Shown here: positions 1-64,000 of the stretch, one piece after another | How the letters are laid out: every line of letters starts with the position of its first letter | Position numbering within the stretch: position 1 is the first letter of the stretch | Assembly (NCBI GenBank): GCA_025611195.1 | Contig: GCA_025611195.1_4718.2 | From: a phage | Length of the DNA: 64,000 nt | Direction: 5' to 3' (one strand) | The notes under the pieces: model-generated | The model's database searches: none | What the model was told of the DNA's origin: nothing | The model's input: the letters and a program-made list of their open reading frames with translations, nothing else | Translations under genes and position numbers: made by a program

Positions 1-542
1 GGAAAACCAGGTCGGAAAATATATACTTGAATATGTGTTAAAGCGTTATCGTTACCTCCACCAACAGCAACATTACGACGTCCGGATGATGGGAAATATT
101 CTTTTAAGAACAGGGGATCGGTTGCCAATAAAGAAGCAGGCCAAGGATTAGCGGATGCGTCAACATCGAATTCGGTCCATCGCCATTTGCGTCCGGTATC
201 GAACCAGGTTGACGTACCACCGCCACGCACCGCAAGATTGCGTGCATCACGGGCACTGTATATTGATTCGATGTTTCGCCACCCACCTTTTGCGGCGTTT
301 GCCGCATAGCAAATCGCATTACCACCATTCTTCTTTTCGTAAACGGTTCGTTTGATATGAACACGGTCGATAAACGCTTCACCGTATTTGTTGACAAGTG
401 TTTGCGCAATATCACGAAGATCGTGCATATGAAAGGCGATGTCTTCGTTGTGGAACCACGTTGTCGGGTTCCAAACGGTGCCGTTTGGTTCGGCACACAT
501 CGATCTGATATTGTTGCGCTGATTAATCGCGATAAAGCCCAT
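1..542 (-). CDS. hypothetical protein, N-terminal part only (gene runs off window start)
   Basis: Minus-strand frame from ATG at 542 (GAGGTGG upstream) is open to the window edge, about 180 codons (MGFIAINQRNN...). Absent from the ORF track because it has no in-window stop. Replaces ORF 104..496, which is in another frame. Confidence 0.5.
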   Translation of the reverse strand, partial: MGFIAINQRNNIRSMCAEPNGTVWNPTTWFHNEDIAFHMHDLRDIAQTLVNKYGEAFIDRVHIKRTVYEKKNGGNAICYAANAAKGGWRNIESIYSARDARNLAVRGGGTSTWFDTGRKWRWTEFDVDASANPWPASLLATDPLFLKEYFPSSGRRNVAVGGGNDNALTHIQVYIFRPGF

Positions 543-616
543 GGTCCACCTCGTTCCTGTTCTCGAAGGAAATTTCATACGATGACGCCATAACAGCTCC
601 CCCATCCCCCCAACCC

Positions 617-648
617 GTAAGGGAAGGGAGGATGTAAGGGAAGGAGGA
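617..648. repeat. tandem direct repeat GTAAGGGAAGG(G)AGGA x2 in intergenic spacer
   Basis: Two adjacent purine-rich copies between the lipoprotein gene stop and the next start, flanked by a C-rich run (CCCCCATCCCCCC). Confidence 0.4.
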
Positions 649-657
649 GCTATTTAA

Positions 658-1161
658 TTACTCGCTGACAACCTCAACGGAACTGGGATCGGCGATCAGC
701 GCACGGTCGGTAGAACAATTGAAGAAGACCATGCCAACACCATCGCCGTTCGAGTTCAGGGTTGAACTTACGTAAGACAATGTTGGTTTATTCATGCGGT
801 AGAAGCGTTCGTTGGTGGTGGTATTGAACCCCAGATCAACGTAGTCTTTCACCGTGGTGTACAGCTGGGTGGACTCGAAAACGGTTACCGGAGAGTCAAC
901 GGTAAACTGACTACCTTCGTCCACAATCAGAACCTTATCGTTCCAGATTTCAGTGGTTGAGAACTTCGGTTTCCAGTGTTCGAATTCCTGGGTTGCTCCC
1001 CAGCAGGAATACACAGCGAGATCGCTGTTCTTCTCAACCGGCTTCAAACCCACCAGTTGTGTCAGGCCTTTATCCAGATTCGGTAAGCCTTCCAGTGTAG
1101 CACACCCACCCAGAGAAAGTACCATCAACATACCGAGAATAATCGCGCAAAGTTTCTTCAT
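658..1161 (-). CDS. predicted lipoprotein
   Basis: N-terminus MKKLCAIILGMLMVLSLGGC has a signal peptide and lipobox (LGGC). AAGGAAA Shine-Dalgarno before ATG. Lies just downstream of the tail fibre and its chaperone. Confidence 0.7.
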   Translation of the reverse strand: MKKLCAIILGMLMVLSLGGCATLEGLPNLDKGLTQLVGLKPVEKNSDLAVYSCWGATQEFEHWKPKFSTTEIWNDKVLIVDEGSQFTVDSPVTVFESTQLYTTVKDYVDLGFNTTTNERFYRMNKPTLSYVSSTLNSNGDGVGMVFFNCSTDRALIADPSSVEVVSE

Positions 1162-1205
1162 CGTCGGATTTCCTTATGTGTTAACGGAAGTGATTTCCAT
1201 AGTAA

Positions 1206-1622
1206 TTACACAGTTTTAGGAAATTCCGGCCAGTCGATATTTGGCGCAGCATCGGTATCGATAGCCGTCACCTCGTCAATGTAATCCAAAACAGCATTAA
1301 GTTGGGCTGTTTCTTCCGGAGTCAGTTTTCGCCCAGCCCGTAATTTTAACTGAATAAGATCAATGGAAGCTAGCGCAGAATCAATCAAAGATTTTTTCAT
1401 CTGTTCTGCCTCGGCGACGAGATCTTCGTGTTGCCGCTCGGGTTCCGGGGGTGCGGTAAACTCACCATTTGAGTATAACCAACCTATTCCAGGCGACACG
1501 GCTACCGTATCGCTAATGCTGACCAACTGTTGATTGTCAGATACATCGAGCTCTGCTTCGCCATCGTAAACAATCGTGTTTACTACTACCCCATTTTCAA
1601 TAACAGCGTATGATGTACTCAT
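1206..1622 (-). CDS. tfa: tail fibre assembly chaperone (lambda Tfa-like)
   Basis: C-terminal region (AEAEQMKKSL...TDAAPNIDWPEFP) resembles the lambda Tfa C-terminus (AEETKKSL...TSTAPDIEWPAVP). Start set at the ATG that overlaps the fibre stop (TAATG); the ORF-track start at 1646 is further upstream. Confidence 0.8.
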   Translation of the reverse strand: MSTSYAVIENGVVVNTIVYDGEAELDVSDNQQLVSISDTVAVSPGIGWLYSNGEFTAPPEPERQHEDLVAEAEQMKKSLIDSALASIDLIQLKLRAGRKLTPEETAQLNAVLDYIDEVTAIDTDAAPNIDWPEFPKTV

Positions 1623-4600
1623 TACATAAACTCCTCGATGATGCAAATCCCGTCAGCGCCACGCCCACCACGCATAACGGTTCCAGTGTAACCGTTATCG
1701 TAAGCGCCGCCACCGCCCGAACCTCGTGCGAGGCCGTTTGACCCACCGCCAACAGCTGCACGACCACCGCCACCCCAATATGACGCACCCCCACCACCAC
1801 ATACAGGAAATGCGCCAGCTTGACCGTCATCACCATCACCACCTGAAATGCGTATATCCCCGGTACTAGGTACACCACCGCTGCCACCGCCAGTGTTTGT
1901 GACGGTTGTTTTTCCTGCACCTTGCCCACCGGGAGCAGTCAGCAGGGATGCAAATTTACTATCCCCGCCCCTGTTTCCAGTTGTTGCCCCGGAACCGCCA
2001 GTGCCACCAGAACCAATTACAACAGAATAACTAGTAGCTGCTACCGTTATAACCGAAATTACTGTTGCCCCGGCCCCACCGCCAGCACCAAAAAACGTTT
2101 CGCTGCCGGAAAAAGCCTGACAACCGCCGCCACCGCCACCGCCGCCGGTTATCGTTACTCTAATCCGTTTTGTTCCTTGTGTTGGGGTGTACGTCCCTGA
2201 CGATGTGAAAACACGCATGTTCAGTAAACGTCCGACATATCCACTAGAATCGGCTAAACCAAGATCTTTAGCTGCTAACGTGATATTAGCTGTGCCATCG
2301 AAAGGTTTACCGTTAATCGTGCGTGCCGTCTGCAGCTTCGTGGCCGTTGCTGCGTTTCCTGATGTATTCTGGTTTCCCGCGGCGTTAACACCTGGTAGAT
2401 TGATGTTCGCACTACCGTCGAAAGACACCCCACCAATAGTGCGGGCTGTTTTCAGTTTTGTCGCCGTGGCAGCATTACCGGTCGTGTCTTGGTTACCGGT
2501 GGTGTTTACCCCAGGTAGGTTGATATTGGCTGTTCCGTTAAATGAAACACCACCAATCGTCCTTGCCGTTTGCAACTTCGTTGCGGATGCCGCATTCCCC
2601 GTGGTGTTTTGGTTACCCGTCGCATTCACGCCTGGGATGCTATCCTTAGATGTGTAGATCTGTGCCCATTCCGACCAGTTCGAGTCGGCCGCATCACGAC
2701 GTGAACGTAGGTAAGCTGGAGCGTGTGCGCCTGAGGTACCTGACCACCCAATGAGGATTTCACCTTCACCGACCGATGAAGCCCCTTTAAGATGAATGAT
2801 GTTACCATAAGCGGTGGGATATCCGTTATTGTACGCTTCATACATCTGGATGCCCGCATTGCTGCCCTGAGCCGTGTTAGCTAAGGCCGTAACACGACCT
2901 TTGGAAGCGAGAGCGTTAATACTGAAGCTAATATCCTTAGTACCGTCAAAGGCGACCCCATTAATCTTCCGTGCTGTTTGGAGTTTCGTAGCAGTAGCCG
3001 CATTACCAGAGGTACTCTGATTACCTGCTTTGTTCACGCCCGGTAAATCAATGTTGGCTGTTCCATCAAAGGACACACCCCCGATGGTTCTCGCTGTCTG
3101 GAGTTTTGTTGCTGAACCAGCGTTTCCAGAAGTGCTTTGATTACCTGCCGCGTTGACACCCGGTAGGTCAATGCTAGCAGAACCATCAAAAGAAACTCCA
3201 CCGATCGTGATCGGTGTTTTCAATTTCGTGGCTGTCGCAGCATTACCCGTCGTATTCTGATTGCCAGCAGCATTAACACCAGGTAATGCGATATCGGTCG
3301 TACCATCGAACGCAACACCACCGACTTTACGGGCGGTCTGTAGCTTGGTCGCTGTAGCCGCGTTGCCGCTGGTATTTTGCGTGCCTGCTTTATTTACGCC
3401 AGGCAAATCAATGTTCGCAGTACCATCAAAAGAAACACCCCCGATGGTTCTCGCGGTCTCAAGTTTGGTTGCGCTTCCTGCGTTTCCGCTGGTGCTTTGA
3501 TTTCCCGCTGCATCAACACCTGGTAGACTGATGCTGGCCGAACCATCGAAACTCACACCGCCGATAGTAACAGCGGTTTTCAACTTCGTCGCCGTTGCTG
3601 CGTTACCGGTTGTATTTTGATTGCCTGTCGCATTAACGCCCGGTAATACAATATCCGCTGTTCCGTCAAAGGCAACGCCACCGATTCTACGTGCAGTTTG
3701 TAGCTTGGTTGCACTAGCAGCGTTACCGCTGGTATTCTGGGTGCCAGCTTTGTTAACACCGGGGAGATCGATATTAGCAGAACCATCGAAGCTGACGCCA
3801 CCTATCGTTCTTGCAGTAGCGAGTTTAGCTGCTGTGGCTGCATTATTACCCACTTTCAGCCAATCATCCCATGGACCATCCTGGCCGTTCCATGATGCCG
3901 TTAAACTACGTACGTAAATATTGCCGGTACGTACAGTGTAACGTTGCGTTCCACCGAATTGTCCGGCAGGGAGCACTTCAAGGTAACCTGCAGCATTTGC
4001 TTCAGGGAAATTGTGGGCGACGTCCGCGTTCGTTGATACTGGTTTAGACCAAATACCCACAGACGCTTCAACCGGACCGTAAGTATTCAGATTTGCGTCG
4101 GTGGGGAGCTGTCCTCGAAAACGTTGGAATTGTGTTGCCGATAACCCCAACGTTGTTTGCATGCTTTCAATGCTGGATTGCTGTAGTAACGTTCGTGCTG
4201 TCGACGTAATCACGGCAAGCGCAACTTTATTAACGCCGGTGAAATACGGGAGTTTGTCTGCTGATGTCGCTAAACCTGAAAAGGCGGTCAGTAATGCGTT
4301 AAGGGGCTGCTTCCCAGCTAACGCATTTGTTACCGTCGTTGCGAAATTAGGATCACTTCCTATAGCTCGAGCCAGCTTATTAAGCGTATTTAGCGTCGCT
4401 GGTGATGAGTCGATCAGCGCTGCGATCGCACGCATCACAAATTCCGTGTTGGCAATCTGTTGACTGCTATTGTTAACTGCTGCGGTGGGCGCTGCTGGCG
4501 TACCAGTGAATACAGGGCTATTAAGATCCGCTTTGAGGGCGATGAGGCGTTTAAGCGCTTCGACATCAACTTTCAGGTTTTCCCATCCGATGAGAGAACC

Positions 4601-5500
4601 ACCACCGCTGGTATGATAACGGTTGTACCAGAAGTCACCGTTAACACCCAAAAAGAATATTCCCTTCTCTTCGTTTTGTGGGCCGGAACTATTTCGTGAT
4701 GCGCTGATATATTTGATTTTAATAAGGCCGTTAAACACCACTCCTGGGATTATTTCGCTGCTTCCAGCTAACTGTGATACTTGGTAAATCCCCGGGGTCG
4801 CGGCTTTAACCCACGTTAAGAATTCTGTTACTCCAGAGTTACCACTGAAATTCTTAACGTCGGTAAGTATCGCACCATAACCGAACATACCGGGCAGAGC
4901 AACTCGCCCGTTGGTACGGTCACGAATATTTGATGCGACCACAGGTAGCTGTTTACGAACGTTATTAACCGCCTTTGGTGTGGCCGATTTTGTCTCATCG
5001 TCACTATCGATGGCATTGCTCAGGATGGTCAGTCCTCGCGTAGCAGTAGTTGCATCAGGAAGAAATGCGTTATCCAACACCTTAAGCTGTATTGCACTCG
5101 TATTACTAACAACGACATGCATCTGACAGTTAAGAACGCTAGTTGCGCCTTCGGTAGGCGTAGGCTTATATCTTTCTGGCGCACTGCAGACGGCAATCAG
5201 AACACCCTTGTCGTCGTACAGACCGATCTCACGTACCCAGAACCCACCTTGACCAGCAGGAATAATACCCTCAACGACAATCCTGGTTGTACTATCGCCA
5301 TCCGCATGGATATTAGAAACTTCCCCACGATAAACTTCGTGAACAAGCGCTGTTTGGCTGGCGGTCGGGGTTGGTGTCGAGCCGTTACCATCACCAACGG
5401 CAAAGTGTGTGATTTTTAGTTTCTCACCGTCGGGAAGTAACGCAGCGGTGATACGTTCTGCTCCTTTATCGGTAACTACCGTTTTATATGCTGTACTCAT
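1622..5500 (-). CDS. tail fibre protein (P2 gpH-like N-terminus, repeat shaft, glycine-rich C-terminal tip)
   Basis: 1292 aa. N-terminus (KTVVTDKGAERITAALLPDGEKLKITHFAVGDG...GGFWVREIGLYDDKGVLIAV) matches the P2 gpH tail-collar fibre N-terminal domain. About eleven 38-aa shaft repeats (TATKLKTARTIGGVSFDGSANIDLPGVNAAGNQ). Poly-Gly C-terminal domain. Followed by Tfa. Confidence 0.9.
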   Translation of the reverse strand: MSTAYKTVVTDKGAERITAALLPDGEKLKITHFAVGDGNGSTPTPTASQTALVHEVYRGEVSNIHADGDSTTRIVVEGIIPAGQGGFWVREIGLYDDKGVLIAVCSAPERYKPTPTEGATSVLNCQMHVVVSNTSAIQLKVLDNAFLPDATTATRGLTILSNAIDSDDETKSATPKAVNNVRKQLPVVASNIRDRTNGRVALPGMFGYGAILTDVKNFSGNSGVTEFLTWVKAATPGIYQVSQLAGSSEIIPGVVFNGLIKIKYISASRNSSGPQNEEKGIFFLGVNGDFWYNRYHTSGGGSLIGWENLKVDVEALKRLIALKADLNSPVFTGTPAAPTAAVNNSSQQIANTEFVMRAIAALIDSSPATLNTLNKLARAIGSDPNFATTVTNALAGKQPLNALLTAFSGLATSADKLPYFTGVNKVALAVITSTARTLLQQSSIESMQTTLGLSATQFQRFRGQLPTDANLNTYGPVEASVGIWSKPVSTNADVAHNFPEANAAGYLEVLPAGQFGGTQRYTVRTGNIYVRSLTASWNGQDGPWDDWLKVGNNAATAAKLATARTIGGVSFDGSANIDLPGVNKAGTQNTSGNAASATKLQTARRIGGVAFDGTADIVLPGVNATGNQNTTGNAATATKLKTAVTIGGVSFDGSASISLPGVDAAGNQSTSGNAGSATKLETARTIGGVSFDGTANIDLPGVNKAGTQNTSGNAATATKLQTARKVGGVAFDGTTDIALPGVNAAGNQNTTGNAATATKLKTPITIGGVSFDGSASIDLPGVNAAGNQSTSGNAGSATKLQTARTIGGVSFDGTANIDLPGVNKAGNQSTSGNAATATKLQTARKINGVAFDGTKDISFSINALASKGRVTALANTAQGSNAGIQMYEAYNNGYPTAYGNIIHLKGASSVGEGEILIGWSGTSGAHAPAYLRSRRDAADSNWSEWAQIYTSKDSIPGVNATGNQNTTGNAASATKLQTARTIGGVSFNGTANINLPGVNTTGNQDTTGNAATATKLKTARTIGGVSFDGSANINLPGVNAAGNQNTSGNAATATKLQTARTINGKPFDGTANITLAAKDLGLADSSGYVGRLLNMRVFTSSGTYTPTQGTKRIRVTITGGGGGGGGCQAFSGSETFFGAGGGAGATVISVITVAATSYSVVIGSGGTGGSGATTGNRGGDSKFASLLTAPGGQGAGKTTVTNTGGGSGGVPSTGDIRISGGDGDDGQAGAFPVCGGGGASYWGGGGRAAVGGGSNGLARGSGGGGAYDNGYTGTVMRGGRGADGICIIEEFM
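2290..2640 (-). repeat. intragenic tandem repeat block, about 3 x 114 bp (fibre shaft repeats)
   Basis: Imperfect 114-bp units within the fibre gene, each encoding a ...TARTIGGVSFDG..NI.LPGVN..GNQ.T.GNAA... unit. Confidence 0.8.
2925..3840 (-). repeat. intragenic tandem repeat block, about 8 x 114 bp with 342-bp higher-order periodicity
   Basis: Same 114-bp unit as 2290..2640. Three unit subtypes (K-, R- and V-type) recur in order, giving a 342-bp supra-repeat. Separated from the other block by a roughly 260-bp non-repeat insert. Confidence 0.8.
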
Positions 5501-5508
5501 GGTGTTTT

Positions 5509-6036
5509 TTATCCTGGATAAATAGTGATGATATCACCAATGACCGTTGTGGCACCGGCGTAAAGATGAGCCGGAGATACATCGTGTTGGTTTGTCACGG
5601 TAAGATCCAATCGACCACGCCAAACCATGGAGGTATTCGCGATGGGGATAGAAATCTTTTTGGATATATCGTCACGAAAATCAATAACAGTGGCAAGGGT
5701 AACTGTATCAAAGTCAACGTCGGGGTCAAAGACGAACCCGTATTGATCTGAAATCGCCCGAATAATCGCGTGTATAGTTGTTGTCTTAACAGACTCTAAA
5801 ACGATTTTTACTGGTATTCCTAGAAATGCCTTCGCAATATCGCGTCGAGCGTAAACGATAAAACTTTCACCGTTCCACCTTGTTCCTTCATTTGCCGTGA
5901 CGATCACTTTTGCCCTGTTAGCACCGGAACTTCCATCCAAGACTAATGTAAGATCGGAGCTGTTGAATACGCTACTGTTACGTCTGTTTATCAACGACGT
6001 CAGTTCGTCTTTCCATGGCGGGTAAAGTGAACACAT
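5509..6036 (-). CDS. short paralog carrying only the shared N-terminal module of the fibre-associated family
   Basis: MCSLYPPWKDELTSLINRRN...YARRDIAKAFLGIPVKIVL aligns to the N-termini of the 6194..7948, 11599..12429 and 48293..49744 products. Start moved to ATG 6036 (GGAGGAGGG upstream). Stop is 8 nt from the fibre start. Confidence 0.6.
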   Translation of the reverse strand: MCSLYPPWKDELTSLINRRNSSVFNSSDLTLVLDGSSGANRAKVIVTANEGTRWNGESFIVYARRDIAKAFLGIPVKIVLESVKTTTIHAIIRAISDQYGFVFDPDVDFDTVTLATVIDFRDDISKKISIPIANTSMVWRGRLDLTVTNQHDVSPAHLYAGATTVIGDIITIYPG

Positions 6037-6125
6037 ATGTGCACCCTCCTCCAACATAACCAGATTAAATATATATTTCTTAAACGTGGGACACGATTCG
6101 AGATAAACGTAAACGGCCTTAACGA

Positions 6126-6181
6126 CCGCATAAAATTCCGCGCATATTACCCCTCTATCCCGACAAAGCGAGATAGAGGGG
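6126..6181 (-). promoter_or_regulatory. intergenic stem-loop (CCCCTCTATC/GATAGAGGGG, 12-nt loop) followed on the minus strand by TTTTATGCGG
   Basis: Perfect 10-bp inverted repeat at 6150..6181 between the stop of 6194..7948 and the start of 5509..6036; TTTTATGCGG at 6126..6135 in minus orientation. Confidence 0.5.
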
Positions 6182-6193
6182 AGGATAATACGA

Positions 6194-7948
6194 TTATGCT
6201 GCTACATATCCAGGCCAACGTTCTCTTGGCCAGTTTGTTGCGCCCTGTCCAACGTTGTCCTTACCAGAAATTACGTTACTTACATCCCATCCACTCAGAT
6301 CCTGATTGAACGCGGTGTTTTCGCGCATCATGAGATCGATCTTACGTAGTGAACGGGTATTCCAGCCGGAAATGTCTTGGTTGAATGCTGTATTGTAGGC
6401 AAACATGTTAGACACGCTTTGTAATTTTGAGGTGTTCCAACCACTGATGTCGCTATTGAACGGCATGCTTGAGAACATGCTGCTCGCATCAACAAGGCTG
6501 TCGGTTTTCCAATTAACCAGTTTATCACCATCAAGTGCAGCGCTGCTGCTGAACATAAAACTCATGTCGTTAACTTTGGACACATCCCATTTATCCAACC
6601 CGTTACCCACGAACGCAGGACAGGACGAGAACATATAACTCATATTAGTAACCCGACTCACATTCCATTTACTGAAGTCGAGGTTAAGTTTCTGACACCC
6701 TAAGAAGGTTTTAGACATGTTGGTGATACGACTAACATCCCACTCTTGGATGTTGGGGTCGTTAAGTGTCGTTAAATAGTTGAACAACATCGCTAACGAC
6801 GTCCATTTCTCTGGAATCCGGTTTGGTACCGTACGAAGCGATGCGAGGTTGTTGGTTGACGGAGAGCAGAACATGCCGTTATCCCAATTTACGATCTCCG
6901 TAATTTTGGACCCTTTGATCGTCTGAGTGACGTTACCATCTTTCACCATACCTGTAGCGACGATGGTATATTCACCGGTGTCCGCATAATCGTGGGAGTA
7001 GGAGTTGTTGCTTGAGGTCTCCGTTACTTTATTCCCATCACCCCAATCGATATTGACCTTATCCCATCCACCTAGATAGAACTGTACTTTGCCTCCGGTG
7101 GCTTTTAGGATGTATTTACCCCCATTGTCTGTATAATAACAGACGACCATCGAACCGTACAGATTACCTATCTGCCAATCATCCTTTTGCGTTATTGCGA
7201 TTTGCGCCGCACCACGCTGTACGAAGAGTACCGTACGATTCTCGGCAGTCTGTAATGTGGTTATTGCCTGAGCCTTATCGTCCTCGCTAATTTCGCCAGA
7301 CACCACCAAAGCGCTTAACATCCTTTCGAAGTATTCGATCGGTAACTCGGTTCCAACAGACTTATCAACAGACGATACGGCAAGATCACCCAATGCTGCG
7401 GTGGTAGCCAACGCCAATGAACCCTTGGTCATATCTGTTTCTTGGATGTAATGCAGTCCTGTAAGCTGGTACGCTTGAATAATAGTAATCAGGTTCAGCG
7501 TATCGTTAACGACCTGTACCTGTAAATTCCCGGACCATACATAACTGCTTTCAGCAATCGGTAGTTCGACCGACTGAATACCCGATGTTTCAAAGGTGAT
7601 CTTCTTATTAAGATCGGTTTCCAGGAAATCAACCGCGAGGTCGAAATTCATGCCGTACTTTTCAGCGATGGAATCTACGATATTCTTGAAAGCAACATCT
7701 GTGCTTACGATAAAACGTAACGGAATTCCTGTAAACGCTTTAGCGATATCTCGACGAACATACGTAAGCGATTGTTCGAAGAAATAGGGACTGTTATCTC
7801 CAGGCTTGATGGTTACCTGACACGCTTCAGGATATTCAGCTGGGATGAACGATTCGAATTTAACATCAGATTCCTTCAACGAAAGCTTGTTATTTCGGTT
7901 CACTAACGCCAGAAGATCGGCTTTCCATCCGGGGTAAACTGTAGACAT
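6194..7948 (-). CDS. fibre-family protein: shared N-terminal module plus C-terminal DUF285/BspA-type repeats
   Basis: N-terminus MSTVYPGWKADLLALVNRNN... is paralogous to three other products. C-terminal half has repeated WDVS.V.NMS.MF..C.AFNQDISGW units typical of DUF285 (Mycoplasma/BspA-like) repeats. Start moved to ATG 7948 (GGAGTG upstream). Confidence 0.7.
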   Translation of the reverse strand: MSTVYPGWKADLLALVNRNNKLSLKESDVKFESFIPAEYPEACQVTIKPGDNSPYFFEQSLTYVRRDIAKAFTGIPLRFIVSTDVAFKNIVDSIAEKYGMNFDLAVDFLETDLNKKITFETSGIQSVELPIAESSYVWSGNLQVQVVNDTLNLITIIQAYQLTGLHYIQETDMTKGSLALATTAALGDLAVSSVDKSVGTELPIEYFERMLSALVVSGEISEDDKAQAITTLQTAENRTVLFVQRGAAQIAITQKDDWQIGNLYGSMVVCYYTDNGGKYILKATGGKVQFYLGGWDKVNIDWGDGNKVTETSSNNSYSHDYADTGEYTIVATGMVKDGNVTQTIKGSKITEIVNWDNGMFCSPSTNNLASLRTVPNRIPEKWTSLAMLFNYLTTLNDPNIQEWDVSRITNMSKTFLGCQKLNLDFSKWNVSRVTNMSYMFSSCPAFVGNGLDKWDVSKVNDMSFMFSSSAALDGDKLVNWKTDSLVDASSMFSSMPFNSDISGWNTSKLQSVSNMFAYNTAFNQDISGWNTRSLRKIDLMMRENTAFNQDLSGWDVSNVISGKDNVGQGATNWPRERWPGYVAA

Positions 7949-7966
7949 AAGCACTCCAAAGTTCAT

Positions 7967-7983
7967 GGGGCGGTAACCGCCCC
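7967..7983 (-). promoter_or_regulatory. GC-rich stem-loop GGGGCGG-TAA-CCGCCCC
   Basis: Perfect 7-bp stem between the stop of 7989..11585 and the start of 6194..7948. Confidence 0.45.
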
Positions 7984-7988
7984 GTTGG

Positions 7989-10900
7989 TTAAATTGTTGG
8001 TTTAATATCGCGTAATAGGGCGATATAATAGCCTAATCCTCGGAGGATCTCCCCGCTCCAGAAACCAAAATACATTCCGTCTCTGCCGAGATTAGCACTA
8101 TCTGGTGCAGGACTCCACCCACCATTCATTGCGTCATCAACGGTGTAACGGTTTATGTAGTTCTCAACGATCTCGTTATAAACATTAACAGCAACAGAAT
8201 AGCCTTTATCGTTGGGATGTTCGTACAACATCGCTAACGACGCTCCGGCTAACCATAATCCCGCCATATGACCAGTAAAGTCGTTCGGGATAAAGGTAGG
8301 GGGTTTATCCATCGGAAAATCCGTAGGAGACCGATAGGCGTTTTCCTGCTGATACGTAAACAAGAAATCGATCCAATGACTGATGTAAGTGGATAACTTC
8401 TCAGGGACAGCCAAACCACGATCAAGCAGTCCTGCATAAAGCCTCACCGCTGAAAAGAAAGCCCTCGGCTGATAACCAGACCATGCTGTCTGATCGCCGA
8501 AGTGGTACATCGTAAAATCATTAACTTTTGATCCGCTTGGCGCATCCCAACGATCCCACACGTACGCACTCGCACCCGGCCCTAAAACCCCGAATTTCTG
8601 ATAATACCACTGTTGTGAGTCATACCAGAAATTCACAACATTCTGGATCATAAGGTCACGTCGTTCAGCCGGTACGTCCATATCCAGGAAGACCCATGGA
8701 TGTTGGTAGCCGGGATAAGGCTGCCCGCGCCAACTGTCGAACGTCGGTGCGTTAGGGATATAGTTGTTCGAGAACGGAATAATACCCGGAGTATAAGGCA
8801 ACGGATCGAGACGCTGGTTGACAATCGTGCAATCACCAACCCGTAATGTTCCCTCCGCCTCAAAGGTTGCTTTTAACGTAAACAGCATGGTATATCCGTC
8901 ATCCGTGGTGTAAGTTGATGGCGGATTGTTGATGGTGTAAAGCTTAAATACCCCTTCAGCGATATCGCTGTCATCGGGCAAGAACAAAATTTCAGTTGAG
9001 CCATCACCCCACACAGGTGCAGAAGGTTTAGGGTCAGTATCCGTGTGGTTCGGTTGATACCCCGAGAGCGTCCATCCGGTAGCCGAAAGCGTCAACGTAT
9101 TTCTTGATGTGGTGGTCGGTAGCATCTGCCACCATCGCCAACCATTCGCATCTTCTACACGAACGTTGAAGTCAATCGACGCGAAATAACTGACCTGTCT
9201 TACGATCTGTTTTGCTGTTGGATTGAATTCAAATTGCCCGCCTGCCGCAGTAAGTTGTGCTTTTAAGAACAACCCATCCCAGGAATCTTCCGCCGCTTCG
9301 CTGAATTCTGTTGTGATTGCGACATCGTCTTTCCAGCCGACTTTATCGGCCGATATCAGCACAGAACCCGTAACAGCATCACCGGTTGGCGTTGAAGCTT
9401 CATCAACCGCATCAGCAGGAATCAACGAGCCTATTTTGAAATCCCATCCTTTCGGTTCAACGCTGGAAGGTAATACCAGCTTATACGTTTTGGCTTTCGC
9501 TTCGGTTTTGTCCAAAGAAAGCGATAACGAGATCTCAACCGGAATTGCAAGGCCTGTCGTATCTTTACCTCCGCAGGTTACACGAAGAATCGATTCGCGA
9601 TTTACGCGGAACGGAATGGCCTGCTGTTCGAGGTAAATTTGTGCTGAAGATGCTTGAATCACGATCCAGCCATCGGTATCACGCGTGATTGTGAACGGCG
9701 CTTTCGATGGGTATGTATACGTGTAAGCGATACCGTCGGTATCGTAACGATTGGTTCCTTTTACCTGACGGAAGAACTTATCGTTGGCGTCGATACGGGT
9801 ATATTCTTCAATTGTAAACAAAGATGCCTTGTACGCTTTCTGATAGCGCTCCTGCTGCGTTAAACGGTATAAGGTGTAGGCTGATTCACAAAACCACTGT
9901 TCGGCGTCTGACGCGTTTCCCATGTAGTCTCTGGTGACTGGCACCTGGATCGGTCGGTTATGCTGACATTCATTCGTTTTAATAAGGTATCCGCCATATT
10001 CAACAGGAACACGGGGTGCCCATGCAACCAAGTAAGAACCGTTGACGGATTTATCTTTGAGTACGATGGTGCCCACCTCATCGTCGGTACACGCTGCAAG
10101 ATCGTCCCCGTCGGCACTTACGTAACGTTTTGTGCGTAACGCAACTTTCTCGATAGGAAACACCGTACCCTTTGTATTCCAGTCAATTGTCCCATCATCA
10201 TTGGTTTTGAACACGTCCGCGTTCAAATTCTGCCAGCCGAGTTTACCCTCATAGACCTTAACAACAAGATCCGCGTATTCCCCGAACGTTGGTGCACCAT
10301 GTGCTATTTTTCCAATACCGTTGGTGAATGTAACCACTGTGTCATGGAAACCACCATGTGTTGGGTAATCGTCTTTTGCAAGAGGATAATGGGCCAACAC
10401 AGGCTGTTTACCATTAACAATCCAGTTAGCGATCCAGCGTGCTGGTGTATCCGGTGGTTCAAGGCCTGCATAGAACGCTTTTATATACGCATCGAACGAT
10501 GATTCTGCTAATGTAAGATAGTGCGCTTTAAGTTTGGTATCATCCGTTGTATGACTGAATATACCAGCACCCAGAATTAACAACGACTGTCCTTCTGTTG
10601 TCGCGTCACCGTCTGGTTGTGCTTCTTGTCGTGTTGCTGCGATGAAATGGCGATTGTTTACCATTACCCCGCTTTCATTTAACACGTAATGATCGGTTTC
10701 TGGGTTGGTAAACGTTCCTGTATTTCGGGTTAAGAAGCTTGCATGGCCGTAACCAACGAAATTAACCGGCGACGCTGTAATCATCCATTTACCGATAAGT
10801 TGGGCGACGTCGTTATAACGCTCCGATGCGGTGATTTGTTTCACGTACCAATCTTTACGGTTGAATGTCCAAAGCAGGAAGTAATACGTGGCATTGATTT

Positions 10901-11585
10901 CCATTACCGGAAACGTCGGTGTTAACGGCTCCAGCGTTAAGTAGTTGCTCCAATCAATCTGCCCACCAACAACCGACGGGGTAATCTCTAATAACTGACA
11001 CCATTCATAACGGTCCGACACACTACTGGACGTTGCTGGTAAAGGTAACTTGTATACGCCAGTACGATTCAGATTGAATGCTTTCCTAGCTGATCCTAAA
11101 TCAACATAAATACCGGATGATGCGTTTGCACTAGATGTCTCCAAAGCACCTAGCGTTGACCGATACATTGAGATGACCAGCGTATCTTTCCAGTAAGGGT
11201 TATCCTTGGTTGGTTCTAGTGCGATTTGTGCAAAGATGCTGTTCTGTGTCCCTAACTGGTATGTTGCACTTAAAGATTCTTCTGTGAAGTAACTTTCTGC
11301 AATCGCCAGATGGAACTGCTCGTTCAATAACGCGAGTGCCGCTCGACCAGAAACCGCTTCATTACCGGTTTCTTTTTTCATGATTGCGCCGAACGGAAAC
11401 AGTGTCGCGAATGACCGTTTTGGTTTATTAACCGTAACCGTCCCCGTGTAATTTCCAACACCATCAAGTTTTTGACTATCGCCGACAGCAGTGACTGTGA
11501 CGCCATCAACTGGGATATCTGTTTTGTTTAGTGCGTTGAGTTGGTCGACCAGATCCTGTTTATCATCAGGTAAGAATGTCGTCAT
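7989..11585 (-). CDS. large protein in the tail-fibre module (function unknown)
   Basis: 1198-aa ORF, tightly packed with neighbours and embedded among fibre-family genes. No catalytic motif recognised with confidence; a virion structural role is inferred from context only. Confidence 0.65.
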   Translation of the reverse strand: MTTFLPDDKQDLVDQLNALNKTDIPVDGVTVTAVGDSQKLDGVGNYTGTVTVNKPKRSFATLFPFGAIMKKETGNEAVSGRAALALLNEQFHLAIAESYFTEESLSATYQLGTQNSIFAQIALEPTKDNPYWKDTLVISMYRSTLGALETSSANASSGIYVDLGSARKAFNLNRTGVYKLPLPATSSSVSDRYEWCQLLEITPSVVGGQIDWSNYLTLEPLTPTFPVMEINATYYFLLWTFNRKDWYVKQITASERYNDVAQLIGKWMITASPVNFVGYGHASFLTRNTGTFTNPETDHYVLNESGVMVNNRHFIAATRQEAQPDGDATTEGQSLLILGAGIFSHTTDDTKLKAHYLTLAESSFDAYIKAFYAGLEPPDTPARWIANWIVNGKQPVLAHYPLAKDDYPTHGGFHDTVVTFTNGIGKIAHGAPTFGEYADLVVKVYEGKLGWQNLNADVFKTNDDGTIDWNTKGTVFPIEKVALRTKRYVSADGDDLAACTDDEVGTIVLKDKSVNGSYLVAWAPRVPVEYGGYLIKTNECQHNRPIQVPVTRDYMGNASDAEQWFCESAYTLYRLTQQERYQKAYKASLFTIEEYTRIDANDKFFRQVKGTNRYDTDGIAYTYTYPSKAPFTITRDTDGWIVIQASSAQIYLEQQAIPFRVNRESILRVTCGGKDTTGLAIPVEISLSLSLDKTEAKAKTYKLVLPSSVEPKGWDFKIGSLIPADAVDEASTPTGDAVTGSVLISADKVGWKDDVAITTEFSEAAEDSWDGLFLKAQLTAAGGQFEFNPTAKQIVRQVSYFASIDFNVRVEDANGWRWWQMLPTTTSRNTLTLSATGWTLSGYQPNHTDTDPKPSAPVWGDGSTEILFLPDDSDIAEGVFKLYTINNPPSTYTTDDGYTMLFTLKATFEAEGTLRVGDCTIVNQRLDPLPYTPGIIPFSNNYIPNAPTFDSWRGQPYPGYQHPWVFLDMDVPAERRDLMIQNVVNFWYDSQQWYYQKFGVLGPGASAYVWDRWDAPSGSKVNDFTMYHFGDQTAWSGYQPRAFFSAVRLYAGLLDRGLAVPEKLSTYISHWIDFLFTYQQENAYRSPTDFPMDKPPTFIPNDFTGHMAGLWLAGASLAMLYEHPNDKGYSVAVNVYNEIVENYINRYTVDDAMNGGWSPAPDSANLGRDGMYFGFWSGEILRGLGYYIALLRDIKPTI

Positions 11586-11598
11586 TATTTACTCCGCC

Positions 11599-12429
11599 TT
11601 AATCGTAACTGAAATAAAGTTTGCTGCTGACGCCGCTATCGGAATGAGGTTTTAATACCAGAACAGAGCTTCCGAACGACGGAAGTATCGGAACATTTAA
11701 ATCGTTTGCGTCGGCAACTTTTCCATTATAAACGACACTGGCTGTTGTGATAAGTTCCCAAGCTAAGGCATAACTCATTGAAATCAGTGAAGAGGCTAAA
11801 CGGAATGCGTTGTATCCTTCAGGAGAATCTCCAACCGACAATGAACGTATCGCATCTTGCGGTGGTAAATTTAGCTTGATGCCGTAGGTGCTAAACGTGT
11901 GGAAATCCCCTTGTTTACTATCTTCTGGATAATAAGAGGTTAGCGGTTCTCGCACCGTAATCAGTTCGCTAATATCGGTATTTACCGCTTTTCGCGCGAG
12001 GAATTGAAACGTACCGTACCACGATGCTGATGCATCAGAACGAATAGGAACAGTTATGGTTTTCTCGCCGCTTTCAAATTCAATCTGTGTCGCTAACATT
12101 GAAGAATCAAAGATCGTTAAATCGATCTTCAACCCATACTTCTTAAACAGCTGCGTTAAGCAGTCTGCTATAGTCGTCATATCAGCAACGACAATAAAAG
12201 GTTGGTGTTTGATAAAGAGCTTATTAATGTCTCGACGTTGAAGATAAACCTGTACCGGGTCTTCGATATAGTAAGTCGATTGTGATGTGGGGACTATAGA
12301 AAGGCGTAGCCGACCTGATGCACCATACCAGGCTGGCGTTAGCGTAATGTCTGACAGGGATAACGGATGCTGGAGATCGGTGTTTATTTTAGATAACACT
12401 TCCTCTTGCCATGATGCTTCAGGATACAT
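11599..12429 (-). CDS. fibre-family paralog (shared N-terminal module, distinct C-terminus)
   Basis: N-terminus MYPEASWQEEVLSKIN...YLQRRDINKLF aligns with the shared module. GAGG before ATG. Confidence 0.6.
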   Translation of the reverse strand: MYPEASWQEEVLSKINTDLQHPLSLSDITLTPAWYGASGRLRLSIVPTSQSTYYIEDPVQVYLQRRDINKLFIKHQPFIVVADMTTIADCLTQLFKKYGLKIDLTIFDSSMLATQIEFESGEKTITVPIRSDASASWYGTFQFLARKAVNTDISELITVREPLTSYYPEDSKQGDFHTFSTYGIKLNLPPQDAIRSLSVGDSPEGYNAFRLASSLISMSYALAWELITTASVVYNGKVADANDLNVPILPSFGSSVLVLKPHSDSGVSSKLYFSYD

Positions 12430-12488
12430 GCTGACCTCATAGATGATCGTTGATAGGAAAGAGACCTAATTCATACCATGGGAACCTC

Positions 12489-12543
12489 AAAAAAAAAAAA
12501 CAAAAATAGGAAAACGGTGCTCATCCTTTTAGGGATGAGCACC
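12489..12543 (-). terminator. rho-independent terminator (minus strand)
   Basis: Perfect 11-bp stem GGTGCTCATCC / GGATGAGCACC with 6-nt loop, followed on the minus strand by a long U-tract (plus-strand A-run at 12489..12514). Sits downstream of 12565..13143. Confidence 0.8.
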
Positions 12544-12564
12544 GCGTACCGTTATATCGAATGA

Positions 12565-13143
12565 TTAGTAAGGAATCAGATCGTTAAGCTTTTCTTCTTC
12601 GATGACAAAGAAGTTGTTCTGGTCGTCTAAATCTGTTAACAGGACTTGTCCGACAGTAAAGCACGTGCCACCCTTCTTAGGCATCCATACCGGCTCATTC
12701 GTTACCTTATCGGGATACCATTTGAAACGATTGGTATCTAAGAAGAACGCTGCTTTGTTCGCTTTATCCGTTGAATGATAACTAACCAATGCAGGCCATT
12801 CAATCCAGGTATTTGTGCACGGCACATGTAAAGGATACCATGCACGCCAGCGTTTGCCTGGCTTGTTAGGATCAACCCAATACTCGGCAGTCAATACAGC
12901 ATCTTTATAATGTTTCTGTATTAACATTTCGAGCACAAGCTCATTACCCTTTGGTGAATCTAAAGTCACTTCAGCCATATAAAGGGATTTAGGTAATCCA
13001 GACTGTTTTGCGGGTGGTATTACGACACCGGTAACCAACGGTCTGCTCGGCTTACGCTTCTGTTCTTTCCGATGTGTGTAAAGGAATAGCCCGATAGCTG
13101 CGGCAACAAGTATAATAAACAACACTACCTTAATCCAATTCAT
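12565..13143 (-). CDS. membrane-anchored protein
   Basis: N-terminal hydrophobic helix (NWIKVVLFIILVAAAIGLFLY) followed by basic residues. ATGA overlap with the upstream gene. Confidence 0.6.
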   Translation of the reverse strand: MNWIKVVLFIILVAAAIGLFLYTHRKEQKRKPSRPLVTGVVIPPAKQSGLPKSLYMAEVTLDSPKGNELVLEMLIQKHYKDAVLTAEYWVDPNKPGKRWRAWYPLHVPCTNTWIEWPALVSYHSTDKANKAAFFLDTNRFKWYPDKVTNEPVWMPKKGGTCFTVGQVLLTDLDDQNNFFVIEEEKLNDLIPY

Positions 13144-13889
13144 TCGTCAATATCTCCTTCTACAAACAGAGTCAATTTGATTTCAGGATCATAGAACATA
13201 GTAATCACACCATCTTGCTCTACTGAACGTTGCGCTGTCCATATTAACTGTTCATCCCGAATATCAAATTTATGCCGCTCATCACTCACCACGGCTTCCG
13301 CATCAACGTAATGGTAAACATCACCGAGAGGATTCTCAATCCAGCCGCGTACCATCAAACGTTCTTTTTGTTTACGTGTAAAGAAGCGATAAGGATCTTC
13401 GCACGTGCGCCATACATCCCCGTTCCCGCTGACCAGCTCATCATAAACTTTAGAGAGTTCGTCAGGTACCGGAATCAAAATGTTATCTTGATAGTTCGAC
13501 CAGAAACGACGTACATCTTGGATCAGCTCATCGTCCTGCAGTTTGATTACCGCGTCACTATGATCGATTTTAACAGTATCGATATCAAGACGGGTAAACG
13601 GAAGAGCGTCTAGGTTTACCGCAGCGACATCGATCCGATCATGATGAACATAAACCCACCCATCAAACCACCGGTAACCATCAGCTTGATATAGCGTTGT
13701 GTGGTATCTGACGACGTTGATGTCTTCAAACGATTCTAATAAGGCTTTAGCTGCTAAAAGCGGTGAAAAGTTCTTTGATTGTCCTGGTTTACGTATCTCT
13801 TCTTTGATGAACAATTTACCAAGCAGTGGGTGTTCGATAACAAAACCACAGGAAAGCATGATGCTTCCTTGATAGCGAGGTTCTTGCAT
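13140..13889 (-). CDS. hypothetical protein
   Basis: 249-aa ORF with GAGGAATAGG before ATG. Confidence 0.55.
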   Translation of the reverse strand: MQEPRYQGSIMLSCGFVIEHPLLGKLFIKEEIRKPGQSKNFSPLLAAKALLESFEDINVVRYHTTLYQADGYRWFDGWVYVHHDRIDVAAVNLDALPFTRLDIDTVKIDHSDAVIKLQDDELIQDVRRFWSNYQDNILIPVPDELSKVYDELVSGNGDVWRTCEDPYRFFTRKQKERLMVRGWIENPLGDVYHYVDAEAVVSDERHKFDIRDEQLIWTAQRSVEQDGVITMFYDPEIKLTLFVEGDIDE

Positions 13890-14064
13890 TTCCTATTCCT
13901 CAAACAAATGATTGTCTTTTACGCGACACGATTACAAGTACACAGGTTACTGAATTTCTGTAAGAGTTAATTTTCGTAAACTAAAAGAAAATGTATCCGT
14001 GTTTCCTGGTTCTTCCCCTCCACAGCCTCAGGAAGAGAAGAACCGTTTGCTAAGTTGTTATATA

Positions 14065-14313
14065 TTAAAATGCATTGATTGGGCTGTTCAATGCTTTATC
14101 ACGGATTTGAATCGCCGCCAGCATTGCTTTCTGGTACGAATCGTAAGCATCAACAGAAACAGTCGTATCAACCAATTCCTTTAATGCTGATTCAGCCGCT
14201 TTTACGCGGACGCGGAACTTGGTGATTGCGTTATCTTTGTTACGATAAACCGTGATGTGGTGCAGCGGTTGAACTTTGGTTTTAACGGATTTAGTTGCTT
14301 TGATCGTTTTCAT
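14065..14313 (-). CDS. hypothetical small protein
   Basis: 82-aa ORF with AAGGAAA Shine-Dalgarno; preceded by the stem-loop/TTATGC element. Confidence 0.5.
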   Translation of the reverse strand: MKTIKATKSVKTKVQPLHHITVYRNKDNAITKFRVRVKAAESALKELVDTTVSVDAYDSYQKAMLAAIQIRDKALNSPINAF

Positions 14314-14360
14314 GATGATTTCCTTCTTTATTAGGATGATTACATTTAGTCAGTTTAACA

Positions 14361-14392
14361 GCATAAACCCTTCCCGCGTAAGGCAGGAAGGG
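14361..14392 (-). promoter_or_regulatory. stem-loop CCCTTCC/GGAAGGG followed on the minus strand by TTTATGCTG
   Basis: Inverted repeat 14368..14374 / 14386..14392 between the stop of 14407..14904 and the start of 14065..14313; TTTATGCTGT read on the minus strand (plus 14358..14367). Confidence 0.5.
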
Positions 14393-14406
14393 CATACGGA
14401 TTTGTT

Positions 14407-14904
14407 TTACGCGTGTCGTCGTTTACCAAAGAAAATGTGATTGTCTACCACGGTGATATTGGTAGCGTGTTTTCTGAAATGTTTAGGGCGAAGATGTTTC
14501 GCGTTAAAGAATACGGCTCCTCGTGTTGGGTCGGCTTTATGGTAAGCCGCAATGTCAGTATAACGTAATGTTGCGACCTCTCGTGCTATCGCTCTTGCCC
14601 GCTCAAAAGCGGCATGATCGCGTATGACAATTCGTTGTTGTCTTGCCCAGGGGAATTGACCTCTTTGCAGTACGACGTCTCTGACGTTCGTAGGGAATCG
14701 GTAGTCCATAGATCGATTATGTATTAAAAACGCCACGGAGTATTGCCCTTTTACAGATTCGCCTCTGGCTTCCATATACACAGCGCATGCGACGATTTCT
14801 TTCCGGCAATCGATTCTAGGTCCTGCGTTCACCGATGCTTGACTTAACGGTGCGATAAGCAACATAACAAGCCCTAAAACCAACGTGTGTAAAATACCTT
14901 GCAT
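14407..14904 (-). CDS. secreted cell-wall hydrolase, SleB/Hydrolase_2 family (candidate endolysin)
   Basis: IVACAVYMEARGESVKGQYSVAFLIHNR matches the SleB-type cell-wall hydrolase signature. Start moved to ATG 14904, giving a signal-peptide-like N-terminus MQGILHTLVLGLVMLLIAPLSQASV. Confidence 0.75.
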   Translation of the reverse strand: MQGILHTLVLGLVMLLIAPLSQASVNAGPRIDCRKEIVACAVYMEARGESVKGQYSVAFLIHNRSMDYRFPTNVRDVVLQRGQFPWARQQRIVIRDHAAFERARAIAREVATLRYTDIAAYHKADPTRGAVFFNAKHLRPKHFRKHATNITVVDNHIFFGKRRHA

Positions 14905-14974
14905 CTTAATTAACCTCACGATAAGGTGCTGTCCACTGGCGTCTTGATAACGCATCCCGTCTATCGGGTTGTTC

Positions 14975-15140
14975 TATTCAGCGGGCAGCAGGTTAGCGTC
15001 AGATGTTTGCCCGACATCCACGACAGAAATAAACGGTACTGAAAATGCGGTCTCCTCTGGTTTGGCAATAAACATAACGTTGGATAACAGAACCCATTTC
15101 CCGCATCCAACGCGGTAAAGGTGTACATCGTTTGAATTCA
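14975..15140 (-). CDS. possible small ORF (55 aa)
   Basis: Open frame MNSNDVHLYRVGCGKWVLL... in the gap between the hydrolase and 15159..15461. Weak Shine-Dalgarno; below the ORF-track size cutoff. Confidence 0.25.
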
Positions 15141-15158
15141 TATAGTTTCTCAAAGATG

Positions 15159-15461
15159 TTAACCTCTACCGTCGAGCCACAAGTTGTATTTCTCACGAGC
15201 GTCGGGATCACGATAGATGCGACGATACCTTAATTCCGGTAATAATCCGGTTCGCACTAACTCATCCGTTAACTTTCTACGACGTTCTACGCCGTTATGG
15301 ATACGACGTAACTCACGAAAGTTAAGCGGTGTTTGTTTCATTAGAACCCCCATTACGATCGGGCGATGATCAATTTCATACAGCGATAATACACCACGTA
15401 TTTCATCTAATACCCGCTCGCGATCGATTAGTATTCGATCATGATATTTTAATTGTTCCAT
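15159..15461 (-). CDS. hypothetical protein
   Basis: 100-aa ORF directly downstream of the holin-like gene. Confidence 0.5.
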   Translation of the reverse strand: MEQLKYHDRILIDRERVLDEIRGVLSLYEIDHRPIVMGVLMKQTPLNFRELRRIHNGVERRRKLTDELVRTGLLPELRYRRIYRDPDAREKYNLWLDGRG

Positions 15462-15487
15462 AACAGTTGCTCTCGTTTCAGGGGGAG

Positions 15488-15691
15488 TTAAGTATTGTGT
15501 TTATTCCTACCTACATTCCTCAACAGTGTAACGATAACGAATACCGCTACCATCAAGAAGACGAACCATAACCCCACGTTAATTCGGACTGCTGGTTCAT
15601 CTACCATGAAGAACATCATCCCACAAAAACCAATTACCATCCATGCTAAAACCATCCCCGTTAATCCCCGTAGTAGCATATGTCCCATCAT
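15488..15691 (-). CDS. small two-TM membrane protein (holin-like)
   Basis: Start moved to ATG 15691 (AAGGAG upstream). 67 aa with two hydrophobic helices and a charged C-terminus (RNVGRNKHNT). Lies next to the SleB-type hydrolase. Confidence 0.5.
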   Translation of the reverse strand: MMGHMLLRGLTGMVLAWMVIGFCGMMFFMVDEPAVRINVGLWFVFLMVAVFVIVTLLRNVGRNKHNT

Positions 15692-15701
15692 GAACTCCTT
15701 C

Positions 15702-15872
15702 TTACTTCTTCTGATAGAGCGATGATTCAAATTTTAGAAACACCGCTAACGCGAGTGCGAGTAATAACGCACGTACCCACATACCTCCTTGACAACTGTT
15801 GTACAACATAAAGACCAGAGCGATGCCGCCCATATGTAGGCGGCACTTATCGAACAGTGTTGGTTTATACAT
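15702..15872 (-). CDS. possible small membrane ORF (56 aa)
   Basis: Frame MYKPTLFDK...MWVRALLLALALAVFLKFESSLYQKK is hydrophobic and ends just before the holin-like Shine-Dalgarno. No clear Shine-Dalgarno of its own. Confidence 0.25.
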   Translation of the reverse strand: MYKPTLFDKCRLHMGGIALVFMLYNSCQGGMWVRALLLALALAVFLKFESSLYQKK

Positions 15873-16074
15873 AGGAGATTAAACGTTGAATGATTTTTAC
15901 TTTGCCTTTACCCGGACCTTTCTTGCGACGATTCAACAGACGGATACGGTTTCCAATTACGGAATCGCCATCATAATCAGCCTGGAACTGTGATAAAAAA
16001 GCAGGTTGTACCCGGTCGACACCAGGATTGCTATAGAAACGATTGAAACTTAAAAGATGGTTAGTTGGAATCAT
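15865..16074 (-). CDS. small basic protein with KKGPGKGK motif
   Basis: Start moved to ATG 16074 (AAGGA upstream). C-terminus IGNRIRLLNRRKKGPGKGKVKII resembles three small proteins at 33866..34431. Confidence 0.4.
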   Translation of the reverse strand: MIPTNHLLSFNRFYSNPGVDRVQPAFLSQFQADYDGDSVIGNRIRLLNRRKKGPGKGKVKIIQRLISYV

Positions 16075-16092
16075 TGTATTGTCCTTATTCAA

Positions 16093-16443
16093 TTATTTAC
16101 CCAGATAGAGGTATTCGCCACCCTGAATAACACCGGTTGATGGGTCAACCAGTATGCGAACCCGCGCGTAGGTCTTGAAAGAGGGGTTGAAAACTTCGAA
16201 GTCAGCCACTTTCAATTTCACGCTGGGATTGATTGGATTCTTAACTCCTGGAAGTTCTTTCGGTAATCCGAAGTCGACTCCATATTCTTCAAGGTCTGCT
16301 GGTGTCATGCTCTCCATGGCCATGTAGATTGCTTTTGCTTTATCGTAAACCTCTGGGCTATCCAGCAACCCAGCCTGCGCTGAACCGACAACACTACCGA
16401 ACAGAATAGCAACAGCAACAAACAATTTAGTTAACGTTTTCAT
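16093..16443 (-). CDS. small secreted protein
   Basis: Signal peptide MKTLTKLFVAVAILFGSVVGSAQA with an AQA-G cleavage-type site. Confidence 0.6.
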   Translation of the reverse strand: MKTLTKLFVAVAILFGSVVGSAQAGLLDSPEVYDKAKAIYMAMESMTPADLEEYGVDFGLPKELPGVKNPINPSVKLKVADFEVFNPSFKTYARVRILVDPSTGVIQGGEYLYLGK

Positions 16444-16479
16444 GATATTTTCCTCGAAAGTAAAATGTTACAATACCTA

Positions 16480-16902
16480 TTAACGTACGGCTGCTACGCT
16501 GTTAGCGCATGCCTGAATATCATCGGTATTTACGATGATGGTTTCGTTAAACGCACGAATACGCGCACGACGGGCTTCTTTAAGGCTGGCGATTGCATTA
16601 GCAGCTTGATCTGTATTCGCAAGGCTAATAACCGGGATCAAACGCATATCCGGACTGCAGATATTCAATGCCTGGTATACACGTCCATTGATTCCTACGG
16701 TATCAGACATCGGATAGTGCGCGCGACATTGAAATTGACCCATGACAACAAGCGAACGATCGGAGATACCAATCTGATAACGACCGTCTTCGCTGTAGGT
16801 ATAGCAGTTATTCCCACGAGCCATCCAGTTAGCTTGCGCTTGTGCACTAACAAAAGCCAGGGTAGCGACGATAGCGAATGCGATATTTTTGAACAGTTTC
16901 AT
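16480..16902 (-). CDS. small secreted protein
   Basis: Start moved to ATG 16902 (AAGGAT upstream). Signal peptide MKLFKNIAFAIVATLAFVSAQAQA. Confidence 0.6.
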   Translation of the reverse strand: MKLFKNIAFAIVATLAFVSAQAQANWMARGNNCYTYSEDGRYQIGISDRSLVVMGQFQCRAHYPMSDTVGINGRVYQALNICSPDMRLIPVISLANTDQAANAIASLKEARRARIRAFNETIIVNTDDIQACANSVAAVR

Positions 16903-16960
16903 GATAAAGATCCTTATTGAAATAAAATCGGTATAAAGCCCCCCATTTAGGGGGACCTGA

Positions 16961-17278
16961 TTAGTTTGCACTTAAGAAATGACCCAGAACCGTTACGATT
17001 GGAAACAGTCCCGTAACCGTATTATCGCCCGAAAACATCATCTTTGAGTCGTTAACGGTGATGAAACGGATGTCGGTTGCGGATCCGTCGATAGCGACAA
17101 AACGCATCGAGTTTGGTGGAAGATCCTCAACAACTTCCACGAGGTGTTCACGATTTTCAAAGGCTTCTTTAACACGACGCATGAAACGAATCAATGTTCC
17201 TTCAGCGTCGGCTTCCAAATGACCTAAGATATCGCGATTATTGCGAATAGCGAATACAGTCATTTTAAACATACACAT
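16961..17278 (-). CDS. hypothetical protein
   Basis: 105-aa ORF with AAGAGGA before ATG; preceded by the TATATTAC-containing element. Confidence 0.5.
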   Translation of the reverse strand: MCMFKMTVFAIRNNRDILGHLEADAEGTLIRFMRRVKEAFENREHLVEVVEDLPPNSMRFVAIDGSATDIRFITVNDSKMMFSGDNTVTGLFPIVTVLGHFLSAN

Positions 17279-17319
17279 CTTGACATCCTCTTATATTGGA
17301 TTGCTTGCTAATAATTCAA

Positions 17320-17368
17320 GGTGAAGCTGATTACTGCATTGCTTCACCTAGGTAATATAGCCGTGAAA
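17320..17368 (-). promoter_or_regulatory. candidate early-type promoter: TTTCACGGCTATATTAC followed by 8-bp stem-loop
   Basis: Minus strand reads TTTCACGGCTATATTAC (plus 17352..17368), then hairpin GGTGAAGC...GCTTCACC (17320..17348), about 73 nt upstream of ATG 17278. The same 17-mer recurs at 45952..45968 and, as a variant, at 63985..64000. Confidence 0.5.
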
Positions 17369-17386
17369 ATTAATGCGTTAATTCAT

Positions 17387-18340
17387 TCACGTCCTTGCTT
17401 TATAGGGTTGGATCTCATTGATACGTTTAACCACAACCTCAGGGAAAAGTTTGAGGATTTCGTCAGGTGGTGTCGTACCTTCTGTCCAACGATAACGTTC
17501 AACCTTCTCGATGCGTGGACTCCCTCCGACGTCAGCGATACGAAAGATACAGGCGATGCCTAAATCAAAACACACGCTGTAAATATCTTCCGTGCCCCCT
17601 TTATCAGCAAGTATTTTCGCAAAATGCTCGTTATCAGGAAGAATGGCTAAATTACGTATACACCAAACGTTATTACCCATTTCTTCAAGTTTTGGGTAGG
17701 TTAAAGTGTGTCCGTATTGTGTTAACCATCGATGATTTTCTAGGTAGAAGTCCTTATCCCCTGGCCGGTAACCCAATATCACTCTGGTGTAGAAGAGATT
17801 GGGCATGTCGAGCAGTTCTTGAATCGTTGGACCGGTATACTCCCAGAGACAGATTTGTTTGCGGTCTATATCGTAATCTGTGACGTTACTCACCTCCCAA
17901 CTTATCGTAAGTTCGTCAACAACATGCCAACCGAAAGTGTGTTCGCCGCCAAGCAGATTAACAATAGCTGATATCTCATGCTTGTCAAATACCCCCAAAT
18001 TACACGGTGGCTGCATCGTACGTAATGGTTCCCACAACACACTGTAATCATAGAGCAAATGGCGACATAAACTTTTTGTTAAGGGTGTATGTTCAGTAAA
18101 CAGTGGAAGAATCACCGTATCTAACAGTGGACGTAATGGATGGTTGTCAGGTGGTAGAGGAGAAACCAGACGACCTCCTTCTTTAGGGTAATCAAGACCA
18201 AACCCGTAACGCTCCGAAATGAGTGCGATCAGCACTTTTGCTACGCGGTTACGCAACATGCGATGGATATCATCACTGTAACTGAATTTAGGTCTATTAC
18301 CGCAAACGAAGGTGATGTATCTAGGCGTTAGTTCAGCCAT
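17387..18340 (-). CDS. hypothetical protein
   Basis: 317-aa ORF; no motif recognised. Confidence 0.55.
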   Translation of the reverse strand: MAELTPRYITFVCGNRPKFSYSDDIHRMLRNRVAKVLIALISERYGFGLDYPKEGGRLVSPLPPDNHPLRPLLDTVILPLFTEHTPLTKSLCRHLLYDYSVLWEPLRTMQPPCNLGVFDKHEISAIVNLLGGEHTFGWHVVDELTISWEVSNVTDYDIDRKQICLWEYTGPTIQELLDMPNLFYTRVILGYRPGDKDFYLENHRWLTQYGHTLTYPKLEEMGNNVWCIRNLAILPDNEHFAKILADKGGTEDIYSVCFDLGIACIFRIADVGGSPRIEKVERYRWTEGTTPPDEILKLFPEVVVKRINEIQPYKART

Positions 18341-18349
18341 GGTCTTTCC

Positions 18350-18796
18350 TTAATCCAAATAGTACGTGATGGATAGGTCTTTTCCATCGAACACGATATC
18401 CGTGCAGTCATGGATTGTCGGCAACACCATTTTTGCCGCTACTGGAACATACGCCTGCAACTCCATGAGGTTGTCCATACGGAATGCACGGCGCACCATC
18501 AACGGTGTTAGCGTAAACGTTACGCTGACGTTACCGCCCTGAGTCAAGTGCATTATCGCATGCCCGTGATCGCACCAACAATGGTTTTCGATCCATCCGG
18601 TGTAAATCAGAATGTTTTTATCTTCGTCGTAATAAGCAATACCGGTCTGCTTTAAACGACTGGTAAATCGAGAAGCTTGCTCGTAGCCCGCACGCAACAT
18701 TCGAGCAACCAGTCGGGTATTGTTAGCAATTCGATTCTGTTCGTTGGTTTTTGTGGTTTTGAAAAGTTCGATACGTTCTGCTTTTGTAATTTGCAT
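18350..18796 (-). CDS. hypothetical protein
   Basis: 148-aa ORF. Confidence 0.5.
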   Translation of the reverse strand: MQITKAERIELFKTTKTNEQNRIANNTRLVARMLRAGYEQASRFTSRLKQTGIAYYDEDKNILIYTGWIENHCWCDHGHAIMHLTQGGNVSVTFTLTPLMVRRAFRMDNLMELQAYVPVAAKMVLPTIHDCTDIVFDGKDLSITYYLD

Positions 18797-18798
18797 GA

Positions 18799-19215
18799 TT
18801 ACTGTCCTAATGAATTGCGTTTAAATAATTGGATGTATGGGGTACCGAATAAAGGGTTGTATGACTGTATTTGGTTCTCCTCTGACTCGTAATACTCGAT
18901 AGGCCACGATACTGGTTTAGGTAGACGATCTAATGCTTGCAACACAGCAAGTTTAACTCTACTACTTTCAACCGGAAATGGGAGTGCCGTTGACGAACAG
19001 AATACTCGTGTTCGATGTAGGTAAATGAGACGCCGTTGCAGCTTAGATAAACGCCTACGCTTGATTAAGAAACCCGTTACATGGCAATCGGGATGATCGC
19101 AGTGATACCGTATACTATCGAAATACACCTCTTCTCTTCTAACAACGAGATACTTTATCGCTTGCATGAAAGAGTAGCGGCGTAATTCTCCATTAGCCAA
19201 CTTAACACGAATCAT
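18799..19215 (-). CDS. hypothetical protein
   Basis: 138-aa ORF with Cys/His cluster (YHCDHPDCH). Confidence 0.45.
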   Translation of the reverse strand: MIRVKLANGELRRYSFMQAIKYLVVRREEVYFDSIRYHCDHPDCHVTGFLIKRRRLSKLQRRLIYLHRTRVFCSSTALPFPVESSRVKLAVLQALDRLPKPVSWPIEYYESEENQIQSYNPLFGTPYIQLFKRNSLGQ

Positions 19216-19814
19216 TACTTAGGTTCCAGTATTGGTCCGAACAACCAGAATGTCAGACGCTGGTAAACCTGTTCGATGACGGCGGCTTCTGTTTGCTCTT
19301 CTAGTGCTTTCCCTTTCTTATGTTGTATTTCTGGCGGGATGTCTCCGCTGTAAACATACTCTGTTGAGAAGTCCCACGCCAACCGTTTACCGAAAGTGGG
19401 TAAGAACACCTCTTCGAATCGGAACGCTTTCGAATTCCAATGAAGCAGCTGATCGGATTCAACATGTAAAGCTTTATTACGTTTGCTTGGCATGTTTCCG
19501 AAGTACTGAACGATAGCTGATTTCATAACCCGATCGACGAAGTCTTTGGCTTCGGCCTCATCGAGGGGAGGCAAGCGATGCGACAGATTCAACTTACGTT
19601 GTTCGATATCGATCTTACGCATTGCTTTAATCAAATCACTAGGGACGATTTTACCTTTATGTCCTTCCTGTCGGTGTACGAAACACCCCTGGAATAGCAC
19701 GCAAAGTTCTTGAGGTGCGGTACTTTCCATTCGTCCGTAAGCAACGATCACCGAACGTCGACGGTCAATAACTTCACGGATAAACCGCGGCTCAGTAATA
19801 CTCACCACTGTCAT
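19215..19814 (-). CDS. hypothetical protein
   Basis: 199-aa ORF. Confidence 0.5.
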   Translation of the reverse strand: MTVVSITEPRFIREVIDRRRSVIVAYGRMESTAPQELCVLFQGCFVHRQEGHKGKIVPSDLIKAMRKIDIEQRKLNLSHRLPPLDEAEAKDFVDRVMKSAIVQYFGNMPSKRNKALHVESDQLLHWNSKAFRFEEVFLPTFGKRLAWDFSTEYVYSGDIPPEIQHKKGKALEEQTEAAVIEQVYQRLTFWLFGPILEPK

Positions 19815-19858
19815 TTAAAGCCCTCTTTATCTTTTTCCATTTCTCTTTACATAACCAA

Positions 19859-20545
19859 TTAAGACGTCGCCATCTTATCTTCCAGAGACTTCTTCGGTAA
19901 ACCATGGATAACTCCTTCCGGGGTTAAGAACACACAGTCTGGATTCTGCGTTCGTGAGCGGTCGTCTGGACTGTTCAACGAGAACAGCAACGCAGAAATA
20001 CCTTTCGTCCGATTTAATGCCGCTACGATCACATCAAGCTGTCGCAGCGCATCCGACACCGTTCGATGAGGAACAATACGTGACTGTTTGAAGCTGGCTA
20101 ACCGCCAAGTCTCGAACAAACAACGTAGTTTAAACACGTCGGACGGAATAGCAGTAGATCCCTGTTCGATAACCTCAACACGATCAGCTTCAGGATAACC
20201 TACAGCAACCGCACTAAAGTGTCTTACCCCATTATGAAAATCATCGATAGATGCTTCGGCGTATTTACATACCGTACCAGAAACGACCATCACTTTTGCT
20301 AAACCGCGATAATTGATCGTCAATGGAATACGAAATACGCGCAAAGCATGTTCTGGATTTAATGAGACGTCGTTAACCTTTGTTGCGGTCAACTTACCAC
20401 GCTCGTAACGTGCGGTGAACGGCAGCCCGTCATAAACGGGATTAATCACAACGCCCCCTGGGGAGGCGTTAGCGTTAAGATGGACATTAAGCCAATCGGA
20501 TACTTCCTGTCTACTAGTTACGATTAACATAAAACGGTCCTCCAT
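19859..20545 (-). CDS. hypothetical protein
   Basis: Start moved to ATG 20545 (AAAGGAAAAG upstream), which removes the overlap with the methyltransferase gene. Confidence 0.5.
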   Translation of the reverse strand: MEDRFMLIVTSRQEVSDWLNVHLNANASPGGVVINPVYDGLPFTARYERGKLTATKVNDVSLNPEHALRVFRIPLTINYRGLAKVMVVSGTVCKYAEASIDDFHNGVRHFSAVAVGYPEADRVEVIEQGSTAIPSDVFKLRCLFETWRLASFKQSRIVPHRTVSDALRQLDVIVAALNRTKGISALLFSLNSPDDRSRTQNPDCVFLTPEGVIHGLPKKSLEDKMATS

Positions 20546-20555
20546 TTCTTTTCCT

Positions 20556-21206
20556 TTATTCATGACGAGTATCTTCCAAATCATCCCTTTGTTTTGTAAA
20601 TTCTGATTGCTTGCGATAAACCGTCCATGAATCGTATATGCCGTGAAAGTTCAAATGACGTGCATTTAAGTTAACGGTGAATTCTTCCACAGAGGAGAAA
20701 TCCGAACGAAGCATCGAATGGAAGGCGTCATCTCCGGTGCAGCCCCCGTATCCCTCACCCTGATAGATCAAAAGCTGATGTGGTTGAATACGCGCGGCAA
20801 CCAACGCAGCTTGTGGTTCGTCGTAAGGTGGCCATGACAGTAAAATAACATCGTACTGTGAAAGATCGATGTTTGTGTAGTCGACCTGCTGAATGTCCTC
20901 GATAAACGGATGGGGATGTACTTTAATATCGTACGCGGTAACATCCTCTACACCGAGTTTACGCAGGACGTAAGTCAGGTAACCTGTCCCACAACCCAAG
21001 TCAGCGACGCGTCGCCCGTAACAGATGTTCGCTAACTGGAGCGCGGTATCCATAGTTAACAACGACCATCCAACGCGTTGTGTGTATTCTTCACGTACAT
21101 CCCATTGTTGATGGAACGTCATGGGTTCTATGATATTAGCAAGCTGCTGGTACGGCAACGGCATTTTGGTTTCGCCTTGCGTGAGTAAAGCAATAACATC
21201 GTTCAT
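20556..21206 (-). CDS. SAM-dependent methyltransferase (Rossmann fold), substrate unknown
   Basis: Motif I VADLGCGTGY, then about 45 aa later ILLSWPPY, resembling the (D/N/S)PPY motif IV of amino-methyltransferases. Start moved to ATG 21206 (AAGGAAAC upstream). Confidence 0.65.
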   Translation of the reverse strand: MNDVIALLTQGETKMPLPYQQLANIIEPMTFHQQWDVREEYTQRVGWSLLTMDTALQLANICYGRRVADLGCGTGYLTYVLRKLGVEDVTAYDIKVHPHPFIEDIQQVDYTNIDLSQYDVILLSWPPYDEPQAALVAARIQPHQLLIYQGEGYGGCTGDDAFHSMLRSDFSSVEEFTVNLNARHLNFHGIYDSWTVYRKQSEFTKQRDDLEDTRHE

Positions 21207-21223
21207 TTTGTTTCCTTTTATCA

Positions 21224-21249
21224 GCATAAACCCTCCCATACCGGGAGGG
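21224..21249 (-). promoter_or_regulatory. stem-loop CCCTCCC-ATACC-GGGAGGG followed on the minus strand by TTTATGCTG
   Basis: Perfect 7-bp stem at 21231..21249 just after the stop of 21255..21683; TTTATGC at 21224..21230 (minus), 15 nt before the methyltransferase Shine-Dalgarno. Confidence 0.55.
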
Positions 21250-21254
21250 CACGA

Positions 21255-21683
21255 TTATTCATTTTCAATAACTTTAAGATTCGGTGTACCGAGCGTTTTC
21301 TTCACCAACGCCTCAGCAATGCGTTTCTCGATGAAATCGGTCGCATTGCTTCCGTCTATCGTACGCATATCACCACGGAAATTGTTGAAGACCATAAACA
21401 AGTCACACCCGTCGATAGGTATCGCAAGATCGTAACTGACTTGTGATGCGGTGAAATGGACGCCAACGACAACGGCGGGAACGAATTCAACCGCCATGTT
21501 ATCTCCTTCTTCTCCGGTTCCGAATGGAAGTTCAACACGATCGCCGATAGAGAATTGAGTGACATCATTAATTGCGTTCGTTAATGCAATTCGTTGCATG
21601 TTAGCGATATTTTCATTATTCGCACCACAAGGTAGATCCAGGACTTCTTCCAATGTGAAGAATTTACGATCGAACCAGCTCAT
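21255..21683 (-). CDS. hypothetical protein
   Basis: 142-aa ORF. Confidence 0.5.
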   Translation of the reverse strand: MSWFDRKFFTLEEVLDLPCGANNENIANMQRIALTNAINDVTQFSIGDRVELPFGTGEEGDNMAVEFVPAVVVGVHFTASQVSYDLAIPIDGCDLFMVFNNFRGDMRTIDGSNATDFIEKRIAEALVKKTLGTPNLKVIENE

Positions 21684-21684
21684 G

Positions 21685-22218
21685 TTAATCTCCTTTGTGT
21701 TTTACGGACGATGTTAACCACGATGATCTTACAGTGAAACCCTCAGACTCGTAGAACGCCTGGGCTTCATCGTTATCGGCACGAACATCCAGGCCGATAG
21801 AATGCCCACCACATCGGTAAGCGATGTTACGTGCTTCATTCATCAAGGCGTGGCCGATCCCGCGTCCACGGTATTCCGGTTTTACAACAATCGATGTAAC
21901 ATCGTGAATGCCCATTTGGCTCTCTGTATTCACTTCCAAGAGGCCTACTGGTATCGAAGCGATGGCGTCGATCATAACGACCAACTTTGCGGTGTCCGGT
22001 AAACGCTTCTCTAATTCTAAGGCATCGTACTCGCGTTTTAAATCGGGGATATTCTCAAACATAAACGTGGTAGCCCATGCCTCTGATTCTACATCGTCGA
22101 GAATACGGTACAGCTCACGAATCTGTCGTTTATGCGGGTAAAGGTGTGGATCGGCAGCCGTTGAGGCGATAACGCAATAGAACGGCCGTTCATTAATAAC
22201 TACTGTTTTGATGCTCAC
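21685..22218 (-). CDS. GNAT-family N-acetyltransferase
   Basis: Acetyl-CoA binding motif VVKPEYRGRGIGHALMNEA and C-terminal AQAFYESEGF. Confidence 0.75.
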   Translation of the reverse strand: MSIKTVVINERPFYCVIASTAADPHLYPHKRQIRELYRILDDVESEAWATTFMFENIPDLKREYDALELEKRLPDTAKLVVMIDAIASIPVGLLEVNTESQMGIHDVTSIVVKPEYRGRGIGHALMNEARNIAYRCGGHSIGLDVRADNDEAQAFYESEGFTVRSSWLTSSVKHKGD

Positions 22219-22721
22219 GCTAAAATTCCCTCATTACCTAACAGTCGATTACGGTGACGTCGGTACATTTGACAAAGTGTTGTGATTTGATAAAGTTTGT
22301 TATAACGTAATTCGATACGTTTTTGCACCTCTTTCCATGAAAGTTTATCGTATTGCCGATAACGATGAATTTCATTCAACATACGAAGACGAGTAGGATC
22401 GGTATTCTTTATTGTTGTGAGCTTCACGCGTTGGTATCCACGCTGTAGTCCCGATTCAGAATACGTGACGCCAAACTCATCTTGAATGGTAGTAATTATC
22501 TCCCGCCATCGGCGCTTCTCGCCGTCACGTAAATGGACAACCCGCGATAAGATATCGTTCCGATTACGATGACTCAGTTTAATGTTAAGCATTGAAGCAA
22601 TCGCGCTGATTGCTCTCTGACTCCGCCCTAACGCTTCACCGATCTCTTTCGATGTCATGACGCCAGCGTTTCGGCGTATGAATGCGATTTCGGTTGTTGT
22701 GTATTCTTTACCTGCTGCCAT
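22215..22721 (-). CDS. Myb/GcrA-like HTH protein, tandem paralog 1
   Basis: Repeat YTTTEIAFIRRNAGVMTSKEIGEALGRSQRAISAIASML plus C-terminal W..I....EF......Y motif. ATGA overlap with the next gene. Confidence 0.6.
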   Translation of the reverse strand: MAAGKEYTTTEIAFIRRNAGVMTSKEIGEALGRSQRAISAIASMLNIKLSHRNRNDILSRVVHLRDGEKRRWREIITTIQDEFGVTYSESGLQRGYQRVKLTTIKNTDPTRLRMLNEIHRYRQYDKLSWKEVQKRIELRYNKLYQITTLCQMYRRHRNRLLGNEGILA

Positions 22722-23185
22722 TTTTTACCACGCGTGTTATAATAGTAACGCTGACAAAGATGTGTGTGATGGTACTCCCGTTTGAACTCGACATTGATAA
22801 TGCGAGTAACTTCTCTCCATCTGACCCCTTCATGTCGCAGTGCTGTGATACGGTCTGAAATTTTGCACCATTCATCTGGGTCGTATCGTCGCAGTTTATG
22901 GCGTCGTATTACGGAGGCGACACTCGCTCTCGATCGGCCAAGATGGTTTGACAGTTGTTTAACCGAGTATCTGTGGATATTGTCGCGAATATAGGAAATC
23001 TCGTTGTCCGTATATGCCTCATTGGTTCTTGACGAAGGGAACAACATATACAACTTATTCTTAATCGCGCTTTCTGTGCGTTGAAACACGGTAACCAGAT
23101 CACTAATCGGTGGTCTGGGTATCTGATCCGCGTAATTCTCGAGGCGTGAGAGTTCCTCATCTGTCCAGCGGCGGTACTTGCGCAT
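22655..23185 (-). CDS. Myb/GcrA-like HTH protein, tandem paralog 2
   Basis: Start moved to ATG 23185 (AAGGAG upstream). Repeats RRWTDEELSRL... and YTDNEISYIRDN...LSNHLGRSRASVASVIRRHKL. Confidence 0.7.
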   Translation of the reverse strand: MRKYRRWTDEELSRLENYADQIPRPPISDLVTVFQRTESAIKNKLYMLFPSSRTNEAYTDNEISYIRDNIHRYSVKQLSNHLGRSRASVASVIRRHKLRRYDPDEWCKISDRITALRHEGVRWREVTRIINVEFKREYHHTHLCQRYYYNTRGKKWQQVKNTQQPKSHSYAETLAS

Positions 23186-23660
23186 GGGCAACTCCTTTGT
23201 TTTTCGTGTAATAGCACCAACGTTGATACAACGCATGTTTATTCGTTGTAATCCCAAATTTAACAACAACGTCGTATGTGATAATATTCCAATTTTGGGT
23301 GACGTTAAGTCGTTCCGCGATAAACGCGATAATCGCTTCCCGTTCTTGCTTGGTTAACGCACGACGAATTCCATTAAGTCGTATAAACTGACGAACCGAG
23401 TCATACGAACGGTTTAAATCATACGCAATCTCCCGCAACGATTTTTGTCTGATTACAGACTTGATGTACGCACGTTCTTCTTCCGTATACGGTCGATGCT
23501 TCTGGCGTTGACGTATTCCCAAACGCCCCAGACACGCGTCGATGCTGGCGCGTGTTCGTCCTGCCTGTTGCGCGATTTCATCAATCGTCAGCGACGTGTT
23601 CAAGTACAGATGTGTAACATCTTTTAACTCATCGTTACGCCACGGCCGAGGTCGTCCCAT
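23157..23660 (-). CDS. Myb/GcrA-like HTH protein, tandem paralog 3
   Basis: RPWRNDELKDV...IDEIAQQAGRTRASIDACLGRL and YTEEERAYIKSV...IAYDLNRSYDSVRQFIRL. AAGAGGGA before ATG. Confidence 0.7.
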   Translation of the reverse strand: MGRPRPWRNDELKDVTHLYLNTSLTIDEIAQQAGRTRASIDACLGRLGIRQRQKHRPYTEEERAYIKSVIRQKSLREIAYDLNRSYDSVRQFIRLNGIRRALTKQEREAIIAFIAERLNVTQNWNIITYDVVVKFGITTNKHALYQRWCYYTKNKGVAHAQVPPLDR

Positions 23661-24138
23661 CTTGTATCCCTCTTTTCTTTCTATGATGCCACCAACGCTG
23701 ATAAACAGCTTGCTTCGTACGTGTTATGCCAAAATGCGCATTAACCCGTTCAGCAATGTGGTACCAATCCTGCGTTTCTTCTAACAATGCATCAACGAAG
23801 GCTATGAAGATCTTAGTATCATCCTCGCTTAACCGCTTGAAGCCATGGCGGTGTGCTATTGTTCGAATACTGTTTGGATCTCTGTTTAAATCGCGCGCAA
23901 GCTGTTTGTAACTTTTGTGCTTACAGTGTAGTCTGATATGTTCCAATTCATCGTCGCTGAAACGTTTATGCGGTTTACGGCGTTCGACGTTTAAGTACCT
24001 CAACCTTGATTCGATTGCTCCATACGTCGTTTCCATGATTTCCGCGATTTCACGGATTTTCAATTTCGGACGACGGTCGTACAATTTCAGCAACTGTTCG
24101 TCGTACTGACGATTCCATCGTCGTATAGGTGGTCTCAC
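23635..24138 (-). CDS. Myb/GcrA-like HTH protein, tandem paralog 4
   Basis: GTG start at 24138 with AGGAGAA upstream. RRWNRQYDEQLLKLY...IAEIMETTYGAIESRLRYL and FSDDELEHIRLH...LARDLNRDPNSIRTIAHRH. Confidence 0.65.
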   Translation of the reverse strand: MRPPIRRWNRQYDEQLLKLYDRRPKLKIREIAEIMETTYGAIESRLRYLNVERRKPHKRFSDDELEHIRLHCKHKSYKQLARDLNRDPNSIRTIAHRHGFKRLSEDDTKIFIAFVDALLEETQDWYHIAERVNAHFGITRTKQAVYQRWWHHRKKRGIQDGTTSAVA

Positions 24139-24151
24139 AACTAAGATTCTC

Positions 24152-24619
24152 CTATTCTACGCGTCTTAATGCCTGAGTGTAGTAAAGAGTATGAACTCCG
24201 CTTAACGTGTAATGGGTGTTAAATTCTTTATTGATGATATTCCGTATTCTCTCCCAGGTTTTCTTCTCTTTTCTAAGAGTATGTATTCGGTGATAAATCA
24301 TCTCTCGACGTTGCGCCTTGCATGCGACGATGCCGTAGCGGTAGCAGAGTTTAGCGATCGCGTCCACGCTACGATTGAACATTACCGCGGCTTCTTTCAC
24401 GCTGTGCGTCTTGAGATAATCGGCTAACATTACCCGCTCTTCGAAACAACAATAGCGATGACGCGACATGAGTTTCCAACGCTTGCGATTGCGGTTAATT
24501 CGACCTTGAACCGAACCTTCCGTTCGGCCAAGCCGTACCGCAATCTCTTGCATCGGGATACCGTTTCGATAGAGGGTAATCAACAACGCATCTTCTTCGG
24601 GTGTCCAGTCCTTGACCAT
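24152..24619 (-). CDS. Myb/GcrA-like HTH protein, tandem paralog 5
   Basis: KDWTPEEDALLITLYRNGIPMQEIAVRLGRTEGSVQGRINRN resembles the GcrA N-terminal HTH (WTDE...L...G.S...IA..LG..RNAVIGK..RL). GGGGTGG before ATG. Confidence 0.7.
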   Translation of the reverse strand: MVKDWTPEEDALLITLYRNGIPMQEIAVRLGRTEGSVQGRINRNRKRWKLMSRHRYCCFEERVMLADYLKTHSVKEAAVMFNRSVDAIAKLCYRYGIVACKAQRREMIYHRIHTLRKEKKTWERIRNIINKEFNTHYTLSGVHTLYYTQALRRVE

Positions 24620-24631
24620 AATGCCACCCCA

Positions 24632-27292
<2,661 letters not shown>

Positions 27293-27339
27293 GTTGTCGT
27301 TTCCTCCATACGAAACCAAAAAATTGTCAAAATGTACAT

Positions 27340-27379
27340 CGGCATAACACCCGTGTCCGCCCGCGATGGGAGGGACACG
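27340..27379 (-). promoter_or_regulatory. stem-loop CGTGTCC/GGACACG followed on the minus strand by GTTATGCCG
   Basis: Inverted repeat 27352..27379 after the stop of 27400..28008; TTATGCCG at 27340..27348 (minus) upstream of the 27008..27292 start. Confidence 0.45.
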
Positions 27380-27399
27380 AGCAATACGCTTTTATTTCT

Positions 27400-28008
27400 T
27401 CAAGACTTCACAACACATTCGACTTCGTCGTTCATATAGGCTTCGTATAAAGACAGCACTTCCTTCATTTTAATTTCAGGTAGCGCGACGGAACGAATCG
27501 CTTTCAGGATATTCCGTGTTTGATGATGTTTAACCTTCGCTTCACGTAGTTTACAGAATTGACGGATGCAGGTATTAACTTTACCACCTTCCGCACGTTC
27601 GAGGGCGACGTGCAGTTTCAGATCCAGTAATACTTCCGTGAGTTCCTGGGTGGCGGGATCGTTACGAATAAGTCGCACCGTCCGTTCATCCGGATTCAGC
27701 ATCGTAAGGTACTGAAGCTTGATCTGCTCAGGTACGGGTTTCGTGTTCATCATGATGGTGTCAAACTGTTCCTTAACATCCAACTCATTGAACACATAAC
27801 GTTCGATGTGTACGACGTGCGCTTTTCCTGACTCGCCATAAACCGCCATCGCACGATAGTCATCGAACAACACGACATACATCAGATCTTGTTCCGGTCC
27901 GGTGGTACCATCGATGAGCTTCGGTGCATACTTCTTAAAGAAGCCGCAACGAACCGCCTCATCCGGCATGAGCGTCCACGCATTAACGGGTTGCTTTACG
28001 AGTTCCAT
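27400..28008 (-). CDS. hypothetical protein
   Basis: Start moved to ATG 28008 (GAGGTG upstream). Confidence 0.5.
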   Translation of the reverse strand: MELVKQPVNAWTLMPDEAVRCGFFKKYAPKLIDGTTGPEQDLMYVVLFDDYRAMAVYGESGKAHVVHIERYVFNELDVKEQFDTIMMNTKPVPEQIKLQYLTMLNPDERTVRLIRNDPATQELTEVLLDLKLHVALERAEGGKVNTCIRQFCKLREAKVKHHQTRNILKAIRSVALPEIKMKEVLSLYEAYMNDEVECVVKS

Positions 28009-28276
28009 GTAACACCTCATCAAGATTATCACTTACACCTGGCGGTACCACGATGCCGGTACGAATCACAGCAGCAACTTCCTGCATGCCTTTACCCTTC
28101 AACGCATAGGTTTCATGTACCACATTACGTCGAGTCGTTAATCCAACAAATTTACATACAACCATGTTGTTTTCTGAAAGATAAGCGGTGTCGAGTTCAC
28201 CGTGCAACAATTCTTTTTCTTTGGTATCGATGCCTAATAACGCAATTTGATAAGCGGAAAGTTTCCAATAACGCAT
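27983..28276 (-). CDS. hypothetical protein
   Basis: Start moved to ATG 28276 (GGGTGA upstream). Confidence 0.5.
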   Translation of the reverse strand: MRYWKLSAYQIALLGIDTKEKELLHGELDTAYLSENNMVVCKFVGLTTRRNVVHETYALKGKGMQEVAAVIRTGIVVPPGVSDNLDEVLHGTRKATR

Positions 28277-28292
28277 GTTATCACCCAAACTG

Positions 28293-28709
28293 TTAAGAAG
28301 CGTCCTGTTTAATGTTGATGACTATTTCCGTTCGAACCGGATTGGTCAGTACGGTCTGCATGCGTTCAAGCATCATTGGGTTATCCGTAACCACCACATC
28401 GGCGTAACACAACGGATGACTTTCGAACGCTTCGGTGTCACTTACTAACAGAACGCCCATCACATTTACGTATTGCGGTATGCGACCACGAATGCGTTGC
28501 CACATGTCTTGAGTAAGGTCTTCGCTTTCTAATGCAACCACGACAACAGGACTGATATTTACCGGGAAACGCGGATGCACCGTGCGGCGAAACGTTATCC
28601 AGCTTTCGACGTGGGATAATGCAAGCTCGAGAGAACAGCATTTTGGAGAAATCTGTATGTTTATTTGCTGAATCAATGAAAGGGGGTTTTGTACAGTCGC
28701 TTCAGCCAT
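28293..28709 (-). CDS. hypothetical protein
   Basis: 138-aa ORF abutting the upstream gene. Confidence 0.5.
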   Translation of the reverse strand: MAEATVQNPLSLIQQINIQISPKCCSLELALSHVESWITFRRTVHPRFPVNISPVVVVALESEDLTQDMWQRIRGRIPQYVNVMGVLLVSDTEAFESHPLCYADVVVTDNPMMLERMQTVLTNPVRTEIVINIKQDAS

Positions 28710-29687
28710 TTACTTTTTCCTGAAAATCAATGTCGGTAAGCCGTTTCTTACAGCATAATACAACACTAAGAGGTTAATCTTGCCTGCGGATACCGTAAGC
28801 ATTTTACGACGACGCGGTAAACTAACCGGTACCGTCGACGCCATCGTCGCACTGTTCTTGAACGTTTGGGAATAACGTCGCAGCGACGCTTCACCTAACA
28901 ACGGAAGGAACAGATCTTCGGTAAGAATATCATCGCAGATATACGTAATCGCAAGTAACGGCGGATTCCACTCGTTCAGGAACTCGAAAATCTCGTTTGC
29001 GATACCCAATACATTATTAGGAAGCGGAACCTCACGAACGTATTTCTGATTGCCTTTATCCAGCAGGATTCTCGACATACAGTAGTCGTGGATTATACCC
29101 GCAACGTCATCGGCTGTTTCTGCCGTCTGCATCAACGCTTGTGCTTCTTCCCAAGCCAGCTGACGTTTTGTTTCGTAATAGGTTGGTTTCAAAACCGCGT
29201 AAAAATCATGGATTAAACGACCAACGTCGCCACGGGTTTTCTCAGCCAGCGCGATTGCGTACGCTTTCTTCTCCGCATCCGTTAAGATCTGATTACGCCA
29301 CAGTTCATATTCGTCTAACAGCTCGGTGTATTTGGCGGTCCAGTCAGAGGAAAGATAATAACCGATGCTATCAATCAACGCCTTCGTTAAAACACCCAGA
29401 CGTTCGCGTCTCGGATCGACCGACGGCTCATAGACGAAAGGCAGCTTCGGTTTTTCAAAACCACTGGCTACGACGGTATCTGAAAAAGCGTTCGCGAAAA
29501 CACCCATCGGTTTCCATGACGTAAGGAGATCCTGATATAGCATCGGATGAACGTTATTGATCGCTGTGAATTTATCGTCGAAAAGACTCACGCTTGGATG
29601 TTCGGCATTCGCAAGTTCAAAATAAATTATTTCGAGCAACGCCTTTACCGCATCGCGTGTCTTATCGATAGGGCCAACAGAAGCCAT
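28710..29687 (-). CDS. hypothetical protein
   Basis: 325-aa ORF with GAGGA before ATG. Confidence 0.55.
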   Translation of the reverse strand: MASVGPIDKTRDAVKALLEIIYFELANAEHPSVSLFDDKFTAINNVHPMLYQDLLTSWKPMGVFANAFSDTVVASGFEKPKLPFVYEPSVDPRRERLGVLTKALIDSIGYYLSSDWTAKYTELLDEYELWRNQILTDAEKKAYAIALAEKTRGDVGRLIHDFYAVLKPTYYETKRQLAWEEAQALMQTAETADDVAGIIHDYCMSRILLDKGNQKYVREVPLPNNVLGIANEIFEFLNEWNPPLLAITYICDDILTEDLFLPLLGEASLRRYSQTFKNSATMASTVPVSLPRRRKMLTVSAGKINLLVLYYAVRNGLPTLIFRKK

Positions 29688-29701
29688 TTAAATTATCCTC
29701 G

Positions 29702-29968
29702 TTAAAAAGTACCCATGATCGATAGGGCAATATGGTCTTTATTCGCACGCGCTTGTAACGACATATCGAGACCGCTTTTCTTAATATGCCAACGTGCCAC
29801 CAGTTCCGGTTGGTCAACGGAATACAACCCTTCTCGATGTTGATTCAACCATTTAGCAATCGGATGCAATTTATCGGGATTGACCACACCCAATTCCAAG
29901 CCGCCAGGTGTTAATGGTTTAGAATAAAAGTCAAGTGCGTTCCGTAAAAAGTCATCCTCGATGTTCAT
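29702..29968 (-). CDS. hypothetical protein
   Basis: 88-aa ORF; its ATG overlaps the stop of the small upstream ORF (ATGA). Confidence 0.5.
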   Translation of the reverse strand: MNIEDDFLRNALDFYSKPLTPGGLELGVVNPDKLHPIAKWLNQHREGLYSVDQPELVARWHIKKSGLDMSLQARANKDHIALSIMGTF

Positions 29969-30081
29969 CGTAACATACCTACCATGCCAATTACAGCAAA
30001 CAGTACGCCGACGGCGCTATACGCAAGCAGCGCTTTAGCAACCCAAGATTTTATTTCCGTAAGCTCGTCATTATTTACCAT
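29965..30081 (-). CDS. possible small membrane ORF (38 aa)
   Basis: MVNNDELTEIKSWVAKALLAYSAVGVLFAVIGMVGMLR with a hydrophobic C-terminus. Its stop overlaps the next ATG. Below the ORF-track cutoff. Confidence 0.35.
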   Translation of the reverse strand: MVNNDELTEIKSWVAKALLAYSAVGVLFAVIGMVGMLR

Positions 30082-30157
30082 ATCTCACCCCGTTATGTTA
30101 TTGTCTGATCTCATACCTTTACCTAAGCGTATCCCCGCCATTAAGACGGGGTACTTA

Positions 30158-30532
30158 TCACCAGAGACGATTACCTTCCTCGTCCCACCAAGCAATCGCT
30201 TGTGTCGACCCAAATGCGTTAGGGCGTAATGCCATGCCCTTACGGTCAACGATTAACCGCAACTCAGTACCGAACCATTCAATCGAGATAAACAAACCCT
30301 TCCGAATGATTGCTTGATAACCTGATAGCCGTTCAAAGAGTCGTTGAAAAATCTCATCATGTTCACACGACACTAATGCTTCTGAATAGCGCCGCATCGA
30401 TCTTGCGTCAGCGGGTAAACGTGTTTTACAGTCCCACCATAACACAGCGTACATCAATGCGGCATTACGCAATCGTAGTGATTGAACCGGTGTTAATTGT
30501 CGTCCTTCAACATCGTCGATAATAACGTACAT
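30158..30532 (-). CDS. hypothetical protein
   Basis: 124-aa ORF. Confidence 0.5.
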   Translation of the reverse strand: MYVIIDDVEGRQLTPVQSLRLRNAALMYAVLWWDCKTRLPADARSMRRYSEALVSCEHDEIFQRLFERLSGYQAIIRKGLFISIEWFGTELRLIVDRKGMALRPNAFGSTQAIAWWDEEGNRLW

Positions 30533-30538
30533 TGCGTC

Positions 30539-30793
30539 TTATTCCGCACTTGTTTCCTTAACATGAACACATTCCGCATCGATAGTCACGCCGGTAGAAC
30601 GATGGGTCTCGTTGGGAGAATCAAATCCGCCATTGAACAGCATCGCGAACGTGTTATTATCCATACGAGCAAAGGTCTCCGCAATACGATCGGGATGAAA
30701 ATCGGTACGGTTGATGGTCGATTTCACAAAAACTCCTATAAACAATTTAATTATTGGTATTAAGATTAAAGCAGGATCTGCGGACAGCAACAT
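30539..30793 (-). CDS. hypothetical small membrane protein
   Basis: GAAGGTGG before ATG; hydrophobic N-terminus LLSADPALILIPIIKLFIGVFV. Confidence 0.4.
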   Translation of the reverse strand: MLLSADPALILIPIIKLFIGVFVKSTINRTDFHPDRIAETFARMDNNTFAMLFNGGFDSPNETHRSTGVTIDAECVHVKETSAE

Positions 30794-31251
30794 GATTCGT
30801 AACCACCTTCATGCGGTAACGTATTGCTGGTGTCAGGCCAGACAAGCTGAATGCCTGCAACTTTTTTACCATATCGAGCGACAGCAGCTATCGCATACAC
30901 TTCATTGAAGGATTCAATATCCTCAATTTCGCGTACGTCGAGACGCAACGTTTCGCCTGTACCCTTCAAAGTCAGATTGCCATCGAACGCGCCTAACGGG
31001 ATGGTCTTTGCCTTCACCATGAAGTTACCCAGCTTGTTGATTGCCGAACCAAGGGCAGGGCAGTAACCGGACACGAAGATTTCCGGCATTCCGTGTTCGG
31101 TTAGACCAACGGTATACATAAAGCCAGGCTCGTCGCTTCCCTCATCAGGAGCGACACCGACAATAGCCCACTGCTTTTTCTCGATATATTCTTCGACAAA
31201 ATCGTCCAGTTTTGAAAAATTGTTTTCATTAAGTTTAACCGTGTTACTCAT
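30766..31251 (-). CDS. hypothetical protein
   Basis: 161-aa ORF. Confidence 0.5.
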   Translation of the reverse strand: MSNTVKLNENNFSKLDDFVEEYIEKKQWAIVGVAPDEGSDEPGFMYTVGLTEHGMPEIFVSGYCPALGSAINKLGNFMVKAKTIPLGAFDGNLTLKGTGETLRLDVREIEDIESFNEVYAIAAVARYGKKVAGIQLVWPDTSNTLPHEGGYESCCCPQILL

Positions 31252-31525
31252 GTTCTTTATCCTTTAATGCGTTTTCTAACCAACGGACATAACTTTCGCG
31301 ATAAACATGAATATGTCTTTTACCGTCGCGAAAGTTGGGATCAATAAGATGAATCGCAGCGTGGGTTGAGGCAGCCGCATGCTGCAAATGTTTTCGTGTT
31401 AATCGTCCACGTTTTACCCAGCGTTGAATATACCGTGCGTCTGCTGCAAGACAGGTACGTTCATCGATGAAAGGTACCAATACCTGAACGATACTACCGT
31501 AATACACCATCGAACTGTTGAACAT
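31244..31525 (-). CDS. hypothetical protein
   Basis: 93-aa ORF. Confidence 0.45.
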   Translation of the reverse strand: MFNSSMVYYGSIVQVLVPFIDERTCLAADARYIQRWVKRGRLTRKHLQHAAASTHAAIHLIDPNFRDGKRHIHVYRESYVRWLENALKDKEHE

Positions 31526-31555
31526 CTGCGTCTCCGTGCAAATGGATGGGGCGGA

Positions 31556-31864
31556 TTAGTGAAGAATTACTGTTTGCGATCCGTTCTCGTATTCAGCGAG
31601 TAACTCGTCGTACCGACGATCAACTGTCTTGATCGCATTATCAATCTCCGACATGTCTGATACAACAGATCGTTTCGCTTCCAATCGATATACTAACGCA
31701 TCACGCATACCTTCGGCTGCAGCGAGTTCACAGGTTGCTTGATGTTTATTATCCGAAAAGACGAAGAACGGTTTGTTCTCTTCATCAGCCAAGAAGTAGT
31801 CACGAATCGCAGCCAATCTTTCTTCTGGAACCAGTTCACAATTGTTTTCGTTCATTTTCATCAT
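31556..31864 (-). CDS. hypothetical protein
   Basis: 102-aa ORF. Confidence 0.45.
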   Translation of the reverse strand: MMKMNENNCELVPEERLAAIRDYFLADEENKPFFVFSDNKHQATCELAAAEGMRDALVYRLEAKRSVVSDMSEIDNAIKTVDRRYDELLAEYENGSQTVILH

Positions 31865-31869
31865 CTCAC

Positions 31870-32202
31870 TTAAAGTTTTAACGTATTGACGCCGCTTATA
31901 AAGGCGTTGATTTCATTGTCGATGTTACCGGTTTGCTCGATAATCTTCTCCACCATCAATCTTGGTTTGTTGTAAGCGATGCTTACAGCATCGGGTCCAT
32001 TTCCATACACGCTCGCCACGTAAATTCGAAGTTCTTTTAAACGATCAAGTAACAACTGTGCGATTTCCAGAGCTTCTTCTGTGGCGGTCTGTGTGTTGCA
32101 ACCACGTAACTTGTGCTCTAACAGCGAAGTCGCGGCATCGAGCATGGATGTGTATTTACGATAGTTATAAATATCAATTATAGCTGTCTGATTCATATAC
32201 AC
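31870..32202 (-). CDS. hypothetical protein
   Basis: 110-aa ORF. Confidence 0.45.
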   Translation of the reverse strand: MYMNQTAIIDIYNYRKYTSMLDAATSLLEHKLRGCNTQTATEEALEIAQLLLDRLKELRIYVASVYGNGPDAVSIAYNKPRLMVEKIIEQTGNIDNEINAFISGVNTLKL

Positions 32203-32207
32203 GTTGT

Positions 32208-32900
32208 TTATTTGTTAGGGTCAGGTAATACTAGGTATTGCCGGTAAAGAGAGTCGATCGCTTTCCTAATATGGCTTGCTTGAAGACGACGCCCGAGAAA
32301 AGTCTTATAAAAGGGGTTACGGTCCATGTACAGATCATAATTCCATCTCATCACGACTATGACGTTTTTTATAAACAAACGACATTGCATAATGACTGGA
32401 TCGTTATCTTGAGTGTACTTACTCGCGCTACCGATACCACACCTCTTATTAACTTCCCTTAACCGTATTATCACTTTCACGAATTTAATCAGTTCAACCA
32501 ATTGGCGTAAATTACGTCGAAACCAATATTGTCGCCAACCTCTCAATGTTTTATGAAAAGGGCCGAAGAGAGTTCTATACCCACACGCATAAAAACTTAA
32601 TGTAGATTTCGTATAGCTTGTATATACCCTCAGGCTCTTTTTGGCGCTCTCTTTGTCGTAGTAAACAACACGACCAGGTTTATAATTACGGTTATATAAC
32701 TGATCAACACATTCGCCGATTAGACCCACGGTCGACAAACAATCGGTCATGGCTTTAACGGTTTCCGTGTCGTTATACAGTTCTCCTAGCCAGCGAAGCT
32801 GTTCTGCTTTTTCCCGTAAACGACGAATACGTTGCTGCCACCAAAACCATCGAATATCCCGAATAGGTTTCTCTGTCCCTGTATTAGAGTTTGTCGTCAT
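32208..32900 (-). CDS. hypothetical basic, Trp/Arg-rich protein
   Basis: 230-aa ORF. Confidence 0.5.
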   Translation of the reverse strand: MTTNSNTGTEKPIRDIRWFWWQQRIRRLREKAEQLRWLGELYNDTETVKAMTDCLSTVGLIGECVDQLYNRNYKPGRVVYYDKESAKKSLRVYTSYTKSTLSFYACGYRTLFGPFHKTLRGWRQYWFRRNLRQLVELIKFVKVIIRLREVNKRCGIGSASKYTQDNDPVIMQCRLFIKNVIVVMRWNYDLYMDRNPFYKTFLGRRLQASHIRKAIDSLYRQYLVLPDPNK

Positions 32901-33531
32901 TAATACCCTCTATTAGTTGTACGGCAACTTCTCTTTCGGTGTTATAAAAGAACTTACGGTGAAACTGAACAAGAAGTTTTTCGAATTTATGTTGAACGAT
33001 CTTTTTGCGTTCAATATGACCCAGGGAGAGCAAAGCGCCCATGCAACGTACCGCTTGTTCGAGAACTTGTTTCGCGGTATCGTGATCGTCCGGCAACGGT
33101 AAATCTTCCTCGTCATCTTTCGCGATAAGGCGTCTGATGATGTTATCAATACGTATCTCATCACCGTTAATGAAAGCGCCTTTCTCCCATTCATCAAATC
33201 GTTGATGGATTCGACGTTGTAAGTTGGCCCTGTCTTCCATTAACTCTTTCAACTGTTTTTCTAAGTGGGATACGGTACGGCGGTCGGTATCAGTGAAGTT
33301 TTCCGATTCTTTATACCACCAATCATTACGCGCTTGTAGGTCATTGATGCGAGATATTATCCGACGACACTCGTTAACAAACGCATCACCGTTCGATAGC
33401 TCCGTACCGAAATAGCATTTGTATTTATAACGCATAACACGGATTAAACGTTTCGCTAGAAAACCTTGTTTCTCCAGTTTCTTCTTCAGTTGTGCGTATT
33501 TCTCTTCTTTTGTTTCCGCGATATCTTTCAT
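32884..33531 (-). CDS. hypothetical protein
   Basis: 215-aa ORF; ATGA overlap with the next gene. Confidence 0.5.
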   Translation of the reverse strand: MKDIAETKEEKYAQLKKKLEKQGFLAKRLIRVMRYKYKCYFGTELSNGDAFVNECRRIISRINDLQARNDWWYKESENFTDTDRRTVSHLEKQLKELMEDRANLQRRIHQRFDEWEKGAFINGDEIRIDNIIRRLIAKDDEEDLPLPDDHDTAKQVLEQAVRCMGALLSLGHIERKKIVQHKFEKLLVQFHRKFFYNTEREVAVQLIEGINDDKL

Positions 33532-33845
33532 GTCATATTCTCCGCTATATGCTTTAAACTGTTGCGTATACTTTTCAATCGATGGTTAAATCCGGAACGA
33601 TAACATTTCCGTACAACCCTTGGCGCTCGCGCTTTATTCGCCTGATGAAGCTGTTCATTCACCTGCGACGCTATACGTAAACGTTCTAATAAAGACCTCA
33701 ACCGAACGACAACCAACGGTTGTTCTTTCACCTTCTCTAGTTTGAGTAAAGAGTCAATACGAAACTTTATATCGATAATCTGATTCCTGTTTTTGCGGTA
33801 CTGATGAATATACCAGCATCGACGAAAATAGGTGATGCTAAGCAT
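33528..33845 (-). CDS. hypothetical protein
   Basis: Start moved to ATG 33845 (AAGAGGA upstream); the ORF-track start is TTG. Confidence 0.45.
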   Translation of the reverse strand: MLSITYFRRCWYIHQYRKNRNQIIDIKFRIDSLLKLEKVKEQPLVVVRLRSLLERLRIASQVNEQLHQANKARAPRVVRKCYRSGFNHRLKSIRNSLKHIAENMT

Positions 33846-33865
33846 AGGGTAGATCCTCTTCAACG

Positions 33866-34063
33866 CTATCTCCAACAATACATCGGATTAGGTGCTTTAT
33901 GGCATTTATAAATACCTACTTTCTTCTGTCTACCTTTACCTGGGCCTCGTTTAACGCGTTTGTTATAAACACGACCAAAATATCGTGTGGCGATAAATCG
34001 GGATGTATACATCGGGTCGATATATTCTAGCGTACCTGCTTCTGTCACTTCGAGACATTGCAT
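33866..34063 (-). CDS. small basic protein with K-R-G-P-G-K-G motif
   Basis: GRVYNKRVKRGPGKGRQKKVGIYKC; start moved to ATG 34063 (GAGAGGT upstream). Confidence 0.45.
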   Translation of the reverse strand: MQCLEVTEAGTLEYIDPMYTSRFIATRYFGRVYNKRVKRGPGKGRQKKVGIYKCHKAPNPMYCWR

Positions 34064-34088
34064 GCGTAACCTCTCTTTCATCTAAAAG

Positions 34089-34295
34089 TCAGTCCAACAT
34101 AAGCCATGGCATCGCTTTCGCGATAGAATCCACCGCAGCATTTGCGATCCTTCGTTCAGTCGTTGGTACCACGTGCGCCACGAACCGTTTCCCTTTATTG
34201 CAACCTTTCTTGTGTTTTCCTTTGACTAAACGAACACCAATCATGTCGTTGATAACATGATTTAGTATGTGGCGCTGTAGAGAATTAATCATCAC
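34089..34295 (-). CDS. small basic protein with related Lys/Gly motif
   Basis: IGVRLVKGKHKKGCNKGKRFVAHVV; start overlaps the stop of the upstream small ORF. Confidence 0.45.
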   Translation of the reverse strand: MMINSLQRHILNHVINDMIGVRLVKGKHKKGCNKGKRFVAHVVPTTERRIANAAVDSIAKAMPWLMLD

Positions 34296-34431
34296 TTTTA
34301 CTCCAGGCAGAGAAGATTCTCGGTTTTAGTTCTATCTGTCCGCAAATCCAGGTGTATCGCCATTTACCTTTACGAGGACCTTTCTTATTTTTAACGCCTA
34401 TCAGAATACGATAGGGGTATGACCAAGCCAT
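34285..34431 (-). CDS. small basic protein with KNKKGPRKGK motif (48 aa)
   Basis: Not in the ORF track (under 60 aa). ATG at 34431 with AGGAG 7 nt upstream; ILIGVKNKKGPRKGKWRYTWIC; stop overlaps the next start. Confidence 0.45.
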   Translation of the reverse strand: MAWSYPYRILIGVKNKKGPRKGKWRYTWICGQIELKPRIFSAWSKSDD

Positions 34432-34461
34432 TCTAAACTCCTAAAATAAATCTCGATATTC

Positions 34462-34755
34462 TTAATGCAATTGCTTCTTAAAACCTAATTTAAGAAGCGT
34501 CATTCTCTTGTCGATGGTATCCAAGGCTTCCAGCAAGGATTTACGCTGCTCCTTTGTAAGCATATCGACGCGTAGACGTTCGTTAATTTCTGCTTTAAGC
34601 TGTATAGGAAGGGTTTGTGTAAGTATGCTATCAGCCTCCATCTCGTAACTATTTTTCGGTATGGGTAATGCTTCAGTAACACCAGTGAGATAAAAACCGA
34701 TAGTGGTTACTCGCTCATCCATTGCTTCTAACAGTTCAGAACTTACTTCATCCAC
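34462..34755 (-). CDS. hypothetical protein
   Basis: GTG start at 34755 with GGAG 7 nt upstream; alternative ATG at 34722. Confidence 0.4.
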   Translation of the reverse strand: MDEVSSELLEAMDERVTTIGFYLTGVTEALPIPKNSYEMEADSILTQTLPIQLKAEINERLRVDMLTKEQRKSLLEALDTIDKRMTLLKLGFKKQLH

Positions 34756-34772
34756 GATAGTTCTCCGTATTA

Positions 34773-34790
34773 GGGTGGGCGTACCCACCC
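34773..34790 (-). promoter_or_regulatory. stem-loop GGGTGGG-CGTA-CCCACCC
   Basis: Perfect 7-bp stem between the thymidylate synthase stop and the next gene. Confidence 0.45.
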
Positions 34791-34802
34791 CCAGTTGTTA
34801 AT

Positions 34803-35822
34803 TTACACCGCCACCTTAGCCTTGATAGCCGGATGTGATTGATATCCGACGAACACAAAGTCTTCGTAACGGTAATCCGTAATACTTTCCGGTTTACGTA
34901 CGATTGTTAGCTTCGGTAATGGATACGGCTCACGGCTGAGCTGCTCTTTAACCTGTTCGAAGTGGTTGTGATAGATGTGGCAATCTCCACCCGTCCACAC
35001 GAACTCACCAACGTCCATATTCAGCTGTTGGGCAAGCATATGCGTCAGCAACGAATATGATGCGATGTTGAACGGTTTCCCGAGCACTGCGTCGCACGAA
35101 CGCTGGTAAAGCTGACAGGATAAGGCACGTGTTGGTACGTTATGCGCATTCAACCAAAGTTCTGTTTCACTGTGTCGTACATCATCCGTAACCCACTGGG
35201 TTCTTAATACGTCATTGCGTTGAACATAACCAACGCGTTCATCGATGGTGAGCTCGTGGGTATAGAACTGATAAAATGAATGGCACGGAGCGAGATGCAT
35301 ATCGTCTAAATCACCTACGTTCCACGCGCTAACGATGATCCGTCGAGAATCGGGGTCTTCTTTAAGCTGGCGCATCACGTTTGCAATCTGATCGTGATGT
35401 CTAACATACACGAGGTGTTTTAGCATACCGTCATTAAGAATGCCGCAATACTCATAGCCGCGTTGCATCAACTCACGAGTACGTTCTGTATCGTGCGGAA
35501 CAACCACTTTGTAGTCGATCCATTCCCGCCATTGTTTGCCGTAAATCGGTCCTAGATTCCCTTCTTCGTCAGCCCACTCATTCCAAATACGAACACCGTT
35601 ATCTTGAAGATAAGCAACGTTTGTGTCGCCGTTAAGAAACCAGAGCAGTTCGTGGATAACGCTCTTAAGGTGAATCTTCTTGGTGGTTACCAGCGGGAAC
35701 CCTTTCTTCAAGTCAAAACGCATCTGACGTCCGAATACAGAACGGGTCCCGGTGCCTGTACGATCGGCTTTATCACGGCCGTTATCCATGATGTCTTGCA
35801 AAAGGTCCAAATACTGTTTCAT
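34803..35822 (-). CDS. thyA: thymidylate synthase with two insertions
   Basis: Near-colinear with E. coli ThyA (MKQYL.L.Q..., DRTGTGT, LLWFL.GDTN, SAWNV, catalytic [21 protein letters not shown]). Two inserts of about 35 and 40 aa, after WREW and after FYQFY; 339 aa against 264. Confidence 0.9.
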
Positions 35823-36022
35823 TTTAATCCTCTAAGTGTTTCAAGTAGTTCCTGAAATTTGTAACGATATTTAGAATCACTTAACGTGTAACAGCAACCA
35901 CGTAACACGTTATGCGCGTAATCAGCTTGTAAACCACGAACCTTCGGATCCAGTGATAGATTCAATGACGCGTCATCAAAAATCCACGCTTCAATGTTCT
36001 TCTTAGATTCCTTCGTTAACAT
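35819..36022 (-). CDS. hypothetical small protein
   Basis: Start moved to ATG 36022 (GAGGTGA upstream); the ORF-track start lies inside the stem-loop. ATGA overlap with thyA. Confidence 0.45.
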
Positions 36023-36146
36023 CGTTTTCACCTCGTAGTAAAAGTAAATAGAGTTTTGTCGAGACGCCCTAATTACATACAACGTAGGTTCTCCTGGCTT
36101 CAGAGAATTCTTAAAATCCGTTAGTTTTGATGGACAGGATAAGACA

Positions 36147-36175
36147 GCATAAAAGCCTCCCATTACGGGAGGCTT
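36147..36175 (-). promoter_or_regulatory. stem-loop AAGCCTCCC-ATTAC-GGGAGGCTT followed on the minus strand by TTTTATGCTG
   Basis: 9-bp stem 36153..36175 after the stop of 36187..36735; TTTTATGC at 36147..36154 (minus). Confidence 0.55.
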
Positions 36176-36186
36176 CATTAATCAGC

Positions 36187-36735
36187 TTATTTCACAAGAA
36201 CAGCGAATTCGAGAACGTAAATAGCTTCATCGTCCATCGGATTTGTTGTGGTATAGCCAACGAAGCAATAACCCATATCCACGATAAACTCGCTAAGTTT
36301 ATCGATGACTGATGCCTCGATGCGATCATCAACAGACAGACGACATTTACGGGTTATGTTTTGCCCGCGAGGAACACCAGCCAACACGGATAGAAAATGT
36401 ACGATCCGATTATTGGTTGTGAACTGCACGTAATCATCGTAGTGCTTAAGGTCTTTCATCGCAGACTCTACCGTCATCCGGCGACCAGGTGATACATACT
36501 CAGAATAAGAATAAGCTGCAATCGTGCGGCGGTCTTCAGTGAGGTAAGTATTCCCTTCGGGATGATAGCTCTCGATTGTTCCGTCTTCATAGGCGACGGT
36601 TACAACAGGTGCGCCGTACTCGTCGCGACCGAAATCAATCTTACATTTATTCGAAAGCGGTAGAACTGTACAAGGCTTTGCATTGTTCTCATCGGGGAGA
36701 TCGTAACCACTCATCATTTTCAAGAACATAGACAT
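36187..36735 (-). CDS. hypothetical protein, tandem paralog A
   Basis: MSMFLKMMSGYDLPDENNAKPCTV... resembles the 36822..37355 product. Confidence 0.55.
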   Translation of the reverse strand: MSMFLKMMSGYDLPDENNAKPCTVLPLSNKCKIDFGRDEYGAPVVTVAYEDGTIESYHPEGNTYLTEDRRTIAAYSYSEYVSPGRRMTVESAMKDLKHYDDYVQFTTNNRIVHFLSVLAGVPRGQNITRKCRLSVDDRIEASVIDKLSEFIVDMGYCFVGYTTTNPMDDEAIYVLEFAVLVK

Positions 36736-36821
36736 AATAGAACCTCATGATAATAGATAATAGAAATGATAGATAGTACAACAAATTGAGGGGGTATTAT
36801 CCCACCCCCTCGCAGGGATTA

Positions 36822-37355
36822 CTACTTAACGATCGCGATGATTTTGCCGCTCGCACCGGCGTAATATGCTGTTAATTCACCAGTAAACAACTCTTGTAAA
36901 AGACGATTTACGTGACTAACAAAGTTAGGATTGTCTGATTTTACAAACTCGATATTGCGCGTTTGTTTTATATCACGATCGATTAAACGGATTTCCAACA
37001 ACGCACAAATAAGGCGATCGTCGAGTTCACCACTCGCATCCAGCACTTCCCCATACTTCGTAGCACGGACGTCCGCATACATACGGTCAACATCATCCTT
37101 CCCAAAACCACAGGAATAGGCATACGTTGCGATGGTGTTACCATTGTCCATCACATAAACGTTACCACCTGGGTAATCGATAAATCGTTGATCCTTATCA
37201 CCATGAGCGACGAACTCCAGTGTCGGTCTACCCATCGAATCACGGTTGAATTCAATTGTGGTCAAGCGATCTGGTACCACATGCAACGTAAATGGTTTCG
37301 CATTGTTACGATCGCTAGTATCGCAGTTGCCCATTACTTTTACAATAACACTCAT
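36822..37355 (-). CDS. hypothetical protein, tandem paralog B
   Basis: MSVIVKVMGNCDTSDRNNAKPFTL... resembles the 36187..36735 product; AAGGA before ATG. Confidence 0.55.
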   Translation of the reverse strand: MSVIVKVMGNCDTSDRNNAKPFTLHVVPDRLTTIEFNRDSMGRPTLEFVAHGDKDQRFIDYPGGNVYVMDNGNTIATYAYSCGFGKDDVDRMYADVRATKYGEVLDASGELDDRLICALLEIRLIDRDIKQTRNIEFVKSDNPNFVSHVNRLLQELFTGELTAYYAGASGKIIAIVK

Positions 37356-37429
37356 GTTTTATTCCTTAGTAGTCCTAGTAGTAGTATTGAGGAATAGCAC
37401 CTCATTAGATAGTCTATTTTGGTAATGAT

Positions 37430-37729
37430 TTACTGAAACAGGACATTAAACTCGACGAGATACCCATCGGATCTATCACCACGATATCTGTTGCAGAAAA
37501 CACCGAATTTCATCAAGAACTCACATAACTCTTCGGCTTTGTATAACGGAATACGATTTTCGTCGAGCAGAGGACACATATGGCTAACCAGCTCCGACGA
37601 ATCAACGCAACACAAATAAAGAAGGAACCGAACAATAGCTCGGTTCTTAGTGAAGCTCTCGAATTCACCTGCGGTTCTGAACTCATCGAGGAGCTTTGTC
37701 GTTTTCTTCAATCGTTCACGATCAAGCAT
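37430..37729 (-). CDS. hypothetical protein
   Basis: 99-aa ORF with GAGGT before ATG. Confidence 0.5.
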   Translation of the reverse strand: MLDRERLKKTTKLLDEFRTAGEFESFTKNRAIVRFLLYLCCVDSSELVSHMCPLLDENRIPLYKAEELCEFLMKFGVFCNRYRGDRSDGYLVEFNVLFQ

Positions 37730-37742
37730 GTTAACCTCAATA

Positions 37743-37783
37743 CGAACATAACCCTCCTCCGACCCATCAGGGAAGGAGGAGGG
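37743..37783 (-). promoter_or_regulatory. stem-loop CCCTCCTCC/GGAGGAGGG (14-nt loop) followed on the minus strand by TTATGTTCG
   Basis: 9-bp stem 37752..37783 after the stop of 37793..38107; the plus strand carries AATATGCTG on the other side. Confidence 0.5.
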
Positions 37784-37792
37784 AATATGCTG

Positions 37793-38107
37793 TTATTTTG
37801 TTTTAGGTGTTGAACCGTTCTTCTTGAAGTCGGATTCGTATTTCACGTTAGAATCGAGAACCTCACGAACGGTTTTATCCGTACAGCCACGAGCGATGTA
37901 TGCATTAAGATCATCACGTAATTTACGCATTGTTGTTTTATCCGCATCAGAAATATCTGACTTGGTAAGACGGAATGCAATTGCGTCACGGATTTTATTC
38001 AGCGTCGCTGGGTTAATACGCTGTTCTGCAAATACCGCTTTGATGAACTTATCGCTATCTTTCGAAGCGACGGCAGCATCAAGAATCTCAATATGCTTTT
38101 CAGACAT
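37793..38107 (-). CDS. hypothetical protein
   Basis: 104-aa ORF. Confidence 0.5.
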   Translation of the reverse strand: MSEKHIEILDAAVASKDSDKFIKAVFAEQRINPATLNKIRDAIAFRLTKSDISDADKTTMRKLRDDLNAYIARGCTDKTVREVLDSNVKYESDFKKNGSTPKTK

Positions 38108-38163
38108 CTTCTTTCCTTTAATAAACGATCATCGTCATATTCATTGCGCAGGGTACTATCACT

Positions 38164-39387
38164 TCAGTAGCTTAGACATCCCGTGCTACGCGCCAACGCA
38201 ACGTCATATGCATCCATGATCGCATCACCGATAGCGGTATGACGAATCAACGGAATACCCATGTCTGGATACTCTTTGGTACCTAAGATGGATACCGGTT
38301 TGTCTTGATACGCGGCAATCATCGAACGGATATCCTGAACCTGGTTATAACGACAAACTGGCTTAAAGCCTGCTTTACGGAACCAATGTTCTAATTGAGG
38401 CCAATCTGTTTCACCGCGAGCAAGATAATAGAAGGTATCCTTACCGTAGTATTCGGTCATCTCATCACGGATATTGTTAACAAATGCATTTACTGTAGCA
38501 ATGGCTTCTTTATAGTCCATCACTCCGACATGCTGAAAACAATAGTCGCGCGCTTCCTTCGGTGCTTTGGTTTGCCACCATTCTACCGTGGACTTACTAA
38601 TATCACCGCCATCAGCGATTTGACCGTAAACGTCAGGGAAGATATCTATACGTGGACCGTTAATAACAGATTCTGGATTAGCTAGATCAAAGAACAAGAT
38701 GCCGATTTCCAGCAGTACCCCGTTCTTTTCCAGACTGAGATTCTCCACATCCAGGCAAAACGCAGGTTTCTCTACCGCTGAAAAATCAAAATATTCTTCG
38801 AGGCGCGGCGTTGGTTCGGCGGCGAAAAACGTCTCATGAATGAACTGGGCGAATGTCTTATTCTCTGCTACTAAGTCAATACCCAATTTACTTAGCAGAG
38901 GTATAATTGCACGGTCGTTGTACTCCATTACCACCAACTCTTGGCTTTTGATAGAACGACCAATTGAGTAAAAAAGATGAACGATATCTAACGGTTTGTA
39001 CGGAGCCTCAAAAGTTGTTCCCTGGAACGACTCAGCCAGCGCCTTATGCGTTTCTTCACGATGATTCATCAGTTGGAAAATAGCACAGCGCAGATAATGC
39101 CGTAATGTTATCTCGTGAAGGTGTGATGTATCTTCCTGAAATAACGTCATGAAACCGTGATATGTATAATACTCGCCTCTTTGAATTTCTTCGAGGAGTT
39201 CTTTGTCCCCATTTATTTCCTCTGGTGTTATCGGTTCGATTTGATCATGGATAATATTGAGCAGGTCACTGCCGTGTACCTTAAACAGTTTTTCAACGCT
39301 AAAATCGGGTAATGTCGCAATTGCTGCGTACATTAATGTTTCTGCGGGATTAAGTTCTTTATTGTCAATTGTGATGGTTAAAGCCAT
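38164..39387 (-). CDS. protein with C-terminal DEDDh (DnaQ-like) 3'-5' exonuclease domain
   Basis: Exo I-like FCLDVENLSL (DxE) and Exo III-like HTAIGDAIMDAYD (H-x4-D). Start moved to ATG 39387 (GAGGT upstream). Confidence 0.55.
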   Translation of the reverse strand: MALTITIDNKELNPAETLMYAAIATLPDFSVEKLFKVHGSDLLNIIHDQIEPITPEEINGDKELLEEIQRGEYYTYHGFMTLFQEDTSHLHEITLRHYLRCAIFQLMNHREETHKALAESFQGTTFEAPYKPLDIVHLFYSIGRSIKSQELVVMEYNDRAIIPLLSKLGIDLVAENKTFAQFIHETFFAAEPTPRLEEYFDFSAVEKPAFCLDVENLSLEKNGVLLEIGILFFDLANPESVINGPRIDIFPDVYGQIADGGDISKSTVEWWQTKAPKEARDYCFQHVGVMDYKEAIATVNAFVNNIRDEMTEYYGKDTFYYLARGETDWPQLEHWFRKAGFKPVCRYNQVQDIRSMIAAYQDKPVSILGTKEYPDMGIPLIRHTAIGDAIMDAYDVALARSTGCLSY

Positions 39388-39412
39388 TTTATTATACCTC
39401 ATCGAAATCAAA

Positions 39413-39754
39413 TTAGTTAAATTCAGGTTTATCAGCAGCCAGACCAAGTCCAGCCAGTATTACGTAATCATACCAAGCTTTTACTTTTGCTTTCGCTTCA
39501 TCTAAACTATCTGCGTTGATGTGCGGAAACTCATCGTTGACTGGGAAAGGTAAATCGCAGTCGTAGCTTGTATAGTCTTTCCAACCTTTCCATTCGATAG
39601 TTAGAGAACCAAAAACGGTCTCAGCAACAACGTGGTTATAGCGACATTCTTCACATGGCGTACGCTCTTCCGACCAAACAAGCTCGTGCTGTGCTAAAAG
39701 TTGTTGTACGACCGATAATGGTTGCTCTTCATTAAGTTCGATACTGTCTATCAC
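39413..39754 (-). CDS. hypothetical protein
   Basis: 113-aa ORF; ATGA overlap. Confidence 0.5.
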   Translation of the reverse strand: MIDSIELNEEQPLSVVQQLLAQHELVWSEERTPCEECRYNHVVAETVFGSLTIEWKGWKDYTSYDCDLPFPVNDEFPHINADSLDEAKAKVKAWYDYVILAGLGLAADKPEFN

Positions 39755-40347
39755 TGTATACCCTCCTTTTCCTTATCGTAATTACTACACATATTGACAA
39801 ACGCAGTATTATCAGACAGCATGCTAACCATCTGACGGATTGCGTCCAACGGTTCAAGTTTAGGATTGATTGATTCACCGGTCAACGCGCTTATTGCTCG
39901 TGTGATCTCAGCCAAATCAACGTTCGGGTCTTTATCATCAATGATGAGCAGACTCTTCGCCGGTTTCTGACGACGTTTGATGATTAACAAATACGTGACA
40001 AGGTTCTCACGCCAAGCGTCAGAATCCAGATTGCGTATCAGGGTTAACGCACGACGTTCTTCCGCCCATGATGGTTTCTCACGGATAACGGGCATGTAAG
40101 ATAATTGCTCAGCAAGCCCTTTCAAACTGACACGGTTGGTGCCACCAGGATGCTCACTAATCCGCAACATCTCGGTTAACAGACGGACATATGCGGTTGT
40201 TGTAGAAACACCCCGCAGCGGCAGGAACAAATTATGTCCCGGAACCCCATCATGACTCAGCGGTGCGATATACGCCATGAATTGACGGATATCGTCATCG
40301 GTCTGTTCTCCAGCAACGAACTTAAACGCTTCACGTAGAACGCTCAC
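39751..40347 (-). CDS. hypothetical protein
   Basis: 198-aa ORF. Confidence 0.5.
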   Translation of the reverse strand: MSVLREAFKFVAGEQTDDDIRQFMAYIAPLSHDGVPGHNLFLPLRGVSTTTAYVRLLTEMLRISEHPGGTNRVSLKGLAEQLSYMPVIREKPSWAEERRALTLIRNLDSDAWRENLVTYLLIIKRRQKPAKSLLIIDDKDPNVDLAEITRAISALTGESINPKLEPLDAIRQMVSMLSDNTAFVNMCSNYDKEKEGIQ

Positions 40348-40633
40348 TACGAAGTCTCCTTAATGTTTCTTTTATATGCAATCTCTTCGGCAAGTACAGA
40401 CGTTTGTACAGATCAACTAACAGATAACGCATAACGGAAGCAACCACCAGGTATTCGCCTTCAGCTTCCGAATAGCGTATCATGTTAATCGGGTAATTCA
40501 AATAAGAATAAGAAAAGAGATCATCATTGGTGAGGCGATGATCTTCAAGATACTGACGAAACAATTCTGCTAAGGCATCGTACTCCATTCCGTAGTAACA
40601 CAACGATACCTGTCTTACCGACAGTCGTTTCAT
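40331..40633 (-). CDS. hypothetical protein
   Basis: 100-aa ORF. Confidence 0.45.
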   Translation of the reverse strand: MKRLSVRQVSLCYYGMEYDALAELFRQYLEDHRLTNDDLFSYSYLNYPINMIRYSEAEGEYLVVASVMRYLLVDLYKRLYLPKRLHIKETLRRLRSERST

Positions 40634-41472
40634 GCTGAGTTACCTTTTAGTTTTCCGCGTATCATGTCAACAACGCGTGAGGGATCAGAAATAACATTAG
40701 CGATAAGATGATCGATAGGTAGGTCGAGAACGATTTTCTTCAGCTGGAAAGTCGTATCTTTACGACGCACGCCGTAGAACACACCATCTTTAAACACAAC
40801 CTCGTACGAAATTGGTAGCTGACTGATAATCGTGTTAGCGTAATCACCCAACCACATCGACCCCGCCATCAAATGCGCACAAACCGCATGACTAATACGC
40901 ACATCTTTGTTCTTCTGGCTAACGTCTTTGATTTTCGACATGGTGACCAGAAGTTCACCGATCTTACTGAGCATATCGTCGTATACCCCAAAGAACTTAA
41001 TCAGTTGTCGGGCACCTAACGATATATATGTTTCTCGCGGTAAGACACAACACACCTGCGGTAACGTCCCAACCCCATAGACACAACTGTGGGGTGACAA
41101 TGGGAGCAAATCAGCAACCGCGTTCTTGATGTTGTTATACTCAACGATATCGTTGAACGGCGAAAGCCCTTTCGTAATCGGTTTATCAATCGCCACATCA
41201 AACTCCGCGAACGTCCATGCTGCTTTACGGGGTTCCCCTTTCTTGTACGGTGGGGCCAGTATCGCAACAACACGAAGTCGATACTCATGTGTATCGCGTA
41301 GCTTAAGTTGGATACCATCATCATCGCCTTCACGCACAAGTGAGTAGCGGCTCGCGCAACCATCACAGACCACCGTTGGTTCGTGTTGACCGTATGCTGC
41401 AAGCATCGGTTTACTAAGATCTTTATCACAGTGTTTACAATGATGATCCTGTTCCTGATAACTGATTTTCAC
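40630..41472 (-). CDS. hypothetical protein with N-terminal zinc ribbon
   Basis: HHCKHCDK...VVCDGCASRY (CxxC...CxxC). Confidence 0.5.
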   Translation of the reverse strand: MKISYQEQDHHCKHCDKDLSKPMLAAYGQHEPTVVCDGCASRYSLVREGDDDGIQLKLRDTHEYRLRVVAILAPPYKKGEPRKAAWTFAEFDVAIDKPITKGLSPFNDIVEYNNIKNAVADLLPLSPHSCVYGVGTLPQVCCVLPRETYISLGARQLIKFFGVYDDMLSKIGELLVTMSKIKDVSQKNKDVRISHAVCAHLMAGSMWLGDYANTIISQLPISYEVVFKDGVFYGVRRKDTTFQLKKIVLDLPIDHLIANVISDPSRVVDMIRGKLKGNSA

Positions 41473-41487
41473 ATCAGGGCTCCTTTG

Positions 41488-42444
41488 TTAATGTAATACG
41501 CGATCTACTGGAATTGTCGACGCGTTGCTGGCGGACAGATTCGTTGCTTTACGATCAGGACTGAATCGACGAGCGTTCTCTTCATGGTAGTTAACCGGGT
41601 TATCCTGTTTCAGCAATTCTATTGCTTCATCAAACGCTAATTCCCTATAACCCTTTGGATATAGGAACAGGGGTTCGTCAATATCCAACCCTTTAACAAA
41701 CTCATGCGACAACCAAACGCTACCATCAGCACTGTAAAGAACAGGCTCAACATCATAATCCAAAACGTATTGATACCAGTAATTAAACAGTTGGGCGATC
41801 CATCGATTACGTAATAAATAATCGATTACAACCGCACTACGCACGCTATGGCACCAGCCGATCTTACCGTCAACTCTCTGCAACAACGTACCGTCATTTG
41901 CTTGGTGGATGACAGCATTAAATAACCAGGCAAGATCGGTTGCGAAAAGTGCCGCTTCTTGAATATCGCTAATGTAGCGCACAGGTATCGTCAGATGAGT
42001 GCGGTAATGCGCCATCGCTTCTTCGTAGTTGTCTCCTTCGATACAGAGAATACCATTTGACGACAGATGCCCCTGATTCAATGACTGACTGATATAAAGA
42101 TCAGCGATCGCGTTAATATGTTCGACGGTACCCAAGGTTAATTCAGACATAAAACGATCAACGTCAACGGACATCGATGTACCGGAAATGAACGGATTGG
42201 CTGGGCGAGCCGTATTAGAGAAAATAATCGACCAGATCGCTTCGTGTTTTTCATCCGATGGGACAAACGAAATATGGCGTTCTGCACTATTAGCATCAAC
42301 AGATACTTCTACTGTTTTCAAGCAGCTAGTACAAACATAACACGTGTTCGGCAACGGCATATCCGAAAACATATCGTAACGAATTGTCGCAATTGAAATA
42401 TCATGTCCGCAGTGAGGGCATGTGGTATCAATAAGTGTTCTCAT
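41488..42444 (-). CDS. hypothetical protein with N-terminal zinc ribbon
   Basis: TTCPHCGHD...CYVCTSCLK. Confidence 0.5.
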   Translation of the reverse strand: MRTLIDTTCPHCGHDISIATIRYDMFSDMPLPNTCYVCTSCLKTVEVSVDANSAERHISFVPSDEKHEAIWSIIFSNTARPANPFISGTSMSVDVDRFMSELTLGTVEHINAIADLYISQSLNQGHLSSNGILCIEGDNYEEAMAHYRTHLTIPVRYISDIQEAALFATDLAWLFNAVIHQANDGTLLQRVDGKIGWCHSVRSAVVIDYLLRNRWIAQLFNYWYQYVLDYDVEPVLYSADGSVWLSHEFVKGLDIDEPLFLYPKGYRELAFDEAIELLKQDNPVNYHEENARRFSPDRKATNLSASNASTIPVDRVLH

Positions 42445-42674
42445 TGTTGAATTCCTTTTGATAAGAATAACTGTATATCGGTAAACTGTTCTTTAGGAAC
42501 ATCGTCGGCAGCCGTTAGAACCTCAGGACCGTGTTCGTTGAGGTAAGCTTCTCGTTGAAGATGATAAAGTCGATTGGCTTCTTGGAACTCAGTGTCCGTC
42601 ATGTAAACCAACTTAAACTTCGAACGTTTATTCGGATTATATCTCTTATTACGTTTCTTTGGTTTCTTCGCCAT
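42441..42674 (-). CDS. small basic protein
   Basis: Start moved to ATG 42674 (GAGG upstream); MAKKPKKRNKRYNPNKRSK. Confidence 0.45.
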   Translation of the reverse strand: MAKKPKKRNKRYNPNKRSKFKLVYMTDTEFQEANRLYHLQREAYLNEHGPEVLTAADDVPKEQFTDIQLFLSKGIQQ

Positions 42675-42686
42675 AATAGCCTCGTG

Positions 42687-42713
42687 AAGGTGGATGGTAC
42701 ACCCATCCACCTT
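42687..42713 (-). promoter_or_regulatory. stem-loop AAGGTGGATGG-TACAC-CCATCCACCTT
   Basis: Perfect 11-bp stem between the stop of 42722..43243 and the start of 42441..42674. Confidence 0.5.
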
Positions 42714-42721
42714 CCTCCATG

Positions 42722-43243
42722 TTAAAGTGCGTTCATTTCTTCAGGTGTGCGTACAGTGCGCGTGTTGGGATCGACCATTGCTGGTACGCCCGCAGGACAT
42801 TTACGGACATCAATCCGCATCTCAGGCTCGATCGGACGAACGCGATACGTTTTACCGTCGTCGGTTAACACCGAAATGGTCAACGCTTGGTTCAATTCAT
42901 TAACGAAGTTCACCAAACGCTGCTGCCCGCCTGCCGACCAGAAGTTGAGATCGGTTTCTCCGCTGAAATAACTGATTCCTTCGGCGGTCCCAATCGTGAT
43001 TTTAACGATGCCCGGATAGTCACGAAGAAGGGGTGCCTGATAACCTTCATCTTCCGTATCCAATTTTACCCACGCGCCTCCCGTAGACAAGCAGTTAACT
43101 TCCAAGGCGGTTGGCGCACTGACTTCTGCCGATGACCAGGTATACATCGTGCCTAGTTTAGCGTGTCCGGTTTCCAGCTCGCTGTAATCCCAAGCGTGTG
43201 CTGATGCCGTAATAAAGAGGGCTGCAAGAAACAACTTTTTCAT
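42722..43243 (-). CDS. secreted protein
   Basis: Signal peptide MKKLFLAALFITASAHA. Confidence 0.6.
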   Translation of the reverse strand: MKKLFLAALFITASAHAWDYSELETGHAKLGTMYTWSSAEVSAPTALEVNCLSTGGAWVKLDTEDEGYQAPLLRDYPGIVKITIGTAEGISYFSGETDLNFWSAGGQQRLVNFVNELNQALTISVLTDDGKTYRVRPIEPEMRIDVRKCPAGVPAMVDPNTRTVRTPEEMNAL

Positions 43244-43298
43244 TCTTTTCGATTCCTATTAAAAGTGACCGATTTCTGTGGTCAGGATTGCTAATACA

Positions 43299-43733
43299 TT
43301 AAATCTGGTTTTGTTTCCGTATTGCACGGTTACGTTTACGTTCTTGGTCTTTGACAGTACCAAGAAACTTCCTTAATTCTGACGGTTCGAGCGTACCCTC
43401 ACGTACCACGCCGTTTTGTTCGATATGGTACGACCAATAACCAACTTCAGCTGTTAAAGATAACGTTGTTGGTTGCGCATCAGGCAACGATCGGGGTGAG
43501 AAAATAAAGAGTAATTCAAAAGGCGTTTCTCGGCTGATGGTGGGACGGATACTAACGTCAAGCCCCTCCCATCGCTGCGGCTTAAATATTCCTCCGGCGG
43601 CGACGATTGTCTCCGAGCGTTGGTCTACAAGCTCAGCTAATTCACGATCGTCATTGAAATAAATATCGTGAAGGATATCTGTGTCGATAAAAAACCCGCG
43701 CTCCAAATCGTGACGAACAATTGAATTCTTCAT
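43299..43733 (-). CDS. hypothetical protein
   Basis: Start moved to ATG 43733; the ORF-track ATG at 43760 is the alternative. Confidence 0.45.
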   Translation of the reverse strand: MKNSIVRHDLERGFFIDTDILHDIYFNDDRELAELVDQRSETIVAAGGIFKPQRWEGLDVSIRPTISRETPFELLFIFSPRSLPDAQPTTLSLTAEVGYWSYHIEQNGVVREGTLEPSELRKFLGTVKDQERKRNRAIRKQNQI

Positions 43734-43807
43734 TCTAACGCCTTTGTTGTTTGTTTTCATGTCCTATACGAACACGAAAAACCGTTAATTTTTACCTTGA
43801 TTGCGTG

Positions 43808-44095
43808 TTAAAATTCCACACCGCGACCGGTCATCGACGAAGGAACCGTGCGATAATAGAAGTAGATGTAATGGTCACGATGGCTAAAATAGTTTTTGCA
43901 AGCATAGAACTCTCCAGATCCAATGAATGATTTAATACGTGTAACTTGAGGGTGTCGTTCGATTAGCGCTCGTAGGACGATTTCCATTTGGTGTGCGCTC
44001 AAGCCTGGTCGAGCTGCGACATGATAATGAAGCTCCTTAAGAAATCGTTTCCAGGGTTCGGGTTGTGTCGACGATCGAGACATCGTTATCTCCAT
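43808..44095 (-). CDS. hypothetical protein
   Basis: 95-aa ORF downstream of a stem-loop/TTATGC element. Confidence 0.45.
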   Translation of the reverse strand: MEITMSRSSTQPEPWKRFLKELHYHVAARPGLSAHQMEIVLRALIERHPQVTRIKSFIGSGEFYACKNYFSHRDHYIYFYYRTVPSSMTGRGVEF

Positions 44096-44114
44096 AGCAG
44101 GTACCGGTAACGCG

Positions 44115-44139
44115 GCATAAACCCTCCCCGAAGGGAGGG
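44115..44139 (-). promoter_or_regulatory. stem-loop CCCTCCC-CGAA-GGGAGGG followed on the minus strand by TTTATGCCG
   Basis: 7-bp stem 44122..44139 after the stop of 44150..44707; TTTATGC at 44115..44121 (minus). Confidence 0.55.
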
Positions 44140-44149
44140 CGGTTAATGA

Positions 44150-44707
44150 TTACTCCATCCATACTTCTTCGTCGTAATGATTTTCTATCGCATTACGCCA
44201 AAAACGTACGGTGTCCAAACTAATCGGTGCGTAAAAATGTTGGTCAACGCCTACATTAAGTCCGTTGGCCTTCGCTAACATACAGCGATGAATATGCCCG
44301 AATAGATTGAAGTAGCCCGGGTTTCTTTCGCTGGGTTTATGGCATAGCCAGTAGGATTCGTCATTGCTAATCGGCAATACCAACGGATGTTCATAAACAG
44401 CAGCAAACCCCATACCGAGCAGTTTATCACGCCACGCGTCGAAGCTTAATCCTGTCGCTTTGTATGCGTCTTCGTCCCAATTCCCCATTACCAATTGAAC
44501 CTGGATATCAGAACGAATGGCTTCCACGAACTCGAACTTACCCCAATCACCTAAATGCCACAACACACTGTTCTTTGGAAGATTGTTGATGGCTTTCAGC
44601 ATATGTTGGTTCATATCGGCGACGCTTGCGAACGGACGGCGTGAATACGTCCATGTACGCTCGCTATCGAAATGGGTATCCGATGTAAAGAAGATGGGTG
44701 GGGTCAT
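44150..44707 (-). CDS. calcineurin-like metallophosphoesterase
   Basis: Motifs SDTHF (D-x-H), LGDWG (GD), GNWDED (GNHD/E-like) and GHIHR (GH-x-H) in canonical order. Confidence 0.75.
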   Translation of the reverse strand: MTPPIFFTSDTHFDSERTWTYSRRPFASVADMNQHMLKAINNLPKNSVLWHLGDWGKFEFVEAIRSDIQVQLVMGNWDEDAYKATGLSFDAWRDKLLGMGFAAVYEHPLVLPISNDESYWLCHKPSERNPGYFNLFGHIHRCMLAKANGLNVGVDQHFYAPISLDTVRFWRNAIENHYDEEVWME

Positions 44708-45186
44708 TGATCTAATTGCTCCAGAAATGCGCGACCCGATTTACTTGCTTTTAAATGCTGTTCTGCGGAAGTAAGCAGAAGATCGGTTGGTGTGAATGCA
44801 GCGCTACCTTTCCACGCCGTTTTCAGTTTACCCTTTTCGATACTGAACTGAATCAGTTGTTGGGTACCGAAGTTAAGCGTGTTCGTCGCGGCGCTAAATA
44901 CACCACCCATCATGCTGTAACCAAAGACTTTCACATTTTCCGTGTAGAAGTCATTGTCGATCAATTTGTTCTGGAGCTCGAGTTGATCGGACGGCAGCAA
45001 TCCCCCATCAAAGACACTTAAAATACCAGCCAGGCGATACATACTCACCTTCCCTGCAACGCCCACCACGTAATTGCCATACACGGTTTCTTCCAGTTTA
45101 GCAACAACGGTGCGATCGTCGGAGGTTTTCATCGAAACCTCAATACCATCACCAACTTCTGTCAACGTTAAATCAACGATACTCAT
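44704..45186 (-). CDS. hypothetical protein
   Basis: 160-aa ORF; ATGA overlap with the phosphoesterase gene. Confidence 0.5.
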   Translation of the reverse strand: MSIVDLTLTEVGDGIEVSMKTSDDRTVVAKLEETVYGNYVVGVAGKVSMYRLAGILSVFDGGLLPSDQLELQNKLIDNDFYTENVKVFGYSMMGGVFSAATNTLNFGTQQLIQFSIEKGKLKTAWKGSAAFTPTDLLLTSAEQHLKASKSGRAFLEQLDQ

Positions 45187-45208
45187 TCATCATTCTCCGC
45201 TTTCATGT

Positions 45209-45895
45209 TTAACACATGATTTCACCATGTTTCTTTTCAACATACGTATAAACATCATCCAAATAAGCAATGAGTTTATCCCGATTTGCACAAAGCGATT
45301 TAATCACCGCAATCTCTTTCATATAAAGCTGCTGACCTAACGCCGGATAAGTAATCCAAGCATAGCCGTCAGGCGCAAATTTAGAAATAAGATAATCGGC
45401 GGTTTCCTGTAGTGCGAACTCTTTACTCATCTGACCGTAACGATGTTCGATTGCACGGATACCAAAACGTTCGCTATCCAGACGACCCATATCCGCCAAA
45501 CGAAGCACCTGAGAAGCAACCGAGCTACGTGGACCGGAGTATGAGGCGCGGTGTTCAGCAATAAGTACACGTATCTCCTCGATGTCTTCTGGTGTGAAAA
45601 TATGTTGCTCGTTACGAAGCAGGATAACCGATGCACGAATACCTCCGATAAGGTGGTGGTACGTTCTGTTTTCGTGGCATGCAATATCATGCATAAAAGC
45701 GGCAGTTAATAGACGACGACGTTCCGTGGGTCTGATGATGCCAACCACATCGGCAAGTTCATTTGCCAATTCGACAACAGCAAGCACGTGTTCTTCTTGA
45801 TGAGCAAGATCATTTTTACGAATATTATCAATTACTTCAGTGCGTGTTTCCTGAGATAAGAAATTTAGACAATCCAACGAATATAAAGATTTCAT
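45209..45895 (-). CDS. HD-domain phosphohydrolase
   Basis: H...HD...D pattern (HVLAV ... AAFMHDIA ... D). AAAGAGG before ATG. Preceded by the TATATTAC element. Confidence 0.6.
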   Translation of the reverse strand: MKSLYSLDCLNFLSQETRTEVIDNIRKNDLAHQEEHVLAVVELANELADVVGIIRPTERRRLLTAAFMHDIACHENRTYHHLIGGIRASVILLRNEQHIFTPEDIEEIRVLIAEHRASYSGPRSSVASQVLRLADMGRLDSERFGIRAIEHRYGQMSKEFALQETADYLISKFAPDGYAWITYPALGQQLYMKEIAVIKSLCANRDKLIAYLDDVYTYVEKKHGEIMC

Positions 45896-45944
45896 CGCAC
45901 GTACCTCTTTGAATCGGTAGATAGATTAATAGATATTGATTACT

Positions 45945-45968
45945 CACGTAAGTAATATAGCCGTGAAA
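45945..45968 (-). promoter_or_regulatory. candidate early-type promoter: TTTCACGGCTATATTAC (second copy)
   Basis: Exact 17-mer shared with 17352..17368, minus orientation, about 56 nt upstream of ATG 45895, followed by the imperfect palindrome TTACGTGAGTAA. Lies in the divergent intergenic region 45896..46111. Confidence 0.5.
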
Positions 45969-46048
45969 GGATTTGTGTTGGTCCGTTTCGATGCCCATCG
46001 TATTTTATGGATTGTCGAATGACGTCATTTTTAAGGGACATCCCCGAC

Positions 46049-46088
46049 CTCCTCCCCACACCTTTCCTGGGGAGGAGTTTTATCATAC
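46049..46088 (+). promoter_or_regulatory. stem-loop CTCCTCCCC/GGGGAGGAG followed by TTTTATCATAC, upstream of plus-strand helicase gene
   Basis: 9-bp stem at 46049..46077, then TTTTATCATAC at 46078..46088, 24 nt before ATG 46112. The same TTTTATCATAC occurs at 54712..54722. Confidence 0.45.
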
Positions 46089-46111
46089 TTTCTATTAATT
46101 CGAGCGCGATT

Positions 46112-48193
46112 ATGTTGGATAGAATCAATCGTTTAATGAACCGAATGACGGTTAAAAATCAGAGTAACAATACCGTGCATATCGGGGGTATCGATGCGTG
46201 GCGTCTTTCAGATGACATTCAGCGTATATGGGGTACCTCCCGATTTATGAAACACATGTTTCGTAATTTCTCTTCTAGTGGACTCAGTCTCCACAACTTT
46301 TACCTTCCCGATTTCGTTTATATTCTCGAAACGATCATCGAAGCAAAGAATACCCGTAGTAACAAACGCATGCTGAAACACCTTATCGAGATACTACTGC
46401 AGGAAACATGGTTGCAAAATACCACCATCGAGCAGCCTGCAATCCTCGATAAAGCACGCATGAACAAAATGCTAACGCTCTCTTTGTTCGATTATCAAGA
46501 TGAGTTCATCGACATCTATAACCGTAATGTACCTAAGTATCGACTGAAAGGATACGTGTGTGCGATGGGTGCTGGTGCTGGTAAAACGATCACAGCATTG
46601 GCATTAAGCGCCGCAATGAACGTCGATGTATTTGTGGTCTGCTGCCCTAAGAACACCATGCGTTCAGCATGGCAATCCGATGTAAACAAAGCCATCGTTG
46701 ATCCTGCAACAGAAACCGCGTTCTGGTCGGATACAATGCCACCATCACAGCTGCAGAAAAGCGATAAATACTATTTTTTACATTACGAATCGATGGGCTT
46801 ATTAAACGATGTGATGATCAAGCATAAACGCACAGCGAAGCGCGTTCTTATTGTTGTTGACGAAAGCCATAACTTCAACGACAAGAACAGCCAACGTTCC
46901 CAGCGACTGGTTGATCTTGTACAGACAATGCGTCAAACCATGAATGCGGATGTGCACGTCTTGTTTATGTCGGGTACGCCTGTTAAACAGATGGGTTCTG
47001 AGATGATCCCATGTTTAGGTTGTATCGATCCGATGTTCCAAGGACAGGTGGTCGATAGCTTCAAAGCAATTTACGGTTTAACCAGCAGCCGTGCTAACGA
47101 TATCCTCAGACATCGTCTTGGGTTCATGATGCATGTCGTACCTAAAGAGGCTTACCGTAAAACCCGTCCGGAAGTTCAGGACGTTTACGTGAAGCTCCCT
47201 AACGGTAGCGATTATACCATCTCGAGCATTCGTGACGACATGGCGATATTTGTACGCGATCGGGCGAAGTATTACAAGGATAACTGGGGACATTACCGAA
47301 AGATTTTTGATGATGCCTTGGACTACTATCGTAAGACTATTCGTACCGACGGAGAACGTAAAGAGCTATCTCGATACGAATCGATTGTTGCGCGTTTCCA
47401 GAAAGGTTACGATCCCGTCAGAGACAAAGAAGATGCGATGTTCTGCAACGCGTTTGAAAAACGTTCCATCATGCCAGTTCTTCCTTCTGATTTAAGGGTT
47501 GCTTTCAAAGACGCCAAGAGCGTCATCAAGTACGTTGGGTTGAAAATTCAGGGTGAAGCGTTGGCGCGTGTTCTGGGCGCAGCGCGCATTCGGTGTCATG
47601 TCGACATGGTGGAATACATCGACTTCGAAGAGTACATCAATAACGCCGAAGCCAAAGTGTTGATCTTCACATCGTACGTTCAGGTGGTTGAACGCGTCGA
47701 TAACATGCTTCGTGATGCGGGCTTCTTACCGGAACCCATTTACGGGAAGACCAACAAAAACATCAACCAAATACTTGCCCGTCTACGCGACGATCCTGAC
47801 AGCGGTCCCGCTATCGCAACATTTGATAGCTTAGCTGAAGGGGTTCCGATGCTGATGTGTAATGTGGGTCTTTTCCTGAACAACCCGTGGCGCTCATCCG
47901 ATGAAATCCAAGCCATCAGCCGTCTCGATCGTGTAGGGCAAACGCAACCTGTTCGGATTTATCGTTTCATGTTAGATACAGGAAGCGAAGGTAACGTTTC
48001 TACACGTAGCCACGAAATCATGGAGTTAAGTCGGCAGCTTGTTGAAGAAATCACGGGCGTCAAATACGTGGTGAACAAGCAAGATGATGTTAACTTGCAG
48101 GAAACGTTAGCGATGGAAGGATACGATCAATACGTTACCGTAAACACCTCGGAATACGATATTAAACCACGACCTGCGTTCTTGGAATGGTAA
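46112..48193 (+). CDS. SNF2-family helicase/ATPase
   Basis: Motif I MGAGAGKT, motif II VVDESHNF, motif III FMSGTPV, motif VI QAISRLDRVGQ. Start moved to ATG 46112. Confidence 0.8.
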   Translation: MLDRINRLMNRMTVKNQSNNTVHIGGIDAWRLSDDIQRIWGTSRFMKHMFRNFSSSGLSLHNFYLPDFVYILETIIEAKNTRSNKRMLKHLIEILLQETWLQNTTIEQPAILDKARMNKMLTLSLFDYQDEFIDIYNRNVPKYRLKGYVCAMGAGAGKTITALALSAAMNVDVFVVCCPKNTMRSAWQSDVNKAIVDPATETAFWSDTMPPSQLQKSDKYYFLHYESMGLLNDVMIKHKRTAKRVLIVVDESHNFNDKNSQRSQRLVDLVQTMRQTMNADVHVLFMSGTPVKQMGSEMIPCLGCIDPMFQGQVVDSFKAIYGLTSSRANDILRHRLGFMMHVVPKEAYRKTRPEVQDVYVKLPNGSDYTISSIRDDMAIFVRDRAKYYKDNWGHYRKIFDDALDYYRKTIRTDGERKELSRYESIVARFQKGYDPVRDKEDAMFCNAFEKRSIMPVLPSDLRVAFKDAKSVIKYVGLKIQGEALARVLGAARIRCHVDMVEYIDFEEYINNAEAKVLIFTSYVQVVERVDNMLRDAGFLPEPIYGKTNKNINQILARLRDDPDSGPAIATFDSLAEGVPMLMCNVGLFLNNPWRSSDEIQAISRLDRVGQTQPVRIYRFMLDTGSEGNVSTRSHEIMELSRQLVEEITGVKYVVNKQDDVNLQETLAMEGYDQYVTVNTSEYDIKPRPAFLEW

Positions 48194-48196
48194 TTA

Positions 48197-48233
48197 AGAA
48201 GCTCTGCCTGATGTCAGGCAGAGCTTTATGCTG
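48197..48233 (+). terminator. rho-independent terminator after the helicase gene, followed by TTTATGCTG
   Basis: At least 10-bp stem GCTCTGCCTG / CAGGCAGAGC with a 4-nt loop, directly after stop TAA (48191..48193), followed by TTTATGCTGCG. Confidence 0.75.
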
Positions 48234-48292
48234 CGTTCGCTGCAAAATCGTATGACGTATATGCGTTGTACTTATTAAATAGGACTGAATAC

Positions 48293-49744
48293 ATGAAACT
48301 CAAACAAAGCTGGAAAGACGAACTTCTTGCGTTAGTAAATAGCAAAAACAGTTTACAGCTGACATTAGACGACGTAAAATTTGAACTAACTGAACCGGTA
48401 AGCGAAGTGCCCGGAACGGTTACTGTCACGATCAAACCGAACGATGATAGCCGTTACTTTAACGAGCAGTCTCTGACCTACGTTCGTCGAGACATCGCTA
48501 AAAACTTCACCGGGATCCCGTTACGGGTTATCGTTAAAAATGATACCGCCGTAAAGGATATCATCAACACGATCGCTGAACGTTACGGATTGGTATTTGA
48601 CACAACCGTCGACTTCCTCGAATCCGAGCTGAATAAACAAATTACGTTCGCAGACACCGGTATTAAAGACATCACGGTTCCGGTTGCAAACACGTCTTAT
48701 GTTTGGGCTGGTAATCTTCAGTTCAACATTGCTAACGATACGTTAAGCTTGATTACGATCATCAAGAAAACCGATCTTACGAATCTGGTTTATCTGGATG
48801 GTGTTGAAGCTGATACAACGGGATCGTTACTATTAGCAACGACCTCGGTTATCGACGAAAACGGAAATACCGAAACAACTGAAGGTGTCCTTGACGCCGC
48901 GCACTTCCAGAATGTCCTGAACGTCATGGTTCGTTATGGTGATATTACCAACGAACAAATGCAACAAGCAATGCAGACAATTAACCAAAGCGAAGACGTT
49001 CGTAGAGTAGAGGTGAGATCATACGGTGACGCCGAATTACTGGTAACCACCAAGAAAGATTGGGCTATCGGTAGCCTTAAGGGTGCTATGGCTGTTGGAC
49101 GCGCTTCACCTAAACCGATCCAATACGTTCTTAAAACAAAAGGCGGCAGCATTATATTATCATTAAATGGTTGGACAAATGTTTCCATCGATTGGGGTGA
49201 TGGGAATAAGACGACGGAGGACTCAGTCGATAATGAATATCGGCACAATTATACGGACACTACAGAACGTACGATCGTCGCTACGGGTACCCCTACCAAC
49301 GTTGAAGATACAGAGGTACAGCAAAGCTTCACCGGTGGTAACATTACAGAAATCGTTGACTGGAACAACGGATTACCTAAGGCCCCATCATTACTTGCGG
49401 CGAACAGTTTAACTAAGGTTCCTAATTATATCCCGGCATACTGGACATCGTTAGAAGGTATGTTTACGAGATGTAGCGTTATTAACGACGTGAACATCAC
49501 CAAATGGAACACCCGCAACATTACTTCAATGAAGGACCTCTTCTACGGTTGCGCTGCGTTCAACCAACCGATCGGTTCGTGGGATGTTTCGTCTGTTAAG
49601 AATATCGACAATATGTTGTCTGGATGCTTCGCGTTCAATCAGGATCTGAGTGGTTGGACATTCCCGGCAGGCACTTCACACATTAACTACGACGCCATGA
49701 CCGCCGTGTGGAGTACTGAACACAAACCACACTTCACCGAGTAA
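48293..49744 (+). CDS. fibre-family paralog on the plus strand: shared N-terminal module plus DUF285/BspA-type repeats
   Basis: MKLKQSWKDELLALVNSKN...YVRRDIAKNFTGIPLRVIV aligns with the 6194..7948 product. C-terminus has the same TSMKDLFYGCAAFNQPIGSWDVSSV units. Start moved to ATG 48293 (AGGA upstream). Confidence 0.7.
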   Translation: MKLKQSWKDELLALVNSKNSLQLTLDDVKFELTEPVSEVPGTVTVTIKPNDDSRYFNEQSLTYVRRDIAKNFTGIPLRVIVKNDTAVKDIINTIAERYGLVFDTTVDFLESELNKQITFADTGIKDITVPVANTSYVWAGNLQFNIANDTLSLITIIKKTDLTNLVYLDGVEADTTGSLLLATTSVIDENGNTETTEGVLDAAHFQNVLNVMVRYGDITNEQMQQAMQTINQSEDVRRVEVRSYGDAELLVTTKKDWAIGSLKGAMAVGRASPKPIQYVLKTKGGSIILSLNGWTNVSIDWGDGNKTTEDSVDNEYRHNYTDTTERTIVATGTPTNVEDTEVQQSFTGGNITEIVDWNNGLPKAPSLLAANSLTKVPNYIPAYWTSLEGMFTRCSVINDVNITKWNTRNITSMKDLFYGCAAFNQPIGSWDVSSVKNIDNMLSGCFAFNQDLSGWTFPAGTSHINYDAMTAVWSTEHKPHFTE

Positions 49745-49762
49745 AAAAAATAGTTAGCATAT

Positions 49763-49795
49763 CTTCCTCCCTACCCATAACGGGCGGGGAGGAAG
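49763..49795. terminator. bidirectional stem-loop at convergent gene junction
   Basis: CTTCCTCCC / GGGAGGAAG 9-bp stem with 15-nt loop between the plus gene (stop 49744, then an A-run) and the minus gene (stop 49813). Flanked by AGCATAT and TTTATG. Confidence 0.6.
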
Positions 49796-49812
49796 GTTTA
49801 TGTGGCTATGAC

Positions 49813-50151
49813 TTAGAACCAGAGTTCTTTCATGAGGTAGGCTTCCATATCGTAGATAAGCCACTCGTCAGGAATTTCTAAAGGATCGTCTTCGGTTAAG
49901 GTCAGCATGTGCAGGGCGAACGCACGCTTAATATCGTTCAGCAGTTTCTCGTCGTCGTAACCTTCAGGTAACTTACGGTCTACCAGTTGGGTTTGTTTAT
50001 AGACAGCACAGAACGCTTCTGGGCTGTGTTTGTCCATCGGAAATTGTTCAGCAGCCTGAACCATCGTCAACGTCCAGCTTACAACATTGTAGCGCTCACC
50101 GTTAATTTCACTGAACTGATCATCGATTAAACAGATTTGTTGTACGTTCAT
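49813..50151 (-). CDS. hypothetical acidic protein
   Basis: 112-aa ORF; ATGA overlap. Confidence 0.5.
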   Translation of the reverse strand: MNVQQICLIDDQFSEINGERYNVVSWTLTMVQAAEQFPMDKHSPEAFCAVYKQTQLVDRKLPEGYDDEKLLNDIKRAFALHMLTLTEDDPLEIPDEWLIYDMEAYLMKELWF

Positions 50152-51041
50152 TCATTTTCTCCATTCTTATCTTGGTCGCAATCACACTCTTCGACGTCTT
50201 TCTTACTTAAACGCAAGACACCAAGTGCGGCATGCTTGAGTTCTTGCAACGCGCTTTTCAGCTGACCTTCTTCATCGAAATCAAAATACTTCTCGTTGTA
50301 GCTTAATGCTGGAATCATATTTACGAGAGGCTCGATGGCAGGCATCAACATTTCAATAACAACCTTAGGATCAACAAAGCGTTCAAACCCTTCAGGAAGT
50401 TTGCTCGCCACAACCTTATCGTTCTTGATGAAGAATTTGTTCTTGAATAAATCGTCAAGAATAGCGTTCTCTTCATCCGTACGTTTTGCGTGAGGACGAT
50501 CGATCATCTGCACAAACACATCACTCAACGCTTCAGGCAGGGTCGGATTTTCACGAAGAGAAGTTCCAGCCGGAATTTCAATATCGATCTTTGCCCACTC
50601 AACAACCTGGTGATCTCGTGTGTAGATAACATCGACTTCCCACGCCAGGCCGTCCGGACTTTCCACAGTGTAACGTGTTTTCGCTTGACCTTCCGGAGCC
50701 ATACGCTCAATGGCATCAAACATCTCGACTGGGATTTCGACTTCGCTTTCCGTTGCATCGCCTGGACCACGATACACCTTCGTGGTCATGATGTATTTCG
50801 GTTCTTCGTTATCGATCTGTATCGCACGTGCGCGTACCTGACCTTTCACACCACCAACGGCCGTGTTATCAAACAACCATTGATGTTGCACCATATGTTC
50901 GATTTTTGATGCGACTTGACGAAGACGTTCAACACCGTCCTCAGCCAGTTTACCAAAGAAGACCAGCTCACGTTCCTGCTGTGTCTCACCACTTAACATC
51001 ATTAAATTGGCGATTTGTTTCACGCCTCTTACTTTTGACAT
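50148..51041 (-). CDS. hypothetical protein
   Basis: 297-aa ORF. Confidence 0.55.
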   Translation of the reverse strand: MSKVRGVKQIANLMMLSGETQQERELVFFGKLAEDGVERLRQVASKIEHMVQHQWLFDNTAVGGVKGQVRARAIQIDNEEPKYIMTTKVYRGPGDATESEVEIPVEMFDAIERMAPEGQAKTRYTVESPDGLAWEVDVIYTRDHQVVEWAKIDIEIPAGTSLRENPTLPEALSDVFVQMIDRPHAKRTDEENAILDDLFKNKFFIKNDKVVASKLPEGFERFVDPKVVIEMLMPAIEPLVNMIPALSYNEKYFDFDEEGQLKSALQELKHAALGVLRLSKKDVEECDCDQDKNGENE

Positions 51042-51056
51042 ACATGCTCCGGTTAT

Positions 51057-51094
51057 AAGGGCCTGCTTCGAGGCCCTTCATTGATTTTTTGATT
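51057..51094 (+). promoter_or_regulatory. stem-loop AAGGGCC/GGCCCTT followed on the plus strand by a T-tract
   Basis: Hairpin 51057..51078 then CATTGATTTTTTGATT. Has plus-strand terminator polarity although the flanking genes are on the minus strand. Confidence 0.4.
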
Positions 51095-51110
51095 CCACCA
51101 AACGCTATCG

Positions 51111-52685
51111 TTACAATTCAAAATCTTCATCGATAACGCGCTGGGTAAGCACTTTGTCGCTGAAGAACTCCACCTTGCGCTGATGGTATTTACGATGCGC
51201 TTCGATAGAAGTACATACCAGATACCAGAAGGTTGGCGTCATTCCTTCAAACTTCCCTTTCAGCTGACGCAGTCGCCCCAACACCTGAATGTTACCGGTT
51301 CGTGACCCCATCGCTAACGTCATGAACGCCATCACCAAGTCAGGAAGGTCGATACCCGTACCTGCCGATTTCACCGTCGTAACGCTAATATCGTTATCCA
51401 ACAAGACCATGAAATCTTCTTCAGCCGTATAAGGACCGATCTCTAACTCAGGAATACGTTCACTAAGGTAATGCGACAACGACTTACACATATCGACGGT
51501 TGCACAATACACCAGCATCTTCATACCTTCCTGATACTGGTTCATGAAACCTTTGATGATAACCGTATAGATGAAGTTAAAATACGCGAGTTTGAGTTGC
51601 TTGTTCTTCATGATAGACTGTTCGAATATCGTGTGAGAATAAGAACCCCCAAACCCTTTATATCTGACTTTATCTGTACTGCGTAGTCGATACGTCACGG
51701 CATTTACCGCAATGTATTTCTTGTATTCGCCTTTCGCATAACGGGCTTCTTTCGGATACATCAAATACAACATCCGCTCGATGAACGGATCATCGGACAC
51801 CGCCGTTGCTGACAGATAGATGATTTCCGGAATACTAGCGTAACACTTGACCTTAAACAAGAAATGCAATGCTTCATGGCACTCGTCATGAATCAGAAGG
51901 CCTATGCCGGTCTTTTCCCAAAACTCAGCGGGATGGAAGGCATATGGCGCAACGCAGTTATTCTTCTCGTAGTCCGCAATATAACGTTGGAACATGTTCA
52001 AGGAGAACAATGCGATTTTGAAGTCGAGTTCGCCTTGTTCAACCAAGGTTTGAAACTCCAACATACTGTAACGAGGAATGTCAGGATGCGGTGGATCCTC
52101 CTTAGCGTTCCCGCGTATCTCGATAACATCCCCTGGTTCCATCCCGAAGAAGTTCAGTAGTGAGCTTCGCCAACCTGGCATGTATCTCGGCGACAGAATG
52201 ATACCCGTCCGCACACCGCGTCGGAAGGTAATCTCCTGCGACATGGCCGTTTTTCCCGACCCCGTTTGAGCGGTGTTTAGGCTCATTCTGAAGGGGGTAT
52301 CCTTACCCCCGTCCATGTACTCCAACCATTCTTGCTGATCTTCACGCCATGGGAACTTCCATTTCTTTACGAACTCCACTTCTTTACCTGGTGCCGGATC
52401 GTGGTAAACGATTTCCAACCACTCTTTTCGTATCCCTCGGGAAAAGATAAAATCCAAAAACGATTTCAACTGTTCGCGGAGTAAGTATACCTCACTATAA
52501 TCGCTTCTTGCCGCGGCATACGTGTTTATGGTATCGGTAACCATTCTCCGTGTACGAGGGTCGCGCCGTTTCCTCAGATGCAAACAACGGTCTCGAAGGT
52601 AATGGCCGATAAGATGGGCAAATCGAAGTCCGTATCCGCTCAGCCTCATGCCGTGCGAGAAGACATCGATACGAGCTAACTTCAT
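51111..52685 (-). CDS. SF2 DExH-box helicase
   Basis: Motif I QTGSGKT, motif II LLIHDECH, motif III YLSATAV, motif VI-like QVLGRLRQ. ATGA overlap with the upstream gene. Confidence 0.75.
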   Translation of the reverse strand: MKLARIDVFSHGMRLSGYGLRFAHLIGHYLRDRCLHLRKRRDPRTRRMVTDTINTYAAARSDYSEVYLLREQLKSFLDFIFSRGIRKEWLEIVYHDPAPGKEVEFVKKWKFPWREDQQEWLEYMDGGKDTPFRMSLNTAQTGSGKTAMSQEITFRRGVRTGIILSPRYMPGWRSSLLNFFGMEPGDVIEIRGNAKEDPPHPDIPRYSMLEFQTLVEQGELDFKIALFSLNMFQRYIADYEKNNCVAPYAFHPAEFWEKTGIGLLIHDECHEALHFLFKVKCYASIPEIIYLSATAVSDDPFIERMLYLMYPKEARYAKGEYKKYIAVNAVTYRLRSTDKVRYKGFGGSYSHTIFEQSIMKNKQLKLAYFNFIYTVIIKGFMNQYQEGMKMLVYCATVDMCKSLSHYLSERIPELEIGPYTAEEDFMVLLDNDISVTTVKSAGTGIDLPDLVMAFMTLAMGSRTGNIQVLGRLRQLKGKFEGMTPTFWYLVCTSIEAHRKYHQRKVEFFSDKVLTQRVIDEDFEL

Positions 52686-54688
52686 AACGTGAATACATCC
52701 TCCGGTTTAGGTTCTTTGCGCGGTAAAAGCATGTAGTCGATCGGATGATCCGGCTTCATGGTTGGGATATAACTGTTCGGGTTTTGGAACGCATCCAGTT
52801 GCTCTTGGTGAGCGAACTTCATACTCAAGGAGCGCATGTTCATGTTCTTCTTGAAGGTGCTGAAGTATCGTGTTGTTCCCTGTTTCGGCATGCGATAATC
52901 TTTCGTGTGTGGCGAACGAATCATGCTGGCGTAGAGAATAACATCGAGATGCGAAAGGTTCATTCGCAGACGCTGTGCGCACAAGCGATGCCAATAGTAC
53001 AGCACGTTTGCAACTTCTTCCGGTGTTGCTTCGTCTTCCGAGAGGAACCCGGCACTGAAAGAACCTTTCCCGAATTTGAACTCACGTTCGATTTCTTTTG
53101 CGTATTCCATCATGTTTTTGTGGATTAACGGCATCTGGAATAACGTACGTGAATTGTCCCAATGTTTCAAGTCGAAAATCACAATCCCGTCAGACGTCAC
53201 TTCCCAGCTATGGCGTTTAAGATAACGGATAAACGCTTTACTCGGTACAACAGGACGTCCGCAGAAATCGAAATTGACTTTGAGCTTACGATAGCTTTCA
53301 TCTTTCCTGTCGTAAATCTCCATATCGCAAAGCGTCATGTTAAACAGACGCTGTGGTATCAGCGAACTGATTTCTTCCGCTTCGGCTACATCGTACAACA
53401 TGTTCGCAAGACCTAACTTCATCTTAATCAGCACGTGTTTACCTTTCAGCTCACGTGCGAGTTTGATGTCGTTCATGTTCTGGCTGTAACGAAGGATATG
53501 TTGATATTCCGGTGGGATTGGTGCTGTAGAGACCGTTGACGAACCGTCGTGGTGTTTGGTAGAAAGAATGTTCTGCGTTACCTGTTGCGAGCAGGTACGC
53601 GCTGCGCCATCGCCGACATTATCGGTTAATGCGAAGTTATGACTTAATTCACCATAACACGTTGTGCATACCCCAGCAGGATCGGGATGATGACAATAGT
53701 TAACGGAGCGCATACGCACTGTGGTGCCGATCAATTCTTTCATATGTGGTTGTATCGCTACCAACGAACCGTCATCACGAATAATGAATCGGCCGTGGAA
53801 GCCACGCAGGTCGGTCTCATCACGGATTGGCATCGGGATGGTCTCTCTACTACCACAATCACCAGGATGTAGTCGTTGCACAACCGCTGTCGCTATCTGA
53901 AGTTCACGACCGAAATATTCAGACTTTTTAATCTGCTCTTTGTTGAACAGCAACGATTTCGCCGCAGAACGACTTTCTTTCAAGCTGTCGGGAAGAGAGA
54001 TCAAACCTGACGCGTACGACCGCATTACTGGATCACGGAATATCTCGGAGTTAATATCGGTCAAGAATCCACGCATCCCAATACACTGCAGCACCTGCCC
54101 AATCGAAACGTGTTCGGTTCTTACCGCACGTGCAATAGGGTTTGCATGTAATGTTTTATCGGTGCTCAGTACCTTTGTCAGTTTCTTGTATGCGCTTTCG
54201 ATACCTTCGCGGGTGGGTTCCGCTTCAGCGATGATTTTCTTAACTTCGGGGTGTACGGTAATCTGATAAAAATCATCCGCACAAATAGTTGTTACGTATT
54301 CCTCCAACGCATACGTAAAGAAGTTATACACGTTGTTAAACATATCGAACAGTGCTTTCCAGAGAACCTCACGATTCTCTTGTGGGTAAGCATACATGCA
54401 TTGACGATACGCTGCGCTTTGCAACGCTACCGATGAACCCGCTGTAAACTTACGTTTATCAACCAGGTTCTCTTTTGTCAATGGTGTCTCAGGATACATG
54501 CGATGTACAGACCAGTGCATGTAACTAAAGAAAATGCGTCGCGCACGTAATTCATGAACGCCATCGTCCATCTCGATATATACACGGTCATTAGGCTGTG
54601 CCCACTCGAATACCTCATCAACCGGCCAGTGCATAAGCTCGCGTGCCCTCACACGACGTTTCGTGGTGGTCGTCTGTGTTGTAGTCAT
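52682..54688 (-). CDS. RNA polymerase beta'-like subunit, C-terminal fragment (multisubunit phage RNAP)
   Basis: Colinear similarity to bacterial beta' region F through the trigger loop: CIGMRGFLTDINSEIF (beta' AGMRGLMAKPDGSIIE), bridge-helix-like SRSAAKSLL, VRMRSVNYCHHPDPAGVCTTCYGEL (beta' [22 protein letters not shown]). No NADFDGD motif, so the N-terminal part is encoded elsewhere. Confidence 0.7.
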   Translation of the reverse strand: MTTTQTTTTKRRVRARELMHWPVDEVFEWAQPNDRVYIEMDDGVHELRARRIFFSYMHWSVHRMYPETPLTKENLVDKRKFTAGSSVALQSAAYRQCMYAYPQENREVLWKALFDMFNNVYNFFTYALEEYVTTICADDFYQITVHPEVKKIIAEAEPTREGIESAYKKLTKVLSTDKTLHANPIARAVRTEHVSIGQVLQCIGMRGFLTDINSEIFRDPVMRSYASGLISLPDSLKESRSAAKSLLFNKEQIKKSEYFGRELQIATAVVQRLHPGDCGSRETIPMPIRDETDLRGFHGRFIIRDDGSLVAIQPHMKELIGTTVRMRSVNYCHHPDPAGVCTTCYGELSHNFALTDNVGDGAARTCSQQVTQNILSTKHHDGSSTVSTAPIPPEYQHILRYSQNMNDIKLARELKGKHVLIKMKLGLANMLYDVAEAEEISSLIPQRLFNMTLCDMEIYDRKDESYRKLKVNFDFCGRPVVPSKAFIRYLKRHSWEVTSDGIVIFDLKHWDNSRTLFQMPLIHKNMMEYAKEIEREFKFGKGSFSAGFLSEDEATPEEVANVLYYWHRLCAQRLRMNLSHLDVILYASMIRSPHTKDYRMPKQGTTRYFSTFKKNMNMRSLSMKFAHQEQLDAFQNPNSYIPTMKPDHPIDYMLLPRKEPKPEDVFTL

Positions 54689-54809
54689 TATTGCTTTCCG
54701 ATTTAAATGGTTTTATCATACGGTTTACCAAATCCGTTGGACTTTACTATCGTTGTGATAGCATCGGGAATCCCTTCCCTTAGGTTATGTAGGTGTTAAT
54801 ATATCTCCA

Positions 54810-54831
54810 CTGCTGTCGTAAAGGTCAGCAG
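54810..54831 (-). promoter_or_regulatory. stem-loop CTGCTG/CAGCAG just after the stop of 54834..55319
   Basis: 6-bp stem with 10-nt loop. On the minus strand it is followed by GGAGATATATTAACACC, a TATATTA-containing variant. Confidence 0.35.
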
Positions 54832-54833
54832 CA

Positions 54834-55319
54834 TTATCCAGCTTCCTGTTGTATAGCGTATGGATCCATAGCGTCTGACATATTCGCAAAAACGGTGAGA
54901 ATAAACCCCTTTATCTGTCTCACCTCGGTTACACGAAGCCCTTTATCATTACGGTATACGTTTTCTTCACCAACCAACTTCGGCCTGATAGCATAAACCC
55001 CATCAACAAACGGGAATGTCGGATACGGATAAATACCGATACGAATGATGTTTGGATGATCGCCTAGAAGGTCACGCCCAAATGTATCTACTCTACCGTA
55101 AACCGTTCCATCCACACCCTCCACTTCAATGAGATCATTTCGAATATCCTGAAATAGCTGCTCTAATGTGTCGGCGGGGTACGTATATGCGACACCTAAC
55201 GCTGGGTCCTCAATGGTTTTGACACTGAATCCGTTAAGCCAAACAATCTGTTCATCCGCCCATGTTTCTTCATATACCGTTAATCCATCGCCGTATATGT
55301 TGGCGCGTGCTATCTCCAT
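54834..55319 (-). CDS. hypothetical protein
   Basis: 161-aa ORF with AAGAGGAAA before ATG. Confidence 0.5.
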   Translation of the reverse strand: MEIARANIYGDGLTVYEETWADEQIVWLNGFSVKTIEDPALGVAYTYPADTLEQLFQDIRNDLIEVEGVDGTVYGRVDTFGRDLLGDHPNIIRIGIYPYPTFPFVDGVYAIRPKLVGEENVYRNDKGLRVTEVRQIKGFILTVFANMSDAMDPYAIQQEAG

Positions 55320-55433
55320 AATCTCATTTCCTCTTATACGTTCGGATAGATGACATGTTGGATATACGTTGCCTTTGCATATATTGCTTTATTTCCGTCA
55401 GAAATAACGGAAAATAAAAACAACGACATAGTT

Positions 55434-55463
55434 CCCTCCCACCTCCACATGGGAGAGGGAGGG
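55434..55463 (-). promoter_or_regulatory. stem-loop CCCTCCC/GGGAGGG (16-nt loop) after the stop of 55477..55842
   Basis: 7-bp stem; a second hairpin TTTCCGT...ACGGAAA lies at 55391..55412. Confidence 0.5.
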
Positions 55464-55476
55464 CTATTCGTGTTTA

Positions 55477-55842
55477 TTACTCTATGCTGTCTTCTTCAAC
55501 ACAATCCTCTTCGGAACCGTCGAACGTTTTCTGCACCGCAGTGGTATCCCAGTTGGCAGCGTAATCAGCCATCGCTTCGCGCAACGCTTCTTCACCAGCA
55601 TCGCCAGCCAGATCAAGCACAACCAAACCTTGCGCGACGTTTTGAGCGACAGTATCAATAACGGTTGCATCTTCTTCAAAACTACGTACCGGTTCAATGG
55701 TGCCTACATCAACAGCATAGTTCGTGGTCGCTGTAAGCACGGCGACTTGTAGTGCATCGCTATTATCATCATCATGCAGTGCTGCTTCAATACCGATTGG
55801 ACGGGCCAGTTCTTGCAGTGTTAATTTGCGAATTAAGTTCAT
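55477..55842 (-). CDS. small acidic protein (acidic trio A)
   Basis: Shares LTLQELAR with the 55866..56216 product and VLDL.G with the 56335..56748 product. Confidence 0.5.
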   Translation of the reverse strand: MNLIRKLTLQELARPIGIEAALHDDDNSDALQVAVLTATTNYAVDVGTIEPVRSFEEDATVIDTVAQNVAQGLVVLDLAGDAGEEALREAMADYAANWDTTAVQKTFDGSEEDCVEEDSIE

Positions 55843-55865
55843 TATGTTTTTTCCTCAGGTGAATG

Positions 55866-56216
55866 TTAGCAATCGTTTAAAACTTTTTCGATACGATGGT
55901 TGACGAGTTCATTGAACGACTCTTCAACTTGTTCGATAATTTCATCAACGTCGATATCTAATTGTTGGGGTTGGATAACATGCTCTTTCATGGTTTCTAA
56001 CCAGTATTCGGCTTTAACCATAACGTTAGCTACTTGTTCGACCTGGCTGCGTATGTCGACGATCTGGCAGTCAGGATTTTTAATATCGATGATGTGTCCG
56101 TGCTGATTGATAAAGCCTAGTTTATTCGACGCCTTTACCGCATCGCGGGCAAGTTCTTGCAAGATTAAATTATTTACGTAGTTCACTGCTACGGAACGAT
56201 TTTCTTTATCACTCAT
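55866..56216 (-). CDS. small acidic protein (acidic trio B)
   Basis: Start moved to ATG 56216 (AAGAGGA upstream); the ORF-track N-terminal extension runs through the stem-loop. Confidence 0.5.
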   Translation of the reverse strand: MSDKENRSVAVNYVNNLILQELARDAVKASNKLGFINQHGHIIDIKNPDCQIVDIRSQVEQVANVMVKAEYWLETMKEHVIQPQQLDIDVDEIIEQVEESFNELVNHRIEKVLNDC

Positions 56217-56284
56217 ACCAGGGATCCTCTTTAAGTCTTCACATTCTAGTGTTAAGCAGTTAAAATAAACCGTCCCTTTAATCA

Positions 56285-56323
56285 GCATAAACATCCTCCT
56301 CCTACCATGCGGGCAGGAGGAGG
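56285..56323 (-). promoter_or_regulatory. stem-loop CCTCCTCCT/AGGAGGAGG followed on the minus strand by TTTATGCTG
   Basis: 9-bp stem 56295..56323 after the stop of 56335..56748; TTTATGC at 56285..56291 (minus), about 70 nt upstream of ATG 56216. Confidence 0.55.
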
Positions 56324-56334
56324 CGTAATATGCA

Positions 56335-56748
56335 TCAGAAAGGTGTGCGATTCTTATATTCGAATAATGTCTGAAGGACACATCGTGTTAACGAGTTTTG
56401 TAATTCGATACGTCCTTGTTCTCCGAACAGATCCAACACCATCATCCCTTTTGCTGTTTTCTCTGCCACTTCTTCACAAATCTGTAAATTGTACATGTCG
56501 TCATTGCCGAGTTCCTTTCGACCGATCGAACTGACACGCATCAACTCACCTTTACTATCGCGAACATCGGAGAATGCATCATAGACCGCATCGATGTTCG
56601 CAGAACGCGTCAAACCCTCCGCTTCGCGCCACTCTCGATATGTACCATCAAGCGTTTGTTCCTCGCCCGAGGTTGTTGATTCGCTGTTGGTGGTTGGGCG
56701 AATTAAATGGGGTGTTATCATCGCGATCACGCTGTCGTAATGGTCCAT
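56335..56748 (-). CDS. small acidic protein (acidic trio C)
   Basis: 137-aa ORF immediately downstream of the beta-like gene. Confidence 0.5.
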   Translation of the reverse strand: MDHYDSVIAMITPHLIRPTTNSESTTSGEEQTLDGTYREWREAEGLTRSANIDAVYDAFSDVRDSKGELMRVSSIGRKELGNDDMYNLQICEEVAEKTAKGMMVLDLFGEQGRIELQNSLTRCVLQTLFEYKNRTPF

Positions 56749-56759
56749 CGTTTACCTCG

Positions 56760-58928
56760 TTAGCTTTCGCAGTCATCTGCGTCGATGATTTGTCCGCCAG
56801 CAACGTTCAGTTGATGATACAGAATCCTCAACGCACGGTTGCCACCAATGGGATACTTCTCGAAGTTGGTCGCAATAGGAATCGCTGACGGCTTATCGGT
56901 CGCATAGATGCTTTCAGTGATGCTATCCACCTGTTTTGGATTGTTCGCATAGTCCATAAAGACGCTCGCAAACCATCCGCCAGCGAAGGCGGTAACTTCG
57001 CGATGTTCAGATTCGCCACAGTAACGAGTCGGTTGCTCTTTACCGGGAGAACTGTATTTATCGCTATTACTGAGTTTCGACGGTAATCCATGCGCTTGCA
57101 ATTTAGGGATACCCACAGCCGACCAATCGTTCGCCGTCTTCTCCAACATCATGATGTACGTGTCACCGATCGCAATATCGTTCTTGGTTGTCCGCCACTG
57201 TCCAGAACGCCCGCGGTACCGTACAGGACCTTTCTTCAACGGGAACTCACGAATCAGATTCTCCATACGTTCTGAACCTGCTGCGATACTGTCCGTCGGG
57301 ATATAAACTTCCGTACCGTGGCGCTGTACGTACCGTAAATGATCCCATTTATCCTCATTCGTGATACAGTATTTTTCAACAACCTGTTCCACGAACTCAG
57401 GACTGACGATATAGTAATAGCGCATCAGTGTGTTCCAGGCGGTCTCCAGATCGCCTGCATCCATCACTGGTTTCAGTTCACGCATGATCTGATCACCAAC
57501 GCCGTTGATGTATGGCGCATTAACACGACTTAAACTCATCCTTTTAATTACCGTGCTATCGTCAAACATAAAGTCCGCAACGTTACCCCATTGGTCAACC
57601 GGCATTTCATCGTCTTCCATGATGTCGGTTACGACGAATTTATCGCCTGCCATACCGGTGAATTTAAACCCGATGCCTGGAACAACGTCATACGTGTATG
57701 TGATGGTCACACGCCAATCATCAAGATTCTCTTTACGGTAATCGCGGGTCGGTAACACATGGCGTAGCTGTCCGTTAGGATTGCGGATATCAATACCGTG
57801 TTCAGCGTCAGCCAGGTTCAACCACCACATCACCGTTTGATGATGACGTATCGGCGTACCAACGCGTTCACGTTCGTACTTACGAACAGCATCCTGAATT
57901 CGGGTGTAAAGCAAACCGATTGCGTTCTCGTATTTCAGGAATTGACGATACGGAGGACGCATCTTCTCTTCCATCATAATCGCGCGCTCGCGGGCTTGAC
58001 GTCCAGAACGACGATGTCGATCGCTGACAACATCGATATCCGTTACACGCGCATTCGGTTCAGCGTAAGTGAGATCATCGTAAACATAATCCACACGCTG
58101 AAGATTACACGTCATCATGTCAACAACGCTGAGGATAGGATCTATTTCGCGTGTTGCTGCAAGTAACCCATCCTTACGAATACGCTCACCGTTCTCGGGT
58201 ATCGCTTGATATACCTCATCATCGCCGTAGAGATTAATTGGATATCGTGATTTACCTGATGTGATCGTTCGCTTCTCAATGCCGGTACTGGTGAAATGCT
58301 TCAATACACCACGACGGGCAACGCCACCATCTTCAATACACTGGTAGAAGCTACCGAAACACACCTTGCAATCGCGACCGTAACCCCACTCACGTGTTTC
58401 TTGATTGATCGCTGGGCTTTCCATCAAACGAGAATATCGCGGTACGATCTGGCCTCGACGAAGGGAATGGAACAAGTTGGTTGGTCGAAAACGGAAACCG
58501 TACTGCTGATGCATGATGTGATGCTCAGGCACTTCAAGCAAGCGTAGCTCGTGACGGTTACCATCCTCTTGGTTTTCGTACAGCACGTAATGCATCGTGT
58601 TTGTTTTGATGCTGTTTGCTGTATGTCCTGGTTGAAACCGTGGAATGATATCTATGATGCGAGATTCAACTGGAAACTCTACTGACCAAGTGTTCTGTCC
58701 GTACTGGTATTCAATCCCCGTCGTTAGTCGGGACGGCTTCGCATCTTTGATAACCAACGCTTGGCTAAGATGTCCACCAAACATCGCAGCGCGCTGTGCT
58801 GAGTTATAATGCAATAGCCCGTTAAGTCCAGTCCCTACGCCAGTATACTCCTGTTTAATGGGAATGATTTTACCTTCAGCGATTGCCTGCTTCACAGATT
58901 CATAAAGAGGTTTTTCTTTATAATGCAT
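56760..58928 (-). CDS. RNA polymerase beta-like subunit, C-terminal fragment (multisubunit phage RNAP)
   Basis: Colinear matches to the beta catalytic region: GMAGDKFVV (beta GDKMAGRHGNKG), EDDEMPVDQWGNVAD...KRMSLSR (beta EDMPYDENGTPVD...SRMNIGQ), IGDTYIMMLEKTANDW (beta GYMYMLKLNHLVDDKMHA), GESEHREVTAFAGG (beta GEMEVWALEAYGAA). Start moved to ATG 58928 (AGGAAG upstream). Confidence 0.65.
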   Translation of the reverse strand: MHYKEKPLYESVKQAIAEGKIIPIKQEYTGVGTGLNGLLHYNSAQRAAMFGGHLSQALVIKDAKPSRLTTGIEYQYGQNTWSVEFPVESRIIDIIPRFQPGHTANSIKTNTMHYVLYENQEDGNRHELRLLEVPEHHIMHQQYGFRFRPTNLFHSLRRGQIVPRYSRLMESPAINQETREWGYGRDCKVCFGSFYQCIEDGGVARRGVLKHFTSTGIEKRTITSGKSRYPINLYGDDEVYQAIPENGERIRKDGLLAATREIDPILSVVDMMTCNLQRVDYVYDDLTYAEPNARVTDIDVVSDRHRRSGRQARERAIMMEEKMRPPYRQFLKYENAIGLLYTRIQDAVRKYERERVGTPIRHHQTVMWWLNLADAEHGIDIRNPNGQLRHVLPTRDYRKENLDDWRVTITYTYDVVPGIGFKFTGMAGDKFVVTDIMEDDEMPVDQWGNVADFMFDDSTVIKRMSLSRVNAPYINGVGDQIMRELKPVMDAGDLETAWNTLMRYYYIVSPEFVEQVVEKYCITNEDKWDHLRYVQRHGTEVYIPTDSIAAGSERMENLIREFPLKKGPVRYRGRSGQWRTTKNDIAIGDTYIMMLEKTANDWSAVGIPKLQAHGLPSKLSNSDKYSSPGKEQPTRYCGESEHREVTAFAGGWFASVFMDYANNPKQVDSITESIYATDKPSAIPIATNFEKYPIGGNRALRILYHQLNVAGGQIIDADDCES

Positions 58929-58959
58929 AGGACTTCCTATTATCGAATTGAGGTACGTC

Positions 58960-59313
58960 ATGTCTAACACGCCCCTGAACGACTTTCTTAAGACAAACCC
59001 CGATGACCTCATCCACGATCTTGATTTCAGGAACGTTGTTGAGATGCATCTGGAATATTTCAAAAATGCCGGACTGGTCTCTACGATAGACATACCACCC
59101 GAACGCGCCTACGAATTCGATGGTAACTTTTATGGATTGTGTCGTGTTCTGCTCGGCGAGGGCAGTGAATCAATGCACTGGATCACCATGAGACTCAATG
59201 GTTATCGCGACCCTACGGAATACACGGCCGATGTTCTAACCATGAAGATTGTCGATACAAGCGCAATCAACACATTAAAACAGCAGTACCGCACAATCCA
59301 CTACAGCGCTTAA
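58960..59313 (+). CDS. hypothetical protein (lone plus-strand gene)
   Basis: MSNTPLNDFLKTNPDDLIHDL...; GAGGT 6 nt before ATG 58960. Divergent from the beta-like gene with a 31-bp spacer. Confidence 0.5.
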   Translation: MSNTPLNDFLKTNPDDLIHDLDFRNVVEMHLEYFKNAGLVSTIDIPPERAYEFDGNFYGLCRVLLGEGSESMHWITMRLNGYRDPTEYTADVLTMKIVDTSAINTLKQQYRTIHYSA

Positions 59314-59318
59314 GATAA

Positions 59319-59358
59319 CCCTCCCACAGCGTAAAGCGTAGGGAGGGCATTTATGCCG
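59319..59358. terminator. stem-loop CCCTCCC/GGGAGGG at convergent junction, followed on the plus strand by ATTTATGCCG
   Basis: 7-bp stem 59319..59347 with 15-nt loop between the plus gene stop (59313) and the minus gene stop (59379). Confidence 0.5.
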
Positions 59359-59378
59359 TCGTTCGTTGGCTTAGCACA

Positions 59379-60659
59379 TCAGAAACGATTTACAGTACGT
59401 CCTGTCCACGCACTCAGGATGTTGTTACGTTCCATCTCAGCCCGACGACGTAAACCGTTTGGCGACTGCGGTGCTGGCGGCATCCCCCACCCAGCAGGCT
59501 GCATACCCATACCAGGCCAAGCGGTATTATTGAACATCGTGCCGTTACGTTCCGCGACACGATTCATCAACGCATCAAACGTGCTATTACCTGCCGGTTG
59601 GTTACCACCACTTTCCCACTGATTAGGTTGAACAGGTGCGGTTTTACCTAACAGGTTATCAATCACGTTACTTGTTGCAGCAGGACGCGGTTGCATACCT
59701 TCATGTGCAGCTGCTGATGGATTTGGCTTAACCGTCGGCTGCGGACGACTGTTCAGCGTTACACCCATGTTGTATTTCGCTGGTGGAATCTGACCACGAT
59801 GTTGGGTAATCGGCTCAAAATCCTCGACCCAGGTAACATCGCAATAACCGTTCTCTTTACCGTCGTACTTATCACCAAACAGTTTGATGAGATTGTTCAG
59901 CGGTTCCATCAGCTTCGCGAAGCTGTGGATAAGACAATCGAAATAGGGAGCATGAGGATCGCTTGACCCAGCATTATACGTTTCACTTACTTCACCGGAG
60001 TGAGGGATAACGTACTCAACCAGGTTTCTCAGCATGTTAAGATCTTTCTTGGAAATCTCAACACCACACCAGTACGTTTTCTTATCTTTCGTGCTGATGT
60101 GTTCCTCTTCCATGAACGGGAAAGTAACTACCGCAACACGGGTCATCTTCTTACCCATGTAGGTTGCGCCGGTACGACGAAGATAAATTTTAGACAGCGT
60201 ATACGGTGTGTCGCGTTTCAACCAAACGGTAACCAGTTTGCCCAGGGTCGTTAATGTTTTATCGCTGGCGTCCGCAAGGATGTTGAAGAACTCTTTTTGC
60301 TTCGGTCCGAAACGTTTTGCTTCTTTAGGGTTGATTGCGGTTTCAACCATCCAAATCAGCATAGAACACAGCGTGGCGTTAAAACGAACAACCATCGCGC
60401 GACGCAGGAACTGAAGTACTTCCGATTCGCCGTTCATCACGTCTTCACTTAACGGATGGAACAACACGCGTTCAGCTAACTGGTTTCCGGTACGAACTTC
60501 GGGAACCGGCATCAGCAACGGCATGCTTTCCACGGTAGCGGCAACTGCAACAACTTTACCATCCCCATCCGTAAAACGATATTCTAATTCGTGGGCATCA
60601 TTCTCAAAATAGTTAACGCTTTGCAGCGCTTTGCGATAAGCTTCAATAAGCTTCGACAT
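59379..60659 (-). CDS. hypothetical protein with Gln/Pro/Gly-rich C-terminal tail
   Basis: 426-aa ORF with AAGGAAA before ATG. Confidence 0.55.
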   Translation of the reverse strand: MSKLIEAYRKALQSVNYFENDAHELEYRFTDGDGKVVAVAATVESMPLLMPVPEVRTGNQLAERVLFHPLSEDVMNGESEVLQFLRRAMVVRFNATLCSMLIWMVETAINPKEAKRFGPKQKEFFNILADASDKTLTTLGKLVTVWLKRDTPYTLSKIYLRRTGATYMGKKMTRVAVVTFPFMEEEHISTKDKKTYWCGVEISKKDLNMLRNLVEYVIPHSGEVSETYNAGSSDPHAPYFDCLIHSFAKLMEPLNNLIKLFGDKYDGKENGYCDVTWVEDFEPITQHRGQIPPAKYNMGVTLNSRPQPTVKPNPSAAAHEGMQPRPAATSNVIDNLLGKTAPVQPNQWESGGNQPAGNSTFDALMNRVAERNGTMFNNTAWPGMGMQPAGWGMPPAPQSPNGLRRRAEMERNNILSAWTGRTVNRF

Positions 60660-60687
60660 ATTACGTTTCCTTTTCTTTTACGTCAAC

Positions 60688-60708
60688 GGTCCCCCACAAC
60701 AGGGGACC
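60688..60708 (-). promoter_or_regulatory. stem-loop GGTCCCC-CACAACA-GGGGACC
   Basis: 7-bp stem after the stop of 60715..62301. Confidence 0.45.
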
Positions 60709-60714
60709 TATGGA

Positions 60715-62301
60715 TTAGAAGTTGCCTTTGGTAGTTACCGCATCCACCAGGTTAAACAAATCAACACTCAGCTTGTAAACCTCCTGCTGGCTACGGTTGA
60801 GCAGTGGGCTGTACGCGGACGGGTTGATGTTCGGCATGGTGTACGGAATCGGTGAAGAGCCGTCAACGCTGATCTTGAACTGGCTGTCCAGGAACAGGTT
60901 GATTGCGCCACTCACCATAACCGCGTTCGGGTTGTTACCCAACATGGAGGGCAGGATATTGGTAATCATGTCAGAGCGCATCTGTTCAGCAGCGCGGTTA
61001 CAATCATACCCTTTAATGAACGGTACAGCGTCAGTAACCGCAACCGCCCATTGCCCAGGCATGATACCTAGTTCTGGATGGCCGTGGTTATCAGCAATGA
61101 AACGGAACGATTCCAACATGCGATACGTCATCGCAGCAGGCATCATCGCAGCAAGCGACGAACAGTACAATGTTGGGTAATCGATAACGTCCCAGCTCTG
61201 GCTATCGGTCGGCATCCAGCCAAACTCAGTGGTTGCTGATGTACCGCGACGAGCTTCCACATACGGGAATAACGTTAATACGTCACGGATATGTTCGCCG
61301 AACATCCGTTTCATGTCTACCCAACTCATGCTACCGCTGAAGGCGAATCCCTCATCACGCATGATCGCACCGAATACCGGATGTGCAACCAACGGTTCTT
61401 CACGAACAGCTTGAGCTGCTTCTACGTAAATATCCTCATTCTCTGCGCTACCTGGATGAGACCCGCTTTCGTACGTCTGACGAATAGCCCCGACGTTATC
61501 GAAGGCTTTTCTTAGATAGATGGTTGGGATGTTCGTATCAGCACTCGCTGGTTTGATTTTCTCCGTTGCGAAACACATTGCTGCTTCCACACCACGAAAA
61601 ACCGGTTCCGGTTGCGATTGATAGGAAGAGCGATGGACCACATCAGCGTAGGCTGGATCGAACTGCTGCATCACGTTCTGCATGGCTGGGTCCATGAACT
61701 GGTTATCAAAACCACCATTGCCTACCCAACGTGCTGTCGACGCATAAGTCAGCGTATCCTGAACACGAGTACTGAACTGAACATCACGATTAACAGGGTC
61801 GTATGCGCCAGTCAAAAGGTTCGTTGCGTCCATCGGGGTCGCGCGAACGATTTGCTTACCGAACATATCCGTTGTGGTTGTTTCGGTTACCTGGATTACA
61901 TTCGTGAAGAAGAACACCAGTTCGTTCGGTAGATCGATAGAACGCGTTGTAAACGCATCGAGGCTTACCGAATGGTCGGTGTATCCAGAAATGTAATGGA
62001 CGCGCTTGGTTCCTGGTGCAAGGGCCAAGGATTCTTCCACAGCCATCATGAAATGGAAACGACGTGTGCCCCAACCATTCGCAATCTCCGAAACCCCCTC
62101 AGGTTCTGCAGACTGCTGTAACAAACCGGTTGCAAGCTTATTGATTGCTGATGGGGTTGTTGCCGTACCGAACTTCGTCGTGTTAATAAAGTCTTCGATG
62201 CTACGCATGCTATCTGCATGGAATCGTAGTGGACGACGTTGTACGTTGTTGTACGGTGCGGTTTCAACCATCAGTATTTCACGAACATTCATCGGGATCA
62301 T
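60715..62301 (-). CDS. hypothetical protein (528 aa)
   Basis: Long ORF with AAGAGGAAA before ATG; one of two adjacent 528-aa genes. Confidence 0.6.
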   Translation of the reverse strand: MIPMNVREILMVETAPYNNVQRRPLRFHADSMRSIEDFINTTKFGTATTPSAINKLATGLLQQSAEPEGVSEIANGWGTRRFHFMMAVEESLALAPGTKRVHYISGYTDHSVSLDAFTTRSIDLPNELVFFFTNVIQVTETTTTDMFGKQIVRATPMDATNLLTGAYDPVNRDVQFSTRVQDTLTYASTARWVGNGGFDNQFMDPAMQNVMQQFDPAYADVVHRSSYQSQPEPVFRGVEAAMCFATEKIKPASADTNIPTIYLRKAFDNVGAIRQTYESGSHPGSAENEDIYVEAAQAVREEPLVAHPVFGAIMRDEGFAFSGSMSWVDMKRMFGEHIRDVLTLFPYVEARRGTSATTEFGWMPTDSQSWDVIDYPTLYCSSLAAMMPAAMTYRMLESFRFIADNHGHPELGIMPGQWAVAVTDAVPFIKGYDCNRAAEQMRSDMITNILPSMLGNNPNAVMVSGAINLFLDSQFKISVDGSSPIPYTMPNINPSAYSPLLNRSQQEVYKLSVDLFNLVDAVTTKGNF

Positions 62302-62302
62302 T

Positions 62303-63889
62303 TTATTTTTTTCCTCTTAAATTTACTACATGTTCATTTAATCGAACAACTAATTGCACAAGCTGCTGACGGATATCTGCTGGACAAAGCATCAATCCTT
62401 TACGATCAGCTGGGACTTTCTCAAGGATTTCCGGACCTGCTGCGGAAACATCCCAATCCCATTCACAAAACGCATCAGCCACCATGTTAATACCGACAAC
62501 CGGTAAAGTTGTACGTTCATCTTCATACATGGCATGCGGATACAATTTATTGACGGTAATGACCTCCTGTGGTTTTAACTGATGGATAATCTGGTAAACG
62601 TCGTCGCGTTTAACCTGGATACCTACGGTCAGCGCAGCCAGTTGAGGAAAACCCCAATGGTCTAATAAACACGCTGCGATCGCTAACGCTTTTGCCTGAT
62701 GTACGGCTTCAATCGGTGATAGACTTCTCGCTGGAAGATGGCTATCAAGCAACCATTGTGCCAATGCTCGGCATCCACGGTTGATTGGTTTTAACTCAAC
62801 GCTGTCATCATGTTTAGCGTAGGTGTATCCGTCGTAACGTTTTGCGATACGCGCATACATGTCTTCAACTTTACCGTAAGGTGCCGTTTCATCGATGTCG
62901 TGCAGCACCCGTTCCATCTGGGTAAGATACGCGATGTCGAGAATGAGTACGCGCGGTGAACGTTTATCTTTCACCATCAACGCATCGATCACGCCTTGGC
63001 TATCTTCGTCTTGCGCGTTCCCTCGCGGGGTTTTCTCGCGAATCGGTCCGCTGAAACGTCGTTCCGTACAAAGGTTATTCACATAGCTAAAGATCAACGT
63101 TACCAGGTGCGTACAACTTACCAACACCCCATCTTTAACGACAGGCTGTACGGCTTGGTCCAAATCGCGTACTGCGAGACGGCGAACGATGGCTTGTGAA
63201 CGCAACCAACCGGGTACTTTCTCCGTCGACATGTAATCCACTGTCATCGACAGCGTGATCTTTTTATCACCTGTCTGCGCACGGATATAATCTTCCAGTC
63301 GGTCGTAAGCAGCGATATCATGAATGCGTGTTTTATACATTAACGACATAGCTACTTCTTCTTTACGTACCGTCCCGTACGTTTTCCCTGCGTCAATCAG
63401 AAACTCCGCCCAAATCGGCACCATCAGACGGACGTAGATCGCTAACGCCGTTAACTCAACGTAATCATTTCGTAAATAGGTTTTCTCGGGTATATCATCC
63501 TCACCTAATGTTGTTTTCATGTCCGGCGGTAATTTTACCCAACCTGGGGTATTACACAACGCCAGAATCTCTTCATACACAACCGGTTTGTAAATTTCAC
63601 CAACAGCGCGGCTCAACTCCTCCATTTGTTGTTGTGGAGCAATGTAGTTATCCATCGCTTCACGTGCTTTAACGAACCCTTCGAAGATGTCGTCGATTCG
63701 ACGTGGGTTCTTTTGTTCTATCCAGGCGAGATACTTGTTAATCTCCCGCATCTGATTGCTAGCCATATCCCCATCAATCTTGATGTAACCCTGGCCTGAA
63801 AATTCCACGGTACGTCCGTCACGATGTTTGATGAGATAGTGATCCAGCTTTTCTTTGCCTTGCGTCGTAATGACGGGCACTATGTGCAT
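62303..63889 (-). CDS. hypothetical protein (528 aa)
   Basis: Long ORF with AAGAGG before ATG; preceded by the TATATTAC-like element. Confidence 0.6.
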   Translation of the reverse strand: MHIVPVITTQGKEKLDHYLIKHRDGRTVEFSGQGYIKIDGDMASNQMREINKYLAWIEQKNPRRIDDIFEGFVKAREAMDNYIAPQQQMEELSRAVGEIYKPVVYEEILALCNTPGWVKLPPDMKTTLGEDDIPEKTYLRNDYVELTALAIYVRLMVPIWAEFLIDAGKTYGTVRKEEVAMSLMYKTRIHDIAAYDRLEDYIRAQTGDKKITLSMTVDYMSTEKVPGWLRSQAIVRRLAVRDLDQAVQPVVKDGVLVSCTHLVTLIFSYVNNLCTERRFSGPIREKTPRGNAQDEDSQGVIDALMVKDKRSPRVLILDIAYLTQMERVLHDIDETAPYGKVEDMYARIAKRYDGYTYAKHDDSVELKPINRGCRALAQWLLDSHLPARSLSPIEAVHQAKALAIAACLLDHWGFPQLAALTVGIQVKRDDVYQIIHQLKPQEVITVNKLYPHAMYEDERTTLPVVGINMVADAFCEWDWDVSAAGPEILEKVPADRKGLMLCPADIRQQLVQLVVRLNEHVVNLRGKK

Positions 63890-63962
63890 AACAACCTCTT
63901 TTCGCGGTTCCCTGTTAAAACGTCTTCGGCGACGTCTACCACAAAGGTAACATTTATGTCGC

Positions 63963-64000
63963 CTCTATGACTTTGTTCATAGAGGTAATATAAGCGTGAA
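63963..64000 (-). promoter_or_regulatory. candidate early-type promoter variant: TTCACGCTTATATTAC next to 8-bp stem-loop (truncated by window end)
   Basis: Minus strand reads ...TTCACGCTTATATTAC (plus 63985..64000) then hairpin CTCTATGA...TCATAGAG (63963..63984), about 96 nt upstream of ATG 63889. Same layout as 17320..17368. Confidence 0.4.

Follow-up and report, generated by a model that had tools for sequence, protein, structure and literature searches.

Two genes for parts of the non-virion RNA polymerase (nvRNAP) of a jumbo phage are separated by several small genes for acidic proteins, and the question raised by this locus is whether these genes serve the polymerase, mimic DNA or do something else. 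Nucleus-forming jumbo phages must bring in everything that is needed before their first gene is read, and for most of the abundant particle-associated proteins of these phages no role is known. The original prediction, made from the sequence, took three of the small genes (here A, B and C) for co-transcribed paralogs that might encode RNAP-associated factors or DNA mimics. The explanation reached here, which as a whole is given about an even chance of being right, is that the genes belong to an accessory insertion of the Goslar lineage in which B and A encode abundant, acidic, putatively virion-associated proteins rather than RNAP subunits.

Locus and coding status of the genes

The window, meaning the whole stretch of 64,000 nucleotides that was analysed (assembly GCA_025611195.1, contig GCA_025611195.1_4718.2), comes from a phage closely related to Goslar, an Escherichia phage of the nucleus-forming jumbo type. 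The region has 89% DNA identity to Goslar, with its genes corresponding one to one to Goslar gp165-gp171, and all of the features described below lie on the minus strand. One flank is formed by the second part of nvRNAP beta (56760..58928; PHROG 3295, E = 3.5e-180; also a weak Rpb2_6 match), which is 99.9% identical to Goslar gp171 over 722 aa, its start being set by the 722-aa Goslar annotation while the open frame extends to 59093. The other is formed by the second part of nvRNAP beta' (52682..54688; PHROG 3015, E = 9e-170), which is 99.4% identical to Goslar gp165. In phage RAY, gp248, which is syntenic to beta, is annotated as nvRNAP beta subunit 2, and the homolog of beta' as nvRNAP beta' subunit 2. 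Both gp171 and gp165 are given as nvRNAP in the Goslar proteomics table (bioRxiv 10.64898/2026.04.21.720040).

The placement of the three predicted ORFs between these beta-like and beta'-like genes is borne out. Gene C (56335..56748, 137 aa, pI 4.68), gene B (55866..56216, 116 aa, pI 4.68) and gene A (55477..55842, 121 aa, pI 4.05, net charge -21) were assigned from their ORFs and by orthology to Goslar gp170, gp169 and gp168, respectively; the Goslar genes stand in the same order and are annotated as hypothetical proteins (gp168, gp169 and gp170, YP_009820853-855). Protein identity to the Goslar orthologs is 97.5% for A, 93% for B and 54% for C. The acidity also holds, A having the most negative net charge per residue among 81 crude ORFs of the window, with B (in its longer ORF form) and C ranking 8 and 9 of 81. 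A fourth small acidic gene of the insertion, the gp166 ortholog (54834..55319, 161 aa, pI 4.31), lies between A and beta' and had gone unmentioned in the earlier account. C starts 11 nt past the beta stop codon and A 23 nt past the B stop codon, each preceded by a GAGG ribosome-binding site, and the ribosome-binding site of B is AGAGGA.

Given that A, B and C lack known domains and yield low-confidence structure models, they could be taken for padding between the polymerase genes that is non-coding or in decay. This reading deserves practically no credence and is counted here as already refuted. Across 7 genomes, dN/dS is 0.03-0.2, far under 1 in each of the three genes, all of which are under purifying selection; 12 genomes preserve the reading frames, the ribosome-binding sites and the order of the genes; and peptides from gp168, gp169 and gp170 were all detected in Goslar (bioRxiv 10.64898/2026.04.21.720040). 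The three are confirmed as real, expressed genes under purifying selection.

Distribution of the insertion among relatives

The polymerase genes are split by an insertion of ~2.1 kb and five genes (Goslar gp166-gp170). No such insertion is present in RAY, PhiPA3, FLC9 and Eowyn, where beta(2) and beta'(2) are immediate neighbours. The order beta-C-B-A-gp166-beta' is found in every Goslar-like genome checked (Goslar and five metagenomic loci), and a more distant relative (L002) has beta-C-A, with B absent. A tblastn search of 50,697 phage records with A, B and C returned Goslar only, and an exhaustive HMMER search of 1.84 billion representative proteins with an A profile returned only two 50%-identity clusters, both of the Goslar lineage. 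Among 5.8 billion proteins, word-indexed searches recovered Goslar-like phages only, apart from one homolog of A with 50% identity, and when viral and metagenome contigs were scanned with a pattern from the alignment of C, all matches lay in Goslar-like genomes. Judged from these genome comparisons, the five-gene insertion is clearly specific to the Goslar lineage, and A, B and C are its lineage-specific accessory genes.

This distribution goes against the link to RNAP that the original prediction had drawn, since synteny fails outside the Goslar lineage, where the polymerase genes are adjacent and no homologs of A, B or C were found. The conservation beside the polymerase genes across chimalliviruses that would be expected of nvRNAP subunits or core factors was not seen for any of the three.

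Relationships among A, B and C

Of the claim that the three proteins are paralogs with shared motifs, the part concerning A and C stands. Residues 57-94 of A (55561..55674, ending in DTVAQNVAQGLVVLDLAGDAGEEALREAMADY) align with residues 86-123 of C (56380..56493, containing EEVAEKTAKGMMVLDLFGEQGRIELQNSL) over 38 columns in hhalign (E = 7e-5), and the similarity is recovered by BLASTP (E = 2e-5) and by Smith-Waterman alignment (z = 6.4-7.7, a score reached by 0 of 2000 shuffles). Each protein is the best non-self profile match of the other among 1773 six-frame ORFs from approximately the whole genome. Extension of the alignment to full length brings zero gain in score, and the module is the best conserved part of C over its three lineages. 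On this evidence from alignment, A and C are firmly recognizable as old paralogs with a common C-terminal module of ~38 residues.

The part concerning B does not stand. The motif L.LQELAR common to A and B is present and spans just 14 residues; its score was reached by 50 of 2000 shuffles, which is chance level, the hhalign probability is 16%, and a 48%-identical A homolog (P0024) has QSLLEVLRP in its place. Pairwise tests found no similarity between B and C, and searches with B gave no significant similarity to A, C or any known family. The B N-terminus was considered as a carrier of the A/C module and found no support in that role (z = 0.7). B thus appears unrelated to A and C by every test run, and a paralogous family of all three, with similarity demanded in each pair, fails owing to B.

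Searches against known families and structures

Searches of Pfam, PHROGs, NCBIfam and PADLOC with A, B, C and the gp166 ortholog gave nothing above noise, as did searches of PDB sequence profiles with A, B and C. In Pfam at E <= 1, A, B and C have no match except a noise match of B to DUF6428, and the PF12699 domain (inner-body / injected protein family) was found in none of the three. The AlphaFold2 models have low confidence (pLDDT 42.6 for A and 50.5 for C), too low for a reading of their charge patterns. In both of these models the A/C module takes the form of a helix, a break at a conserved glycine, and a second helix. Foldseek searches of BFVD and PDB with the low-confidence C model yielded nothing better than E = 0.8, and neither these searches nor the models are given any weight here. 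Two individual candidates were also rejected: the Avs5 activator JADA turned out to be unrelated, and kinship with phiKZ Imp7 was not borne out for A, B, C or the gp166 ortholog (Smith-Waterman z = 0.1-1.2).

Allele cassettes of C

Gene C occurs in two allele classes that are ~55% identical, of which the window holds the divergent, ‘window-type’ allele. Its 54% protein identity to Goslar gp170 stands against 93-98% DNA identity in the flanks, and the drop in identity is limited to 56339-56745, with razor-sharp boundaries. Within one allele class, C has a dN/dS of 0.04-0.18. C has been swapped as a precise cassette for a ~55%-identical allele. This cassette turnover suggests selection at the phage-host or phage-phage interface, and the precision of the replacement makes gp170 a candidate phage-host conflict gene.

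Turnover of this kind, typical of arms-race genes, also bears on the suggestion of DNA mimicry, which may be extended to a reading of the genes as anti-defence or host-takeover effectors. A in particular would serve as an acidic decoy of host proteins that bind DNA, and C, as a paralog under rapid exchange, would evade or target host factors that vary. The net charge of A, -21 over 121 aa in the most acidic ORF of the window, and the succession of four acidic small genes in a lineage-specific accessory island would both fit. However, acidity by itself is not specific, the searches gave no link to Ocr, ArdA or any entry of Pfam, NCBIfam, PADLOC or PDB, and chimalliviruses already shield their DNA within a vesicle and a protein nucleus. 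This reading is rated as unlikely; the plainer idea of a DNA mimic, which the charge of A fits, is neither supported nor refuted.

Hairpins and proposed transcription units

The genes had been described as co-transcribed and each separated by a hairpin. They are co-oriented, and strong hairpins of the CCUCC...GGAGG type follow C and A, but none was found in the 11 nt between beta and C or the 23 nt between B and A. The terminator-like hairpin after C (56295..56323; CCUCCUCCUGCC / GGUAGGAGGAGG, 12 pairs, z = -4.2) is conserved in 12 Goslar-like genomes with variation in the loop only, and just past it lies the element TTTATGCTG (56283..56291), which resembles the phiKZ late promoter. The terminator-like hairpin after A (55434..55463; CCCUCCCUCUCC / GGAGGUGGGAGGG, z = -4.3) is likewise kept in 12 genomes, and is directly followed by a TATG (55427..55430) that is invariant among relatives, the three bases preceding it being variable. 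The window has ~9 sites with hairpins of this class, where chance would give 0.34, and the arrangement GGAGG-N0-6-TATG occurs 13 times against 1.9 expected; these ‘GGAGG hairpins’ punctuate the genome in general and are not particular to the A-B-C locus.

The late promoters of phiKZ, which are used by its non-virion polymerase, are defined by TATG, with the G as the start site (PMC4666361). By analogy, TTTATGCTG may be read as a late promoter. Longer calls of B (139-142 aa) start at the ATG within the TATG element. At some hairpins TATG is also present on the opposite strand, and it may in part just lengthen the stem.

The two conserved sites that combine a hairpin with TATG suggest three transcription units, namely beta+C, B+A and gp166+beta'. 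Transcription of the locus would accordingly be punctuated by two hairpin-plus-TATG modules, with C expressed together with the polymerase beta gene and B+A forming a bicistronic unit of their own, probably transcribed from a late promoter of the TATG type, as carried over from phiKZ. B and A are probably made late.

This arrangement can be turned both ways with respect to a role of A, B and C as nvRNAP accessory factors (in assembly, nuclear import or regulation), whose production would be coupled to that of the polymerase by gene position. The genes do sit between two nvRNAP genes, and C follows beta by 11 nt with no terminator in between; it is for C that such a role is most plausible. Factors of this kind exist: in phiKZ, nvRNAP is imported via a small acidic protein, Imp7 (gp166) (PMC13622101). 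On the other hand, the terminator-like hairpins part B+A from both polymerase genes, Imp7 is not similar to A, B or C, and the absence of A, B and C from other chimalliviruses, noted above, also counts against this role.

Virion proteomics of Goslar

The copy numbers reported for Goslar virions weigh further on this point. In Table S4 of the Goslar study (bioRxiv 10.64898/2026.04.21.720040), gp168 is estimated at ~219 copies per virion (8 peptides, 50% coverage), gp169 at ~92, gp170 at ~2.8 and gp166 at ~1, and the nvRNAP proteins gp165 and gp171 at 0.25 and 0, respectively, by a label-free quantification that is rough for small proteins and that was made on Goslar, whose gp168 and gp169 are 97.5% and 93% identical to A and B, and not on the window phage. 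On these literature values, gp168 and gp169 are high-copy components of the virion preparation and gp170 is not, and the authors of that study include gp168 in their list of abundant virion-associated proteins whose function is unknown. Because gp168 and gp169 are so abundant while the nvRNAP subunits are below one copy (a difference of ~400-fold or more), B and A look like virion-associated proteins and not like RNAP factors. The idea of RNAP-associated factors put forward in the original prediction is therefore disfavoured, both by this excess and by the adjacency of the polymerase genes elsewhere, and the accessory-factor role set out above is considered distinctly improbable. An attractive but unsupported reading of the locus, as a source of new polymerase subunits, is thereby removed.

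The same preparation also contained chimallin (~126 copies), PhuZ (~171) and ChmC (bioRxiv 10.64898/2026.04.21.720040), from which it follows that co-sedimenting assemblies contaminate it. B and A could then be late proteins of very high abundance that stay outside the particle, such as assembly chaperones, scaffold-like proteins or components associated with the phage nucleus or with virion bouquets, and that merely co-sediment with virions. Phage-nucleus and PhuZ material reaches a comparable apparent copy number in that preparation, and gp168 is outside the cryo-EM model of the virion (bioRxiv 10.64898/2026.04.21.720040). However, gp168 is above chimallin, PhuZ and ChmC in the preparation, and virion packaging was confirmed by the authors for all four of the other high-copy unmodelled proteins that they put to the test (bioRxiv 10.64898/2026.04.21.720040). 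This alternative is considered unlikely.

In the preferred explanation, B and A would be abundant, highly acidic proteins associated with the virion, as the Goslar proteomics suggests; each particle most likely carries roughly 100-200 copies, inside or on its surface, and they may be delivered along with the DNA. A bolder scenario, improbable in its entirety, would have the B-A pair loaded into the capsid at ~100-200 copies and injected with the genome, either into the vesicle of early infection or into the cytoplasm of the host, where the two proteins would mimic nucleic acid and so act as decoys for DNA-binding defence proteins or nucleoid proteins of the host. C would be retained in the cell, made with beta and cassette-swapped under immune pressure. 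Together they would represent a new family of injected effectors of nucleus-forming phages.

Comparison with known systems

The polymerase neighbourhood corresponds to the conserved gp68-gp75 block of phiKZ, in which gp68 encodes the fifth subunit of nvRNAP; synteny covers two 528-aa genes, a 426-aa gene, beta, beta' and the helicase. By contrast with gp68-type proteins, which are ~520 aa and found family-wide, the products of A, B and C have 116-137 aa and are confined to the Goslar lineage. Imp7 of phiKZ (131 aa, pI 4.66) is also a small acidic chimallivirus protein, with a functional link to nvRNAP on its side, but its gene is far from the polymerase genes and it resembles none of A, B, C and Goslar gp166 in sequence.

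T7 Ocr, ArdA, Ugi and T7 Gp2 are small acidic DNA-mimic proteins. A is like them in size (~120 aa) and strong negative charge, but none of A, B and C matches them in sequence, and B and C are only moderately acidic.

High-copy chimallivirus proteins that are packaged or injected, namely Goslar gp60/gp61 and gp208/gp209 and the PF12699 ‘inner body’ proteins (for example Goslar gp58 and phiKZ gp93), are abundant, absent from the cryo-EM model, encoded by adjacent genes and of unknown function. The genes for gp169 and gp168, too, are neighbours, and the products of both are abundant. A and B differ from these proteins in lacking PF12699 or any sequence similarity, in being much smaller and far more acidic, and in being encoded in the polymerase block instead of the structural block, and their packaging or injection is putative.

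A further comparison is with gp168-gp170 of Goslar itself, of which the window genes are direct orthologs in the same order, with the other allele class of gp170. To our knowledge, neither the paralogy of gp168 and gp170 nor the unit structure nor the cassette turnover has been described before; for gp168, what is added is a paralog (gp170), an apparently late unit shared with the abundant gp169, and a location in an island that splits the polymerase genes.

Identity of the three genes

The sequence assigns the window to a close relative of the nucleus-forming jumbo phage Escherichia phage vB_EcoM_Goslar, with 89% DNA identity over 54700-57000 and 93-99.9% protein identity for A, B and the polymerase genes. 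The three ORFs originally predicted at 55477-56748 are present on the minus strand and match Goslar genes one for one: A (55477-55842, 121 aa) is gp168, B (55866-56216, 116 aa) is gp169 and C (56335-56748, 137 aa) is gp170, each annotated as a hypothetical protein. All three are Goslar-lineage orphans that had been annotated before, and gp168 was lately noted as an abundant virion-associated protein (bioRxiv 10.64898/2026.04.21.720040). The present analysis adds the paralogy of gp168 with gp170, a proposed unit structure and the gp170 cassette. The RNAP genes said to flank them are those of the non-virion RNA polymerase (nvRNAP) second-part subunits, beta(2) (56760-58928, PHROG 3295, 99.9% identity to Goslar gp171 over 722 aa) and beta'(2) (52682-54688, PHROG 3015, 99.4% identity to gp165). 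The beta' homolog of Erwinia phage RAY is annotated as nvRNAP beta' subunit 2 and the gene directly upstream as nvRNAP beta subunit 2, and both gp165 and gp171 carry the nvRNAP label in the Goslar proteomics table (bioRxiv 10.64898/2026.04.21.720040). An acidic gp166 ortholog (54834-55319, 161 aa) sits between A and beta'.

The predicted acidity also holds (pI 4.05, 4.68 and 4.68 for A, B and C). With a net charge of -21, A is the most acidic among 81 crude ORFs in the window, and by net charge per residue B, taken as its longer ORF, comes 8th and C 9th. Reading frames and gene order are unchanged in Goslar and five metagenomic Goslar-like loci compared gene by gene, and a further five genomes proved to contain the B, A and gp166 genes together with the two spacers. 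Pairwise dN/dS of A, B and C is 0.03-0.2, and peptides of all three Goslar orthologs were seen by mass spectrometry (bioRxiv 10.64898/2026.04.21.720040).

At 56217-56294, many automatic calls of 139-142 aa for B (e.g. P0032-34) start at the ATG of the TATG within the TTTATGCTG element; a start at 56216 (116 aa), with an AGAGGA ribosome-binding site upstream, is more plausible, and the longer calls are probably wrong. In the Goslar RefSeq record NC_048170 (L025, L026; 160-237 kb), locus-tag numbers depart from positional order past gp186, where gp247 and gp246 come next and numbering then descends, so that published gene numbers need matching via protein accessions; the match of gp168 to YP_009820853 was checked.

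Paralogy of A and C

The three genes had been proposed as paralogs on the basis of short shared motifs, which stands for A and C and fails for B. Residues 61-91 of A align with residues 90-120 of C, in the C-terminal parts (BLASTP E = 2e-5), with a profile-profile E of 7e-5 over 38 columns. The Smith-Waterman z is 6.4 for A against C and 7.7 for A against a distant relative's C-like protein, with 0/2000 shuffles reaching the score in either case. When 1773 six-frame ORFs, essentially the whole genome, were searched with profiles, neither A nor C had any significant non-self match except the other (E = 8e-5 and 0.012), as was also the case for the window alone. The shared module of about 38 residues (VAxxxAxGxxVLxLxGxxGxxxL) is the best-conserved segment in both families. 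Structure models were of low confidence (pLDDT 43 and 51); in those of A and C the module forms a helix, a break at the conserved glycine and a second helix, and fold searches gave no matches. The A-B motif L.LQELAR spans only 14 residues, its score is equalled by 50 of 2000 shuffles, and it is not retained in P0024, an A homolog of 48% identity. No similarity was found between B and C, nor any paralog of B among the 1773 ORFs. Of the three, only A and C are paralogs.

Replacement of the C allele

Protein identity of C to Goslar gp170 is only 54%. Compared with Goslar in bins of 60 nt, the DNA is 45-77% identical within 56339-56745, exactly the C ORF, and 93-98% identical on both sides, returning to 98% in the first bin past the drop. 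Two allele classes of about 55% protein identity occur among otherwise near-identical phages, a window type in the window, L003 and L017 (with P0025-28 at 88-94% identity to the window C) and a Goslar type in ten other compared genomes (L001, L007-L010, L018-L022; also P0029-30). Comparisons between classes give a dN of 0.40 with saturated dS, and those within classes a dN/dS of 0.04-0.18. What separates the classes is a precise cassette replacement through recombination and not relaxed constraint; genes at a conflict interface show patterns of this kind.

Hairpins and proposed transcription units

A GGAGG-type hairpin had been described at each junction, but strong hairpins follow only C (56295-56323, 12 pairs) and A (about 55434-55463), both with a folding z of about -4.2, and the beta-C (11 nt) and B-A (23 nt) gaps have none. 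These hairpins are not specific to the locus, since the CCTCC...GGAGG type recurs at about 9 sites of the window where 0.34 would be expected, the others being at 21232-21248, 36156-36172, 37753-37782, 44123-44138, 46048-46075, 49766-49792 and 59320-59346. The G+C-rich hairpins are followed within 0-6 nt on the transcribed strand by (T)TTATGCYG, and GGAGG-N0-6-TATG is found 13 times in the window against 1.9 expected. Both hairpins and both TATGs at the locus are kept in 12 Goslar-like genomes, in which the TATG past the hairpin after A is invariant and the three preceding bases vary.

In phiKZ, TATG defines the late promoters that the non-virion polymerase uses, with transcription starting at its G (PMC4666361), and the composite looks like a terminator fused to such a promoter. 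On this basis, the hairpins and conserved TATGs point to three putative units, beta+C, B+A and gp166+beta', of which B+A is probably a separate, late bicistronic unit. The TATG is in places present on the opposite strand as well (at convergent gene ends and two co-directional sites) or base-paired with a GCATA upstream of it, and may therefore in part extend the stem. The terminator hairpin, the TATG elements and another small hairpin all overlap the ORF that corresponds to the annotated Goslar gp167 (55334-55450, minus strand, 31-38 aa); gp167 has no entry in the Goslar proteomics table (bioRxiv 10.64898/2026.04.21.720040), and the ORF may not be a gene.

Distribution and origin

A, B and C matched no family (Pfam, PHROGs, NCBIfam, PADLOC, PDB sequences), and tblastn of 50,697 phage records found them only in Goslar. 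Among 5.8 billion proteins, all matches were from Goslar-like phages apart from a single A homolog that is more distant, and the A profile, run exhaustively with HMMER over 1.84 billion representatives, returned two clusters only. The surrounding block is syntenic in RAY, PhiPA3, Burkholderia phage FLC9 and Klebsiella phage Eowyn, but in these phages beta(2) lies immediately next to beta'(2), so that the Goslar lineage carries an insertion of about 2.1 kb with five small genes (gp166-gp170); the absence of A, B and C from that junction tells against the suggested RNAP association. In L002, a 3.9-kb Logan contig from a more distant relative, the order is beta, C-like gene, terminator, A-like gene and an unrelated gene. 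Since B is missing there, the C-A pair is the older arrangement, consistent with an origin by tandem duplication, and B either entered at a later time or disappeared from the L002 lineage. G+C falls to about 0.40-0.42 in B (55800-56200; flanks 0.45-0.49), which fits a later arrival of B between C and A.

Downstream of beta', the helicase (51111-52685) has 524 aa in the window, Goslar and L010, and 753 aa in four relatives (L003, L007, L008, L009); the roughly 229 extra residues give a sub-threshold Hom_end-associated Hint match (E = 0.006), suggesting an intein in some genomes only.

Abundance in virion preparations and possible function

In Table S4 of the Goslar study (bioRxiv 10.64898/2026.04.21.720040), estimated copies per virion are about 219 for gp168 (8 peptides, 50% coverage), 92 for gp169, 2.8 for gp170 and 1 for gp166, and 0.25 and 0 for the nvRNAP subunits gp165 and gp171. 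The study lists gp168 among twelve unmodelled proteins at >200 copies and states that neither its sequence nor its AlphaFold3 model points to a function. Its authors warn that the preparation also held nucleus fragments and PhuZ filaments (chimallin about 126 copies, PhuZ about 171, ChmC about 78), for which reason gp168 and gp169 are best called likely virion-associated proteins; imaging of four other high-copy proteins found 4/4 truly packaged. The gp162 ortholog (49813-50151, minus strand, 112 aa, pI 4.26) corresponds to a protein likewise abundant in the preparation (about 127 copies), and small acidic abundant proteins may be a wider class in the window phage.

In the best-supported reading, A, B and C belong to a lineage-specific accessory island, in which a late B+A unit would encode abundant acidic virion-associated proteins and C would be a low-abundance A paralog expressed together with the beta gene. 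The original prediction is borne out in part as observation and only partly supported as interpretation. DNA mimicry, which it also raised, is an idea for which the charge of A is the one fitting observation. Three observations disfavour a role as polymerase factors: other chimalliviruses lack the genes, hairpins set B and A apart from the two polymerase genes, and nvRNAP subunits are outnumbered roughly 400-fold or more in the virion preparation; C alone could conceivably be such a factor. In phiKZ, import of the nvRNAP does involve a small acidic protein, Imp7 (PMC13622101), but its sequence has no similarity to A, B, C or the gp166 ortholog.

Follow-up and report, generated by a model that had tools for sequence, protein, structure and literature searches.

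Our analysis indicates that the two adjacent 528-aa genes near the end of this window, by which we mean the whole 64,000-nt stretch of phage DNA analysed, are very probably to be read together as an early gene cluster in which the upstream gene (gene A) encodes a gp68-type subunit of the non-virion RNA polymerase (nvRNAP), the downstream gene (gene B) encodes PicA/Imp1, and a putative early-type promoter lies upstream. With genes A and B a conserved cluster of early genes begins, and no evidence that we found contradicts either assignment. What we show is homology, similarity of predicted folds, shared gene order and conservation of the motif; for the biochemical roles we rely on published work on phiKZ, PhiPA3 and Goslar.

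A first-pass annotation of the same DNA had described two genes of equal length separated by one nucleotide, behind an early-type motif, and had guessed that they might be major structural or nucleus-shell components of a phiKZ-like phage. The description of the pair is accurate and can be completed by the strand, which it left out: both open reading frames run on the minus strand. The structural guess fares differently for the two genes, as we discuss below.

Table 1. Coordinates of the features discussed, in window positions.
Feature	Position	Strand	Remarks
Promoter-like element TTCACGCTTATATTAC	63985..64000	minus	early-type TATATTAC core at 63985-63992; abuts the window end
Perfect 9-bp hairpin CCTCTATGA-acaaag-TCATAGAGG	63962..63985	minus	leader of gene A
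SD-like AAGAGG, gene A	63895..63900	minus	5 nt before the ATG; identical in Goslar
Gene A, 528 aa	62303..63889	minus	ortholog of Goslar gp175, homolog of phiKZ gp68
AAGAGG box, gene B	62313..62318	minus	within the 3' end of gene A, 11 nt before the gene B ATG
Gene B, 528 aa (525 if Met4 start)	60715..62301	minus	ortholog of Goslar gp174 (PicA/Imp1)
GC-rich hairpin GGTCCCCT-guugu-GGGGGACC	60688..60708	minus	just 3' of the gene B stop, before the next gene
gp70-like gene, 426 aa	59379..60659	minus	homolog of Goslar gp173, phiKZ gp70, PhiPA3 gp64
nvRNAP beta'-like subunit gene	56760..59093 (longest ORF)	minus	homolog of phiKZ gp71-73, Goslar gp171
nvRNAP subunit gene	52682..54688	minus	homolog of phiKZ gp74, Goslar gp165

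The phage and its gene order

E. coli phage Goslar matches the region at 95% DNA identity over 99% (megablast), and, at 94.5% identity, positions 52294-63953 of the window and Goslar 149137-160790 are collinear; three consecutive genes correspond to Goslar gp175, gp174 and gp173. The source is thus an E. coli jumbo phage of the nucleus-forming kind, a chimallivirus like Goslar, which bears out the first-pass placement among phiKZ-like phages; Goslar is itself an established nucleus-forming phage (PMC11087766). We do not expect the ChmA gene inside the 64-kb window. Genes A and B are real genes, and purifying selection relative to Goslar is strong in both (dN/dS 0.019 and 0.028, respectively).

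The next gene downstream matches PHIKZ070 (BLASTP 2e-24) and belongs to PHROG 3520; its product, whose C-terminal tail is of low complexity and rich in M, P, Q and G, has no match in the PDB or in Pfam. The PhiPA3 counterpart gp64 is found at the nuclear shell, with Goslar YP_009820858.1 listed as its homolog (PMC10643120). Partner nvRNAP genes follow on the same strand 1.6-9 kb downstream: phmmer against the PDB assigns the beta'-like gene to 7ogp_C (E=6.9e-86) and the gp74-like gene to 7ogp_D (E=6.5e-87), both in agreement with the Goslar annotation. The true start of the beta'-like gene is probably about 55 codons downstream of that of the longest reading frame, since with the start used in the Goslar record the product has 722 aa. 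Homologs of gp55 and gp123 presumably lie outside the window.

The order gp67, gp68, gp69, gp70, RNAP is found in phiKZ, PhiPA3, pEa_SNUABM_48, Eowyn, RSL2 and LucasX, and part of it (ChmC-like, A-like, B-like, gp70-like) in two Logan contigs, L009 and L010. The order ChmC/Imp6, gp68, PicA, gp70, RNAP beta' is kept in every chimallivirus examined.

Gene A is a homolog of phiKZ gp68

Gene A is 99.1% identical in amino acid sequence to Goslar gp175. A phmmer search of the PDB matches it to PHIKZ068 (7ogp_B, 9rjs_B) at E=2e-28, residues 23-518 of the query aligning with 20-517 of the chain, and searches of the translated phiKZ and PhiPA3 genes give 2e-33 and 3e-30, respectively; the protein falls in PHROG 3209 (4e-68 over residues 8-519). 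The AlphaFold2 (AF2) model is moderately confident (pLDDT 73, pTM 0.48, from an alignment of 7 sequences), and its leading Foldseek matches are chains of the same subunit: 8que_B at E 3.3e-20, 9rjs_B at 2e-8 and 7ogp_B at 9e-7, together with 7ogr_B. The superposition on 7ogp_B (TMt 0.82, rmsd 3.4) includes the C-terminal domain. AR9 gp226 (7um0_A/7s01_A) comes next, at E 2e-4 to 4e-4 with probability 1.00, and besides phiKZ gp68 and AR9 gp226 the model has no Foldseek match in the PDB below E 0.6. Taken together, sequence and predicted fold argue that gene A is homologous over its full length to phiKZ gp68, which serves the non-virion RNA polymerase as its sigma-like fifth subunit. The structural guess of the first-pass annotation therefore fails for the upstream gene. 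That annotation had also held that a confident assignment to an unrelated enzyme family would refute it, and a subunit of the nvRNAP is an assignment of that kind.

The roles of phiKZ gp68 in the nvRNAP have been described (PMC4666361, PMC12809450), the genes for nvRNAP subunits are early genes (PMC4666361), and a GFP pulldown of PhiPA3 gp62 recovered all five subunits (PMC10643120). Stable binding to the polymerase core and a need for the subunit in transcription are known from phiKZ (PMC4666361) and PhiPA3 (PMC10643120). We found no experiment on the protein itself in the literature on Goslar gp175. In phiKZ gp68 the C-terminal domain is reported to contact the DNA backbone through R425, R429, R449 and N452 (PMC12809450). 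The phmmer alignment, at roughly 25% identity, places a gap of gene A opposite the R425-R429 loop and replaces R449 by D and N452 by T; basic residues do occur in gene A near these positions (VKRDD, DERT).

Gene B is PicA/Imp1

Gene B and Goslar gp174 share 98.5% amino acid identity across all 528 residues. Three of the eight substitutions (T225S, P228Q, P229S) fall in or just past a low-confidence loop at 218-227. The phiKZ homolog PHIKZ069 is found by BLASTP at 9e-17 (residues 4-522) and PhiPA3 gp063 by tblastn at 1e-16 with 98% coverage, the corresponding phmmer values being 2e-20 and 5e-24; the protein belongs to PHROG 3141 (9e-46). Word-indexed homolog searches returned only 3 and 7 proteins, and an exhaustive HMMER scan was needed for the PicA family, giving 818 cluster representatives at E<=1e-3. 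For both genes the first-pass statement that no motif could be recognised holds as far as Pfam goes, where neither has a match, but not for PHROG, which has a family for each.

The AF2 model of gene B is confident (pLDDT 88.3, pTM 0.87). In BFVD it is matched by 15 chimallivirus proteins, all from jumbo phages, at TM 0.72-0.83, whereas Foldseek against the PDB gives no match (best E 0.26, TM ~0.1). The predicted fold thus appears specific to the family, with no relatives outside the chimalliviruses, in agreement with bioRxiv 2024.03.27.586873, where the genetics of Imp1 are also reported. Many homologs begin at the residue equivalent to Met4, so that gene B may be 525 aa long rather than 528.

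On the strength of these matches we identify gene B as PicA/Imp1, an essential protein-import factor associated with the shell. Goslar gp174 has been named Goslar PicA; it is seen as a punctum at the periphery of the nucleus, and its knockdown lowers plating about 10,000-fold (PMC11087766). Microscopy and dCas13d knockdown have shown the punctate localisation of the Goslar protein at the shell and the need for it in cargo import and nucleus maturation (PMC11087766). YP_009820859.1 is listed as the homolog of PhiPA3 gp63 (PMC10643120). The first-pass guess of a nucleus-shell component was therefore right in placing gene B at the shell and wrong in taking it for an abundant component, since PicA makes one or two puncta on the nuclear shell and functions in import rather than as an abundant part of the lattice (PMC11087766; bioRxiv 2024.03.27.586873).

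The upstream element and the hairpins

An exact TATATTAC precedes the start codon of gene A by 95 nt, in support of the early-type element that had been noted there. The identical element lies 57 nt upstream of gp175 in Goslar, and in phiKZ, PhiPA3 and Eowyn TATATTAC is found 30-45 nt upstream of the gp68 orthologs; pEa48, L009 and L010 carry the variant CTACATTAC. We take TATATTAC to be the core of the phiKZ early promoter, partly on the basis of its presence upstream of gp68 in phiKZ and PhiPA3. By itself the 8-mer is no commoner in the window than chance predicts (3 observed, 2.4 expected). However, all three of its copies share the 16-nt form TTCACGNNTATATTAC, which appeared in none of 100 shuffles, and all three are intergenic, on the minus strand and 56-95 nt upstream of an ATG. 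When three mismatches are allowed the 16-mer falls to chance level (9 found against 8.2 expected); hence it is only the exact extended motif that is significant, not TATATTAC by itself. These counts suggest TTCACG-N2-TATATTAC as a putative 16-nt early-promoter-like consensus of the Goslar lineage. A literature search on the TATATTAC string brought up nothing relevant, and scans of 59000-64000 for sigma-70 promoters and intrinsic terminators gave counts at or below shuffle expectation.

The hairpin in the leader of gene A lies in some 38 nt of sequence (63945-63982) absent from Goslar in the alignment; this insertion, between motif and ATG, accompanies the difference in spacing between the two phages. 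The stretch terminates in a degenerate copy of the motif (ATAAATGTTACCT). A degenerate second copy, ATAAATGTTAC at ~63947-63957, stands nearer to gene A and may be the variant that the first-pass annotation had in mind. The 95-nt leader RNA folds at -28.3 kcal/mol (z = -3.3). The hairpin behind gene B folds at -19.2 kcal/mol (z = -2.75), has no U-tract and was not called by the intrinsic-terminator scan. A hairpin and a TATATTAC-type motif precede the gp68-PicA-gp70 trio in the ten genomes and contigs examined.

The junction and the alternative readings

The two genes meet at TAA-A-ATG, where one spacer base, 62302, separates them; reading from the AAGAGG box of gene B one passes a run of seven A, the stop of gene A, the spacer and the ATG of gene B. 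The gap ranges from -1 to 25 nt across the ten genomes and contigs examined and is 1-3 nt in the Goslar clade. Since a gap of 1-3 nt and the SD-like box are also kept in L009 and L010, relatives at about 50% identity, the arrangement suggests that gene B is translationally coupled to gene A.

Could the identical length of the two reading frames (528 codons each), adjacent and on one strand, reflect a tandem duplication? We regard this as the least probable of the alternatives, one that hardly deserves to be entertained. A BLASTP comparison of A with B gives nothing significant (best E 0.024 over 54 residues), profile-profile hhalign on the families gives a probability of 0.1%, and reciprocal phmmer yields no cross-matches, on which grounds paralogy was rejected; moreover, the model of gene A is mostly helical whereas that of gene B is alpha/beta with long beta hairpins, and their Foldseek match sets do not overlap. 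The lengths are also unequal in other chimalliviruses (A/B 521/557 in phiKZ, 525/548 in PhiPA3, 528/525 and 531/530 in two metagenomic relatives), and their equality here is therefore a coincidence. The junction itself raises the further question of whether some A-B fusion protein is made by +1 frameshifting or transcriptional slippage on the A7 run, the frame of gene B being open from 6 codons 5' of its ATG and standing at +1 relative to A across GAGGAAAAAAATAAAATG. But the A-run is missing at the junction in both L010 (GGGAAGATTTAAAATG) and L009 (AAAGGAAAGTAAGAAATG), a lack of conservation that led us to reject the fusion, other chimalliviruses have gaps of 16-25 nt, and phiKZ gp68 was purified as a polypeptide of ~59 kDa (PMC4666361), so that we give a fusion very little credence.

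Equally hard to sustain is the proposal that both proteins are abundant constituents of the virion, such as major capsid or sheath proteins, or of the shell lattice, like chimallin. Both are indeed mid-sized, conserved in phiKZ-like phages and without Pfam domains, PicA is associated with the shell, and in BFVD the gene B homolog of Ralstonia phage RP12 bears the name 'Major capsid protein'. For gene A, however, the proposal is refuted by the match to an RNA polymerase subunit in both sequence and fold. For gene B the model is confident and yet without any PDB match, and therefore shows no HK97 capsid, sheath or chimallin fold; such folds were rejected on the empty Foldseek result, and the label on the RP12 homolog is probably a misannotation. 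The comparison with capsid, sheath and chimallin families that the first-pass annotation had proposed thus comes out against its guess: by Pfam, PDB sequence search and Foldseek neither protein resembles any of them, the PDB sequence search with the two genes returning nothing except gp68. The main text of the paper on the Goslar virion structure and proteome makes no mention of gp174 or gp175, the PhiPA3 homologs gp61, gp63 and gp64 were absent from earlier virion mass spectrometry (PMC10643120), and one or two puncta do not make a lattice.

Discussion

How would the two genes be expressed, and what would their products do, if gene A is the gp68-type subunit and gene B is PicA/Imp1? In phiKZ-like phages the injected virion RNA polymerase reads promoters of this early type. 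Transcription probably begins at TTCACG-N2-TATATTAC, and genes A and B would share a single transcript, probably extending over the gp70-like gene as well, translation of gene B likely being coupled to that of gene A via TAA-A-ATG. The gene A product, if it acts as phiKZ gp68 does, would sit on the split beta/beta' core where a bacterial sigma factor sits, grip the upstream DNA and help to open the transcription bubble, and it would be needed for middle and late transcription within the phage nucleus. The gene B product would gather on the chimallin shell in one or two puncta and license selected proteins for nuclear import through cargo-specific surfaces.

It is tempting to see more than inherited synteny in the adjacency of the two genes, namely coupled synthesis that could bring nascent PicA and nascent gp68-like subunit side by side, with PicA recognising the polymerase via this subunit and assembly thereby being linked to import licensing. 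We consider this speculative and rather unlikely. As far as its abstract goes, a September 2026 preprint (PMC13622101) holds that import of the nvRNAP requires Imp1 and Imp7 and depends on subunit-subunit interactions, and that abstract names no subunit as the contact of Imp1.

Both genes are already known, and because the two proteins have published identities no further discovery effort is needed. In the Goslar record the labels 'nvRNAP sigma-like subunit (gp68 family)' and 'PicA/Imp1 nuclear import factor' can now take the place of 'hypothetical protein', and the consensus TTCACG-N2-TATATTAC, together with the conserved hairpin and motif before the trio, could be of use for mapping transcripts and designing knockdown guides.

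With respect to known systems, gene B shows no difference of substance from the PicA/Imp1 proteins (Goslar gp174, phiKZ gp69, PhiPA3 gp63, 201phi2-1 gp125): it is homologous to gp63 and gp69 over the full length and has the same fold and genomic position, only its start codon (Met1 or Met4) being ambiguous. Gene A is to be compared with phiKZ gp68, whose orthologs include PhiPA3 gp62 and Goslar gp175 and whose structure is available as chain B of PDB 7OGP, 7OGR, 8QUE and 9RJS. It resembles gp68 in aligning over the full length at ~25% identity (528 vs 521 aa), in lying between ChmC/Imp6 and PicA/Imp1, and in having TATATTAC upstream and beta'-like subunit genes nearby; it differs in that the identity is low and that the phmmer alignment sets a gap against the R425-R429 loop and other residues against R449 and N452. 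A more distant counterpart is gp226 (PDB 7S01/7UM0 chain A), the promoter-specificity subunit of the nvRNAP of AR9, which is not known to form a nucleus. The likeness of gene A to gp226 is weak but specific and lies in the predicted fold, there being no sequence match between the two. In the AR9 polymerase gp226 takes the sigma position (PMC12809450) and reads a uracil-containing promoter on the template strand, whereas in phiKZ it is the beta-like gp123, not gp68, that reads the TATG motif (PMC12809450).

Results

Our analysis indicates that both genes of the adjacent pair described in the first-pass annotation are already known: gene A is the gp68-like gene for the sigma-like fifth subunit of the phage's non-virion RNA polymerase (nvRNAP), and gene B encodes the protein called PicA or Imp1. 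The ORF listing confirms the coordinates originally given for the two, and adds the strand that had been left unstated, which is minus. The description of equal-length genes one nucleotide apart also holds, since the junction reads TAA-A-ATG with a lone spacer base at 62302. Read from the sequence, an AAGAGG box lies 5 nt ahead of the ATG of gene A and another 11 nt ahead of the ATG of gene B, within the 3' end of gene A.

Principal features of the locus and related elements in the window
Feature	Coordinates	Strand	Remarks
Gene A	62303..63889	minus	ORF, exactly 528 codons, upstream member
Gene B	60715..62301	minus	ORF, exactly 528 codons, downstream member
Third cluster gene	59379-60659	minus	homolog of Goslar gp173, phiKZ gp70, PhiPA3 gp64
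Partner subunit, phiKZ gp71-73 homolog	56760..59093	minus	7ogp_C, 6.9e-86
Partner subunit, phiKZ gp74 homolog	52682..54688	minus	7ogp_D, 6.5e-87
16-nt element TTCACG-N2-TATATTAC	17352-17367, 45952-45967, 63985-64000	minus	three exact copies
Hairpin, 8-bp GC-rich, GGTCCCCT...GGGGGACC	60688-60708	minus	directly after PicA stop; without U-tract

Megablast against the phage collection returned Escherichia phage vB_EcoM_Goslar as the sole match to 60300-64000 (95.1% identity, 99% of query), and Goslar 149137-160790 is collinear with window positions 52294-63953. The Goslar counterparts, gp175 and gp174, are each 528 aa and labelled 'hypothetical protein', with gp176 upstream and gp173, gp172 and the 'RNA polymerase beta subunit' gp171 downstream. 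Gene A differs from its counterpart by 69 nt and 5 aa (dN/dS 0.019) and gene B by 85 nt and 8 aa (dN/dS 0.028). Judged from these sequence comparisons, the two genes are real and evolve under strong purifying selection, and the source phage is a close relative of Goslar, not Goslar itself.

Gene A has no Pfam match and falls in PHROGs family 3209, whose function is given there as unknown. A phmmer search of PDB sequences matches it to PHIKZ068 (7ogp_B, 7ogr, 8que, 9rjs) at E=2e-28, aligning residues 23-518 of 528 with 20-517 of 521. Its AlphaFold2 model is of moderate confidence (pLDDT 73.4, from a shallow alignment of n=7 sequences); Foldseek gives it six significant PDB matches and no others, namely four phiKZ gp68 chains (3.3e-20 for 8que_B; TM 0.82 on target for 7ogp_B) and two AR9 gp226 chains (2e-4 and 4e-4). 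In phiKZ, where the nvRNAP subunits are early, gp68 is an early gene product and the fifth subunit, tightly bound to four beta/beta'-like polypeptides (PMC4666361). Structures place it in the sigma-factor position, where it stabilises upstream DNA and distorts it at the site of bubble formation; it is the beta-like gp123 that reads the TATG promoter motif (PMC12809450). The PhiPA3 ortholog, gp62, localises to the interior of the phage nucleus, and a pulldown with it recovers the full set of five polymerase subunits (PMC10643120).

The longest ORF of the nvRNAP beta'-like gene at 56760-59093 has 777 aa, against 722 aa annotated in Goslar gp171, and homology to phiKZ gp71-73 starts at residue 88; the true start is probably an internal ATG.

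Gene B has neither a Pfam match nor a PDB sequence match, and its PHROGs family, 3141, is also of unknown function there. By tblastn it is 98.5% identical to Goslar gp174 and matches PhiPA3 gp063, among others, weakly but over the full length; the tblastn match to PHIKZ069 is confined to the N-terminal part, but in pairwise BLASTP it spans residues 4-522 (9e-17). Morgan et al. named phiKZ gp69 PicA and identified Goslar PicA as gp174; each phage nucleus shows one peripheral punctum of the protein, and dCas13d knockdown of PicA arrests nucleus maturation, with clearing then requiring an about 10,000-fold higher titre (PMC11087766). Kokontis et al. independently found the same protein, Imp1, in which distinct surfaces license different cargos and which binds gp67 (Imp6) directly, and not gp70 (bioRxiv 2024.03.27.586873). 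In an exhaustive HMMER scan, 818 cluster representatives pass E<=1e-3; among the matches listed, almost all are 450-565 aa long.

The suggestion that these might be structural or nucleus-shell proteins was partly right, in that gene B (PicA) is associated with the shell; gene A is a polymerase subunit. As for a capsid, sheath or chimallin fold in gene B, we reject it, since a confident model (pLDDT 88.3, pTM 0.87, alignment of n=76 sequences) has no relative in PDB by Foldseek (best E 0.26, TM ~0.1). In BFVD the model matches 15 jumbo-phage proteins at TM 0.72-0.83, the next match being at E 0.013, and the predicted fold is specific to the PicA family. One BFVD entry with this fold, A0A1L7N194 of Ralstonia phage RP12 (TM 0.80), bears the UniProt name 'Major capsid protein', probably a misannotation because nothing in PDB matches the fold of the PicA model.

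Could the equal lengths reflect common descent? BLASTP finds no significant similarity between A and B, phmmer no cross-matches, and hhalign of the family profiles a probability of 0.1%; secondary structure is predicted to be largely helical in A and alpha/beta in B. The A/B lengths are 521/557 in phiKZ, 525/548 in PhiPA3, 528/525 in L009 and 531/530 in L010 (metagenomic contigs Logan SRR22177369 and SRR29937422), and many B homologs start at the equivalent of Met4. The two proteins are unrelated and their equal length is a coincidence. We also considered A-B fusion by slippage, as the B frame is +1 relative to A and an A7 run lies directly ahead of the gene A stop (62302-62318, minus strand). 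As a designed feature this is rejected, the run not being kept in L009 and L010.

The order SbcD-like, gp66, gp67 (ChmC/Imp6), gp68-like, PicA, gp70-like, small reverse gene, RNAP beta' recurs in phiKZ, PhiPA3, Erwinia pEa_SNUABM_48, Klebsiella Eowyn, Ralstonia RSL2 and Xanthomonas LucasX. L009 and L010 show the partial order ChmC-like, A-like, B-like, gp70-like, with A-B pairs at ~50% and 43% protein identity, separated by 3 and 1 nt; they are divergent Goslar-clade phages that the searched phage collection does not contain. Throughout, the A-B gap is short (-1 to 25 nt) and the gap ahead of the gp68-like gene is 125-342 nt.

The third cluster gene's product has a C-terminal low-complexity tail rich in M/P/Q/G (e.g. 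WPGMGMQPAGWGMPPAPQSP), similar in composition to the phiKZ gp70 tail. Its PhiPA3 homolog, gp64, is shell-localised; phiKZ gp70 did not co-purify with Imp1 (bioRxiv 2024.03.27.586873).

In the genomes whose upstream sequence was read, the gap ahead of the gp68-like gene holds a hairpin after the preceding gene and then, 30-60 nt short of the ATG, a TATATTAC-type element. The early-type motif reported upstream of gene A is indeed present as exact TATATTAC, as it is ahead of the phiKZ, PhiPA3, Eowyn and Goslar orthologs; pEa48, L009 and L010 have CTACATTAC, and RSL2 and LucasX looser forms. We take TATATTAC to be the core of the phiKZ early-promoter consensus, an identification our literature search for the motif did not yield. 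In phiKZ, the virion polymerase recognises an extended AT-rich consensus common to the early promoters (PMC10914365).

The window has three exact copies of the 8-mer, a number not above chance; all three carry TTCACGNNTATATTAC, found in 0/100 shuffles. The resulting 16-nt elements are intergenic and each precedes, by 56-95 nt, a minus-strand ATG that has an RBS; corresponding copies lie in two Goslar loci (L001 11648 and 16926; L003 14291 and 43294). TTCACG-N2-TATATTAC is a candidate consensus for early promoters of the Goslar lineage. The motif ahead of gene A lies at the very end of the window, so that its downstream side is what is seen. There the leader contains ~38 nt absent from Goslar (63945-63982, minus strand), with a perfect hairpin of 9 bp and, at the end, a second, degenerate motif copy; the distance between intact motif and ATG is thus 95 nt, compared with 57 nt in Goslar, where a degenerate copy lies farther upstream. 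The hairpin after PicA was not called by a generic terminator scan and may serve in RNA stability or processing.

Discussion

The value of these results is a correct annotation of both genes, with the putative early-promoter consensus as a by-product. A five-step picture, from promoter to import, is most likely. The injected virion polymerase would read the early promoter, giving a single transcript that covers A and B and, probably, the gp70-like gene, on which, as the spacing suggests, B would be translationally coupled to A. [quoted passage not shown] A reservation attaches to this: R425, R429, R449 and N452 of phiKZ gp68, reported as DNA-backbone contacts, lack position-for-position conservation in the phmmer alignment. 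Protein B, nearly identical to the Goslar protein for which this was shown, would sit on the chimallin shell and license nuclear protein import.

How might the two products be related? The abstract of a 2026 preprint (PMC13622101) states that Imp1 and a newly described factor, Imp7, are both required for import of the nvRNAP itself, which also depends on interactions between subunits, so that on this account the products of A and B meet functionally. A speculative and rather improbable reading is that the tight gene pairing is a sign of direct gp68-PicA contact. The Imp1 locus has been described as gp67-70, with gp68 as part of the polymerase (bioRxiv 2024.03.27.586873).
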